Shown here one piece after another: positions 1-64,000 of a stretch of 64,000 nucleotides of DNA (position 1 is its first letter; each line of letters begins with the position of its first letter). The notes under the pieces are model-generated. The model searched no databases and had not been told where the DNA came from. It saw only the letters and a list, made by a program, of their open reading frames with translations. Origin of the DNA: Stegostoma tigrinum (lineage: Eukaryota); assembly GCF_030684315.1 (NCBI RefSeq), contig NC_081375.1, positions 37,554,068 to 37,618,067 of the forward strand, written 5' to 3'. The position numbers and the translations under genes are program-made.

Positions 1-461
1 ATTTAAATTTAATTGGTTTTTTGTATCTAAGTGCTTGGTTCATATTAATTGGCTAAATTCAGAACTTATTGTCTTGGTAAAAACTGCTGTTTGGCCTGCT
101 AACAGCATGGCCTCTCGATACAAATGTTTCAATTCGACTGCTGTCTGGACTTGCAAGCTTTCAAACTGCTCACAGACATCTCCAAGCATTGAAAAAGCAC
201 AATCTTTCAATGGGAGCACACAATGCTTTCCCCTTGGCATTTTACAAATACCAGTACTTTACAAACACCAAATTCAAATGTCCTGTCTCCCAATCATCCA
301 CTTCTGAACCTGACTTGTGAATAGTAGCTTGCCTTCTTATCAGGAGTAGCTTCCCTGTTCCTTGTTACGCTTTGCATTAACTGTCTCCTCTCTCTCAGGA
401 AACAGCTCGTTCATGTTGCTTTGACTCTCCTATCCAGGATGGTTAATTAGCATCCAGTGTT

Positions 462-590
462 GAGGAAAAGTCACTGGATCTAAAATGTCAACTCTGACTT
501 TTCTCCACAGATGCTGCTAGACCTACTGAGCTTTTCGAGCAACTCCTGCTTTTGTTCCTGATTTACAGCATCCACAGTTCTTACAGCTTT
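462..590 (+). mobile_element. Degraded Penelope-like element 3' terminus (pLTR fragment)
   Basis: Resembles the PLE terminus at 1059-1160 and 38225-38360: (c)tgagga..gtcactgga..aaatgtc-aactctga..cagatgctgc..agacct.ctgag, plus the tail cagcatccacagttct. Confidence 0.6.
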
Positions 591-734
591 TTTTTGTAAA
601 ATTAGCATGTTGCTTTTAAATCCTTTCTAACAGTTTCTCTGTGTCCCTTTTATGTCTTATGTTTTATGTTTTATTGGAAAAAGTTTATTCCGGAAAGAGT
701 TAATGATTATTCTTTCAACCCCAGAAGAGTTACT

Positions 735-1795
735 GGAGAATGTGTATGTTGGTCAAATGGGTTGATCAGCAGCAAATGGAATTCAATTTGGATAAATATG
801 TGGTGATGCGCTTGGGCAGGACAAACAAGACAATGGGACACATGATAAACAACAGGACCCTGTGAAGCACAGAGGTTTAGACGGACTTTGGTGTGCTTGT
901 ACACCAGTCGCTAAGGTACCAGGACAGGTGAATAAAGTGGTTAAGTAGGCATATAGTATGCTTGCTAAATTAAAATCGATAGAACCGTGGATGCTGTAAA
1001 TTGGGAACAAAAATGGAAGTTGCTGGAAGAGCTCAGTTGGTCTGGCAGCACCTCAGAACTGAGGAAGGGTCACTAGGCCTGAAATGTTGACTCTGATTTT
1101 TCTTCACAGTTGCTGCCAGGCCTGCTGAGTTTTTCCAGAAACTTCTGATTTTTGTTGTTGTCGTATAGTATACTTGCCTTTATTAACCAAGACGTAGAGT
1201 TTAAAAGCAGGGAGGTTATCCTGGAACTGCATAAACCGTTGGTTAGGCCACAGGAATAAAGTAGCGTCCAGTTCTGGAAGCCACATTATAGGAGGGATGT
1301 GTTTGCACTGGAAAGAGGACAGAGGAGATTTACCAGGATGTTGCCTAGACTGGAGAGTTCAGTTATGAAAAGAGATTGGACAGAGTAACGTTGTTTTACT
1401 TGGAGATAGAGAGCAAACATGACTGAGGTGTGTTAAATTATGTGAGGCATAGATAGGGTAGACAGGAAGAGGCATTTGCCCCTGTTGGAGGGATCAAATG
1501 ACTGGGGACACAGATTTAAGATAACGGGCAGGAGGTTTAGAGAGGATGCAAGGAAAAACTTATTCATTTAGAGAGTGGTAGGAATCTGGAATTCACAATT
1601 TATGGGGGCGGTGGAGGCAGAAATCCACATAACATAAGAAATATTAAGATGTGCGCTTGTGATGCCAAGGCATACAAGGCTGTGGGCCGAGTGCTGGAAA
1701 ATGGGATTAGAATATTTAGCTAGTTGTTTCTGACTGGCATGGACACGATGGGCTGAAGGGCCTTTTTCTGTGCTGTTGATCTTTATGACTTTATA
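735..1795 (+). mobile_element. CR1 LINE 3' fragment (decayed RT C-terminus and 3' UTR), interrupted by a PLE hairpin
   Basis: Similar to the CR1 ORF at 29.5-31 kb (QMEFN.DK, VQFW.PHY, RRFTRMLP codons); ends in a ctttatgactttat repeat tail. Confidence 0.8.
966..1163. mobile_element. Miniature fold-back PLE derivative with target-site duplication
   Basis: Imperfect inverted arms around ctgagga-agggtcactaggcct-gaaatgtt; TSD tatagtatRcttgc at 952-965 and 1164-1177. Confidence 0.7.
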
Positions 1796-2379
1796 GCTGT
1801 ATTGCTGTGTTTGTTGAGAGGACAGCTCCTTGCCATTAACTTTACAAACGCTTGGAGCATGTACTACTGCAGGATTACCCTTAAGCCTGACAATACCACT
1901 CCCAAGCACATTGTTCATTGTGACCTCTTGTAAGGTGGCTTTGGACACCCCTCCAAAGCCCTGTTAGCATCTCGGAACCTGACCACAGGAGTCCTGTCCC
2001 TATATGACAGCTGCAATGTGAAGGCTTGTCGTCCTCAAGACTGTATGTGTTTGCCAGTGGGAGGATGAGGTACTGAATGAATGTGCCTCCCATGTCAGGT
2101 GCTGCGGTGTCGATATCACAACCTTATTGCTGAGTTGAGTTTTTGGATCAACGCACTGAGGTTTATACTTTGTTTTCTCTGCAGTGACTTGCAGCTTCTG
2201 CCTATGACCCACAAAACACCCACCGTTCTTCTAAGCCCCTACCGTATTATGCTCACTGTGCCCCTGTCAGCCCTTCACTCTTCTCTCATTTGAGTTGAGC
2301 TGATGGGAGTTATGTACAGGCCTCCTAGCAGTAGTCAGGTTATGGGAAAGAAGATAACTTAAGAGATAGAAAAAGCATG

Positions 2380-5330
2380 TAAGAAAGGCACAATTACAAT
2401 GATCGGGGGATTTCGACATATAGGTGGACTGCGAAAAATCAAATTGGATCTCAAGAAAAGGAATTTGTGGAATGTCTACAAGATGGAATTTTGGAGCAGC
2501 TTGTGGTAGAGCCCACCAAGGAACAGGCTTCATTGGGAAGCTTAAAATGAAAGAACTCCAAGGGGGAAGTGTCTGTAATATGATAGAATTCACCCAGCAG
2601 TTTGAGAGGGAGAAGCTGGAATCAGATGTAATAGTACGACAGTTAAGCAAAGATAACTACAAAGACATGCTGGAGGAGCTAGCCAGAGTTCATTGGAAGG
2701 GGAGCCTAGCAGGGAAGTTGGTGGAGCAACAATGGCAAAAGTTTCTGGGCGTAATTCAGATGGCACAACAGAAACTAATCGCATGGATGAAGAAACATAT
2801 TAAAGGGAGGATGAAGCAACCATGGCTGGCAAAGGAAGTCCAGGACAGAAAAAAGCAAAAGAAAAGGCACAAAATGTGGTGAAGATTAGCGGGAAGGAAG
2901 AGGATTGGGAAGCCTTTAAAAACCAACAGGGCATAACTAAAAAAGCAATAAGGAGGACGAAGATGCAATATGAGAGTAAGCTAGTTAGTAGTATGAAAGA
3001 AGATTGCAAGATTTTTAAAAAAATATCTGAAAGGTAAGAGAGAGGCGAGAGTGAATATTGGAAAATAATGCTGGAGAAGTAGTAATGGGGAGTAAAGAAA
3101 TGGTGGAGGAACTGAACTGATATTTAGCATCAATTTTTACAGTGGAAAACACCAGCTGCATAGAAATATTTCAAGAGAATCAGAGGGCAGAGGGGAGCGT
3201 TAGTGACCAATACTAAGGAGAAGGTGCTGGGGAAGCTGAAAGGTCTGAAGGTAAAAAAATCACACAGACCCGATAGTCTACACCTTATCACTGAAGGAAA
3301 TAGTTGAGAAGATTGTGGAGGCATCTGTGGTAATCTTTCAGGAATCACTGGAGTCAGAAAAGGCACCAGAGGACTGGAAATGGCTGCTGTAACACCCCTG
3401 TTTAAGAAGGGAGGGAGGCAGAAGACTGTCGGTCAGTTGGCCTGACCTTGGTCATTTGAAAAAGCTTCGAGTCCATTATTAAGGATGAGATTATCGCATA
3501 CTTAGCAGTGTATGGTAAAATGGAGTTGAGTCAGTGTGGCTTTGCTTTGGGGAAGTCACGTCTGACCGAGCTGTTAGAACTTTAGAATTCGAATTAGGTT
3601 TATTGTCATCTGTACTCAAGTACAGTGAAAGGTTTACAATGTCGCCCTCATGGTGCTATCTTGGGTACAAAGTACTTGGTACAAACGTTAGATACAAAAT
3701 GGAGAAATAAAGAATAAAATGTTACATTACCTTAAAGTGATTCATATTATGTTAGAAAGTAAGATATAAAGTTAAATTGATAAGTATTACAGTCAGATAA
3801 ACAGATTACAGGTTGACACCACATTGTAGTAGGTTAGCGCAGGTGTCTTACACACATGGTCTGACTGGGTTTGCAAGCCGCTGAGTGCTTGCACTGGTTC
3901 CCAATCTAACACTGTCTCTGCTCTGCTCTGGGCCTCCAGCCAACGTTCCTCTGGCCCACAGCTGCTCTGCTGTGGGCCTCCAGCCTTCTCTGTTCTGGCC
4001 TTTCACCACTCCAAGGTAAGGTTTCTTTTTATAAAAAACACTTGAACGTTTTAGAAAGAAAAGAGAGAGAAAGAAAAAGAAAAAAGAAAAGTTGATAGAT
4101 TGACAAGTCCCAGGTTGAGGAGCCTGGACCTGAGCAAGTTAGACAAAGGAGAGCCAGTGGGTATGATCTATTTGGATTTCCAGAAGACCCTAGCCACAGA
4201 GGAGGCTGTTAAGTAAGAGAAGAGGCCACGGTATTTTGGATAAAGTACTGGCATGGATAGAGGGTAGGCTGACTAGCAGAAGGCAGAGAATGAGGAAACA
4301 AGGGCCTTTTTAAGGATGGCAGCTGGTGACTAGTGGAGTTCTGCAGGGATATGTGTTGAAACAACAACTATTCATGTTGTAAGTTAATGATCTGGATGAA
4401 TGAACTGAAGGCATTGTTGCTAGGTTTGCAGATTACAGTAAGATAGGCAGAGGGACAGGTAGTGTCAAGGAAGTTGGGAGGCTGTAGAAGTTCTTAGATA
4501 GGCTAGGAGAGTGGGCAAAGAAATGGCAGATGGAAGATGATGTGGGAAAGAATAAAGTAATGCACTTTGGAAGGAAGAAGACAGGCTTAGGGTGTTTTCT
4601 AAATGGGTAAAGGCTTCAAAATTTGAAGCACAAAGTAAGTCGGGAATCCTAGTTCAAGATTCACTTGAGGTTAACATGCAGGTTCAGTTAGCAGTTGGGA
4701 AGACAAATGCAATGTTAGCATTCATTTCAAGAGGGTTAGAATACAAGAGTTACAAGAGCTGAGGCTGTATAAGGCTCTAGTCAGACTGTATTTGGAATGC
4801 TGTGAGTATTTTGAATATTGAGGCCCATATCTAAGAGAGGATCTGCTGGCGTTGGAGGGGGGTGCTCGTGGACATTTGCAAGAATTACCCAGGGGATGAA
4901 GTGTTTGTCATATGAAGACCTCTTAAAGAAACTGAATCTGTATTCAATGGAGCTTAGAAGGATGAGGCAGGATTTGAATGAAACTTGCAGAATACTGAGA
5001 GGCCAGTATGCAGTGGTTGTGGAAGGTATGTTGCCATTAGTAGGAGAGGTTAGCCAAGGGCACATCTTCAACATGAAGGGATTAATCTTTGGAGCTAAGA
5101 TGAGGAGGAATTTCTTCAGCCAGAGAGTGGGAACTCAAGCCCCAGAGGGCTGTGAAGAGCAAGTCATTGACTATATCTAAAGGCAGAGGTATATAGAAAG
5201 ATTCTTAATTGGCAAGGGGATCAAAGATTACAGGGAGAATGCCAGAAAATGAGGTTGATATCAGCCACAATCAAATGATAGAGCAAACTTGATGGGCCAA
5301 ATGGCCTAATTCTACTTCTATATCTTATGA
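2380..5330 (+). mobile_element. Long decayed CR1 LINE (EN-RT linker, RT and 3' UTR) with a nested insertion at ~3583-4130
   Basis: ORF remnants such as QPWLAKEV and LSYEDLLKKLNLYSMELRRMR...RRNFFSQRV; many stops and frameshifts; 3' end aatggcctaattct...tatatcttatg. Confidence 0.85.
3583..4130 (-). mobile_element. Nested non-LTR retroelement fragment inside CR1
   Basis: Interrupts CR1 colinearity; its left end is the reverse complement of ...tgtacttgagtaca.atgacaataaacctaa, which also occurs on + at ~40700-40731. Confidence 0.55.
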
Positions 5331-7169
5331 GCCTGCTGTCCAATCATGCAATTCCTTCCCTTTCACACATTACATTGGCTTGAAAAGCATTGCTATGTGT
5401 TCACCTTGTCAGTTGTGGTGGTATTAGGCCATTCATCACCTGTCATTGATTCAGTATCCTGCTGTGCACTGACTTGCCCCCTACTTTCACATTGATACTG
5501 TCCTCTTTCCTACATTCATATGCTTCTGTCTTTCCTTCTAACTTAATGCTTCCCTTTTAGCCACAAGCTACCTACTTTTCAACCTGCACTATGTGAGAAA
5601 ACCTGTGCCCATTAAAAGCATGCTGGTGCATTGGCACTGCCCAGTTGGGTGGAATGGATAAGCAGCAGATCATGCTTGAGTTAATGTGAAAAGACTAAAA
5701 TGCAGTTGTAGAGTTTTCTGTGAAAACAACATAAGAGCATGTGAGCATATCATCACAGGCAGCAAAGGCTGAGTACTTACACAAACTGGAGGCAAAAGAG
5801 CAAAATCACCAGGAATGCTTTGTTTAAATTGTTGAGTTTCTGAAGTGTCAAGTATGTTGATTGGGTGGATGTTAATTAGGATTGGCAAATTAATTCCACT
5901 AAACTGAGTAATTAATAAGATGCAAATACATGTATAGAGGCTTCTTGCCACCTGATGGACTGAAAGTGATCTCAACAAAATGTCCGAACAAGTTAGTTAA
6001 AACATATTTTGAACGAGGGAAGGCTTAATTGTGAAAGTTTAACTCGATGAGAATCTGAATTTTGGATCTCATTTGATTAAGGCATCCCCATGAGTCTGGA
6101 CCACCCAGGGAGTGGAAAATTAGTTCATTTAGATGTTTAACATTGTGTTGAGTTAGATATCACGAGGTATTGCCTGGGTAAACGGGTTATTTGACAAAAT
6201 GATGAGAAATTGTCCTTTTAACTCTGAACAAGCAGATTTACATTTGATCCGCTCCTGCAGTTTTTTTGTAGATAGTCGTTGAGATTCACCTAAAAACTAC
6301 GAAACACCAGAGCACTCACATAATCAGTATTCTGGCTGATAACTTGCAGGCTTGATCCGTGTGGGCATAATCACTCAGCAGCCTACAGCAATGCATGACG
6401 CAGATCCATTGAGAATGAATAAAGCTAAGAAAATGTCTCTTCCCAGGAGACTTGGTGACTCACTAGCATCCTGCGTCATTCAATCTTTGACTGAATGAGC
6501 TGCTCCATTCTGATCAAAACAATAACAGGCTGAAATGTTGTAATGCCTTTGGACTGCCTGGAGAATGATGTTTATGTAGAGTTATTGGTGAAATAGCTGG
6601 GTACCATGTTCACAAACCTGTTATTCAATTCAGTCAATTTACTTTGCTATTAAATTCAGTGAGCACAAAGATTTGGGAAGACATCTGTGAAAATAAGGGC
6701 CGTTCAATTATATGTCAGCAGCAATCAAATTAACCAAAAGAATGCCAACAGGACAAGATGATTTTCAGTAAAACACGGCCCCCATAAGAGACAAATGGTT
6801 CATTTGCGTGAGGTGCATTTTCTGCACCCTTTCAGGAGGGATTGGGAAATTTGAAGGCTTGAAGCTGGTGAGGGGAGTCATCAGGAAGGGAGCCGGATAA
6901 CTCACCACTTCATGCCACAATGCCAGCAGCAGGAAGGATGGAAGTTACAAAGCTCCCCTAGGACGTCAATTGAACCATCAAAGTGGCGAATTGAAGCAGT
7001 CCAGGCATTTTGCCCACATTCAAGAGGGTCCACAGGATAAACCTGGCAGCAGCCTGCAGGCTGTCATCTAGGGGTACTCTACTTTAAGGGCTCAACAGGG
7101 ATTGGAATCTCTAGTAGAAATTGCTGCCCTTTTGGCAAAATTGGCACCAGTAAATAATAATCCCCTTCA

Positions 7170-7668
7170 ATCAGTTACAGGAAGGATATTATTAAGTTGG
7201 AGAGGTTTGAGAAGAAATTCACCAGGATGTTGCCGGGAATGGACTGTTTGAGTTATAGGAGAGGCTTGGACATTTTTTTACTGGAACATAGGAGGTTGAG
7301 GGGGGAACTTATTAGAGGTTTACAAAATCATGAAGGGTATAGAAAAGGTGAATGGCAGGTGTCTCTTCCCTAGGGGGGGGAATTCAAGACCGGGGGCATA
7401 TTTTTAAGGCAAGAGGCGAAAAATTTAGAAAAGACATGCGGGCCAATTTTTTTAATGGAGAGAGTGGTTCGTGTGTGGAATGAACTTCCATGGGAAGTGA
7501 TGGCAGCAAGTACAGTTACATTATTGGATTAGTACATGAATAGGAAAGATTTGGAGGGATAAGGACCAAGGGCCGGCAGGTGGAACTAGTTTAGTTTGGG
7601 ATTATGGTTATCTCAGGCTGGTCTGACTGAAGGTTCTGTTTCTGTGTTGTATGACTATGACTCTATGG
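7170..7668 (+). mobile_element. CR1 LINE 3' end
   Basis: Encodes KDIIKLERFEKKFTRMLPGM-like sequence; ends in the tandem tail atgactatgactctatg. Confidence 0.8.
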
Positions 7669-7939
7669 CTCCCTTTTTCCAAGGCCCTACCTCCTTCCTT
7701 CAAACTATCCCAGCTTTGAGGAAGTCTGGCTATTAACCTGCCCTTTTCCTGAAGCTGCAGCATCATCAGTGGTGACTGCTAGTAATGGTAATGCTGACCT
7801 GCCAGATCTCCCATTGGGCCAGCAGCTCTGGGAGGCAGGCTACTAAACTCCATCTGCTGAAGCAGGAATGATAAGTCAACACCATTTTGTTAAAATATTT
7901 CAGTGTGTCAATATTTCAATTAGCGCAAGATAGTTTTTG

Positions 7940-8430
7940 TTCGTTCATTCATTCATTCATTCATTCATTCATTCATTCATGGGTTGTGGGCCAGCATTTG
8001 TAGCACATTCCTAAATGGTCTTGACAAGGTCTGAACTGCCTTCTTGAACTGCTACAGTTCATGTGGGTTAGGTTGCACTGACAGTGTGTTAGGAAGGAAA
8101 TTTTGGTCGTCGACAAAGAGGGAAGTATTCCAAGTTAGGCTTGTGTGTGGCTTGGAGGGTAATTTGAAGGTAGTAGTGCTCCCAGGCATCTGTGGCTTTT
8201 ACCCTATGTGGTGACAGAGATTGTGAGTCTGGAGGATGCTGGTGAAGGAGCCTGGTCGAGTTGCTGTGCTGCATCTTGTACATGACATAGACTGCTGCCA
8301 CTGTTCATTGATGGTGGGGGAATGAATGTTGAAGGTGTCAGATATGTTGCTTTTTCCAGGATTATGTTGATCTTTTTCTGTTTCTGAAGCTGCATTCAGC
8401 CAGGCAAAAGAACAAAACTCCTTCACATCC
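7940..8430 (-). mobile_element. 3' end of a LINE with a (TGAA)n tail, including the (TTCA)n microsatellite at ~7944-7980
   Basis: Perfect TTCA run next to sequence matching the 3' end of the LINE at 53.2-55.9 kb in reverse. Confidence 0.65.
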
Positions 8431-8889
8431 CTGAGTCAATTATGACCGATTTCTGTTATTCTACAATTTTCAGCTATTAAAATCCAATCTTCTTGACAAA
8501 CAACCACTTTGGCTGCTTTTGACACAAAAATTGGAGATGTAGTAGACAGTGAAGGTTGCCTCAGAATACAATGGGATCTTGATCAAATGGTTCAATGGGC
8601 CAAGATGTGGTAGATGGAGTTTAATTTAGATAAATGTGAGTTGCTGCATTTTGGAAAGGCAAATCAGGGTAGGATTAATATACTTAATGGTAAGGTTGTG
8701 ATGAGTATTGCTGAATAAAGTGACCTTGGAGTGCAGGTTCATAGTTCCTTGAAAATGGAGTCGCAGGTAGATAGGATAGTAAAGATGGCATTTGGTATCA
8801 TTATCATCATAGAATCTAGCTTAACCTAATTGGTGAGTGCATTGAGTTTAAGTGTTAGGAGGTCATTTTGTGGCTCCATAGACTTGATT

Positions 8890-9282
8890 GTAGTGCCAGG
8901 AGATGCCGGCGCTTTGCAGTGATTGTGTGTTTCAGGAGTTGCAGGGAGAAACGCTTCTGAAGAATCTCAATGTTCTGAATGTAGACATTATCACGGTTGG
9001 GACCAAATTGGGAAGGCCTAAAAGTGGACTGTAGTCCATCAGTGATGATCCGGGTCTGTAGGCATGTACTAAGAAAGGTAATGTGGCTGTGGTACCTGGT
9101 TTTCTTCAGGATGTGGTCGAGCAGCTTTAGGGCCAAAGAGAACCTGAGCGAGTTCTGATGAAGGGTCTAGGCCCGAAATGTCAGCTTTCCTGCACCTCTG
9201 ATGCTGCTTGGCCTGCTGTGTTCATCCAACTCTACGTCTTGTTATCTCAGATTCCCCAGCATCTGCAGTTCCTATTATCTCT
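8890..9282. mobile_element. PLE fragments: ORF N-terminus (- strand, ~8890-9150) fused to a pLTR 3' end with tail (+ strand, ~9151-9282)
   Basis: ORF 8855..9136 contains HITFLSTCLQTRIITDGL, matching the PLE N-terminal FLxxC..I.P.GL motif; it is followed by the hammerhead-bearing terminus. Confidence 0.8.
9155..9182 (+). ncRNA. Minimal hammerhead ribozyme motif (C-to-U change in the ACGU palindrome)
   Basis: ctgatga-agggtctaggccc-gaaa-tgtc. Confidence 0.6.
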
Positions 9283-10003
9283 TGGGGGTGGGGAGTGCAG
9301 ATATTTGCAAGTAAAATGTTGGCGAGAAATTGGGAAGCCGTCAAAAATGAGGTAACAGGAGTCCAGAGACATCATGTCCCAATTAGAGTGAAGGGCAAGG
9401 CTAGTAGGTGAAGGGAATGCTGGATGACTAGAGAAATTAAGGTTTTGATCAATAAAAAGAAGGAACCAATGTCCTGTATAGCCACAAAATGACCTCCTAA
9501 CACCTAAACTCAATACACTCACCAGTTAGGTTAAGCTAGATTCTATGATGATAGTGATGATACCAAATGCCGTCTTTACTATCCTACCTACTTGCGACTC
9601 CATTTTCAAGGAACTATGAACCTGCACTCCAAGGTCACTTTATTCAGCAATACTCATCACAACCTTACCATTAAGTATATTAATCCTATCCCGATTTGCC
9701 TTTCCAAAATGTAGCAACTCACATTTATCTAAATTAAACTCCATCTACCACATCTTGGCCCATTGAACCATTTGATCAAGATCCAATTGTATTCTGAGGC
9801 AACCTTCACTGTCTACTACATCTCCAATTTTTGTGTCAAAAGCAGCCAAAGTGGTTGTTTGTCAAGAAGATTGGATTTTAATAGCTGAAAATTGTAGAAT
9901 AACAGAAATCGGTCATAATTGACTCAGACCTTTGCTGGTTGGGCCTGCATTTATAGCTGATCCCTAGCTGCTCTGGAGAAGGTGGTGGCGAGCTGCCTTC
10001 TGG

Positions 10004-10460
10004 TCTTCAGCTCTTGTGCTCCTCTGATGCTGCTATGTTCATCCAGCTCTACATCTTGTTATCTCAGATTCTCCAGCATCTGTAGTTCCTACTATCTCTG
10101 TCACAATTTTAACCCCACTGCGAAGCCTCTTCTAAAGATGCGTACCTTGAAGAAGTTGCCCTCCTCACTTTGAAAAGAATTCAGTGGATCTCTCTCCTAC
10201 TGCATTTCTCTCGTAATCTCTTCGGCCTTGAAACTGCTCGACCACGTCCTGAAGCCAAACAGATACTACACTACCTTTCTTAGCACATGCCTCCAGACCC
10301 GGATCATCCCCAATGGACTGCAGTCCACATTTAGGCCTTCCCAATTTGGTCCCAACAGTGACAATGTCTACATTCAGAACATTGAGATCCTTCAGAAGCT
10401 TTTCTCCCTGCAACTCCTGAAGCACACACTCGCAGCAATGCGCCAGCATCTCTGGCACTA
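10004..10460 (+). mobile_element. PLE fragment: pLTR end and tail reading directly into the ORF N-terminus
   Basis: tgttcatccagctctac...cctactatctct continues into ORF 10228..10461 (TFLSTCLQTRIIPNGLQSTFRPSQFG). Confidence 0.8.
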
Positions 10461-10509
10461 ACATCCACACCCAATCAACTTTTGAAAGCTCATGCCTAAT
10501 ACTGTCAAA

Positions 10510-12125
10510 ATTAGCCTTTTGTTAAGCTCGGTGTTGTGCCCGAAGGCTGAGGAACTTTGGAGGAAGATGAAGTGTTGTTCCTCCAGCTTGTGTTGAGCTT
10601 TGCTGGAGCACTACAGCATGTCATCTATTGTGAACAGTTATTGTGATTAGCTCCATGTCGAACAGCTGCAAATTAACTGATGAAGATGAGAAAGAAGATT
10701 CTAGTGAGATGACAGTTACAAGCAAGGAAGCCAAATGGTAAAGACCAATCAGAAAAAATGAAATTGATTTTTAGCAATTTTTTTTGATTCTGTTCATTTG
10801 AGGGATGTTGGGATGTGAGCATTACTGGTTGGGCCTGCATTTATAGCTGATCCCTAGTTGCCCTGGAGAAAGTGGTGGCGAGCTGCCTTCTGGAACTGCT
10901 GCTCTACAGCAAGTGCTGTGTGTAGGTTCACAATGCTGTTCGGGAAGGAATTAATCGCAAAAAAAATTGTACCAGCAAAGGGAAATATTAAATTATATTG
11001 GAAGGAACAAAAAGAAATGATATGAAAATTAAGAAAGGTCTGAAATAATAACAATCCATATTAAGCACATTATGTTTTATTACTAAACAAAAATTGGACT
11101 GCAATGTGCTCCTGAAATTAAGTCTTGGCATCCATAAAATTCTACATAACTGCAGAATATGCTCCTGTCAACAGACATTTAAGAATTCCTCACAAGATTT
11201 GCACTTGGCAGCTTTACATTAGTGAACAGGAAAAGCTGATATTACGCAGCTCATTCTGTTTGGAACTGATTCCCTACTTGATCATCAACGAGTGATATTA
11301 ATGGCAGGGAAGGCCCAGTTGTGAGAAATCTGCAGGGAACAACAAATAGTGACCAATGACACACACGGGCCCCATTGTAACTACCCAGACCTCTTTCGAT
11401 CACACGTTTATAGGCAGGCCTGCAAAGTAAAGATTACCTTTTCAGAAATCATCTTTTTAATGCTCATTCTTCTCTATTGGTTGTTCCCTGCAGATTTCTC
11501 ACAACTGGGTCATCCCTGCCATTAATATCACTCACTGATGACTCAACAAGAGAACAAGTTTCAAACAGAATGAGTTGGGTAATATCAGCTTTTCCTGTTC
11601 ACTAATATAAAGCTGCCAAGTGCAAAGCTTGTGAGGAATTCTTAAATGTCTGTTGACAGGAGCACATGCTGCAGTTATGTAGAACTTTATGGATGCCAAC
11701 AGTTAATTTTAGGAACATGCTGCAGTTCAATTTTTGTTTTGTAATAAAATGCAGAATGATTAATATGGATTGTTATTCTTTCAGACTTTTCTTAATTTTC
11801 ATATCATTTCTCTTTGTTCCTTCCAACATAAATTAGTATTTCTCTTTGTTGGTGCAATGACTTTTTTCCTCTTAATTACTTAGCTCATTTTCATATTTTC
11901 TGATTGGACTTTACCATTTGGCCTTTCTTGCATACAACTGTCATCTCAACAGAATCTTCCTTTCACACCTCTGTCAGTTAATTTGCATGAAGCAATTCAA
12001 CATGATGCTAACTTCAATAGCTGTTCACAGAAGATGCTAGTGAGGGTCAACGCAAGCTGAAGGAACAACACCTCCTCTCCTGCCAAAGCGCCTTAGCCTA
12101 TAGAACACAAGATTGATTTTAACAA
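10510..12125. repeat. Older inverted duplication (arms ~10510-11350 and ~11473-12125; left arm interrupted by a ~160 bp repeat at ~10790-10950)
   Basis: gagtgatattaatggcaggga...ctgcagggaacaac (11290-11343) is the reverse complement of gttgttccctgcag...tccctgccattaatatcactc (11480-11533); homology extends outward to PLE C-terminal remnants. Confidence 0.9.
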
Positions 12126-14148
12126 TTTCCGAACATGAACACCTTCCTCCGTATTGTTACCCACCCGCACATCCCTGGTTCCTGTTTTGTACGGGTTGAT
12201 CCCACACAGCCAACCCACTTTCAACTACCTATGACTTGATGCTAATCCACTGAGAACAATGTCATAACCTAGTCTAGTCTGAGACAGTTTGAATCAGCAC
12301 CATCAAATTTAATCCATTGTCTCCAAGTACAAAATGTCTTTTGTATAGGGCATATACTCTTTTGTATAAGCATATACTCTATAGCAGAAAGCTCTTGTGG
12401 CCACATAGTAGTCAAGTCCCTAGGAGGCCTGGGTTCAAATCTGATCTGCTCCACAGGTGTATAATAACATCTCTGGACAGGGTGATTAGAAAATATCTAT
12501 GCTCTATAGCAGAATCAAATACAGAATAAATATCACAGGCATGTTAGAAAAGAGTTACTATAAACTAGTTACAAATATCAGAACTTGCTTACTTTAAAAA
12601 GCTTCTTTCATTCAGGTTTGAGGTAGATCTCCTATTTGTCCTCCCAGTTAGACAAGAACGTAACCTCGGGAGATGACTAAAGAGAACAAGATGATACAAT
12701 GCAATACTAACAAGAAAAAAATCTTTCATCAGTCTGCTTTATTCTCGCCTCTTTTTACATGTTGAATGCTGAGGGTAATATATTTATCTAATGCCTGTCA
12801 TCAGTTTATCTTTGCAACTAGACTTTGTATTATTTTAAAGCAGATAATGATTTGCCACTGCAACATTTTGCATATGTTGTGTGGGATGTTAAAACAGTCA
12901 AATGACTTAAGCACTATGAGTCATTCGTTTCTTGTGGGGTTTGTAATATAAAGTCTGAATACGCATTTAGCTTCTTGCTCATATGTCAAACATTTCATTG
13001 TTTTGGTCAGAATTGATTCCTTAGAAAAAGTATTTTGATATTGAAATGACATGCAGATTAATTATGGATTGAATGGTTCAGTCATCATATGATTTAATTA
13101 ACTTACAAATTAAAAAGTAACATTTTTTCTTAATCAGAACTATTTGCCTGATAGATCTATTTTTATCTTAATTTAATGGAGTTATCATGTTGGCTTGAAT
13201 TTCAATATATAAAGTTTGTTATCTATTCATGTGCAACATGACTGTAAATAATAATTCAACATTTTATCCTTTGTTGGACATGTTCCACCAGTATTTTTCA
13301 CTAACAGGCAATATGCAATAAATCATTAAACATTTCCCTATATTCCCTCAGGAAAAGGAATGAGGCCACAAGAAAAGGGAATCTGCAAAGGATGGTGTAT
13401 TTGCCAATCACCCTGAATTCCAAGACCTGCTGGAACTATTTTCCAACATTGTTGAACAAACCCCCGTTTCCTTCTTTGTGTTATTGATTGCTGACATTTT
13501 GTTTCTAATCACTGTCCGTCAATTCCTGTGTCAGATGTGGATGCATTGGTGTTGAGCAATGATAGCTTTGGGCTTGGCTGCAAAAGGTCCTTGTGGTGAA
13601 TATCTTGCCAAAATATACTGTCTGGGGTTACAAATTAAACAAGAAGCCTTGAATAAGGTATCAGACAGCCCTTGCTACTTGTGGAACCATGTGGTTCATT
13701 ACACTGAAGAGGAAACGTGGTTAGAGAAGGAAAATTATAAATGATTTGAACACCACTTAGCCCGTTTGCATTGTACTACTAGAATTCATGTTTTACAGTA
13801 TGTTTAATAGCGAGGAAATCCATTAGAATATCTTATAAACTTTCTGGTTCCCATATTAGCCATGTAAATCAATGAGACCCTAAACTCACTGTTACCATTT
13901 GGTTACATCATGTTGGATAGCTGAATCTTTTGTCAAAATGATCAAAAGAGAAAATGATTGATGGAAGAAATCAAACTAACAGACAGAAAATTGGGAAAAA
14001 AAATAAAAATGCTTACAAAGGGAGAACTATGCAATGAGAGTGCAATGAGGAATTTTATCATAGTTACACATACATTGCAGATATAATGTGGAGATCTTAG
14101 ATCAGAATTATTCCATTATTTCCATTGTTTGGAAGGAAATTTTACAAG

Positions 14149-15336
14149 GAGGCAGGGTTAGAGCCAGTGAAGGTGATTGTAGGTGGGGAGTTAGGGAGGG
14201 GATAGGTCAGTCCAGAGAGGATGGACAGGCCGGTGGGGGCGGGGGGTGGGGGGGGGGGGTTGCAGATGAGATTAGTGGGTAGGACATCGGGATGGGGCTT
14301 GAGGTGGGAGGAATGGTTAGGGAGGTGGGGACCAGCTGGTTTTGGGATGTGATCGGGGGAGGGGAGATTTTGAAGCTTGAAAAGTCCCCATTGATACCCT
14401 GGGGCTGCAGGGTTCCCAAGCGAAATATGAGTTGCTGTTCCTGCATCTTTCTGGTGGCATCATTGTGGCAGTGCAGGAGGCCCAGGGTGGACATGTCATC
14501 CGAGGAGTTGGGGGGGCAGAGTTGAAATGGTTCGCGACTGGGAGGTGCAGTTGTTTGTTGTGAACCGAGTGTAGGTGTTCCTCAAAGCAATCCCCAAGCC
14601 TCCACTTGGTTTCCCCGATGTAGAGGAGGCCACAACGGGAACAGCGGATACAGTATATAACATTAACAGATGTGCAGGTGAACATCTGTTTGATGTGAAA
14701 AGTCTTCTTAGGGCCTGGGATCGGGGTGAGGGGAGAGGTATAGGGGCAGGTGTAGCACTTGCTTCAGTTGCAGGGAAAAGTGCCGGGGGTGGTGTGGCTG
14801 GAGGGGAGTGTGGAGCGGACAAGGGAGTCATGGGGAGAGTGGTCCCTCCGGTCGACCGTGTCTCCCGTACTTCCCACAACTCATCGCTCACACCCCCTCC
14901 CCGCAATAATAACCAAAACAGAATACCCCTTGTCCTCACGTACCACCCCACCAACTTCAAAATCCAATGCATCATCCTCCGACATTTCCGCCATCTGCAA
15001 TCTGACCCCACCACCAAAGACATTTTTCCTCCCCACCCTTATGTGCTTTCCGGAGGGACCACTCTCCCTACATTCACCTTCACTGGCTGTAACCCCGCCG
15101 CTTTGACCTTTCCATCTCCTCTCACCCTATCTTCTCCTTTATCCATCTTCTATCCGCCTCCCCCATCTCCCTATTTATTTCAGAATCTCTTTCCCCTCCC
15201 CCATTTCTGAGGAAGGGTCTTGACCCGAAACGTCAAACTTTCCTGCTCCTCTGATGCTGTTTGGCCTGCTGTGTTCATCCAGCTTCACACCGTGTTATCT
15301 CAGATTCCCCAGCATCAGCGGTTCCCACTATCTCTG
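14149..15336. mobile_element. Rearranged Penelope-like element (Neptune-type): GIY-YIG region on -, linker and pLTR on +
   Basis: ORF 14317..14685 FTCTSVNVIYCIRCSRCGLLYIGETKWRLGDCFEEH; ORF 14207..14494 EQQLIFRLGTLQPQGIN; + strand RIPLVLTYHP; ends with the tail ttcccactatctct. Confidence 0.9.
15207..15234 (+). ncRNA. Minimal hammerhead ribozyme (PLE type)
   Basis: ttt-ctgagga-agggtcttgaccc-gaaacgtc-aaa: intact core, GGGU/ACCC stem II, ACGU palindrome, UUU/AAA stem I. Confidence 0.75.
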
Positions 15337-16094
15337 ACCCAAAATTTGGAGATCATTTGGGGATAATTTGGAGATTTTGAGATTTCGCTTTTTAGTTTAG
15401 CACTAGCGAAACCTTTATTCCAGACTTGACTCTATCGTTGTACCTGCCAGGATCTCAACAATAGGATCCACTCCCTCCCATTGCAAATGCCTTCTTCAGC
15501 TCACAGCAGCTTTCCAACACAAATTCTGAACCCTTGCTCGCAGTTGCAGGGAATTGTGTCTATCCACCTGACTATGCTGTCCCATCTTGCCACTACAATC
15601 CTGTTAGCTGCTCCTGCTTTAATAATTTCCTTACCACGCAGTGTGGTCGTTCTTCACCAGCTTAAGCAGTGAAATAACATTAAGTAAATGGTGAAAAAGA
15701 CAATGCGTGCAAAATATGAGCACAACTTGGAAATGTTGGTAATGAATATAATTTTGTATCAAAATCAATCTCAGCTTCAAGAAAGTGACGAAAAGTTGAT
15801 ATAAATTCGAATTTTGTTTTACCATTGTTGACAGTACTGTTGGTAAAAATCATTAAGTTGTTCTTTAAAGTCAAGAAAGGAATACTGCCACCTTCTGACG
15901 GTAGCTTGGTAATGGCAAAAACAATGGAAAAACTGAAGTGAGATTATGGCATTCTCTTTACATTGCGCTTCATGTTGATGGATGAGTTGATAAAATGCTA
16001 TTTGGAGCAGTATCTTATGACGAAGAATAGTTTTTGGAATTGCTTAAAATGTATTAACGGTAACTTCAACGCTCTTCAAAAATCTTATTTATGA

Positions 16095-18005
16095 CATAAA
16101 GCTAGGTGGGAGGATAAACTGTGAGGGGGTGCAGAGTTGCTTCAGTGTGATTTGGACAAGTTGAGTAAATGGGCAAACACATGACAGATGAAGTACAATG
16201 TGGATAAATGTGAACTTACCCTCTTTGGTTGCAAAAATATGAAGGCAGATCGTTATCTGACTGGCATCAGATTGGGGAAGGGAAGGTGGAATGAGACCTG
16301 AGTATCCTTGTACGCCAGTCATTGAATGTTAGCGTGCAGGTGCAGCAGGCCATGAAGAAGGCAAATGGTACATTGGTACTCATTGCAAGATGATTCAAAA
16401 ACAGGAGAAGGGTTGTCTTGTTGCAATTGTACATGGTCTTGATGAGATTATATCTGGAATTTTGCAAGCAATTTTAGCCTCCTTAACTGAAGAAGGATGT
16501 TCTGGTTATGGAGGGTGTAGGGCCGTAATTCCCAGCTGGGTTCAAAGACTTAGGCAAAAGGCAGAATTCAGGCAAGTGGAAGACTTTTATTCAAGCAAAA
16601 ATAGTTGATGAAGGGAGAGGGGCAAAGGATCTTCCTTGAATCTGGCCTCGACATGAGAAAGCAATTTTCCCCTTAATCTTTAGTTCAGATTGGAAGAGAG
16701 ATCAATGAAGCACTTTGATCATTATAGTGAAATACAGCATTTTTATACATTTTTTGTAATGATGATCAAATACAGCATAGGCACTGTCCTTTCCCCTTAA
16801 TCCATACAACCAGTTCCGTTAGACACCCAAACAATGATGGGCATTCCTATGGACAGCCCCAGGTTCCCATGATTTTGTAGTGTTTACCAGACATTGTTGT
16901 CCCTAGGCCTTGGGATCATTCTATGCATCCTATTCATTCACACCCCAAATTTACTGGCTATATTCCTTCAGATCTGTCTCAGCTTGTTTATTTCTAAGGA
17001 CATGCTTATTTCTAAGGACGTGCTTATCACATGCTTTATCAAATTCAGTTATTTCTCTTATATTTCTCACTGTTCCAATTACATATGCAAAAGTACAAAA
17101 GACAGTTAGTTTTATTTAATTACTATAAGGTTAATTTCTGTTATAAAGTTGGTTATAAAGTATAAAAATGTACAGCTACTTCTACTGTTAGCACTAGGTA
17201 ATTAATGGCCTGTGAACTATCTATTTTGTTCAGGGCAGAAGAGAAGGTGGTTCTTAAGACTAACTAACTTTCACATCTAGATTTAAGTGCTTTTTCCCTA
17301 ATGCTTGTACTATACTTTGGTTATATCTGTATCTATCCTTTATGTTGAAAACTACTTCTATGATTATCTGAAGAATCTTTAACTAGAATCTATTTCTTAA
17401 TATTGTAAGTAACTTAAAAAAAGCAACAAGTCTCTCCAAAATAACTTTAGCTGTTGATTTTGCAGCTGCTTAGGGAGTTAATCTGGCTGGTTCATGGGCT
17501 GAGGCTTACACCTGGTATTATTCATTTACTGGGACAATCATCCTTTCATTAATGAAGCTGGAACCGATCGCTTATCTATCCTTAGGCATCTTCTTATCAG
17601 AACTGTCTCCGATGTTTGCTAGCAGGGCCCCCTTTACTGACCTTGGAGCAGTCCTGTTCAAAGGTACCAGTATGTTTCACTGTGTGAGTAGGCTGTTTAG
17701 TTTTGCCTAGTTTCTGTCTGCTACTTTGTAAGCGGACATGGGCCACTCTGTAAATGCAGGTACCGATTCATTTTATATGGACAGGTATACGTCACCTCCA
17801 AGGACAGAATGCAACAAAGGTTTACCAGATTAATTCCTGGGATGGCAAGATGGACATAAAAAGAGAGTTTGGATCAATCAGGACTAAATTCACAGACGTT
17901 TAGAAGGTAGAGGGAGGATGTCTCAGAAACCTATGAAATGTTAGCAGGACTAGATTCATTTCACACAGGAAGGATGTAGCTGATGACCAGGGGGTCCAGA
18001 ACATG
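16095..18005 (+). mobile_element. CR1 LINE fragment split by a ~1.29 kb insertion
   Basis: CR1 RT C-terminal sequence runs to ...ttatggaggg (16515) and resumes at ~17807 with tgcaacaaaggtttaccagattaattcctgggatg. Confidence 0.8.
16516..17806 (-). mobile_element. Solo-LTR-like insertion
   Basis: Discrete non-coding insert in CR1; begins TGTAGG and ends CCTCCA (17800) or GGACA (17806); - strand AATAAA ~70 bp from the left end; internal 18-bp tandem duplication at ~16990-17027. No clean TSD. Confidence 0.55.
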
Positions 18006-18224
18006 GTGTTATGGACCAGGCTAAACACCTTAAAAGCATAGCAAGGAAATGGCCTATTCCCTAACTTTTTCTTATTTTACAAATAAGTTCTAGGCGTTGT
18101 GTTTTGGATGAAATTCCAAGATCCTTGTACATGAGACAGTTAATTATTCTTCCAACTCTTCTGTATGTGTGGAATGTTGGCTCAGCCATGATCATATTCA
18201 ATGGCAAAGTAAGCTCCAGGGGCC

Positions 18225-18370
18225 GAACAGTCTACTATGTACCTATTTCTTATGGCTCTGGAACTTGGGTTACATTTAGACGCCACCTCAAGGTCCTTGA
18301 GAAGGAACATCAATCCCGTTTGAAATGGATTCTCCACATCAGCTTCCTTGAAGAAGCCAATAGCACCAGC
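18225..18370 (+). mobile_element. RTE-clade LINE fragment
   Basis: YGSGTWVTFRRHLKVLEKEHQSRLKWILHIS resembles the RTE/BovB C-terminal YGxETW...LE.FH.RCLR.IL motif. Confidence 0.65.
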
Positions 18371-19416
18371 ATGGCTTGCAGATTAGACAATTTGAGGAAT
18401 GTTCAGGCCAATGGGGTGCTGCAGCAACCCCTGTAAATGAATTGGGAGATACAGAAGAACATTTAAAATGTTAGGCTCTTTTGTTTCTATACACCTTGAT
18501 GTGGATCCAGCGAAGCAGCAAATTTCCTCCTGGTTTCATAGAAAAACCTGGGGCAATCAATGGCCTTTGCCATTGCTCACCCTTCTTGATCCCCATGGTT
18601 TGTCTCACTCCCATTTTTGCCTTACTCAGCATTGGATGTACTGGTATCCAAAACAGTTAAAATTATAAAGGCAAACTGCCTTGGAGCACCTCATTATTGC
18701 AAAGAGGCTGAAGACCTGTGTTCCTCTTGACTGCAGCAATTGTTTGTTGCATTATTTTTGACCTTTCAAAACTATCTAACACCACTTTTAGCCAAGTGAA
18801 TTAAAAAAAAGCTTCACTTAGTTTATTTACGTTTCACATCTTCACAGTGGACAATTGAATGTAAAATGTATGAACAGTCTTCAGCTATTGAACTTGATCT
18901 ATCAACAAATCCAGCAGAGGTCTCCATTGATCTACAGTGTTCTATTTTGCAGTTACTTTTAGTATTTCTTTCTACTTACATTGAGAAATAGGAATCACAT
19001 TCCAATGGAATCTCCTAACCAGTTAGTTTAGCCATTGTCATAATCTATAGAGATGTCAATTTCCCAGCAACTGATGGAAATACCTGAAGGTCATAATTTC
19101 ATATTTTGAAACCAATAACGAATGACTAAACATTACTTGGCAGGCAACTAATAGAATAAACCATAAGAAAGGTACTTTCTCCAATTAATACAACCAAAAT
19201 TTCACATCATGTTTATACATTACAGCAAATGTGTAGCTTTATACGTAAGTCCAAAATTATTTTAGGCTGCCTAATAATAATTTCTTCACTCTTCTAGGAC
19301 CAGATGAGTCTTCCAATGTCCTTTTAAAGCTTCATTGATTCAATTTTCTTCTGCATGGAACTGAATTGACATCCGGAACCAAGACGTCCCATGGCAATTC
19401 CTCAATCTTTAAGCCT

Positions 19417-19655
19417 CTACAAGTACAGAGAGTCGTGAGCACAGCCCAGCCCATCTGCCTCCCATCCACTGATTTTATCTAACATTTCCCACTGCATCAG
19501 GAAAGCAATCAACATAATCAAAGACCCCTCCCACACTGGTTGTACTCTCTTCCACCCTCTTCTGTCGGGCAGAAGATATAAATGTTTTCTACACATATGA
19601 ACAGATTCAAAAACTGCTTCTTCCCTGCTGTTATCAGACTTTTGAATGGATCTCT
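19417..19655 (+). mobile_element. Rex1/Babar-type LINE 3' fragment
   Basis: Encodes IIKDPSH.G...LSGRRY and RFKNCFFPAVIRLLN, the typical Rex/Babar C-terminus. Confidence 0.75.
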
Positions 19656-19951
19656 TGAGTTTCAACTCAGATTTCTGACCCCACGCTACCAAATCACATC
19701 GGTCTGCCTCTGGACAGATTTAGGTCTGACTATCACACCTATTCCAAGGCATTCTGCCTTATTCTAAATTAAAATAACCAGTTGAAAACACAATTGTCTT
19801 AGAAGGTGTCAAATTTGTGACTTCATACAGAACACAAAGTTAATGGATTTTGTTGCTAATATTGAGACAATCCATTCTGCTGCCTTAATTAATAAAATGT
19901 GAGGCTGGATGAACACAGCAGGCCAAGCAGCATCTCAGGAGCACAAAAGCT

Positions 19952-19979
19952 GACGTTTCGGGCCTAGACCCTTCATCAG
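19952..19979 (-). ncRNA. Minimal hammerhead ribozyme (intact core)
   Basis: Reverse complement reads ctgatga-agggtctaggccc-gaaacgtc. Confidence 0.75.
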
Positions 19980-20203
19980 AGAGGGGGATGGGGAGAGGGA
20001 ACTGGAATAAATAGGGAGAGAGGGGGAGGCAGACCGAAAATGGAGAGTAAAGAAGATAGGTGGAGAGAGTATAGGTGGGGAGGTAGGGAGGGGATAGGTC
20101 AGTCCAGGGAAGACGGACAGGTCAAGGAGGTGGGATGAAGTTAGTAGGTAGATGGGGGTGCGACTTGGGGTGGGAGGAAGGGATGGGTGAGAGGAAGAAC
20201 CGG

Positions 20204-20920
20204 TTAGGGAGGCAGAAACAGGTTGGACTGGTTTTGGGATGCAGTGGGTGGGGGGGAAGAGCTGGGCTGGTTGTGTGGTGCAGTGGGGGGAGGGGACGAA
20301 CTGGGCTGGTTTAGGGATGCAGTTGGGGAAGGGGAGATTTTGAAACTGGTGAAGTCCACATTGATACCATTAGGCTGCAGGGTCCCCAGGCGGAATATGA
20401 GTTGCTGTTCCTGCAACCTTCGGGTGGCATCATTGTGGCAGTGCAGGAGGCCCATGATGGACATGTCATCTAGAGAATGGGAGGGGGAGTGGAAATGGTT
20501 TGCGACTGGGAGGTGCAGTTGTTTGTTGCGAACTGAGCGGAGGTGTTCTGCAAAGCGGTCTCAAAGCCTCCGCTTGGTTTCCCCAATGTAGAGGAAGCCA
20601 CACCGGGTACAGTGGATGCAGTATACCACATTGGCAGATGTGCAGGTGAACCTCTGCTTAATGTGGAATGTCATCTTGGGGCCTGGGATAGGGGTGAAGG
20701 AGGAGGTGTGGGGGCAAGTGTAGCATTTCCTGCGGTTGCAGGGGAAGGTGCCGGGTGTGGTGGGGTTGGAGGGCAGTGTGGAGCGAACAAGGGAGTCACG
20801 GAGAGAGTGGTCTCTCCGGAAAGCAGACAGGGGTGGGGATGGAAAGATGTCTTGGGTGGTGGGGTCGGATTGTAAATGGCGGAAGTGTCGGAGGATGATG
20901 CGTTGTATCCAGAGGTTGGT
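20204..20920 (-). pseudogene. PLE Cys-rich linker and GIY-YIG endonuclease, 5'-truncated, with one in-frame nonsense codon
   Basis: GTFPCNRRKCYTCPH...NVVYCIHCTRCGFLYIGETKRRL*DRFAEH...EQQLIFRLGTLQPNGINVDF; TGA at 20563-20561 replaces Gly. Confidence 0.9.
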
Positions 20921-21221
20921 GGAATCACAACCAGCCCAGCTCTTCCCCCCCACCCACTGCATCCCAAAACCAGTCCAACCTGTCTCTGCCTCCCTAACCG
21001 GTTCTTCTTCTCACCCATCCCTTCCTCCCAACCCAAGCTGCACCCCCATCTACCTACTAACTTCATCCCACCTCCTTGACCTGTCCGTCTTCCCTGGACT
21101 GACCTATCCCCTCCCTACCTCCCCACCTATACTCTCTCCACCTATCTTCTTTACTCTCCATCTTCGGTCCGCCTCCCCCTCTCTCCCTATTTATTCCAGT
21201 TCCCTCTCCCCATCCCCCTCT

Positions 21222-21249
21222 CCGATGAAGGGTCTAGGCCCGAAACGTC
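21222..21249 (+). ncRNA. Minimal hammerhead ribozyme with a mutated core (CCGAUGA)
   Basis: ccgatga-agggtctaggccc-gaaacgtc. Confidence 0.6.
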
Positions 21250-21399
21250 AGCTTTTGTGCTCCTGAGATGCTGCTTGGCTTGCTGTGTTCATCCAGCCGC
21301 ACATTTTATTATCTTGGAATTCTCCAGCATCTGCAGTTCCCATTATCTCTGCTGCCTTAATTACTTCCTTTCACCCCCTTTGTCTATCAACTGTTCTCC

Positions 21400-23530
21400 C
21401 TCCCTCACCCTGAAACTCCACTTTAGTTTTGGATTTTTGCTGCTCTTCTCTGACCCCACCTTATCTGTTTTAAAAAAGACCCTATTCTTTTCAATACATT
21501 ACCGTTGAATTATTGACTAGCCAACTCTCTTCTAGTTCACATCCTTGCCGACATTGTAAAGCCTTTTCTCTCCTTAGGCAGTGCCCCCTTTCAAAAACAC
21601 TACCTTCACGCCTACTTCCCACTGTCAGAAAAGAATGTGGCCCTTTGTCCCTCTGCTCTTATATGCTGCATTCAATTTCCAATTGTTCTTTGCCCCTCAA
21701 AACCCTAGGACATATCATCATCTCCAACATGGTGTCTATCTCTATCCTCACTACAGCACTGAAAAGACTCTAATCAATAGACCAGTGACATCCCCTTTGA
21801 ATGTGACTATAAAATATTTTCCTCTTTAACATTCCTGAATTCTTCCTCAGGGTCCATTACACTATGTTTCTCTAACTCCTTTCCTTTGTTGGCAAACTCT
21901 CTAACACTGCTCTCATTTGCTTCTGCTCCTGCTTACTTGATCATACCATGAGCAACTCTTGCAATAGATTTTCTTCCCATGTTCAGAAGTTTGGTTAAGA
22001 AGGGCTTCAAGTCTCTTTCTTTGATTTACTATCTCCTCATCAATGCGTCGCCCTTTTGCAACATCAACCTCAGACTGGCCTTCCAGCTCTACCTCATCCT
22101 CTTCTCTTGACTCCTCCACTGCCTTTGTCCAAAATGCCGTGTTCAATGAGCCACAATAACATCCCATCAAACACTGGGAAGATGAATGGCATTATTTCCA
22201 ATGTTCACCATAAAATCCATTTCCTTGCTTCAGATTCTATTTCCCTCACTGACCGCAGTCCCAGGTTCATCTGGATGGTTGCCAACCTCAAGGTCCTATT
22301 CACTGTTCTATCTTCTTTTATTACAATGACAGCTTACTTCATTGCTTTATCTGGGCATTAGGTAATGTTGCTACCTGCACACCTGGGCATTGGTTCTTCG
22401 TATGTTTGGGCTGTGGGTGTCTGCACCTGCACTATCTATCAGCCACTTTGTTCCTTTTCTCTAAATATGGCTCTTCCACTCCTCGGATGATGTGTAACAC
22501 TTTTTCATTTGTTTCTGAACTTTGCAAGTTACCAAATACAGCCCTCTAGAATGGTGTCTAGGACCTCTCTCTCTTTACATATGTTTTCTATTTTGCTGTC
22601 TTCTCTTGGCCTCAGTCCTGATGCTAGAATCACATCATCAGTTGCATCATCATCATTGGCATATATCATTCTGCTACATTCACCTCTATAATATGGCTCA
22701 GCTGCCTAAGGCCTTTTGATGCCACAATCCTCAGCCATGGCTTTGTCATTTCCAGAGTCAATTATTTATTCCAAAGGCATCACCTTCAATGCATGTCACA
22801 AATGCTGTTTCCTGGCCAGCAACTTCATCCTTCACCTTGGCATATCATTGATATGAAACCAGACTACTGGCATCCTGGTGTTTTATATGTTATCCCATTA
22901 ACTTCTGACTTCATCTTTTATCTATCATCAAAATCTCCCACTTCAATGTCTGTAATTATTCTCACATCTCTGCCCTGCCTCAGCTCATCTGATGCCGAAG
23001 CCTTCATCTATTTTTTTTTCACTTGGTCTCAACAATTCTGGTGTGCCCGAACAGCCTCCCACTTTCCATCTTCCTTAAATTTAAGGTCATCCAAAACTCT
23101 GCTGTCCAAGTCCCAATTTGCAACATGTCAGATTCAAACATCATTCCTCTGCCTGTTTGTCAACATTGGCTTCTGGTCCCGCCTTGATTTTAACATTGTC
23201 ATCCTTGTTTTCAAATCACTCCACACTGATCTCCTCCGGCCCTCAAACAGCCTTGTGCTCTTTCAATTTCAGTATCTTTAATTGGCCGTTCTTAATTTTT
23301 ATAGGCAACCATGTCCTCATCTGCTTTCCTCCTATGTGCTTGAATTTCCCCCTTAAATGTCTCCACATTTTGATCTGTTTCTCATTTTAAGACACTCCTT
23401 GAAACCTACATCAATAACAAAATTGTGCTAGTATTTCTCTGACTAGCTATGTACTAAGATTTTGTTTGATAAATGCTCCTGTGAAGCATCTTGGGACGTT
23501 TCGTAATGTAATTAGCAGCATTTAATGCGT
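21400..23530 (+). mobile_element. Highly decayed L2-clade LINE fragments
   Basis: Remnants such as H.HSTE..L, LPCLSSSDAEAFIY and RLDFNIVILVFKSLH; pyrimidine-rich + strand typical of L2. Confidence 0.6.
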
Positions 23531-26500
23531 GTTGCTGTTGTTTCTGTACTAACCTACGCTTTCAACTTCAATGCAAGCAAAACACTTTTTGTTTTTCTAT
23601 CCTGCACACAGTTCCAATTACATATCTGTCTCATTCTTGCCGAGTGACATTGTCTGCTAGTTCTACAAAGTCTCTGATATAAAATTATAATCATCTTATT
23701 TAAAACCCATTCCTATCTTTTTGGTTTTATTTAATGCTATAACCTTTTTCAAGTACAAGCTTATCGACAAGGGGACATTGCAACTACTAGCTTCTTCCAA
23801 TTGGCTATGACTCAAGGCTCTCACGTATGTTATCAATGAGATCTGTTTTGTCAAGGGGCTCTCTTATGTTGTAATCTGCTGCTCTGTGTTTTCCTCATGG
23901 TTTTTTGTTCCAGTTTAATGGTGGCTTTGGTGAAAGTTCTGGCATGATTTGACTCAGAGTGTTGCACAATATGTCTATTCTCGAGGTGAAAATAATAATT
24001 AACTAATCATGGCCACTGATGTTTGATTTTTCAGTCTGTTCTTTTATCCTGTGGTTTTTATGCCACACTATGAGTTTGGGACTGGTCAAGGAGTTAGCAG
24101 AATCAAGGTCTGACTTCAGGCTTAGAGTCCACATAATGCTGCTTATTATAATTAATATTACTTACTGCCATACATGGTATTCCTAGATATACCATACTCC
24201 GATCTTATAGTTACATCAGGTGAGAATTAATCTATCTTCTATGCATGTTCATGCCATGAGGTGCCTTGCTGAGATTCTTCAATCTGAGATTCAAACTGGA
24301 CTTCAAACATTAACTCTGTTGCTGTCTTCAGATGTTACCTGGCCTGCTGAGTTTCCCTAGTATTTTTGTGTTTATCATTGATGTACCTGTTCATTATTTT
24401 GCAATGGATCCATGTTTCTGGGCTATATTTCTAGCTACACTTTTCCTATTCTGAGACTTGCATACATGGGATGAAGAGCGAATGGTGGAGCTAACACATA
24501 TCATGCCTATGGTGGTCAAGATAATTGTATCTATTGGAGGAAGTCATACATTGTATGTGAGTAAATTGTACTACCGATTCTGCTGTCTTGGGAGGATTGC
24601 TAGCTATTTGGATTTTCCTCTGACATTTAGAGTTGGGTGCAAGAATGTTTATTGCCTTTTTTTTTGCTTGAATCTTTCAAAATAAATTTGCTTGATTCAT
24701 GTTTTGAAATAACTCAGATTAAGAGGGATAAAATAAGCACCCAAAATATAACATTTCCAGCAAATGACTCATTGTGTAAAGTATGCGTGTGCGAACATCA
24801 AAATATGATTACAATTAGATTGTTCTGGCATCAAATACTTCCCATTGGCCACTGTCCACAAACAGAAATAAAGAATACCTCCTTGGACGAGCTATCACAG
24901 AGCTGCCGACTCCAGCAAAATGGAAGAGTCAGTATTTTTAGGAGAATTTTGGAAATGTAAGAAGGATATTATAATCACCTGAATTGCCACACTGCACCTC
25001 TGTCTACTGATATTTCTGAATCCTCTCAGCACTCTGTCAAGCAATGGACAATTAACATCTAACTTCCTAGCAATGTTGTAGTCGGTATTAATTCAAGCAT
25101 AATCCTTTGCAAATATCTCTATTATCACTAGAGAGCAATGTTGTGTAACATCATTGAGAGTTGTGCATCAATATCTACTCCAATGTGTGATTATTTTGCC
25201 CTTAACAAAAGGTCATTGAACAATATGTGGGGGCAGAGATGTTCTCCTTTTTGATTTCTTGTAGACAGAGAGCATGAAAACTATACTTGTGCACAAATGT
25301 GTGTGGGTATAGGCTTCAAAATATGTGGACATCTGATGGGAATAGAGTTATGCACAACAAACAAGACTAAGGAATCAATCAACTTGCAGAAGCAATTGAC
25401 TCATAAATCTATTGCCTGTTTACACTACATCTGCTTTATGCCACTGCCACTTCAGAATGCATAATCCAAGCATTTGATAATGGCAAGGTCATTATTTCAA
25501 TCAACTTTGGAAAGAGTCCACGTCCTGTTGCAACTATAAGGTCAATTTCAGCCTGCCTGAAAATTACAACATGGATCAACTGCTATTTGTTGAAGAAATC
25601 TTTCTCTTTCAACAAAACAAGAAAAATAAATGTCATCTGGTTTTGGAATGTTTTGCAGCATTATCTTTGAAGTTCATTTTGGACGTCTGCACTCCTTGAA
25701 CCCGATTTTTTGTCTATCCCCAATAGGTGTTAGCCTCGGCACTGATGCCCAAATTGGCTGTTATGCCTTTAGCGATCAAGGCCATAAGCTTTGCAATTCC
25801 ATCGTTAAATGTCTTGCTTTTCTACCTTGCTTTCCTCTTCTAAGAACAGGATTGATCTGAATATCTCTTCTTTTTACCTGGTGTAGCATTTTACTCACTA
25901 ACACTCTATGAAATATCTATATTACTGTGATAATGAAGCAGGATTAATGTTGCCAGATCACTCCATGCCTGGGTCTAATGGATGGAACATATGCGACATT
26001 CATCTTGTTAACTGGAACACAAAATTGCATTGGGTTTAACAGGGTTAATTACTTTGGAAAAGTCTGTGTATGCAACATCTGGGCACTTACAAGCAGCAAA
26101 CAGGGTTTAAAAGCCCCTGAGTTGGGTTAGAGAGGGGGACAGAGAGGAAGCAGAACTCGACTTCTTTCTCGGCATCTGACTTCCTTGTCCTCTACTGCAG
26201 AGAAAGCATATGCTTTAAACACATGCAGGATGAGCTTGTCATGTGGCCATCCCTCTCCAATTATGTAGTGACTCCAATGAAGTTTTTTCTCCTTGTAGAT
26301 CATTATCTTTGATGTGTAATTGCAGACAATCATCTCCATCTCACTGGAGGAAGTTGAGTGTGGAAGATACAGTGGCGCAAATTGTGTAGCCATCTTTCAC
26401 TCTGACTGTGCTCAAACTGCATCATAGACTTGGTTTTGAAATGTTCAATTTGATTTTTCCGTGTGTGCATTTTCAAATCATGATTCATTATCATTGACAA

Positions 26501-28259
26501 GTTATGGCACCGAAGAAGAGTAATCAGCCCATCATACTTGTACTGTCTCATTAAATGAGCATCATCGCTCAGTGCCAATATCTTGCTTTTCCCCATATCC
26601 TTATTATTATTTATATCCAAATAATCACACAATATCTTGTTGAATCTCAAAAAATTTTTTTCTTGACATTATACTTTTTCATTAGGTCTCCATGTCCTTA
26701 AGCTTCCTCTTTGTTTCCGATCAATCAATTTTGCTTATTTGTGCAAATTATTCCTTCAAACATCCATGATTTACTTCCTATAATGATCAGGCGAGGACGT
26801 GTGATTCTCTTTCTTTGTTTCTCCACTCATTGTCCGACAGTAACAGGTTTTTTAAAAAAAGCTGATTATCATTTTCAGGCTTTCATGTTTGAACTGTAAA
26901 GGATGAAAACAAACAATATGTAAATAATCAGAGACTGGGTATACCTTGATAGATGTCCCATTGCACTGACAGTATGGTAATTGCCCACGAAGTTTAAACT
27001 TACGATAGTCAATTCATTGGCGTCTACCAACTCTGACCTAAAATTGCAGACTTTAGAGGCTTCCAACTTATTTACCTTAATAGTAAACCAGGAAATGTTA
27101 AGGCGATTAAAACCTGCTCTAACCAATGACATATTAAAATATTAACTCACCAATCAGCCACACTGAACCTCTGGCCCAACAACATCCATCGCCTGATTAT
27201 CAAACTACTCGACTCTCACACTCCCCACTCACAGACACATCACTGCTCCCCTGACAGTGGGCTGCCCATCCCCAATACCCAGCAGCACCCTCTCCCAATT
27301 CCTGGCAACCAACTAATACCCACTTGACACCTGACCACTCCCACAACAACCCAATTCTGAATTCCCCAACCCGTTGATACCTGAAACCCTCTGGCACCTG
27401 ACCTAGCCTACCATCTCACTCTTGTATCTGCCATCCGTAACCCCTTATCCATCAGCCACCCTATCTACTCAGTCAACTTTAATTCTATCCCCTTGTCTAC
27501 CTGCTGCCTTATGAGCCTCACATACTTACCTGTAACCCAATATTTCTATCCATTCTGTTCTTGCCACTGTACCTCATTAAATGCTTGCCAACCTACTTAC
27601 TCATCCAACTACCATCCATGCTACCCTCTCTCAACCATCTACTGCATGCCCTACTCACTTACCCAGCTGATACTTTATGTTCTCACCCTTCTGCCTACCA
27701 CAATACTCCCTCACCTGCTTCCCTTACATACATACCTTTTCACCTTATCAAAGAGGCTATAGATCATTAAACCTGGGAATAAGTTAACTATTGAAATAAA
27801 ATGGGAACATGGTTTAGTCTCTGGCATTGATCTTGTGAGTTACTGGGCCCAGAAACACCGAAGTCTGGTCAAAGTTAGTAAAAAGGATTGGAGTGGTAAT
27901 CTAACTGTGATTGTTACTCCCTATTGTGCTTAATCTGTTCTAAATAAAATAATAAAAAGAACTTCAACTTTCATGCACATGCAATTCTGAAGATAATACA
28001 GACAAACACTAATAAATCACAGAATAGGAGGACATATTAAGCATGTTTTCATAGTCTAATATGGCTTAAAGATCTGTAGGTTTTGTAGATCGATAACTTA
28101 GATGATTTTGTGCTGAGCTTGATGGTCCCACTGGATTTGGCTTTGAGACAATTGAAATATAATTTATCTAATCTTATGGATTCAGCAGCAGCTGTGAAAG
28201 TTCTGCTATAGCAGGTGAATGCTCAAAGGACAGATAAGACGCAAACTTGCAATGAGTGA

Positions 28260-28297
28260 AGAGAGAGAGAGAGAGAGAGGGAGAGAAGAGAGAGAGG
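28260..28297 (+). repeat. (GA)n microsatellite
   Basis: agagagagagagagagagagggagagaagagagagag. Confidence 0.9.
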
Positions 28298-28746
28298 GTG
28301 GGTTACCCAGAGGTCCTGTTCCTTCCATTACTCTTAAAATTCTGTTTTTAAGAAAAGAAATTATCAGAAAAAAAAGTTAGCTGGCTTATCACACAATCCC
28401 TTCTCTCCAGCTGATCAGTTACTCCAAATATGGTCATGGCTGGTGGATTCATTTTGTGTGGTTTCAACATGATTTGATAATGGTTGCATAAATTCCATTC
28501 CCAGCCAGAGTTCATTGTTTGAAGTGTTTATATCTAATGCATTGTCCCCACTCAGGTGAATATACAAGATGCATGTCTGGATGCTTTGAGAATGAATTAG
28601 TAGACAATCCCATTTACACTCCTTCGAATTTATTGTTTTTGCTGAAACAAATTTGGTCCATTTTTTATAGCTCTGGAATATATAAGATAAAATCAAGCAA
28701 ATTTTCAGCCATTTAAGAAACTGCTGTCTCAAGTCACTGAAATGCA

Positions 28747-28790
28747 ATTTCAGTTTCTTAAAACTCGATTTCAGTTTCTTAAAACTCGAT
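28747..28790 (+). repeat. Perfect 21-bp tandem duplication
   Basis: atttcagtttcttaaaactcg repeated twice. Confidence 0.95.
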
Positions 28791-29469
28791 CGGTGTTTTT
28801 AAGCCAGTAAAAACATCAAGTTGTTTTTGACATAAAGTAGGGATTTATAACTTAGTGTTTTTTTTTAACTTTTATGCTAAACTAAACAGTTTCTGATTGA
28901 CCAATCAGTTTAAATTAGTTTAAATTTTAATTTGATAGATTTTTGATATTATAGGCGCTGTTTCCATTCTAAATTATTGTGAATGCTTGTGGGGTTTTGC
29001 ATAATATTAAATGGTAACCATTTTGGTTGTTTGTGGTGTAACATTATACTTACAACAGCAACTTGTGGTACGATATTTTTAGAATCCTGAAAGCACCTGT
29101 CAATTTTATTATATAATTTTAATAATATTTGCATATCATTATTAGAGAAAATTCTGTGTAACTTGAAGCATAAACATGGAAAATATTTACTCTGAATAAA
29201 ATGTAATGCATCATTCAAACTATTGAGTTAAATGAACGACCACAATAGTTAAGAATTCAAGTGATTTCACATTTTTAGTTTCTCTTCCCTTGAAAATGTA
29301 GCAAAATCATACAGTACATAAAAGTGATTTTCTACTGCCAGCAAATCACTAAAGTACTTTGTGAACCATTTTGTGGTCAATTCAGTTTAATTTAGAATTA
29401 TAATGTGCTGCAGCAATTTTAATCACAGAAAATCAGTAGAACATGGAGGGGGAAAAGAAAACACATATT

Positions 29470-31482
29470 GAACATAGAACATTGCAGCACAGCACAGGCC
29501 CTTCAGCCCTCGATGTTGTGCCGACCTGTCATGCTGATCTGAAGCTCATCTAACCTACACTATTCCATGTATGTCCATATGCTTATCCAATGACGACTTA
29601 AATGTACTTAAAGTTGGCGAATCTACTACCGTTGCAGGCAAAGCGTTCCATTCCCTTACTACTCTCTGAGTAAAGAAACTACCTCTGACATCTGTCCTAT
29701 GTCTTTCACCCCTCAATTTAAAGCTATGCCCCCTCGTGCTTGCCATCACCATCCTAGGAAAAAGGCTCTCCCTATCCACCCTATCTAACCCTCTGATTAT
29801 TTTATGTCTCAATTAAGTCACCTCTCAACCTTCTTCTCTCTAACGAAAACAGCCTCAAGTCCCTCAGCCTTTCCTTGTAAGACCTTCCCTCCATACCAGG
29901 CAACATCCTAGTAAATCTTCTCTGCACCCTTTCCAAAGCTTCCACATCCTTCTTATAATGCGGTGGCCAGAACTGTACGCAATACTCCAAATGCGGCCGC
30001 ACCAGAGTTTTGTACAGCTGCAGCATAACCTCTTGGTTCCGGAACTCGATCCATCTATTAATAAAAGCTAAAACGCGGTATGCATTCTTAACAGCCCTGT
30101 CAACCTGAGTGACAACTTTCAAGGATCTGTGTACATGGACACCGAGATTTCTCTGCTCATCTACACTACCAAGAATCTTACCATTAGCCCAGTACTTTGC
30201 CTTCTGGTTACTCCTACCAAAGTGCATCACCTCACACTTGTCTGCATTAAACTCCATTTGCCACCTCTCAGCCCAACTCTGCAGCTTATCTATGTCTCTC
30301 TGTAACCTACAGCATCCTTCATCACTATCCACAACTCCACCCACCTTAGTGTCGCCTGCAAATTTACTAACCCATCCTTCTATGCCCTCATCCAGGTCAT
30401 TTATAAAAATGACAAACAGCGGTGGACCCAACACCGACCCTTGCGGAACACCACTAGTAACTGGTCTCCGGGATGAACATTTCCCATCAACTACCACCCT
30501 CTGTCTTCTTTCAGCAAGCCAATTTCCGATCCAAACTGCTATATCTCCCACAATCCCATTCGTCCGCATTTTGTATAATAGCCTACTGTGGGGAACCTTA
30601 TCAAACGCCTTGCTGAAATCCATATACACCACATCAACCGGTTTACTCTCATCTACCTGTTTGGTCACCTTCTCAAAGAACTCAATAAGTTTTGTGAGAC
30701 ACAACCTTCCCTTCACAAAACCGTGCTGACTATCCCTAATCAATTTGTTCTTTTCTAGATGATTATAAATCCTATCCCTTATAACCTTTTCCAACACTTT
30801 ACCAACAACTGAGGTAAGGCTCACTGGTCTATAATTACCAGGGTTGTCTCTACTCCCCTTCTTGAACAGAGGAACCACATTTGCTATCCTCCAGTCATCT
30901 GGCACTATTCCTGTAGACAATGACGAGTTAAAGATCAATGCCAAAGACTCGGCAATCTCCTCCCTGGCTTCCCAGAGGATCCTAGGATAAATCCCATCCG
31001 GCCCAGGGGACTTATCTATCTTCACCCCCTGTAGGATTTCTAATATCTCTTCCTTGTGAACCTCAATTCCACCTATCTAGTAGCCTGTATCTCTGTATTC
31101 TCAACAACATTGTCGTTTTCTAGGGTGAATACTGTTGAAAAATATTCATTTTGTGCTTCCCCTATCTCCTCTGACTCCACACACAACTTCTCACTACTAT
31201 CCTTGATTGGCCCTAATCTTACTTTCATCATTCTTTTATTCCTTAAATACTTATAGAAAGCCTTAGGGCTTACCCTGATCCTATCCGCCAACAACTTCTC
31301 ATGTCTCCTCCTGGCTCTTCTGAGCTCTCTCTTTAGGTCTTTCCTGGCTACCTCATAGCCCTCAAGCGCCCTAACTGAGCCTTCACATCTCATCCTAACA
31401 TAAGCGTTCTTCTTCCTCTTGCCCAGAGATTCCACCTCCTTCGTAAACCACGGCTCCCGCGCTCTACAGTTTCCTCCCTGCC
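29470..31482 (-). mobile_element. Young 5'-truncated CR1 LINE with a nearly intact reverse transcriptase
   Basis: 407-aa ORF 29802..31025 with SPGPDGIYP, NYRPVSLTS, QHGF, YMDFSKAFDKVPH, GVPQGSVLGP and FAGD; frameshifted continuation in 29555..29812; 3' UTR with a short repeat tail. Confidence 0.97.
29802..31025 (-). pseudogene. CR1 ORF2 reverse transcriptase domain (no endonuclease; catalytic FADD changed to FAGD)
   Basis: ORF track translation. Confidence 0.9.
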
Positions 31483-31762
31483 TTAAAACACTTAAATGTC
31501 TGGTGAAGACTATTAACAATTGAAGGAAGTTATAGATAGTTTGATGCAATAATCCTGACTTTGGAAGTCATTGTGTAATAGCATAGTGTTGGAATGGGAG
31601 GATTAGCATTTGTGCGTTATACCCTGCAATCTTTTTAATATCATTTTATCCATCTCACATTGTAGAAATAACTGACCAGGCCATCAAAAAAAATCAGATA
31701 TTCATCACATTTGTTTCATCAAGCAAAGCAAAAGAAAGATTCCAATAACATTTGTGACATAT

Positions 31763-32200
31763 GTCAGCTGTGGCTCAGTTGGGAGCACTCTCGGATCTGA
31801 GTCACCAGGTTCTAGTTTCAAGACCCTCCAATACTTTTGAGTCTAAGTTGAGACCCCAGTGCAGTACTGAGGAAGTCCTCTCCTGAAGGAGATGTTGTCC
31901 TTTGCATGAGATGTTAAATTGAGGATCCCATCTACCTGCTTGGTTGGATAAAGAAGATTCCATGTTCCAAAGACAAGCAGGGGTGTTACCCCTGGAATCC
32001 ACGCAAAAAATGCATATCTCAATCGGCATCACAATAAACATGCTATCAGATCATTATCACATTGTTTTTGTAGAAGTTGTTTTGTGCACATTGACTGCTG
32101 TACATTACAAACTTCACTATGCCTCAAAGTACTTTATAGCTGCAAGTTGCTTTGAAATGTGCAGTATTGAAAATACTGCATAAATGTAAATCTTTCTCTT
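31763..32200 (+). mobile_element. tRNA-headed Deu-domain SINE (SacSINE1/AmnSINE-like), degraded
   Basis: A-box tggctcagttgg, B-box-like gtttcaagacc, core cagtgcagtactgagg...atgagatgttaaa.tgagg, and a 3' taaatgtaaatctttc end. Confidence 0.6.
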
Positions 32201-34798
32201 TTATTGGCATTTATACATTCAAATGCAAAAACACGTCAGTCAACGGTGATATAATAAATAGTGCATTTCTATAGCACCTTTCATGGCCCCAGGACATAGG
32301 AAAAGCATACTGCAGCCAATTAATTGCTCTTTGAATTGTGGACAATTTTGTAATGATGTAATCAGTACACACACAAATATGCTCCCACATACAGTAATCT
32401 AATAATGATCAGATCATTCAGTTTTGTTGATTAATAAATGAAGAAATATCAGTCAGGACATGGGTGATGATTGTACTGCTCTTCTTCAAAGTCCACTGGA
32501 GTCGGTAAGCAAATGCCTCATCTTCAAAAATGAAGCTCTTCATCAGTAGTGCATGACAGTGTCAGTTAAGATTACTGAGCCCAAATCCATAGGTGGATCT
32601 TGAACTCATAACCTCTCAGAGGCTTTTACCGCCAACAATACATAACAGCTTTCATAAGATAACTGACGTTTAAAGCTAGGCATCACCTTTCCCTTCCTTA
32701 AACCTTAAATAAAGTGATAATTTACATTTGACAAGGTTTAACAAAAATCAGCAGCAACCGTTGGACTTATTCAAAGCATGTAGCCAAGCAGCAGAAGAAA
32801 TATAAATAAATCAAGAACCTCTGTGACATTTTAATGTAGACTGTCATCGTTCAATTCATAAGATTCAGGGAGTGAAAATTAAAGAGGGTTACATAACCAT
32901 TCAGTGTATTTATAAGAAGAGTGTTATGCACATAGGAAATCTGACAGCATGAAAGAATTGAAATAGATTTTAACTAGCAGAATATCCTGGTTTTGTAACT
33001 GCAACATCAATAAGGCTAATTTGCTGGATAGTGGGACTCAGGAATAAACTTTCACTATTTCGATAAAGTTAATTAATAAACAATGATAAATTGCACGTTT
33101 AAGATGCGATGTAAAAACCAGAACTAAGTACTGTCACACCTATGAAACAGGAAACAAAAAACGTGGTTGAAGAATTTGTATCTAACTTATTTAACAGAAA
33201 GGCTAAAGCAAACAGTAACTCTTCTCACATGGAGGATGCAGTAAATACATGCACCTTTAAGCTAAGGAGAAATACTAACCAGGGTAAAAAAAGCTAAGAA
33301 TACTCCAGATTGTACAAAACTAAAGCCCCTCCAGTTATTGCTTAATAATTGCACGGTGACAGCTCAGTCTGTGCCTTGACAGATTTCAAGTTTATTATGT
33401 TGATAGTTTGACAGTAAGAGTACTACAATTTACTTTAGCATAGGCCAAAGAAAGAAATATTAAAGTATAATTATCATTTTCATTCAGTGGAAAGAGTGTG
33501 CCTGTATATTTGTGTGTGAGTGTGAATGTTGATGTTGAGCGAGGACAGGACTGGGTGAAGTTGCAATAACCTCATGTTGAACAGCATACTTATTATTGTG
33601 TGTGTGGGAGAGAGGGCGGGACTGGGTTGTAGTGTGATGCTCCCAAGTTGATCAACATGCTAGTATGCACAGTAATAAACAGACATATGAAAGAACAGAA
33701 TGAGCACTATTTCATCTGCTGAACTAGATTTTCCACCTATTAATACACAAAAATACTTTCTCACATAAATGATTTTGTCCTTTGCATAATGATATTGCTA
33801 TTGCAGGGCATTATTTACAGTGACTTTTTATATTTTTATATGCTAATATAATATAAACTACTCTTTCAGATGTGGCTGTGCCATAAACTATTTATTAGAT
33901 GTGATTGTGATGAATGGCTTACAGTAATCACTTCCAAACGTTCTCACATCAGATTTTTTTGATGGGCTATAATGTTGAAATATAAAATAAAACAAGTTAA
34001 TTAAAATATCATTTTAAATATCATATACTCTAAAATTGATTACTACATAGGGAGTTAAGCAAAAATAGTTGGCTACAGTATGAGGTTTCCATATCTGCTT
34101 CATTATCACTCCAACAGAAAAATTGGTGAGATAATTGATATTTGATATTGATTTTAATAGTATTTCGCCCACTATAATTTTCTTTACTTTCGACATTTTA
34201 TCTCACATTGTGAAAATCAATACATTCCAAAGCACGAATTCTGACAAATATACTGCCAGTAATGTTACTTCCGCTGTTGAAATTGGCCGTGCTGTGGGGA
34301 TAGTAAGTGGCTTATCTTGGATTGTTGCAGGACTTACTAATTAACATCTAAGGCAAAGGAAGCAATGGAGACGTGATATGAAATTGAAAGAGGAATTGCT
34401 ATAAGAAATATTTCTGTGATTTTTTTGTACATGCCCCTGATAGAATTATGTTTTTTTAAGATGAGAAAAGCTTTTTACTTGTAAAGGAATAAAATACAGG
34501 GTTGTGAGGGGAGAATGTAAGGTGTAGCTGGTTTGACAATTGCTTATTCAGAGCTGGTGTAGACAGGCCAGATCGAAAAGCAGCCTTCTGAGATGTAAGA
34601 ATTCTACGAATCTGTGAATTGTAAACTACCACACACATACTTCAGTGATTTTTTTAAAAAAGTACTGATTTTAAATGTTTCGATCTAACGCAATATTCTG
34701 GACCTCTGTGAAATGTGAAAATGGACTGCGGATCCCACCAGAAGGTGATGTAATGGCGTGCGTGAGATTTGAGCCATGTCTCCACACACCTCATTTTG

Positions 34799-34808
34799 CC
34801 TTATATGG
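34799..34808. promoter_or_regulatory. Consensus CArG box (SRF site)
   Basis: CCTTATATGG, ~1.3 kb upstream of the myh10 promoter core. Confidence 0.5.
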
Positions 34809-35689
34809 CCAGTGAATAGCCTCTCACAGTCTCCCGGTCCAAGTCAATGGAACAGATGTTGGACGTTAGTGATAAGCGCCAATTAAAATTGCAAGACGTT
34901 ACTGATGCCTGCAGCGAAATAGCTTGATGAATGAGTCGTACGTCGTACTCCTGACTGAAAACAAATTCAAAAGAAGCATGCCACACACGCAAAAAAAAAT
35001 TTTCATATTTTCCTGTTTAAACAAAACAAAGGGGGGTTCAGTTCTTTAGATGCTCTCGATCATATTACATCTTTTATAAAAAGAAATTGAATCAAGGGAC
35101 GTGGGTGTCACTGGCTGGACCAGCAGTTATCGCCTGTCCCTAGTTGCCCTTCAGAAAGAGGTAGTGAGCTGCGGAGAACTATGTATGTGGAGTCGTTTAA
35201 AAAGTCAACTCTGACCGTTGGAATATTTAGTTTCCAAGAGTCTTTCACAACATACGAGCTCAATTTAATTGCCATTAAAAAGTCAGAAATAATTGTTGGC
35301 CTTAAATTATCCGCATTGCTGTGAATTCCTGCAAGTGCAACCGTTGCTGTAAATCTCAAACTCGTCAGTAACGCAGGTTAACAGCGTTCCTGCCTGCCAG
35401 CAACATTGAGGAGTTAGGTCCTCCTCTGATATTTAGTAAGTTGGATGTAAAGCAATTGTTTGAAGGACACAATAGCAAGGCAGAGGTTGTTTGTTCTGCT
35501 GCTTCTGGCACTGGACGGCGCTGCAAAGCCAGGATTGTTTGCAGCATGATGTCATCCCCTTTCTGGGCACGGTTCACCAAATCCTTTCTCTCCCACCGCC
35601 CAAACCCCTAACATCAGGGGCTGCAGCAGGCTCACACCCTACGCGCTGGCAAATACGTGCTTTTTCAAACGATCGTTCCTCACAAGTGG

Positions 35690-36070
35690 AGCGGAAGAGG
35701 GAGGAAGCACTCACAATTTATTTTAATAACCCGCTCACACGCACGGCCCCCACGTTCCCAGTATCCCACCACCCCCACGCCCACAACCACAACCACAATC
35801 TGGCTCAGCAGCGGAAGTTTCCGGGAAACTCTGCGGTTAACGTGAGAATGAACCAATCTGGATTTTTATAGCGTCTTAAATCTCCCAGGAGATTAGATGA
35901 TTGACAGCTCAAGAGAGCAATGGGATTGGGCCGCTGTCACCCAGCGGAAGCCACCCTGGGCCCACCCCATGATTGACAAGCGGATTGACCGATTGGAGAG
36001 GGGAACAAGTGGGGGCTCTTATGAATGAGGCACCAATCAGCAGAGTGAGGGGGCGGGGTTCGCGTTCAAC
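35690..36070. promoter_or_regulatory. CpG-enriched promoter of myh10, possibly bidirectional
   Basis: Local CpG enrichment; CCAAT/ATTGG at 35853, 35925, 35992 and 36033; GC box 36050-36058; ETS CGGAAGT 35812; PBX-PREP/MEIS TGATTGACAG 35898-35907 and TGATTGACAA 35970; - strand TATAAAAA 35870-35863. Confidence 0.8.
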
Positions 36071-36079
36071 AGTAGAGGT

Positions 36080-36269
36080 TGAGGTGGCGTTGTCGGTCCT
36101 CCCTCTTTATTTGGGAGTTAGTGCGCTCAAAGTACAGCTTGTTTGGTGGGGGTGCGGAAAAATAAAAATTACCGTAAGAGGGGACGAAAGGGACATTGTT
36201 TGGATTCCGTCGAGTTTGTTCCCAAAGAAGATTCTCGCGGTTGTAGAGGTGCTTTATTCTCAGCGAGAG
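36080..36269 (+). other. myh10: Probable non-coding exon 1 of myh10 (start approximate; donor ambiguous)
   Basis: Directly downstream of the promoter; candidate donors ACC|GTAAGA (36173), GAG|GTGAGG (36269) and TGG|GTGAGG (36395). Vertebrate MYH10 has a non-coding first exon. Confidence 0.5.
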
Positions 36270-38224
36270 GTGAGGGATTTGAGCTGTTGGTCACATTGTA
36301 TCCAGGGGCTGTCCTGTTTGAATGTCTCTTCAACTGAAACGTGTAACATTGTTCCCGTTATCTGAGGAATTTCTGGCTTGGCTCAACCCGCCTGGGTGAG
36401 GTCATTGAATTATTCTCAACTAACGGAGTCGTTTCTAATAAAGCTTGGATGTGGCTGAGTTCTTTTATTGGTGGGTGGGGGGATTTTGGTGTTTTTTTGG
36501 ACAATTTTTGTTTGAAAGAAAATTCCTTTTTTTTAAAGACTGTGTGTCCCTTTTTTTGTGTAGTTCAACATTTAGGTTTTCTTTCTTCCTTTCACTCCTT
36601 TTTTCCAAATTAGAAATGAGGCTTGTATGGGGAGGGGGGTCGGGGCATAAATAAATGCGTCCCATAATGGGCAAAGTGAATGTGGTGATTGCAGCAAGTC
36701 AGAAGTAAGCCACGTTTGGGGAGTGGGTGGGAGTTGGTCTGTATCAATGGAGTATCCTGTATTTTTTGCTGCATGAAATTATTCAGAATATGGAACCGTA
36801 CGCTTGGATAACCGAGAACGTCAGCTGAGAATGATGGTCATTCTTCCCATTTTAAGCTCTAACAAACTGTGAGTGACTGCAACGAGTGGGCCACCTTTTA
36901 TACAAGTCATATTCCAATATATGCTTATGACTTAATAGTTTGTGTGTGTGTGACTGATACTCCTGCTGCACCCCCCCCCCCCCCCCCAACCCCCAAACTA
37001 AAACTCCGGTTCCCTACCATATACAGGTAACACACCAGATAAGGTCACTGTTGTTTTTGCATGTTTGTGCTCTTAGTCAAACACATTTGATTATAGCTTA
37101 TTTATTTTGGCCATGAGGTATCAATCGGACAAACAAATGAGTCTCAACATGATTGAAGAGATCTAGCTTTTCAAGATCACCCCGAAGACGTTCATTGAAT
37201 AGGATTTCTTTCACTTAACTTTAAATAGTTATAAAGTTAATCTCTCCCACAAGCAAAAAGAAATGGTGAAATGTTAACATCGTATTTTCCACTGCTCAGT
37301 TTTCCAACCTAATAATTGTCTGTAAGGGGATTCAACTGCAGAAATTTGAATTTTAGGTATGTATTTCTATAGACCACTTAATAGATGTTATCCTATTTAT
37401 AAAGATTGTGCTTGAATGTTTTGCAAATTTGCATATTTTGTTCAAGAGCTATTTGTGCACGTTCAATGGCTATACATGTACTTCATACCATATTGAAGGT
37501 CTGAGTCAGATAAAATGCACAGATTCAGTCAGCAGGAAACTTAATGGTGTTTTCTGAGTTTAAAACTTAATGAAGTATTTATGCTGCCTCAATTTCATTT
37601 GATGTACAGTAAAGGCATCATAAAGATGGGATTCATCATATTTGTGTGACAATGTATTTACAATTACAGGTTACTATTTCAGCTGCAGACAGATTTGGAA
37701 TACTTAATTTTAACATCCCCACCACTCCCAATTACTTTTGCTCTGTATGCCACCTGGTCTGTGTGATCATAGGTAGCTTTCATTCCACAGATACAGATAC
37801 AGTTCTGTTGCTCTCCTATGTTTACCCTCTTTGACCCAGACTCCTAGATACATATCTACAAGCTATCAGTGATAGGTGTACAGACTAATAACTTCAAAAC
37901 AGCACTATAAGCTTCCATGTGATCTCCAAAGAATCAAGTTTTCATAATTTTTAGATTTTGTTTTTTAAAAAAAAATTGGGCATGACATTGATACAGCAGG
38001 AAAGGTACTTTCAATATTGACCTCTTAACATAATTGCTGACCTTAAAATGTTTTAACATTAAAGTGAGCTCTCAGCAGCAATCAGTTTAAAATCCCAAAC
38101 TTCAGCTTTAACAGTACTACTTCACCCTAGTGAGGCAGCTAGTAGCTTCCAGTGTTATTTTGAACAAAGTCTCCTTACTCAATCTGAGCATACATGTATG
38201 AACCTGTTGTACCAACTTCCTTAG

Positions 38225-38362
38225 TTATGAGGAAGAGTGACTGGATCTGAAGCATTAACTCTGATTTCCCTTCTCAGATGCTGCCAGACCTGCTGAGCTT
38301 TGAACAATTTCAATCTTTTGTTTCTGCTTTACAGTATCCACAGCTCTTTCAGATTTTTATTC
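38225..38362 (+). mobile_element. Degraded PLE 3' terminus
   Basis: tgagga..gtgactgga..tgaagcattaactctga..cagatgctgccagacctgctgagc, plus tail. Confidence 0.6.
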
Positions 38363-39323
38363 TTGTAGCAAGGTGCTCCCTAGTGATTCTTATCTTTAAT
38401 TCTCTGCAATCCTTGTTTGTTTGAATGGGGAATCTATTCGCATTACACTTTTTTTGGTTAATCCAAAATTAACCTTTTTCTCCTTGTCATAGTAGAACCT
38501 GTATGGTCATCTTTCCCCAATCTCACTGGCTGACAGCGTGAGTGCAACAATGTCAGCTGTGTCCTATGTTTCAATACCTGAAAACAAATGCACCTTGCTT
38601 TCAGTAAATTTTTTTGGTTTAGATTTGTCTCCACAACAAACAGGTTATATTGCCTTGTCTTCAGGCAGATTTCATGGAGAAATTTGCATTTTCATGCAGC
38701 CAAGTAACCAAATTTTGGTATAAACTTAGAGGTTGAAGCAACAAAATGTGACGCCATTCAAGGATGTACGTAAAGCCTTTCAAAGTTCAGCAACCAAGTA
38801 AAAATGACTTGGAAATGCTGGAATTTTAGGTGAAAAAATAATTGAAGGTTTTCAAATGATTAAATTGCACTAAGTACAAAGTTCTGTGGTAGTGGTTCAA
38901 TGATGAGACACAGGCAACTAGAAGGAAATGGACCATGTAAAACAAAGATGAAATTGTCCAATTTTTTGGGGGGTGGGAAATGAATGGAGGCTATTATCTG
39001 TTCACTTTAGCCTTTCTACAAGGATTGGAAGGATTTGTACTGATTTGTGTGTTCATACTTTAAGACTTTGACATTTTTCTTTAAAAAGAAACAAGTTTCA
39101 ACTAATTTGGCAAGACTAGGGAGATTCTGAAGTGCTGCTATAAAAACGTAGTAAACAGAATATTGCATTTATCACTCACACTGACCAGTAGGTATTTATA
39201 ATGCGTAGACACTTTGACAAAGGGGAATGAATGACTTGTCACAGTGGGAGTTGAGTTGGCATATTGGGGCAAGTGAAGATCCCCATGACATTTGTCCTTC
39301 TAATTCCTGCAGCTGATGGGTTT

Positions 39324-39536
39324 AAGAGATAATAGGAACTGCACATGCTGGAGAATCAGATAACAGGGTGTAGAGCTGGATGAACACAACAGGCCAAGCA
39401 GCAACATACGATCAGGAAGGCTGACGTTTCTGACCTCGACCCTTCAGCAGACCCTTTGCTGAAGGGTCTCAGCCTTCCTGCTCCTATGATGCTTCTTGGC
39501 CTGCTGTGTTCATCCAGCTCTAAACCTTGTTATCTC
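39324..39536. mobile_element. Miniature fold-back PLE derivative (older copy)
   Basis: Tail agagataataggaactgc on the left; inverted arms agataacagggtgtagagctggatgaacac / gtgttcatccagctctaaaccttgttatct; hammerhead remnant at the centre. Confidence 0.85.
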
Positions 39537-41759
39537 TGATAATGGGCTTAGTTTGCATTTCTAAAAAAGGCGATTAGTACCTGGTCACGACATCAAAGCA
39601 ACATACTGTTTACTTTTGAAAGCTCTTGGCATCTGCTAAAACCACTGTATAGTGGAGTTGGAGTTGTTGGTGGAACATAAATATTTTGGAGAAAATGATC
39701 CAATGGCAGGAGGCATTTTTATCATGAAATTGGCGAAGGCCAATTTTTGCAGCATCATGAGTTCTGCAGGTTTGACACAACCATTCTCAAATGTGTCCTC
39801 ACCTATGACTTGTATTCCTGCCTTTGATGTAGTGCAATTGTTCTTTGGCAATTGCAATGCTCAGCTTCATTCACAAGTACTGCAAAGTAGTATCTAATGT
39901 CAAATTGTAGCAAGACCCTGACTATCTTGACTTTGACAAGTATCAAGCATTTCATATCAGCTAGAGCCTTCTCAAATATAAGCCCAGCAATTTTTTCCAT
40001 TATCTAAAATGCAGCACTGTTATTCAGTCTCTAGTTGTTACTTGTAAACATTACTTGCCTGATTTTTTTTGTTGTTGGTTGAGCTAAGCAGTGCACTGAT
40101 TGGGTCTCAGGAACAATGTCCACTCGCTGTTAGTGTACTGTGGCTGCAAAGCATACAGTACACAACTTGTGCCAAAATAAAGTTTTCTAAACTGCACCTC
40201 TGCCATCAAGATGGGCAAATTTGCAGGCCACTCAGATCCTTGAGTCTGATCTGATCTTGACTTTGCTTTGGTTTTTTTTTCCCCCCATGTTACCAAGATC
40301 CTCAACAACTCCTCTGCATCAAAATTCTGCCAGTCCCAATCTTGAATTTATTCACTGTCTTACACCATGGAACTGTGGGGATAAAAGAATTCCAAAATTT
40401 ATAACCCTCTGAGTAGAAAATTGCTCCATTACCATTTTAAACAGGTGACTACCTTTTTAGTCTGAAGTTGCACCTCAGCATTCTAGGTGGGAAATGTTCT
40501 CTTGGTATCTATCCTGTTGCACCCTGTCATAATTTGGGTTTTAGTAAGATCAGCTCTCAAGTACAAGGGTAATAACTTTGAGGACATCTTCGACCAAGTT
40601 GGCTTTATTGGGTACTGTTAACCAAGATTTTGCATAGGTACCTTATGTACCTAAGATGGCATTGGAAGTGGTAACTCTGTACGCTTTTCACAGTACTTCT
40701 GTACTTGAGTACATATGACAATAAACCTAACTATGCTTTAGGCTTCTGGTCCATATGCTGTAATTTCCTACTTAATGCCATTGAGAATATCATCAGTGCA
40801 AGGATGGAAGGTCCACAGTTACATTCTAGGGGGAGGAAAATACCACTGGCATTCTAGGAACAAATTAGTTAATTTAGTAATAATAGAAATTTCTGAAGAG
40901 TCTTTGCAAAGAGAACATCTGTGAACTTTGCTAAAATGAATATGGGCTAATGGAAATTTAAAAATAAATACCTTATTTCCTGTGTACAACTGAACTTGCT
41001 GAGGTCTCTTTGAAAGAGACCTGGGAGTGTTAAATGACTTGCACATGATGTTCTAATATTGTAACATAATACTATGGAAAGCTAGTAGGCAATTCAGTTA
41101 TATTACCAAAAAAATTTAATTAAAATGCCTGGAAGTTTTGGCAGAAACTCCAGGCTCAACCATGAGCAATATAGAGTTCATATCAGTGGCTATTTCACCA
41201 GCAGTGGGCACAGTAATGTAATGAAAATTTTCTGAAGGGCCCTGACCTTAAATGTCAACTTTCCTGCTCCTCTGCTATTGGCCTGCTGTGTTCCTTCAGC
41301 CCCATGTGATGTTGTTTCTGTTTGATTTGTCCGCACCAACCAGATATCCAAATCTGATCTAGTCTGATTTGCTAGCATTTAAGTCATATTCCTTTAACCC
41401 CTTCCTATTTACATACCCACCCAGGTGCTTAACAAATGTTGTAATTGCACCTGCCCTCCTTTTTTTGAGAAGATCTTTCCTGTCTCACCTTAAACCTATG
41501 CTGTCTTTTGGACTTGCCCACCCTAGGATAGAGACTTTGGCTATTGACCCTATCCATATCCCTCGTAACCTCTTAAAGGTCACCTGTCAGCCTCTCCCAC
41601 TCTTGGAAGTAGGCAAAAAGCCCCAGCCTATTCCACCTCCCTAAACTTGAACTCTCTAGTCTTGGCGGCATATATCCTTTTCTGCACTCTCTCTAAAAGT
41701 TTATTAAACTTAGCTCCACCATACAATTAGATAAAAGTAAAACGTGTGGGTTAGGACAT

Positions 41760-42925
41760 AATGGGTTTCAATAGAAAACAGAAGGAATAAATGGGTCATT
41801 CTAGTGTTGGCAAGTTGTGATTAAGTAACCACAGCGTCAGTACCAGGGCCAGCAGTTGTTCACTCCATGTCAATTTTGGAAATGTTGTTTCATCCTTTAC
41901 TTCAAACTGGAAAATGATACAAAGCTAAGTGGGAATGTCTTGTAAGAAAGATGTAAGGTGGCTTCAGGAAGACTTGTATAGGTTTAATGAATGGGCAAGA
42001 AGGGGGCAGATGGAATATAATGTGGGGAGGTGGAATGAGATTATCCACTTCGTTAGGAGAAACAGTTGTGTAGAATCATTATTGAAATGGTAAGAGTGTA
42101 AATGTAGAAAGGGACTTAAGGATCCAAGGTAATAAGCCACTGAAAGCTAACCCGCAGGTACAGCAAGCTATTACGAAGGCAAATGGAATATTAAACTACT
42201 TATTGTAAGAGGAATTGAGTAGAGGAGTAGTGATGCCTCTCTTGGGAAGAGTTTGGTTAGGCAGCACCTAGAGTACTATGTGCAGTTTTGGTCTCATAAT
42301 ATCAAGAAAGACCTCATTACCACAAAGGGAGTTTAGTGATAGTTCACCAGACTTCTTTGGATGATGGGACTGCCTTAAAAGAGATTGGGGAAAACTGGGC
42401 CTGTATTGGAGTTAGAACTCACTTGGAGAGTAAGAACTGCTGATGCTGGAATCTGATAAGTGTGGAGCTGCAAGAACATGGCAGGCCAGACAGCATCCGA
42501 GTAGGAAAGCAATTTTTCCTGGTCCTGTCTTTTCAGCGCTTTTAAAAAAGGTGACCTCTGAAACATACTAAATATTTAAATGGGTAGTCAGGTAGATGCA
42601 GGTAAGCTATCTTCCTTCATTGGAGAGTCTAGAAGCAGGGGTTACAATTTCAAAATTTGGTGGTGGGAGGTGTGTGCTACTTAAGTTTGAAATGAGAATT
42701 TTCTTCTACTCAGCATTGAACTTGTGGATTTCTCTCCTGTGGGGATGTGGCAGCTCAATGTTTGAGTATTTTTATTGTAGTGATTGGATTTTTGACTGCC
42801 AGTGGAATTGTGTTATGGGGATAGTGAATTTAAAAAAGCATTGCAATGTTTATTTAGCCATGATTATGTTGAATAATGGGGCTGCCTCAGTGGACTGAAC
42901 GGCCTATTCATTTGTTCAATGTTCC
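41760..42925 (+). mobile_element. Decayed CR1 LINE fragment with a nested PLE terminus (~42428-42520, -)
   Basis: gatacaaagcta..ggg, ggcagatggaatataatgtgg, cacctagagtactatgtgcagttttggtc, and 3' gaacggcctattc. Confidence 0.7.
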
Positions 42926-45019
42926 TCTGCACTTTGTAATGAAAATGGCTTGTTAGATTTCTTCTAGTAGCTAATAGTACTAGATCCCCCTACAGTAAAG
43001 ACAGCTGTAGATATTGTAAGACATTAGGATTTTTAAATTTGAGACCTCATTGAAATTGTAAGACGTAAGAATCTTTAAATGCCATTGGCACATGGTTCTT
43101 GTCATCACCCACTTCTTTAATTGGTAACTTGTAGAAAATGTCCTTTTTGGTTAAACTTTATTCTTAAAATGTAATTGGTACAGACTTGCAAATCAAATAG
43201 GGGGGAAAACTTCAACTGAAGAACTTGCCCTAGTTTAATAGAACAGCTGTGGATGTGATGGAGAGCTTTAGAAACAGGAATATTTAACGACTTCAGAAGT
43301 TCAGCTTGTGCTCTACTTTTTGTGATATTTTGTAGCTGTTTCAAGCCTCAAATATTCCTTAATTTTGTGTGCACTTTATGGGAAACCTTGTGCACAAAAC
43401 TAATTAATTCTGTCAGGCAGTCAGATTCTCAGACAATACCAACTCCAAGTAGTTTGTCAACTGACATTCTCCACCCCCCACCCCCCCATTTCCTCTGAAT
43501 ATTTGCTTTTTAATTAATGACTTCTTGCTGCTTTTGAAATGTCCAAAGTAAACACTAAAATTCCTTGGAGATGTTCTCAAAAAGCTGAGACGTGGCATTC
43601 CTATTGTATTAATTCATTACGGCCACTTGGGGTTTGTGGGTTTTCACAAGATTCTCTGAATAGTGAGTGGCGCCAAGTTAAAATGGTGTGAATAGATTTG
43701 AAATCCTCTGTCTGAACCAAACTTTTAAAAAGTGATTATCTAAGTATCAGTGCACATCTAACTTTTACATTTTAGAGCCATTAGTCCTTGTTTTACTTTC
43801 CATGTCCATATTTCTAATGGAACCTCTGTCAGATTGTGGTGTTGTAATTAAACCCTTCTACCAGTAATGTTGCTATAGCTTCTCTACTGAAGTGGAAAGT
43901 TGATTTTGCAGCTCAGCATATCTTGCACTTGTAAGGGCAAGGATACTTGAAAGCAGACTTGGACAGGAACTAATTTTAAAAAAAGGTAGGATTTTTAAAA
44001 ATTCAGTAGCAATCATGTCTTAGCAATAACTGGCTAAAGGAACACAAGTGTTGGGATAAAGCTGATGAGGTGTAATCGAATATCCTGAGAGAAGATAGAT
44101 TGTAAATGACTGACTAAACAGCTGAGATGGTAGTGCTCTACCGATGCATCTGGGTTGTCTAAACACTGAAAATACTTAGAATCGATTCTTCAAAACATCA
44201 TGAGTGCAAGGAATTTGTGGAGCATGCACACCTTTTTGAAGCAAACCCTGGAGCCACTTATGATTTGCTTTTTTTTTTAAAAAAAACTAATATTGAACGT
44301 ATCCTCCAAGCTGAGAGATGGATTGTTCTGTTAATACGGTCTCTTAAATAAGACCATTCTTTTCAAAACAATTGAAGCCTTGTAAAATATTGGGCAGGAA
44401 TGGGTATAGAGAAGTGCAATGATATTTCTTGGGACCAAGTTGATAATTGAAAAACTAACTGCCTCTTTTTTGGTATTATTCAAAATGGTGTTAAGACGTG
44501 ATATTGAAACTGTGATAACTGATCAGAGGCATATGATCAGCAAGAATTGATTTCAAATTTTCAGACATACTTTTTATTTTGTGTAATAAAACTTGAATAA
44601 TTGTCAGTGCAGCAAAATCATTGCAATATAGATTGGCTACGGAGTAATGAAGTTTTTATTTTTCCCCTCCACTTGGGTGGAGGAAAAAGAGCTGATTTTT
44701 TATTTGGACAAGAAATATGATTTGCTACTTGTCTTAAGATGCTGGATCAGATTTAGTTGGCATGGTAATGAGTTGGTTTACATGTTAACCTAATGAAGGT
44801 ACATTGGAGGTTTCACGTATTGTCTGCATCAACTTTCTGCGGAATCAGTGATAGTTTTGTCATCAAAATCTGTGACTTTTTTGTAATGTGGGTGTTGTCT
44901 GGTGCTTGCCCATTCCTCGTTGCCCTTGAATTGATTTTGGCTTTGGCCCATTTTAGAAGGTAGTTCAGCATCAGAGATTGAATCCTAAAAGATGTATTAA
45001 TGGGCTAGATTTTTTTGAT

Positions 45020-45530
45020 TGTAGGCATAGCTGGATAGGCCAGCATTGATGATTAATCCCCCTCTGTCAGAGGATAAAGAGTCAGCCACATTGCTGTACG
45101 CAAAGCATGGTAGTTTCCTTCCCTAAAGAATATTTGTGAACTTTGTTTTTTTTGTCCCTGACAATCAGCAAGGATTTCATGGTCATGATTTAGACTCTTA
45201 ATTCCAGATTTTTATTGAATTCAAATTTCACCATCCAAGTTGATTTTTGAACTCCTCCTGTATTATTTTAGAATCCCCATAGTGTGGAAACAGGCCATTC
45301 AGCCCACTGAGTCCACACTGCCCCTCCAAAGAGCATCTCGCCCAGGATCCTCCCCCACCCCAATCCCTGTGACCCTGTATTTCCATTGGCTAATCCACTT
45401 AGCCTGGATGCTCTTTGCAACTTAGCATAGCCAATCTGCTTAACATGCTCATTTTTGGACTCCAGAGCACTTCTCTGGATCGCTGGCTTGCTAGTCCAGT
45501 GACATTGCTACCATGCCACTGCCTTCCCAG
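45020..45530 (-). mobile_element. tRNA-derived SINE with a nested V-SINE/HE1 3' fragment (~45265-45465)
   Basis: Reverse-complement similarity to the SINE at 57680-58022; the nested part matches 48230-48350. Confidence 0.6.
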
Positions 45531-47363
45531 GTTGAAATTGGTTGCAACAACTGCATTTCTCTTGACTAGTTGCTCCATTTGGAAGGAAGGATTTTTCAGC
45601 TTGGAATAAATGGCGGAGGAAGTATTTTTGGCTGAAAGACTTTATCTTGAATGAATGTATGTTGATGCCAGGAAGTAATGATCAGTTTTTGAGATTATCT
45701 TTACAGAATTTTTTTGTCATCCTGACTTAAAATGCAACTTGGCTTTATGGTTTACCTTCTAATGGATCAATTGATGTAAAATTAACTTGATAGTAGGCAA
45801 AGTTGTAACTTTATGCATGTGTTTGGTGTTAAGGTGGTAAAGATGATAAATCACTTTTTAAAGTGAATTAAGATTTTTTAAATTGCAAACCATCTTCCAA
45901 TCAGATTTGAGGAACTATGAAAATTTGGCAAGTATTAATCTGTTTTATGTTGACAGCAGTTGATAGAATTGAATAACAATGTATTACTTCATATTTGGTA
46001 GTTTTGGACTAATGTTCCACTTTTTTGGTTTCCATTGGCTTTTTAAACAGGTTATTGAAATGAAGTAGTTGTGCATCTGAGGTGCTTGTTTCAATAGACC
46101 GGTTTCAAATGATGTCTGCTTCAGTGGCAATTGCACAGTTAACGTGATGAGAAATTCATAGCAGATGGCTCTTAAGCAATCTCAGCTGACCACAACTGTG
46201 CATGATTGGTCACTTGGCCACTGGTGGCACTTTGTCTGAAGGAAATGGCAGTGGAGCTGTGTAGGTAGTAACGGGTGATGCTTTGTGCAATCAAGTGCCA
46301 CTTTCTCTTGGAACTTCTGAGTTTTAAAAAAATCCATGCAGTGCAGATCTGTATCTGATTTGGTTTCTGTACTAGTTCCCATGCTTGCAAAATATGCTGG
46401 CAGCATCTACCAGAGGTCAAATCCTGTGAAATATCTGTGCACTTTGCTAAATAGATTTCAGCAGCAGAAATGTTTCGCATTTTTGAGGCCAAGATAGCAA
46501 GGGCAGCCGATGTCTGTCACCATAATCTGAAGTTAATAATAACTCCCATTTTGTATTGAATATCAGTTTGTTGAATTAATACACAAGTAGTTATCTGAAT
46601 TCATCTAAATCATTTCACTCAAATACTGTCCTGTGGGTTTTCAAAAGTTGTTAGTCATTTAACTATTTGCTAGTGACTAAATGTTATAGCTTCTCTTGTC
46701 CTAATGTGGTGGCTCATACTGGAAGGAGGCTCTTAGTCAAAAATACAATTATTTGACTATTGTAGCTGCAATATTAATTAGGGGGGCATTCTTTGATTTG
46801 AGTCTCTTGACAAGTCATGACAATACGTGAACTTTCACCGTCTCTCTTCCTACTTTACCTCTCTAATTTTTGATTTGTCAAGTGCTGACTCAACTGTTTG
46901 GCAACATCTGTACTAGAACTTGACACTTCAGATCCTTTTGAATTACAGCCATTATCACTTAATCTGCAATAGTTCCACACCCTTCTGTTGGATTAGTTGT
47001 TGCTTCCTTTTTTATTTTGGAAAACAAAAGTCCTAGGTTTGAATGTTTTTTTTGTCTCAAGATTTTTGACTTGCCTCCATTTTTTTTGTTCGTGACCCTG
47101 CCTTTTCAACTGAAAAATCCTAAGCAAGATACTTGTGCAATAGTGAGTACAAAACAGATTTGTTAATGAAACTCAGAATACAGTTTTCCTAACTTGTTTT
47201 CTTAAGTTTAGTTGCTTGCTATACAAGTCAGTTGTGATTCTCTCTTAATTTAATGTTTCCCCTCCAGGCTTTTGGTCTAATGGCTTTTTTAAAAAAACTC
47301 TGCAGAATTCATGACTGTTCACTTGAAATTGTGCCTTCTGTTTTTTACTGCAGGTAAAGTTGA

Positions 47364-47780
<417 letters not shown>

Positions 47781-48227
47781 TGACTACTATAATTTCATTT
47801 TTTAAAAAGTAAAGTAATGGACAAGTTTCTCTCAACAATTTGAAGAATTTAAGATGAGCAGTGTTTTTTTTCCTTTCAAAAGGCAATAATTTAGAATATT
47901 CTCCCTCCTTTTGAGAGGAGGATATATATATGTTTATGGTGCATGTCTGCATGGATGGTAATAATCAATACACTAAGTTTGAATGTGTTCATGAAAATTT
48001 GAGATTCATCATTGATTAGAATTTATGAACGTACCTGGAAAATAACATTATTTGCCCTGTGCAGATACTGTCTACTACTCGATAGATGAGTTGAATTTTG
48101 CACTCAGTTTTAATTGTATGTAATCTGAACCTGCAGATTCTACAACCCATGTATTTGTTATCTTCATTTTAAATTGTTAACCTTGTTGTTGCATCATCTT
48201 TTATATCACTTGTATGTTTTTTACATA

Positions 48228-48510
48228 ATCCCTCCAGTGTGGAAACAGTCCACACCAACCCTTGGGGCATCCCACCCAGACCCATCCCTTATAACCCACC
48301 TAATCTACACATTCCTGAGCACTATGGGCAATTTAGCATGGCCAGTCCACTTTTTTTGGGGGGAGGGAGGGCATGGTGTGGGGACTGTGGGAGGAAACCC
48401 ATGCAGACACGGGGAGAATGTGCAAACTCCACACAGTTGACTGAGGCTGGAATTGAACCCTGTCCCTAGCGCTGTGAAGCAGCAGTGCTAACCTCTGAGC
48501 CACCGTGCCT
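48228..48510 (-). mobile_element. HE1/V-SINE family tRNA-derived SINE
   Basis: Reverse complement begins ggcacggtggctcagaggttagcactgctgc...gggttcaattccag and contains the V-domain ggagtttgcacattctccccgtgtctgcatgggtttcctcc. Confidence 0.85.
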
Positions 48511-48615
48511 CTTAATACTTGTCCTGTTGAACATCTGATCGCTAACAATAAAGCTGTGATTTATCCAGGAATGACCTAGCTCTAGTAAAACATTGCTGTA
48601 ATACTAGATACTTGG

Positions 48616-48625
48616 CCTTTTATGG
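48616..48625. promoter_or_regulatory. Consensus CArG box in myh10 intron
   Basis: CCTTTTATGG, ~0.9 kb downstream of the first coding exon. Confidence 0.3.
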
Positions 48626-50830
48626 AATAACGTGCCACTTGTTAGCTAGTTTGTTGGGGTAAGGCTTCGACTAAACTTTGACCTTGACCAATTACCAATG
48701 GATGTACTGTCCATACATAATTTGACAGCTGATACAAGATATGCCTGTTTGCTTGTAGCAAAAGGGACAGATGGAAGAAGAAAGTTTTATGGTGGTGTCT
48801 AATTTTGGTATTTTGCTTGGAGAAAATTTGACCAGATAAGACAATACTAACTGAAGTTAGAAACCTGTTCCACTATCTATCTAGCATTCTGTCCTTTGAG
48901 AATAAAGACCAAAGTCTATTAGCTATGTGATGAATTGGTGAGTTCCAATGACCTTTCTAGAAAAGTATGTAGGGTATAGTTCCACTTTTGCTTGTCTTTT
49001 TGGTCACTTCTTGCTCTGACTTTTTTTGGGACTCACTTAGAGTCCCTTGCTGAATCTTTTGTCTATCAAACATGAAGTCTGCCATAAATGTTTGGGTAGC
49101 GTTTAAAAATACAACAAAAAAATTCCATTGAATTTTGAGCAGTAGCTTACTAAAGTAATTTTAATACAGTTTTAAAAACTCCTTTTGCCAAAAGGAAGAA
49201 AATGTTCAATAACCTGTGAATAACTCAATTTTTAAATTACTGGGAATAACTCTTAAAATATCCTTTTTAAAAAAAAATACATTATCCTTTTAAATTTAAG
49301 GATCTGTCCAATTTTCTTAACTTTTTAAAATGTTTAACATAACTTTATATACGATGCCTAAAATATCTAGTTTCATTCTTGGAGCCACCTAGAAGATCTG
49401 CAAACCCGCACAATTTGTGGAATCCCCCGAAAGTAATGGTCTCACCCATGAGCATGTGGGCGGAGTCTGCATATATCACCGTGGATGTCAGGCAACTACA
49501 GAGGATCACAAACAAGGTTACACTGTGTGCGATCTACACTGAATTCTGTCTTGTGCCATTTTTGCTGAAAGTTGGTGTATTTGAGTGGTAATTTCAGTCT
49601 GGTATCTTTTAATACCTCCATTTAGGAAAATAACAGTTTTAAATGTCATCAATACTTTAATTCTTAAGGCTTCAGTGATTTTACACTTGTTATGACAAAA
49701 GCAAGTTTAATTTGTGAATTTTGATTTCTCTTTTCAATAAACAGTGCGGTGTTTTTCAAATGCTTTAGGAGTGTCTTCCACCAGTGATGGTTATCATCTC
49801 CCCTCTTTTGCTGATTTTTGTAAAGTGGGTTGTTTTACAAAACATACGAATGTTTGAAACATTCTGATTTTGGTTCATTACTTCTACTTGTTGTTCCTCT
49901 GAAGCTCTGACTATTCCTGTTTGAAAACTTTTACAGCAAGTTGGCATGAAAAGTTATGCATTTAAATATTGCTCCAGGTTGAGTTGGAGTAAGTGCTTAC
50001 TCTTCAAAACAGTTAGTTATTATTTTTAGGTTATCTGTTTCTGTTGGATTGATTTGGTAATGGACCAATGACCATAATCAAGTAAATCCTGACTGCCTTT
50101 TCCCCTCCACACTGCTTTTATGATTATGCTTCAAAAAGTAATATGATCCAAATAACAGAAAATTAGTGGCTTGGCTTAATGTCTTCTGGCATTTGGAAAT
50201 CATAAGACATTTCGTTGCTCAGCTATAAACTAAAATTCATGGGTTACCATTGAAGAACTGTCTCCTTCAAAGTTGTCCTTTTTGCCATATTTAAACTGGT
50301 GACACGCAACAGAATTGGTTGAAACATTTGCATAATCATTCAACATCAGTTATCATACTTTAATGTAAGGACTACAACTGATTTAATGCACATGAATCTT
50401 TGTATCAGAATATCTTCATTTAGTCTTCCTTCCTGCTACGTAAGGTGTTCACATTTTTTGTAGGCCTGACTGTATTTTAAACCCAATTATGCCATAGGGA
50501 GTTAGTAGGTTGCTTAGAATCACCCCTGAAATGATGTCGGAAAATGAATGATGAACTTGGATCATTTTAGGAATTCCCCTCATGCGAGAAACTGACAGTC
50601 TTGAACTTTGCTGAATTGTTATTGTGTATTTAGACAGTGTTTGCATGCAAGATTGTTTGGTGTTGGTGTGGAGAGAGGCAGAATGTGTATTCTTGCCATC
50701 TGGAGATTAATAGACTTCACGAGTAGGAAGCCTGACACTACTTCTATTCTCTACCTGAAAAATTTCTTCTGAGATCAGCTGTAATGATGTGTTCTTGTAT
50801 TTCCATGTGAATGGCCATGTGTTGAATGGA

Positions 50831-51045
50831 AGAGATAATGGGAACTGCAGATGCTGGAGAATTCCAAGATAATAAAATGTGAGGCTGGATGAACACAGCA
50901 GGCCAAGCAGCATCTCAGGAGCACAAAAGCTGACGTTTCGGGCCTAGACCCTCTCTGATGAAGGGTCTAGGCCCGAAACGTCAGCTTTTGTGCTCCTGAG
51001 AAGCTGCTTGGCCTGCTGTGTTCATCCAGCCTCACATTTTATTAT
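50831..51045. mobile_element. Young miniature fold-back PLE derivative (84-bp arms, 9-nt loop, one-sided tail, TSD)
   Basis: Arms 50869-50952 and 50962-51045 with 1 mismatch; TSD tgttgaatggaagag at 50820-50834 and 51045-51059. Confidence 0.95.
50955..50982 (+). ncRNA. Minimal hammerhead ribozyme, sense to the myh10 pre-mRNA
   Basis: ctgatga-agggtctaggccc-gaaacgtc. Confidence 0.75.
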
Positions 51046-52317
51046 GTTGAATGGAAGAGTTGTTATCAATGATCCCAACCTGGCTGTTACTGTTCAAAAC
51101 AAAATAATGGCTTTGATCCTTGTTTTGAGTTTATAAACTGCAGTGGAAGGTCTGAGGGCCAGGAACAAAGTGTTTTTGGTTACAATTTTTTTCTCTAAAA
51201 TGTAAACCAGTTTCCAGGATATCATATTTGACTTTTTGCAAAAACTGTTTTTGAGCAAAAGCCTGGTAATTATTGAAGAAAATTTTCTGTAAGTGGATCT
51301 TTCTGGTTTGTCCTGATGGTGTGGAACTACAGCTTGTTGATTGTTAGCAATGACGCAGAGTGCCCAGTATTGGGCTAATTGAGACTGAAGCTCCAAGCTT
51401 CATTTGAATAGGGCTCCTGTGGCAACTGGCGTGCAGATCAGTAATTGTACCTGATCTCTGTGGCTCCTACTAATGAATTAATAATAGTACTATCATTTCA
51501 GTTTGGTTAGAGAGAAAGCATTATAATCCAGACCACAGTTATTCACAATTACAGAATAAACATGTTAAATGTAGTGACCTTTTCAATAGGTAAGGTGAGC
51601 TCATGTTGTCATTTTATTTTTTTAACGAGACTTGAATGTGGACTGGCAAGTGGTTGTTTTTCAAAGTAATGCAGATTGCCTTTTGTTCAGGTAATTAAAT
51701 AAGTTGACTTAAATCCAGTAAAGATCCTCAGCATTTTCAGGCATAAAGTGGGTCTTCTGGCCATGATGTGATTTGGGCCAGTGGCATAGATGCTATGGTG
51801 AAATAATATAGGGAGACACTTGGGTTTGCACAGTGAAGAGCTGTTGAGCTGAGGCTGCTTTTTTTTGAGACTAATTTTCTACTTAGTTTCGTTTAAAGCT
51901 TTGTCTTAAATTATTAGCTTTTGTTTTGAGTGACACTTGATAAGAATGCCAATTCTAAATGTATTTAGAATCATTTGTGGAAAAAATTCAAACAGCCTTG
52001 TCCATGGAAGTAATTCAGAAATAGTTATTGTGGATCTGCTGCCTTGAAAGTATACTTTTTGAAATTTTTATTTTTTAAAAATGAGATTTAGGTCTAGAGC
52101 AAGATGACGACTTTTTGACCAAACAGCATACCTGCAGCTCAACACAGTGCACCAGTTGGAAGATGACAGAATTTAAATCAGATACACTGGACTTCCAGTG
52201 AGAGTTAGGATTAAGCCTTGACTTGACTTGAAGTAGCTTTCTGCATCTGCAACAGTTAGACTTTTGGCACTACTCAGATGCTAACGGTGGTCTTATCATT
52301 TCAACCAAGCTGTGGCT

Positions 52318-52510
52318 GTAAAACAAATTGGAGAAGTTCAGCAAGTCTGCCAGCGTCTGTGGAGAGAAAAAAGTAGTTAAGTCATTATCAAACTCAACAT
52401 TAACTCTGTTTATCTCTCTACAGATGATGCTGCCAGACTTGCCAAGTTTCTTCAGCATTTTGTTTTATTTCAGCATTCCATCATCTGCACTGCTTTTTTG
52501 CTTTTATTTA
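52318..52510. mobile_element. Old fold-back PLE derivative
   Basis: cagcaagtctgccagcgtctgtggagag / ctctctacagatgatgctgccagacttgc inverted; tail on the right. Confidence 0.65.
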
Positions 52511-53169
52511 GGCTGCGGTTCATCCACATAAGATAGTGACCTGATTGATCAATGCCCCATCCCCTAACTTTTTAATGTAAAAATTCACTCCCTCAACAAT
52601 TGGTGCACCTTTGTTGGAGAGTGGTCCATGTACAAGGTGCTCTGTGGCAACTTAGCAAGCCTCTGGAAATGTACAAGGCCAGCAGGTGAATGAAAATGCA
52701 TACATCTGCAAGTTCCTGTCATATTCTGTTTATACCTTAGTTTGAAACTATATCACTGTTCATTCACTCTGGCTAGATGAAAATCCTTGAACTTGCTCCC
52801 AAATGATGTGGGTGTACACATGGACTGCAGTAGTTCCTTTTTCAAAAAAAGGATCTTTTGAAGTGATAAGGTTTGGAAAGATCCCTGGATAAAATGTCGA
52901 TGCTCAGGTTAATGCTCCCATACTGGGGTTAAAACCCCCTCATACTAAGTGGTGATATTTTAATTCATCTAAAGATTTGAAAATAAGAGAGCTTCAAGAA
53001 TGGAGACCACAAACAACTGTCAATTGGGGGTTTTCAAAAATAAACCCATGTAGCTCATTTAACCTGGTTTTCACCACCATCCTTTACCAGGACAACTTTG
53101 TGATTTCAAACCCACATTAATGAGTTGGTTTTTAAGTGCAATCTGAAGTGGCTGAGCAAGCCACTCACT

Positions 53170-55920
53170 TCTATAATTCTGGTAGAGAAGCAGCTATAGG
53201 GCATTAACTGGGTTCACCACTTGGCACCAAGAAAGCTAGCCAACTCAGCACTGATCCTGCAAAATATTTTAGTAACTCCTGGATATTTGTCAAAATTGGA
53301 ATTATCTCTAATCAAGCACCAGGCCAATAAGTGTGCTCGCACCAAATCAAACCTTCTATAGTCAAAGCCATATGCCACCGTCACCACAGATAGCAACAAT
53401 ATGGTGTTTATATGGGAGGGAGTTGCCTGTGGTTTGGTCCATATTGAAGACTCCATAAGGTCTTATGGCATTGAATCAGATGGGGCATTACCATCTAATG
53501 ACTTCTTCCATGGCTGAATCAATGCCGCTCTGTATTGCACACCAATTGGGAGAAGCATTGATGTCAAGGTCATCCAATATACTCTGGTACTTCAATGTCC
53601 ATCAGCAAGAGCAGTTCACTAACTGACACTGACACTAGTTGAGTCCTGCTAGTGAGTATCCAGCAGGGAGATGAGGTGATCAACATTAGAAAAACCTACT
53701 TGACATCCTCTCCAATCTGCCTATCCATACCAGTGGGGGTGGCTACTGCACAGTGCTTCTGGCAGATATTTTCAGAAAGAAGACTTGGACAGATTTTTTA
53801 AATCAGTCTAGCAGCTCGACTCTGGGTATCCATGTGACATTCAGGGCCATTAGCAGCACTATTGTATTCAATCACCATTCGTAACCTCATGGCTAATCTT
53901 CCATCTATTACCGCAAAACTAGGTTGTCAATTCTAGCTCAATGAAGAGTACCAAAGTATGTCAGGACTAGTGGCAGGAATAACTTGTGTGGTCACTTCAG
54001 TGAAGTTACAAGGCAATCTTACCAAAGAATGTGTCCTGTGATACTGAGCTAAGCACCTCCCACAACTGATGGATCAAATCAAAACTCTGCTGTTATGCCA
54101 TGCAGCCATGAATGCAAGTAGAGAGTTAACTATTTAACAGGCAGAGGTGTCACCACAAAAATCCTCCATGATGAGCAAACCCAGTATATTGAGGCTGAAG
54201 CCTTATTACTGCACTCCGCAACTACTTTCAGGCAGAAGACTATATCCACTTCTTGATATCCTCAGCAACATGTGCCAATCGTCTCAACTTGACCTCATCC
54301 ACGTGAGATCAAGAAATGGTTGAAGGCAATAGATGCTGCCAAGCCCACCAACCTGGTAGCAATCCTGAAGACTTGTGCTCCAACACTAGCTGTGCCTTTG
54401 TTACCAATTTGTTCCAGTGTAACTATAATGCTGACAGATGCCACTGTGGAAAATTACCTGGTATCTTCTCTTCAGAGTAGTTGCAATCTGCCAAATTAGC
54501 ACCCCTTTCAGACTAATTCAGACGTTCTGATGGTTCTAAGGTGTTGTCAGCAATGCTGTCAAGCAGCACTTGTTCAGCAATAATTTGCACATTCGTGTTC
54601 TGAGCTCTATCTGAGCCACTTGGCTGCTGCCCTCATTGCAAGTTTTTAGTTCCAATGTGGATAAGTGAGTTGAAGTGAGTGACTGCCCTTTTGGGTTGAG
54701 TGGTGCTTCAGCAAACCTGGAGTCTGGGTTGGTTAGGGGAAATGCTCTTGCTGAATGAAGTTGTCCCTACCTCAAAGATGTGGCTATTGAAGATCAATAG
54801 TATGAGCTCCTGGATACTCTTTGCTTGAGATGTAGATACTTTTGAACAGATCTGTTCAGAGATGTCATCTCTTGCCTCTGAGCATGTGCAGCTTGAACTT
54901 TAGGCTTCCTGCTCCAGTATCTTGCACACTTTAATTACATCTCTTTTGACTTTAATTTCCAAAGGATACAGCCTTACCTTATGTACTCTTCTCATTCCAG
55001 GTATTAGTGCAGCTAGCTTTCTCAGATCCACTTCCAATGCATTACTGTACTTCTGTAGGTACAGTGATCGGTACGATATGCAATGACCTCCCCTCCCTTC
55101 TAAGGTTAGAAATGAAGGCATTTGTTCAATGTTCAGCACCACTCGTGCGCCTCAGTTACTGAAGCAGTCGGAGTCCAAATGCAGCAAGACTTAACTTTTA
55201 AGGCTTGGGTTCATCAGTGACAAGGAACATTTGTGCCACAAGTGCCAGGCACTGACTCTCTCCGAGAGAAAATCTTAACTTCAAAAAAAAGGGGAGATGT
55301 TTTGTAGAAATACCATTGAACCCCATTATCAGTATTAATGTTACCTTTGCTTGGAAACTGAACTGGACAGCCATGTAAATATTGCAGCTCCTGGCAGCTT
55401 TATTTCCCCCACTTTTCTTTAGAACTGTTCAGGCCTATGGATCTCCATTCAAATGCTGGAAGTCGCTGGCACACAGAATGTTGGCTACATGAATGTGTGA
55501 GAGGCTAGGAATTCTCTAGCAAAAACTCTCTGAACTTCCCTTAAAATCTTTGTTAGCAAGGCACATGTCAGGATTGTGATGGAATACTCTCAGCCCCACT
55601 GATATGTGCTAAGCACAATATCTGGAGTAAAACAGCCTGCTTATTTGGCACCCCTCCCCAGCACCTTCAAAATTTGACTGCAAAATGAGCTGCAGCAACT
55701 CGCCCAGGCTATTTTTGACAGCACCACCTTTAATTTCCACTCAGTGCAGCACTGTCATCCTGATTTGGAAATATTACTGTTCTTTCACTGTCATCAGGCT
55801 TTTGTTTATCCCCTGGGCTGCACTGGTTCAAGATACTGATATTACCACCTGCTCCAAAGAGCAGTTAAGAATGGGCAACAAATGCTGGCCTAGCTAATGA
55901 TGTCTGTTCTGTGAATGAGT
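53170..55920 (+). mobile_element. Decayed LINE (EN and RT remnants) with a nested - strand CR1 fragment at ~54840-55080
   Basis: LKTCAP.LA.PL-like codons at ~54365; 3' end gggcaacaaatgctggcctagc...tgaatga. Confidence 0.6.
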
Positions 55921-57679
55921 TAGAAGTAAGTGATAAATGCTGTCGTGCATTCCATAGTGCACAACTTTCTTTTTGTGTAAGATGGATGCAAAGCAAGCTG
56001 TGATGTGTTTCTTTTTGTCATTGGAAACTAGAAGTTTTTAATCAAAAAGCACAATTGATGGAAGAGAATTTTTTAAAAACCTTTTGTCAGACTTTCACCC
56101 CACTTATTGTGCTGCTTGTACGATGGGTGAGTTAACTGTTTGCTGGCTTTCTTGAACTTGGTAGGCAGCTTCTCTGGAAATGAGGGCTGACTGGCTTTCA
56201 CTTTTTGACTGAATTAATGGGCTAAATTACTTTTGCATTCTTATCAATAAAAACGTAACAAAGGCTGATCAGCCACAAAGCCACTGTACTTTTTTCAACA
56301 ATTGTGTTTGTAACTCTGCCAGAGCTTTATTTAACCAAAACCAAATTGAACACAACTATCTGCTAAAGCACCTTTTTTTCAAAAACCTGGGACCGTAAGC
56401 ACGCTTCCTCCATTGCACTCCTCCTATCTGGCTAGCTTTTGATTAGCACAGATTACAAGACAATAATTGCTAGTTATTTTGTTTTTGGCAACTTCATATC
56501 TTGTTTTTTAGGCACCCAAGTGTCTGCATTTTTTTTCTGGTGACTAAGGTTTTTTAGTCCTCTTCTTTTTAATTAAAGAGTATCGAACTTTTTTAAAAAT
56601 TCTGGCCTGTTTTTGAAAGGCTTAAGCTCCCACTATTACAGTAATGTACTACAAATTCCCCCTCATTTGGTTCTAAACTTTTGCCTGTTTTAAGCTTCTT
56701 TGCTTGTCTGGACACTAGTTCAGCATGAGAAATATTCAGCCAACACCTGATTTGTAAGGGACTTGCTTTCTTAAACCCCTAGAATCAATACTAGATGAAT
56801 GATGACCACTCAAGGGAGAAATATAAAGTTGGTGACGTTAAGTTTGGAATTCAAACTTAATTTTCTGTATACTTTCACAGAATCAGAGGCTCTGTGACCC
56901 ACTTGAGTCTGTATCACCAAAATTATACCACCACCTGCACCAGTCCCATCTTCCCAAACTAGGCCCATTTCATTGAATGTTAGGCTAGTATGCCAGCTGT
57001 CGTTGATGACCTGTTGCTGAAAAGACACTTTTTTTCATCCAGCTACAATCTTTCTTTTTAGGTCAGTTCCAAAAACAAAACAGGATTTTCAAAAACGACT
57101 GGTCAGGATCTGGTAATGATTTACCTAAGCTGTTAAGTATAATGAAAAAGCTGTTGAACATTTATGCCACACTGCTTACATTGACATGCACTGCTTTTGT
57201 ACTCTGTTAATGGATTTTGATCATAAAGTAGTTATGCAATTCTTCTATAAACAGCATTATCATTGTTTGGCTTAATTTGGATAATTAATCTCAATAGAAC
57301 TGAATTTTCAAGTCTCTGGAGACAAGTGTTTGTTCTGAAGATCCAGTTTGGCTGCAAGCCAGGATCTGTGTGCATTTTGACAAGTGAGCATGCTGCATAT
57401 TTAAAACTTTGCAAATATCTCTCCTGCATAGCAGAACTCTCTGGTATTTTGTTTATTTTTGAGTCCGACTGCCAATATTCCCATGTTTTTGAATGACTGA
57501 CCACCTCTGTCTGCAGCTTAAGGTATATGGTATGTTCTGCTAGATGAATTTTTAAATGGTTTTCACGTGATACTGCAGTGTAATCTCACTTTAACCATGG
57601 TTGATGTATGTTGACTTCTTGCACTAAATCCCAGCAAGACTATTTTTTTTTTCCTCCCTTTTTTCCTTTCAACTATTTG

Positions 57680-58022
57680 GGAGGCAGCGGTCTAGTGATA
57701 TTACTGCTAGACTGTTAATCCAGGGACCCGTGTCCAAACCTTGCCACAGCAGATGGTAGAACTTTTATTAAATAAATACCTAGATTTAAGAATTTAATCA
57801 TGACCACAAATCCATCGTCAATTGCGTGACGGGAGGAGGGAGGGGAAGAGAAACCCGTCTGGTTCACTAATGCTCTTTAGGGAAAGAAACTACTATCCTC
57901 AACAAGTCTGGCCTACATGTGTCTCCAGATCCACAATATTGACGCAACTGCCCTCTGGGCAATTAGAGGTGGGCAATAAATGCTGCCTGGCCAGTGATGC
58001 CCTCATCCTGTGAATGAATAAA
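57680..58022 (+). mobile_element. tRNA-derived SINE sharing its 3' tail with the 53-56 kb LINE
   Basis: Head ggcagcggtctagtgatatta...ctgttaatccag; tail gggcaataaatgctgcctggccagtgatgcc...tgaatgaataaa. Confidence 0.65.
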
Positions 58023-59015
58023 GGAAAAAAAGTCTTGATGATCAAATGTTGAATGCTGTTGAGACAATATTAGAATGAATACTGTGTGGATAATGTTTTG
58101 AACATCCTTTCTCCCTTACCTGTTGAGTCCTCCATTCGCTGCTGTAGCGCCAGACTAGCATACAAATGGACTAGTCAAGTGCATGGTCGTTTTTTTTAAA
58201 AAAAGACCAAAAGCTATGTGTTTGGACTGAGGAAGAGGTTGTTACACTCTATTTAAATGCTCCAGTAGTGGCTTTATGCAAGTTGACTTTGGAGATGAAG
58301 TTTGGCTGTGCTTCAGCCTCCTTCTCCATGTCAGATGGGAACTTTTTGAAGTGTAAGTAGTGGGAAAACATTTGGATCAGATGCACTACTAAACCCGTGA
58401 AGAATTTTCAATGGCTTTTACTAAGTCACTAACTGCTTTATCAATATTTAGCAGTAAGCAGTAAATAATTCTCTCCAACATGGTTGACTTTTGGAATAGC
58501 AGAGAAAACTGTATTACTCAACGGGTTAAGGTTGATGCAAGGAAGTGTGGTGCAATTAGATGACGTCCACGTTTCATCCTGTGTGGTTCCAAATTTGTGG
58601 AAATGCCAAATGGTCAACTGAGAAGAAAAGACCTGTAATTAAGAAATTCTGGCAGTCACTATTCAGTTCTACAAAATCATTCATGTGTTTCTGGATTCTA
58701 AAACCAAGTTTTTTTCAGGGCAAAGTGTTTCAAAACTTGAATAATACTGATTTTTGAAGCCTTCCAAGCTATTCCCTTTTACTCTATGCTAGTCTGGTGC
58801 TTTGACTGGAGTGGATGGAGAAGGAAATAACACCTCATTTCCTTTTTTAAAGGAGACACATCTTTTAAAAAAAAGACTTTTAAAACTGTAAGCTTTTGTT
58901 TTTTATTAGTTGTGATCCTGTCCATAGGAACTCAAGCCAACATGCTTTCCCAAAAAAAGCAAAAAATAAATTCTCTCAAAGCTCTTAATGTTCCCTATTG
59001 TTTCTCTTGTTTTAG

Positions 59016-59172
59016 ACCTATTCTGGACTCTTCTGTGTGGTCATAAATCCATACAAGAATCTACCTATTTATGCTGAGCAAATTATTGAAATGTACAGGG
59101 GGAAAAAGCGACATGAGATGCCGCCGCACATCTATGCCATCTCTGAAAGTGCCTACAGAAGCATGTTGCAAG
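59016..59172 (+). CDS. myh10: Non-muscle myosin heavy chain IIB, second coding exon (157 nt)
   Basis: ttgttttag|ACC...[53 protein letters not shown]|GTAAGA; phase 0 join to the previous exon; absent from the ORF track. Confidence 0.97.
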
Positions 59173-60199
59173 GTAAGATGCTAAACTGCTCAGGGGAAGA
59201 GAAAATCAACTAAATTTCAGTTTCTTTAAGCATGTAAGGACTTCTTTCCCCTCTTTCCCCCTCAGTAAATGTTGTGAACCTTGAATTTGTTTAGGCATTT
59301 TAGTTGTGCTTTCAGATGTTAAAACAATTTTTATTCTTGTCCTTGAATGATTGATTAGTCATAAGCTGAAATGGGGTGGGGGCAGATGAAGAGAAAGGGT
59401 CTGTAATGATCTATGAATCACTTTTTTTTTGGTACTGCTTTCTTCTGAAAGCTGTTGGATAATACCCCATTTTGTCCTCTTGTGGGCAGGGTGTGGTATG
59501 GAAGAGCACTTTGTGCATAGTTCTATCCAACTGATTTTTAAAAGGTTTGGGATAAGTGTCTGTCTTTTGAAATGTTGCTTTGCTCTAAATGTGTGATAAA
59601 GTGCCACTTTGGCACCTCCTTGTCCTGTGGGTTGGTAATATTAAGGGAACTTTGCATTGGAGATATTCCAGTGGCTCATTTAGACATTGACTTCTGACCC
59701 AACTGGCTCTCAATTGATATCTCCAAGAATTAATGCATTGGTCATTGAACTGTTTCAGAACCTGCTGAGGTTTTGAAAACTCAAAACATCATCAGTTGAA
59801 GGGGCTTGCCAATGTATCTTGCATTGAAAATTTATTTCTACATCCAAGGACTTTTGCACACGTGCAACATGGTGCATTAAAGAGCTATATGAACCAGAAA
59901 GATCACTTGAGCTATTTCAATCTGTAATCAGTGGGAGGCCATCAAGTTGACTTGAGTCCTGGATTACTTTTTTAATTCCGTATAGCTGAAGACAACTGCA
60001 GAAAGACCTGAATTTGTTAATAATCCTTTTAGTGTAGCAATAGTGAGATTATTTCACTTTTCTTGAGGTGGCTTTCTGAGACAGCAAGAGGAATTGGATG
60101 AGGTTAAGGTTGGTTTGAATGTTTGTCCTGATGTATAAGCCTTAACTGTTTTAACTTGCCTGATCACCTTTTTGCAGAAATATACATGTGAATACTGGA

Positions 60200-60880
60200 A
60201 GTCCTGTACTCCCCTCAAAGGGTATACCACTAAGTATATATTGTTTTTCTTGTACCAAAATGCACTACCACCTGCTGCTGTGTATTGAAATTCATCTGCC
60301 AGTCGTCTGCACATTAAGCAACTTCAGAGGGACATTGACAAATTGATTAATGTGATCTCTCAACTTTCTCTTCCTAGTTTAATATCATCTCTACATTTTA
60401 GAGACTTTGCCTTCAACATTCATCTCCAAATCAGGAAAAGCAAGGTTCCTGATACCAATCCCTTGGGAACACCACATTCAGCTCTTTTCCATTCATACCT
60501 GTCTACTGTTTCCTGTCTTCTACCCAACTTATAATCTATGCTGTAAGGACCCATCAGTCCTAAACATTTCCAATTTGTGGTGTAGAATAACATGCGTTTT
60601 GCTTTCGGAAAGTCCAGATATACAGTGAACACCCATGCTACCCTCCTCCACTGCCTGTGTCCCCCTCCAAAGAGCTCCAGTTAAATTGGTCAGACATGAC
60701 CTTCCTTTGACAAAGCCACATTGACTGTCTAGCATGAACTATTTTTCTTGTGTATATTTATCTTGTCCTGTATCATGGTCCCCATCAATTTTATCACTGA
60801 TGCCAAGCTCTCAGGTCTGCAGTTTCCTGGGTTATCCACTGCCCCTTTGTTGAACAAAGGCATCACATTTGTATGCTCCT
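60200..60880 (-). mobile_element. Decayed CR1 RT fragment
   Basis: SQCGFVKGRSCLTNL, VYLDFPKA, GVPKGLVSGTLLFLIW. Confidence 0.8.
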
Positions 60881-63800
60881 GCCAAATGTGCACATGCTTT
60901 CAATTAATGCCTTTGCAATTGGCTCCCTTACTACCTCCAATGCCTATGTATTCTGTTAAGGCTCAACAGCAACTACTGTTTGGAGTGGTGCCAGCCTTTT
61001 AGCACTACTCTGCTCAGTTGCTCAACACTCTCATTTTCTACTGGGCCATTGTTACCATCTTTTTCTAATTGCTTAAACAGAAGCAAAGTACATATTAGCT
61101 CTGCAATACCCTTTTGCTTAATTGAGCGTTATACCCTGCCTGTCACTCATATCTTGCTGTGAGTAAATCTTGAAACATTTTTGTATTAGTATTGCTTGCC
61201 TGCCTCCTGAGCCCAGCAGGCAATTCTAAAATTGTGGTCAGTGCAATTCTCTGCATATTCAGGATTATCCAGAAAATGTCCAGTTGCTAGACACTGTATT
61301 GCAAGCAGTAGCTGGCTGTGTACAATCAGTGCCTTACTTGCTTTGAACAACTGAAGGGACATGCTGTTTGCAGTGTCTTTTGGGGCGGCCTCCATACCTG
61401 GCATCACATTGGCATTGAGGTTAACATACCATGTTACCATATACCACCATGTGTGGAATGTCTTTGGTATTGATAACTATATCCTGTTGGTAGTATTTGC
61501 CATTTTGTTACTATTGCATTGCAGCATGAAATGGCTAGCTTCATCTGTTGCTCCAAGCTTTTGACATACCCTTGCCCTTCCAGGGTAATCTGTGATAGAC
61601 TGGGCACTATTCACCATGCAAATTTAGTGCTGAAAAAGAGCGCTTCAAAAGCATTGTGAAAGATATTGGCTACCTTGATCAGATCATCTTTATTGTATAC
61701 CATAAACTTGGAAGTGCCAAGATGGTCACTCTCAGTCCTGAAAAGTCCATACTCTATCTGCCACTACGTAGGCAGAATGTAAATGCATTGCACTTGTTTC
61801 TACTCAGCAAAATAGTGATGGACATTTGCTGGTTCATAGGTCTGACCATTAGCCTGAGGAAAAACAGTCGACCTACCTGGTTCAAATTTTAAAGCCAGGC
61901 TGTTTGCTGTCAATCAACATTATTGGGTGCATTTGGTATGGGAATGCCTGTACCAAAGAGAATATGCTTACCAACTAACCAATACATTCCCCTCAAGCAG
62001 CATGCATCTCCGTTCTTGCTCAAGAAATGTATTCCTTATGAAATGTTCTGAGTGCAAAATGAAAAGCTTTGACAAAATGCCTCTTTTCTGAGCAGTTTGT
62101 TTGTAAAAATCAAATTCAGTGACTGCAAGTTGAACAGGTTTTCTTTTAAAAAGGTGGGCCCTTGAGATCCCAGGTGATAGTGGCTGCCATACAGTTTGGA
62201 TGATGGTGCAAAAGTTGTGCTACTGCCCTATTTTGCCCTGCCTTCCCTCCCTATGTTCGTACTGAAGGATCATGGCTACTTTCAGTCCTTGAAATGGGGT
62301 ACAATTTGGGGGGGAAAGGTTAGGGAAGCGCTGAACTAAAATTTTTAAAGGCAATGAAAGTAGTGTTGGGAATATTTGTAAACATTTATATTTTGCAGTT
62401 TTAGGCTGTGCACTAAACTTTTTGATTGTTGAAAATGGAGTTCTTTTATCTAATACCAACTGTTTCTAACTCCCTTATCCAGTAGCATCAAGATTGTCAA
62501 ACCTTTTATAGACCAGCTTTGTGATAAGTCTGTGTCTCCACTGAAGCGAGAATTAGGATTGTTTTGAAGTTTCAAGTCTGGAAGTTATCTTTTTTATCCA
62601 AAAGATTATTGAAGAATATGGAGCCATATGTAAATTGGATTTGATCTACAAATGAGTTGTGCTCTGATTTAATTGGGACAAGCAATTTAGTGTCTTGAAT
62701 GACATGTAATTATAGCTACAGCTCCTCTTGCCCCTGAGTTCAGAAGAGTGCAATGACGGCAGACCCTGAAACCAATCAAGTAGGTCTGCATGTGTGCTTT
62801 CCAAGAGAAATCAGTGAATTGAATTTAAGACCAGGTGTAGTTCTCTAGTCAGCCACACTTGACCTAGTGTTCCTACTTCTGTTGCACCTGGAACCATATA
62901 ACTTCCTTAAAAATGAAATTCCTAAACTGTTGGCTTGGGAGTCAATGCCATGATCCTGGCCACAGACCTTCATTCCTATCAGTAATTTTATTTTCCATAA
63001 TGGTCTGCTGATTTTTAACAAGAGTGGATCTGATGCTGTCATAAATATTTATGAATAACTGAAGTGCATATTCTGAAAGTTAATGATTAAAATTATGCTT
63101 AAAATAGTGCAGATGAGCTGTTGAGTTTGAAATGTTTGAACATTTGTATGTCAGATGTTAGTAATTACAGTTGCAGTGTATCGTCTCTGACCATCTTGGA
63201 CAGGTTCCATATCTGTGGCTGTTGCTGTAAGATTGAACTACTGCACCATATAATGGTTGTTTTGTTTGGGAGTTGTATCAGTGAGTGAGAGCTGACATGA
63301 TTACTGGAGGTCCTTTGTTCCCATATGTTTCAAGAAACTGTGCAGAGATAAACCAGGTGGTCTGTTCGGTTGCATTGGCATGCTTGAGGAGTGAGAATGG
63401 GCTTTAACAGACAACTAGCTACATAATGTTTGGATTGTTCTGGTTTTATTGTAAGAGACTAGCTGTTAAGTTTTTACTCTTTGATCCACTCTGCAGTTGG
63501 GTGTGATTCTTGTTTTTTTGCTTGCTGTCTTTTTTACCAGTATGCAGCCGTGCATGCATGCTAATAGCTGATATGCAACTTACACGCAGTTGAACGAAGC
63601 AGTGAGTGTTTTTGCCTTTTAAGTATCAAATTTTGGGAACTGGGAGGAAGGAGGAGTGACAGGTTGCAATTGAAATGCTTCCTGCTTTTAATTTGTTTCT
63701 TTATGGGAATGTGCAGTCATGTGTGTGGATTTCTTTACTCCACACAACATGATTGACTTACTGAATTCCATCAGATTCAAGCTTACTGCAAGTAAGCATG

Positions 63801-64000
63801 CATAGACCAATGCACTCTTCCTTCCCAGCCATTTTTTTTAAGGATCATGGCTGATCGTCATCTACTGTGATTCCTTTCTCACTGTCAATGTCTGTACCTC
63901 CTAAATAAAATGTCACTTGGAGTGAGCTCTGAAATAATACATGACGTACATTTATTGCCATATTAAGGTCAGAATTATCACTCCTTGTGCCTAATGAAAT

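Follow-up and report, generated by a model that had tools for sequence, protein, structure and literature searches.

A palindrome of about 210 bp lies in an intron of myh10 in the window, by which is meant the whole 64,000-nt stretch of Stegostoma tigrinum DNA that was analysed. The reading favoured here, with rather more confidence than doubt, is that this insert represents two truncated ends of a Penelope-like element (PLE) placed head to head, whose cDNAs would each have run off a capped RNA start before being joined end to end. Two separate cDNAs per insertion event are a confident part of this reading, and there is very little doubt that the palindromes are built anew at each insertion. 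The window insert is an ordinary Penelope stump, one among many thousands, and is probably inert.

Structure of the insert and its parent element

The insert is composed of a one-sided tail of 38 nt, two arms of 84 bp and a loop of 9 nt. It is bounded by identical 15-bp direct repeats, found by comparison within the window sequence at 50820-50834 and 51045-51059, which are the left and right copies of a target-site duplication; the last 4 nt of the left copy also match the end of the element tail. The tail, on the minus strand at 50831-50868 (beginning at 50831 or 50835), corresponds to about +91 to +127 of the element, where position 0 is the C of CUGAUGA. As described in passages of PMC11167929, the tail is the stretch bounded by two reverse-transcription start sites. 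The tail-bearing arm (50869-50952, minus strand, element +7 to +90) is without the CUGAUGA box and is identical at 84/84 positions to a natural full-length copy of the element at locus L071. The tail-less arm (50949-51045, plus strand, element -6 to about +90) contains the whole hammerhead core and is 95/96 identical to the same copy over -6 to +89. Pairing between 50869-50952 and 50962-51045 has a single mismatch at 50912/51002 and leaves the loop at 50953-50961, in which CUGAUGA occupies 50955-50961. At the junction (50949-50952) the arms have in common a 4-nt microhomology, CCCT, and in the parent element the box is flanked by CCCT and AGGG. Neither arm of the window copy holds all of the other. 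The original prediction had described this anatomy, including the 4 nt shared between duplication and element end, the lack of the box on the opposite strand and a Penelope derivation; the description is exact on the window sequence, and the derivation is supported.

The insert had also been placed in intron 2 of myh10. The host gene stands: the first coding exon, at 47376-47720 on the plus strand, has its best match in Myosin-10 (227 bits, versus 187 for Myosin-11), the next exon lies near 59016 on the same strand, and the insert sits in the intron that follows this coding exon and extends to near 59015. The number 2, however, presumes a non-coding first exon. In the pre-mRNA the insert would form a stable hairpin as a by-product; its folding z-score is -24.8, and 0/200 shuffles fold equally well. 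Contigs of four public runs, from at most two samples of one study that is possibly the assembly's own source, enter the insert from both unique flanks; among the contig joints listed for these runs, a minority of all joints, no empty allele was seen.

A candidate minimal type I hammerhead is located at 50953-50984 on the plus strand, from the sequence, the descriptor given in parts of PMC4209133, and folding. It has a 2-bp helix I, CUGAUGA, a bulged A, a 4-bp helix II, GAAA and the palindromic ACGU named in the original prediction. Positions 50955-50982 agree with that descriptor in the CUGANGA/GAAA core, in G10.1-C11.1 of helix II, in the bulged base before this helix, and in the palindromic 4-mer for dimer folding, features described there for metazoan PLE hammerheads. 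Helix I, in contrast, is 2 bp in both window and parent rather than 4-5 bp, as in the Drosophila virilis variant. Thus the claim of an intact minimal hammerhead holds for the core and helix II only. The predicted cut, after 50982 as originally placed, falls at element +27/+28. The Rfam model Hammerhead_3 scores 17.7 bits in the window against a cut-off of 48.5; no Rfam family matches the window at gathering level, and an E-value scan gives generic hairpin (miRNA) matches below cut-offs and the weak hammerhead match, nothing else. Poor in vitro cleavage is reported for minimal hammerheads in the same passages of PMC4209133, which also describe pairs of motifs 100-700 bp apart on opposite strands in Schistosoma. 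In folding calculations on the full insert, the hammerhead is less favourable than the hairpin by about 50 kcal/mol; for the lone arm the cost of the hammerhead fold is about 11 kcal/mol. Restoration of a full helix I by the fold-back was considered and rejected: 4-6 bp are obtained at some junctions, the window's not among them, and the long hairpin would dominate.

The parent is a young PLE of 3.5 kb. The L071 copy contains two hammerhead boxes 3,528 nt apart, the upstream copy being truncated at about -51, and is thus a partial tandem with pseudo-LTRs (pLTRs); its ORF starts at +166. A single reverse transcriptase (RT) ORF is seen at L077 as an open frame of 824 aa, in which Pfam RVT_1 is found at E 4.4e-5 (23.7 bits, under the curated cut-off of 29.6). 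YIDD and DKG motifs are visible in the parent ORF, and for a candidate C-terminal endonuclease Pfam GIY-YIG scores E 0.093 (13.5 bits, cut-off 22.6) with a YIGET motif where expected. A C-x4-C-x2-C linker, present in L077 and other copies, agrees with the CX2-5CxxC linker between RT and endonuclease that defines the Neptune clade in the excerpted text of PMC8557442. Exact matches to a 38-mer of the arm number 63,982 + 64,086 = 128,068 genome-wide, against 0 for the reversed control. It should also be noted that a retrozyme-like 166-bp array of the same family is found at L213, that many family arms have upstream sequence that could drive transcription, and that some arms beginning at the 5′ hotspot described below extend beyond the tail and into the body of the element (L025/L026, L213, L215).

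Arm ends, pairing and the two 5′ edges

The family was surveyed through 185 sampled arms, with the best-match set of the window query left out of the breakpoint counts, since that set selects junctions resembling the query; boundaries beyond about -340 are lumped by an alignment limit. The 3′ ends are bimodal, near +89-94 and +124-130. The 5′ ends are concentrated between -4 and +8 and again at +28, with 75/185 at -6 to +8 versus 6/185 at -60 to -7, a 45-fold difference per base. No close inverted partner accompanies 105/185 arms, 37 of which are short. Among 40 close head-to-head pairs, the tail is on exactly one arm in 37 and, by a crude test, a flank of 7-18 nt is common to both sides in 36. 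At the junction, the arm with the tail is shorter than its partner in 18 pairs, longer in 11, equal in 8 and otherwise in 3; arms overlap by 4 nt in 7/40, and additional bases are present at many junctions. Among long pairs the asymmetry is strong and runs either way. When 63 pairs were classed by length, both arms were short in 46 and both were long in 15, the other 2 being mixed (Fisher P 1e-12); this count leaves out arms below 85% identity or cut by a locus edge, so that several long/long pairs and one or more mixed pairs are missing from it.

The exact junction of the window is found in 269 copies genome-wide. Of 31 such copies, 18 carry the tail on the loop arm, 11 carry it on the opposite one, 1 has it on both and 1 has none; they belong to at least three subfamilies. 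Junctions vary between copies, and one and the same junction is found with either arm bearing the tail and across several subfamilies; the insert is therefore not a self-copying MITE, and a ribozyme lock need not be invoked.

Genome-wide counts with two mismatches allowed are 56 at -10, 1,584 at -5, 3,516 at -4 and 1,450 at 0; the patterns differ in length and CpG content, and these counts are comparable only roughly. Breakpoints near CUGAUGA, whose distribution the original prediction had proposed to tabulate, are therefore clustered and not random, but the junctions themselves vary between copies, and the position of the template RNA's first base accounts better for the clustering. By eye, a G precedes -4 in 71/100 of the first listed matches, compared with 33/100 at -5 and 25/100 at 0 (likewise first listed matches) and 28/56 at -10; the excess peaks at the single base -4. 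A parental G at -5 was rejected, C being present there in 67/69 long arms. Of 22 G cases among 30 loci, 11 are explained, by eye, by neither the target nor the partner arm. From -5 the parent reads C-C-T-C-T-C-T, which fits the human TCT (polypyrimidine) initiator consensus YC+1TYTYY (PMC5580651) at 7/7 positions, a fit that is weak alone in a pyrimidine tract. A splice acceptor behind the edge was rejected because no AG precedes -4. Against a cap, the other 11/22 G cases may stem from target or partner sequence, the -10 control is exceeded only modestly (P 0.015-0.018), and G also precedes +29 in 47/100 listed matches, again by eye. On balance a capped RNA start at -4 is probable, judged, like the +28 cut discussed next, from DNA junctions. 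In the window this position is 50951 on the plus strand, a likely capped start with a TCT-type initiator; the assignment belongs to the family, and the window arm itself reads on to -6 through the microhomology.

The second spike falls exactly on the predicted hammerhead cut, with 663 5′ ends at +27, 2,753 at +28 and 557 at +29 genome-wide. Perfect palindromes on the +28 4-mer number 20 in the first 105 Mb of C1, compared with 3 in 188 Mb for a control 4-mer at +55 and 2 in 194 Mb for one at +23. Several observations weigh against ribozyme cutting, however. Of the listed +28 matches, 63/100 are a self-complementary AGCT join, which end-joining would favour anyway, and the remainder (about 1,000) exceed their neighbours only 1.5-1.8-fold. 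Among 26 arms in randomly chosen loci, 0 end at +28. In the array at L214, 3/7 internal linkers end in the +27 base, which would be absent from a cut RNA; helix I has only 2 bp; and the passages of PMC11167929 report no RNA reads ending at the cut site of the lizard PLE. Whether the +28 ends represent the ribozyme cut is evenly balanced on these junctions. In the open literature searched, no report was found of PLE copies being truncated preferentially at a start site or a cut site.

A proposed origin and its alternatives

In the in vitro reactions of PMC11167929, both target strands are nicked and extended by a lizard PLE, with initiation at the two internal sites that bound the tail. In the origin favoured here, the element protein would nick the two target strands about 15 bp apart, and one cDNA would be primed on each strand, one per tail site. 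These sites are present twice in the mRNA, near the 5′ end and in the 3′ copy. Priming at the former would yield a pair of run-off cDNAs, about 95 and 130 nt long, and therefore a mini-palindrome; priming at the latter would give two long, randomly truncated arms. The first base of the RNA would likely be the C that lies 4 nt ahead of CUGAUGA, and the additional G found before this C is likely a copied cap. After trimming by a few bases the cDNA ends would be joined, in the window copy through the 4-nt CCCT match; CUGAUGA would come to lie in the loop because this match flanks it. The few per cent of arms that end at +28 would likely derive from templates already cut by the hammerhead, and the palindrome is probably a dead end.

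The edges could also reflect stalling of the reverse transcriptase, in which case the palindrome would still be built anew while cDNAs pause at the folded hammerhead (+28) and at the C-rich tract behind it (-4), the G being an untemplated addition or microhomology. The 3′ border of the ribozyme fold is indeed at +28 and a C run begins at -4; G is also raised at the -10 and +29 control sites, and the +27 base is retained in some L214 linkers. Against this, the -4 edge is very abrupt, the G excess peaks at one base, and a pause at the 3′ copy would let one arm read through, whereas mixed pairs are only 2/63; we regard stalling as unlikely. Another source of short cDNAs would be SINE-like templates, that is, short capped transcripts of solo pLTR copies mobilised in trans, rather than the 5′ end of the full-length mRNA. 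With more than 100,000 family arms, many with upstream sequence able to drive transcription, such templates would be plentiful, and the short/short coupling fits them equally well. But the hotspot arms that pass the tail into the element body do not, and in passages of PMC11167929 the lizard protein depends on about 170 nt of the ORF being present in its template, sequence that tail-terminated copies lack. This is quite improbable, and ranks below the self-priming considered next.

Self-priming has been proposed in print for rotifer Penelope copies (PMC3846280, in the portion consulted): a single cDNA or antisense template would fold at a small local palindrome and copy itself. Junctions do often lie on short inverted matches, as in the pairs with an overlap of 4, and the arms have the same subfamily letters in 34/40 pairs, which a fold-back also predicts. 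Yet in the 18/40 pairs with the shorter tail arm, the window's among them, each arm has sequence absent from the other; the two-way asymmetry of long pairs, the extra bases at many junctions, and the few pairs that join different subfamilies (loci 235 and 243) also speak against it, and we consider it improbable. The original prediction had instead suggested a MITE-like, non-autonomous retroelement with a built-in antisense lock and two mutually exclusive folds; as a rival reading, this would be a palindrome that is copied as a unit and holds its ribozyme off in introns. The 269 copies of the window's exact junction are in its favour, and the hairpin does preclude the ribozyme fold. Those copies differ, however, in tail side, arm end and subfamily, junction offsets differ between insertions, unpaired full-core arms are common, and a gap of 50 kcal/mol is no switch. 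The variety of tail side and subfamily at the window junction largely refutes this model, which is very improbable.

Relation to known elements and significance

The preferred origin, two cDNAs joined end to end, was compared with known systems. EN+ Penelope insertions, in the parts of PMC3846280, PMC8557442 and PMC2377424 consulted, consist of an inverted, 5′-truncated pLTR with an optional tail of 30-40 bp and a target duplication. The present family is alike in its head-to-head arms, one-arm tail, duplication of about 7-18 bp, partial-tandem parent and pLTR hammerhead. It differs in its sharp 5′ hotspots and in that, for about one third of the sampled arms, both members of the pair are shortened to about 95 and 130 nt, whereas the passages describe variable truncation and ascribe the inversion to self-priming. 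PAc, a Poseidon element of Anolis carolinensis, resembles it, in the excerpts of PMC11167929, in the two internal RT starts that bound the tail, in nicking and extension of both strands, and in templates mostly uncut by the hammerhead. Unlike PAc, the parent here has a Neptune-type C-x4-C-x2-C linker and a long ORF that begins at +166 and not within the ribozyme, and genomic junctions pile up at the cut site, where those excerpts report no RNA ends. Non-LTR retrozymes (bioRxiv 10.64898/2026.07.22.740005, in part) are likewise non-coding PLE pLTR derivatives with a type I hammerhead; they form head-to-tail arrays, in contrast to the head-to-head window copy with its one complete core. An extra G at the full-length 5′ end is also seen in L1 insertions, where it is cap-derived in the passages of PMC9341517. 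The likeness of the palindrome to a MITE is superficial, with no fixed internal sequence or transposase ends. In L1 twin priming two primers act at one target and a segment is inverted, not duplicated; the present palindromes instead contain two copies of one RNA segment.

The family, rather than the single insert, is the useful part of these observations, and the idea of a MITE with a lock should be dropped. The role of the hammerhead in EN+ Penelope elements is called unclear in the consulted part of PMC8557442, and the junction statistics bear on this role and on the origin of the inverted pLTR with its one-sided tail. They also give exact predictions: a capped start at -4, an uncapped end at +28, and paired short cDNAs. 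By extrapolation, at least 20,000 near-perfect hairpins of the family would be a large putative source of dsRNA in introns. Tentatively, and at somewhat less than even confidence, the tens of thousands of stumps may record, like fossils and at base resolution, how Penelope RNA passes through its life cycle: a capped TCT start, a germ-line ribozyme cut of a few per cent that removes the cap, and two cDNAs made by one protein complex from both tail sites of the same RNA end. If true, this would amount to in vivo evidence that PLE hammerheads cleave, and would explain the inverted-repeat architecture directly.

Structure and parentage of the myh10 insert

The insert lies in the myh10 intron directly after the first coding exon and has all the structural parts originally described: 84-bp arms with a single mismatch, a CUGAUGA box in a 9-nt loop, a tail on one side, and a 15-bp direct repeat at window positions 50820-50834 and 51045-51059. 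Position 0 of the element is set at the C of CUGAUGA (window 50955), and the predicted hammerhead cut is between +27 and +28. The folding z of the insert, -24.8, is well outside chance. Its arms match the copy at sampled locus L071 at 84/84 and 95/96 bases, thus the insertion is young.

The arm 38-mer has 128,068 exact matches in the 3.2-Gb genome. Copies extended upstream display an ORF for a reverse transcriptase (RT), a linker of the form C-x4-C-x2-C and a match, though weak, to GIY-YIG. Judged from sequence, the parent is probably an endonuclease-positive Penelope-like element, of the Neptune type going by the linker motif as defined in PMC8557442. L071 holds one complete natural copy, a partial tandem with a unit of 3,528 nt. 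Its ORF begins at +166, whereas the main ORF of the lizard element starts within the ribozyme. The first AUG past the putative RNA start is at +3 in L071, within CUGAUGA, where an upstream ORF of 13 codons begins. A 5′-truncated minus-strand copy at L077:1582-4053 keeps an open frame of 824 codons across the RT and endonuclease regions and into the pLTR, a sign of recent activity. A possible splice acceptor at -33 to -24 (e.g., loci L037 and L039) follows a long pyrimidine tract and precedes CUGAUGA by ~25 nt; no intron-less copies were seen in the sample. Window positions 8880-10467, 14189-15337, 39325-39518 and 41233-41304 hold older copies, 75-88% identical, that belong to this Penelope family or to related ones; some include element body.

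Coupling and origin of the arms

Arm ends were sampled from 77 merged stretches of contig C1 surrounding its first exact 38-mer matches, from 32 ten-kb loci at round-number positions, and from the window; 8 further round-number loci fell past the ends of their contigs and are not included. This yielded 185 arms at ≥88% identity. Their 3′ ends are bimodal, near +89-94 and +124-130, and the two groups correspond to the two start sites of the lizard element, which bound its tail (PMC11167929).

The 5′ ends of paired arms are coupled: of 63 pairs arranged head to head, 46 begin at -15 or further in on both arms, 15 begin further upstream on both, and 2 are mixed. Long pairs have arms of unequal reach, and the difference can go either way; one long pair of the insert's family is at window 19890-21364 (one arm from -935 to +89, the other from -290 to about +143). 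This coupling is consistent with a pair of cDNAs that were both primed at one and the same RNA end: priming near the cap would let both run off early, and priming at the far end would give two long, randomly truncated cDNAs. Short pairs make up 34 of 40 close pairs, or 68/185 arms, a proportion that, scaled to the 38-mer match count, extrapolates to ~20,000 mini-palindromes in the genome.

The insert does not look like a self-copying unit, and the MITE-like element with an antisense lock that had been suggested is not supported. Among the 40 close pairs the junction varies between copies; the tail arm is the shorter one in 18 and the longer one in 11, the two arms are equal in 8, both carry a tail in 2 and neither does in 1. 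In the insert the tail arm ends at +7 and the opposite arm extends to -6, thus neither is a copy of the other. The arms share a CCCT overlap, which in the parent pairs with AGGG directly after CUGAUGA; the box is in the loop because the arms are joined at CCCT. This exact junction occurs 269 times. Of 31 copies that have it, 18 carry the tail on the loop arm, 11 on the other arm, 1 on both and 1 on neither, and several subfamilies are represented. The junction has formed many times over. There is also no hint that a lock is needed, as unpaired arms are the majority (105/185). Helix I consists of two pairs, and the energy penalty for the hammerhead fold is 49.7 kcal/mol in the insert, compared with 10.8 kcal/mol for an arm by itself. 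The insert qualifies neither as a MITE nor as a tandem retrozyme (bioRxiv 10.64898/2026.07.22.740005).

Other arrangements were also seen. L213:1538-2795 (C1 near 140,329,000) has eight 166-bp units in head-to-tail order, each spanning 0 to about +165 and containing a hammerhead core; it is similar to a non-LTR retrozyme array, but the bases before CUGAUGA do not pair with those after the cut. Tandem arrays of arm pieces, repeating every ~50, ~46 and ~208 bp, are present at L103 and L111 (C1 near 2,476,300 and 2,865,500), C1 near 187,870,000 and C2 near 58,043,000. Loci L025 and L026, about 6 Mb apart on contig C13, have identical flanks over the part compared, likely a segmental duplication; the tail arm there runs on into the element body.

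Arm ends at -4 and +28

The arm ends are not randomly placed: 75/185 are within -6 to +8 and only 6 within -60 to -7 (9 and 0, respectively, for 26 arms of random loci). Genome-wide, counting ends where both upstream bases differ from the parent, there are 56 at -10, 1,584 at -5, 3,516 at -4 and 1,450 at 0. G precedes -4 in 71 of the first 100 among the matches listed, counted by eye, compared with 33/100, 25/100 and 28/56 at control positions, also by eye among matches listed (P 1e-10 to 0.015), and a background of 21% in a genome sample. The parental base there is C in 67/69. When 30 loci were inspected in context, G was present in 22; target or partner sequence accounts for 11 of these and not for the other 11. 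In L1 insertions a non-templated 5′ G is known to mark a cap that was copied (PMC9341517), the site agrees with the TCT initiator consensus (PMC5580651), and Drosophila Penelope is transcribed from inside its own pLTR (PMC2377424). From the junction edge, G excess and initiator match we infer that the element RNA would have a capped start at -4. Stalling as the cause of these ends, instead of an RNA start, stays a rival, favoured by control positions for the G excess that are not clean.

At the predicted cut, 10/185 arms end exactly at +28 (0 from random loci), and genome-wide counts are 663 at +27, 2,753 at +28 and 557 at +29. In 63 of the first 100 among the matches listed, +28 joins pass through the self-complementary AGCT starting there. 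Perfect AGCT joins are ~12 and ~18 times denser than joins on two other self-complementary 4-mers, thus microhomology alone is insufficient. Counting against cleavage are the non-palindromic +28 ends, only 1.5-1.8 times neighbouring positions; the weak helix I, of two pairs; poor cleavage of minimal hammerheads in vitro (PMC4209133); and the lizard study (PMC11167929), which has no RNA ends at the cut site, whereas here genomic ends pile up at +28. At L214:780-1275, a single insertion comprises one inverted arm and, after it, eight direct units beginning at +28 or +27, with variable linkers of 0-2 nt. This suggests repeated run-off of the enzyme there, with template jumping; base +27 is present in some linkers, which again counts against cleavage. 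Whether the +28 ends reflect hammerhead cleavage is, on balance, an even call.

No account of the -4 and +28 hotspots or of arm coupling was found in the part of the literature searched; supplements such as Fig. S2 of PMC11167929 may bear on the point. The inverted pLTR, one-sided tail and target duplication are described for standard Penelope insertions (PMC3846280, PMC8557442, PMC8969392), of which the insert is a further example, an ordinary and probably inert stump. The original observation is confirmed and its interpretation partly supported. With moderate confidence, the ends of this family mark its RNA start, and possibly they mark a ribozyme cut.
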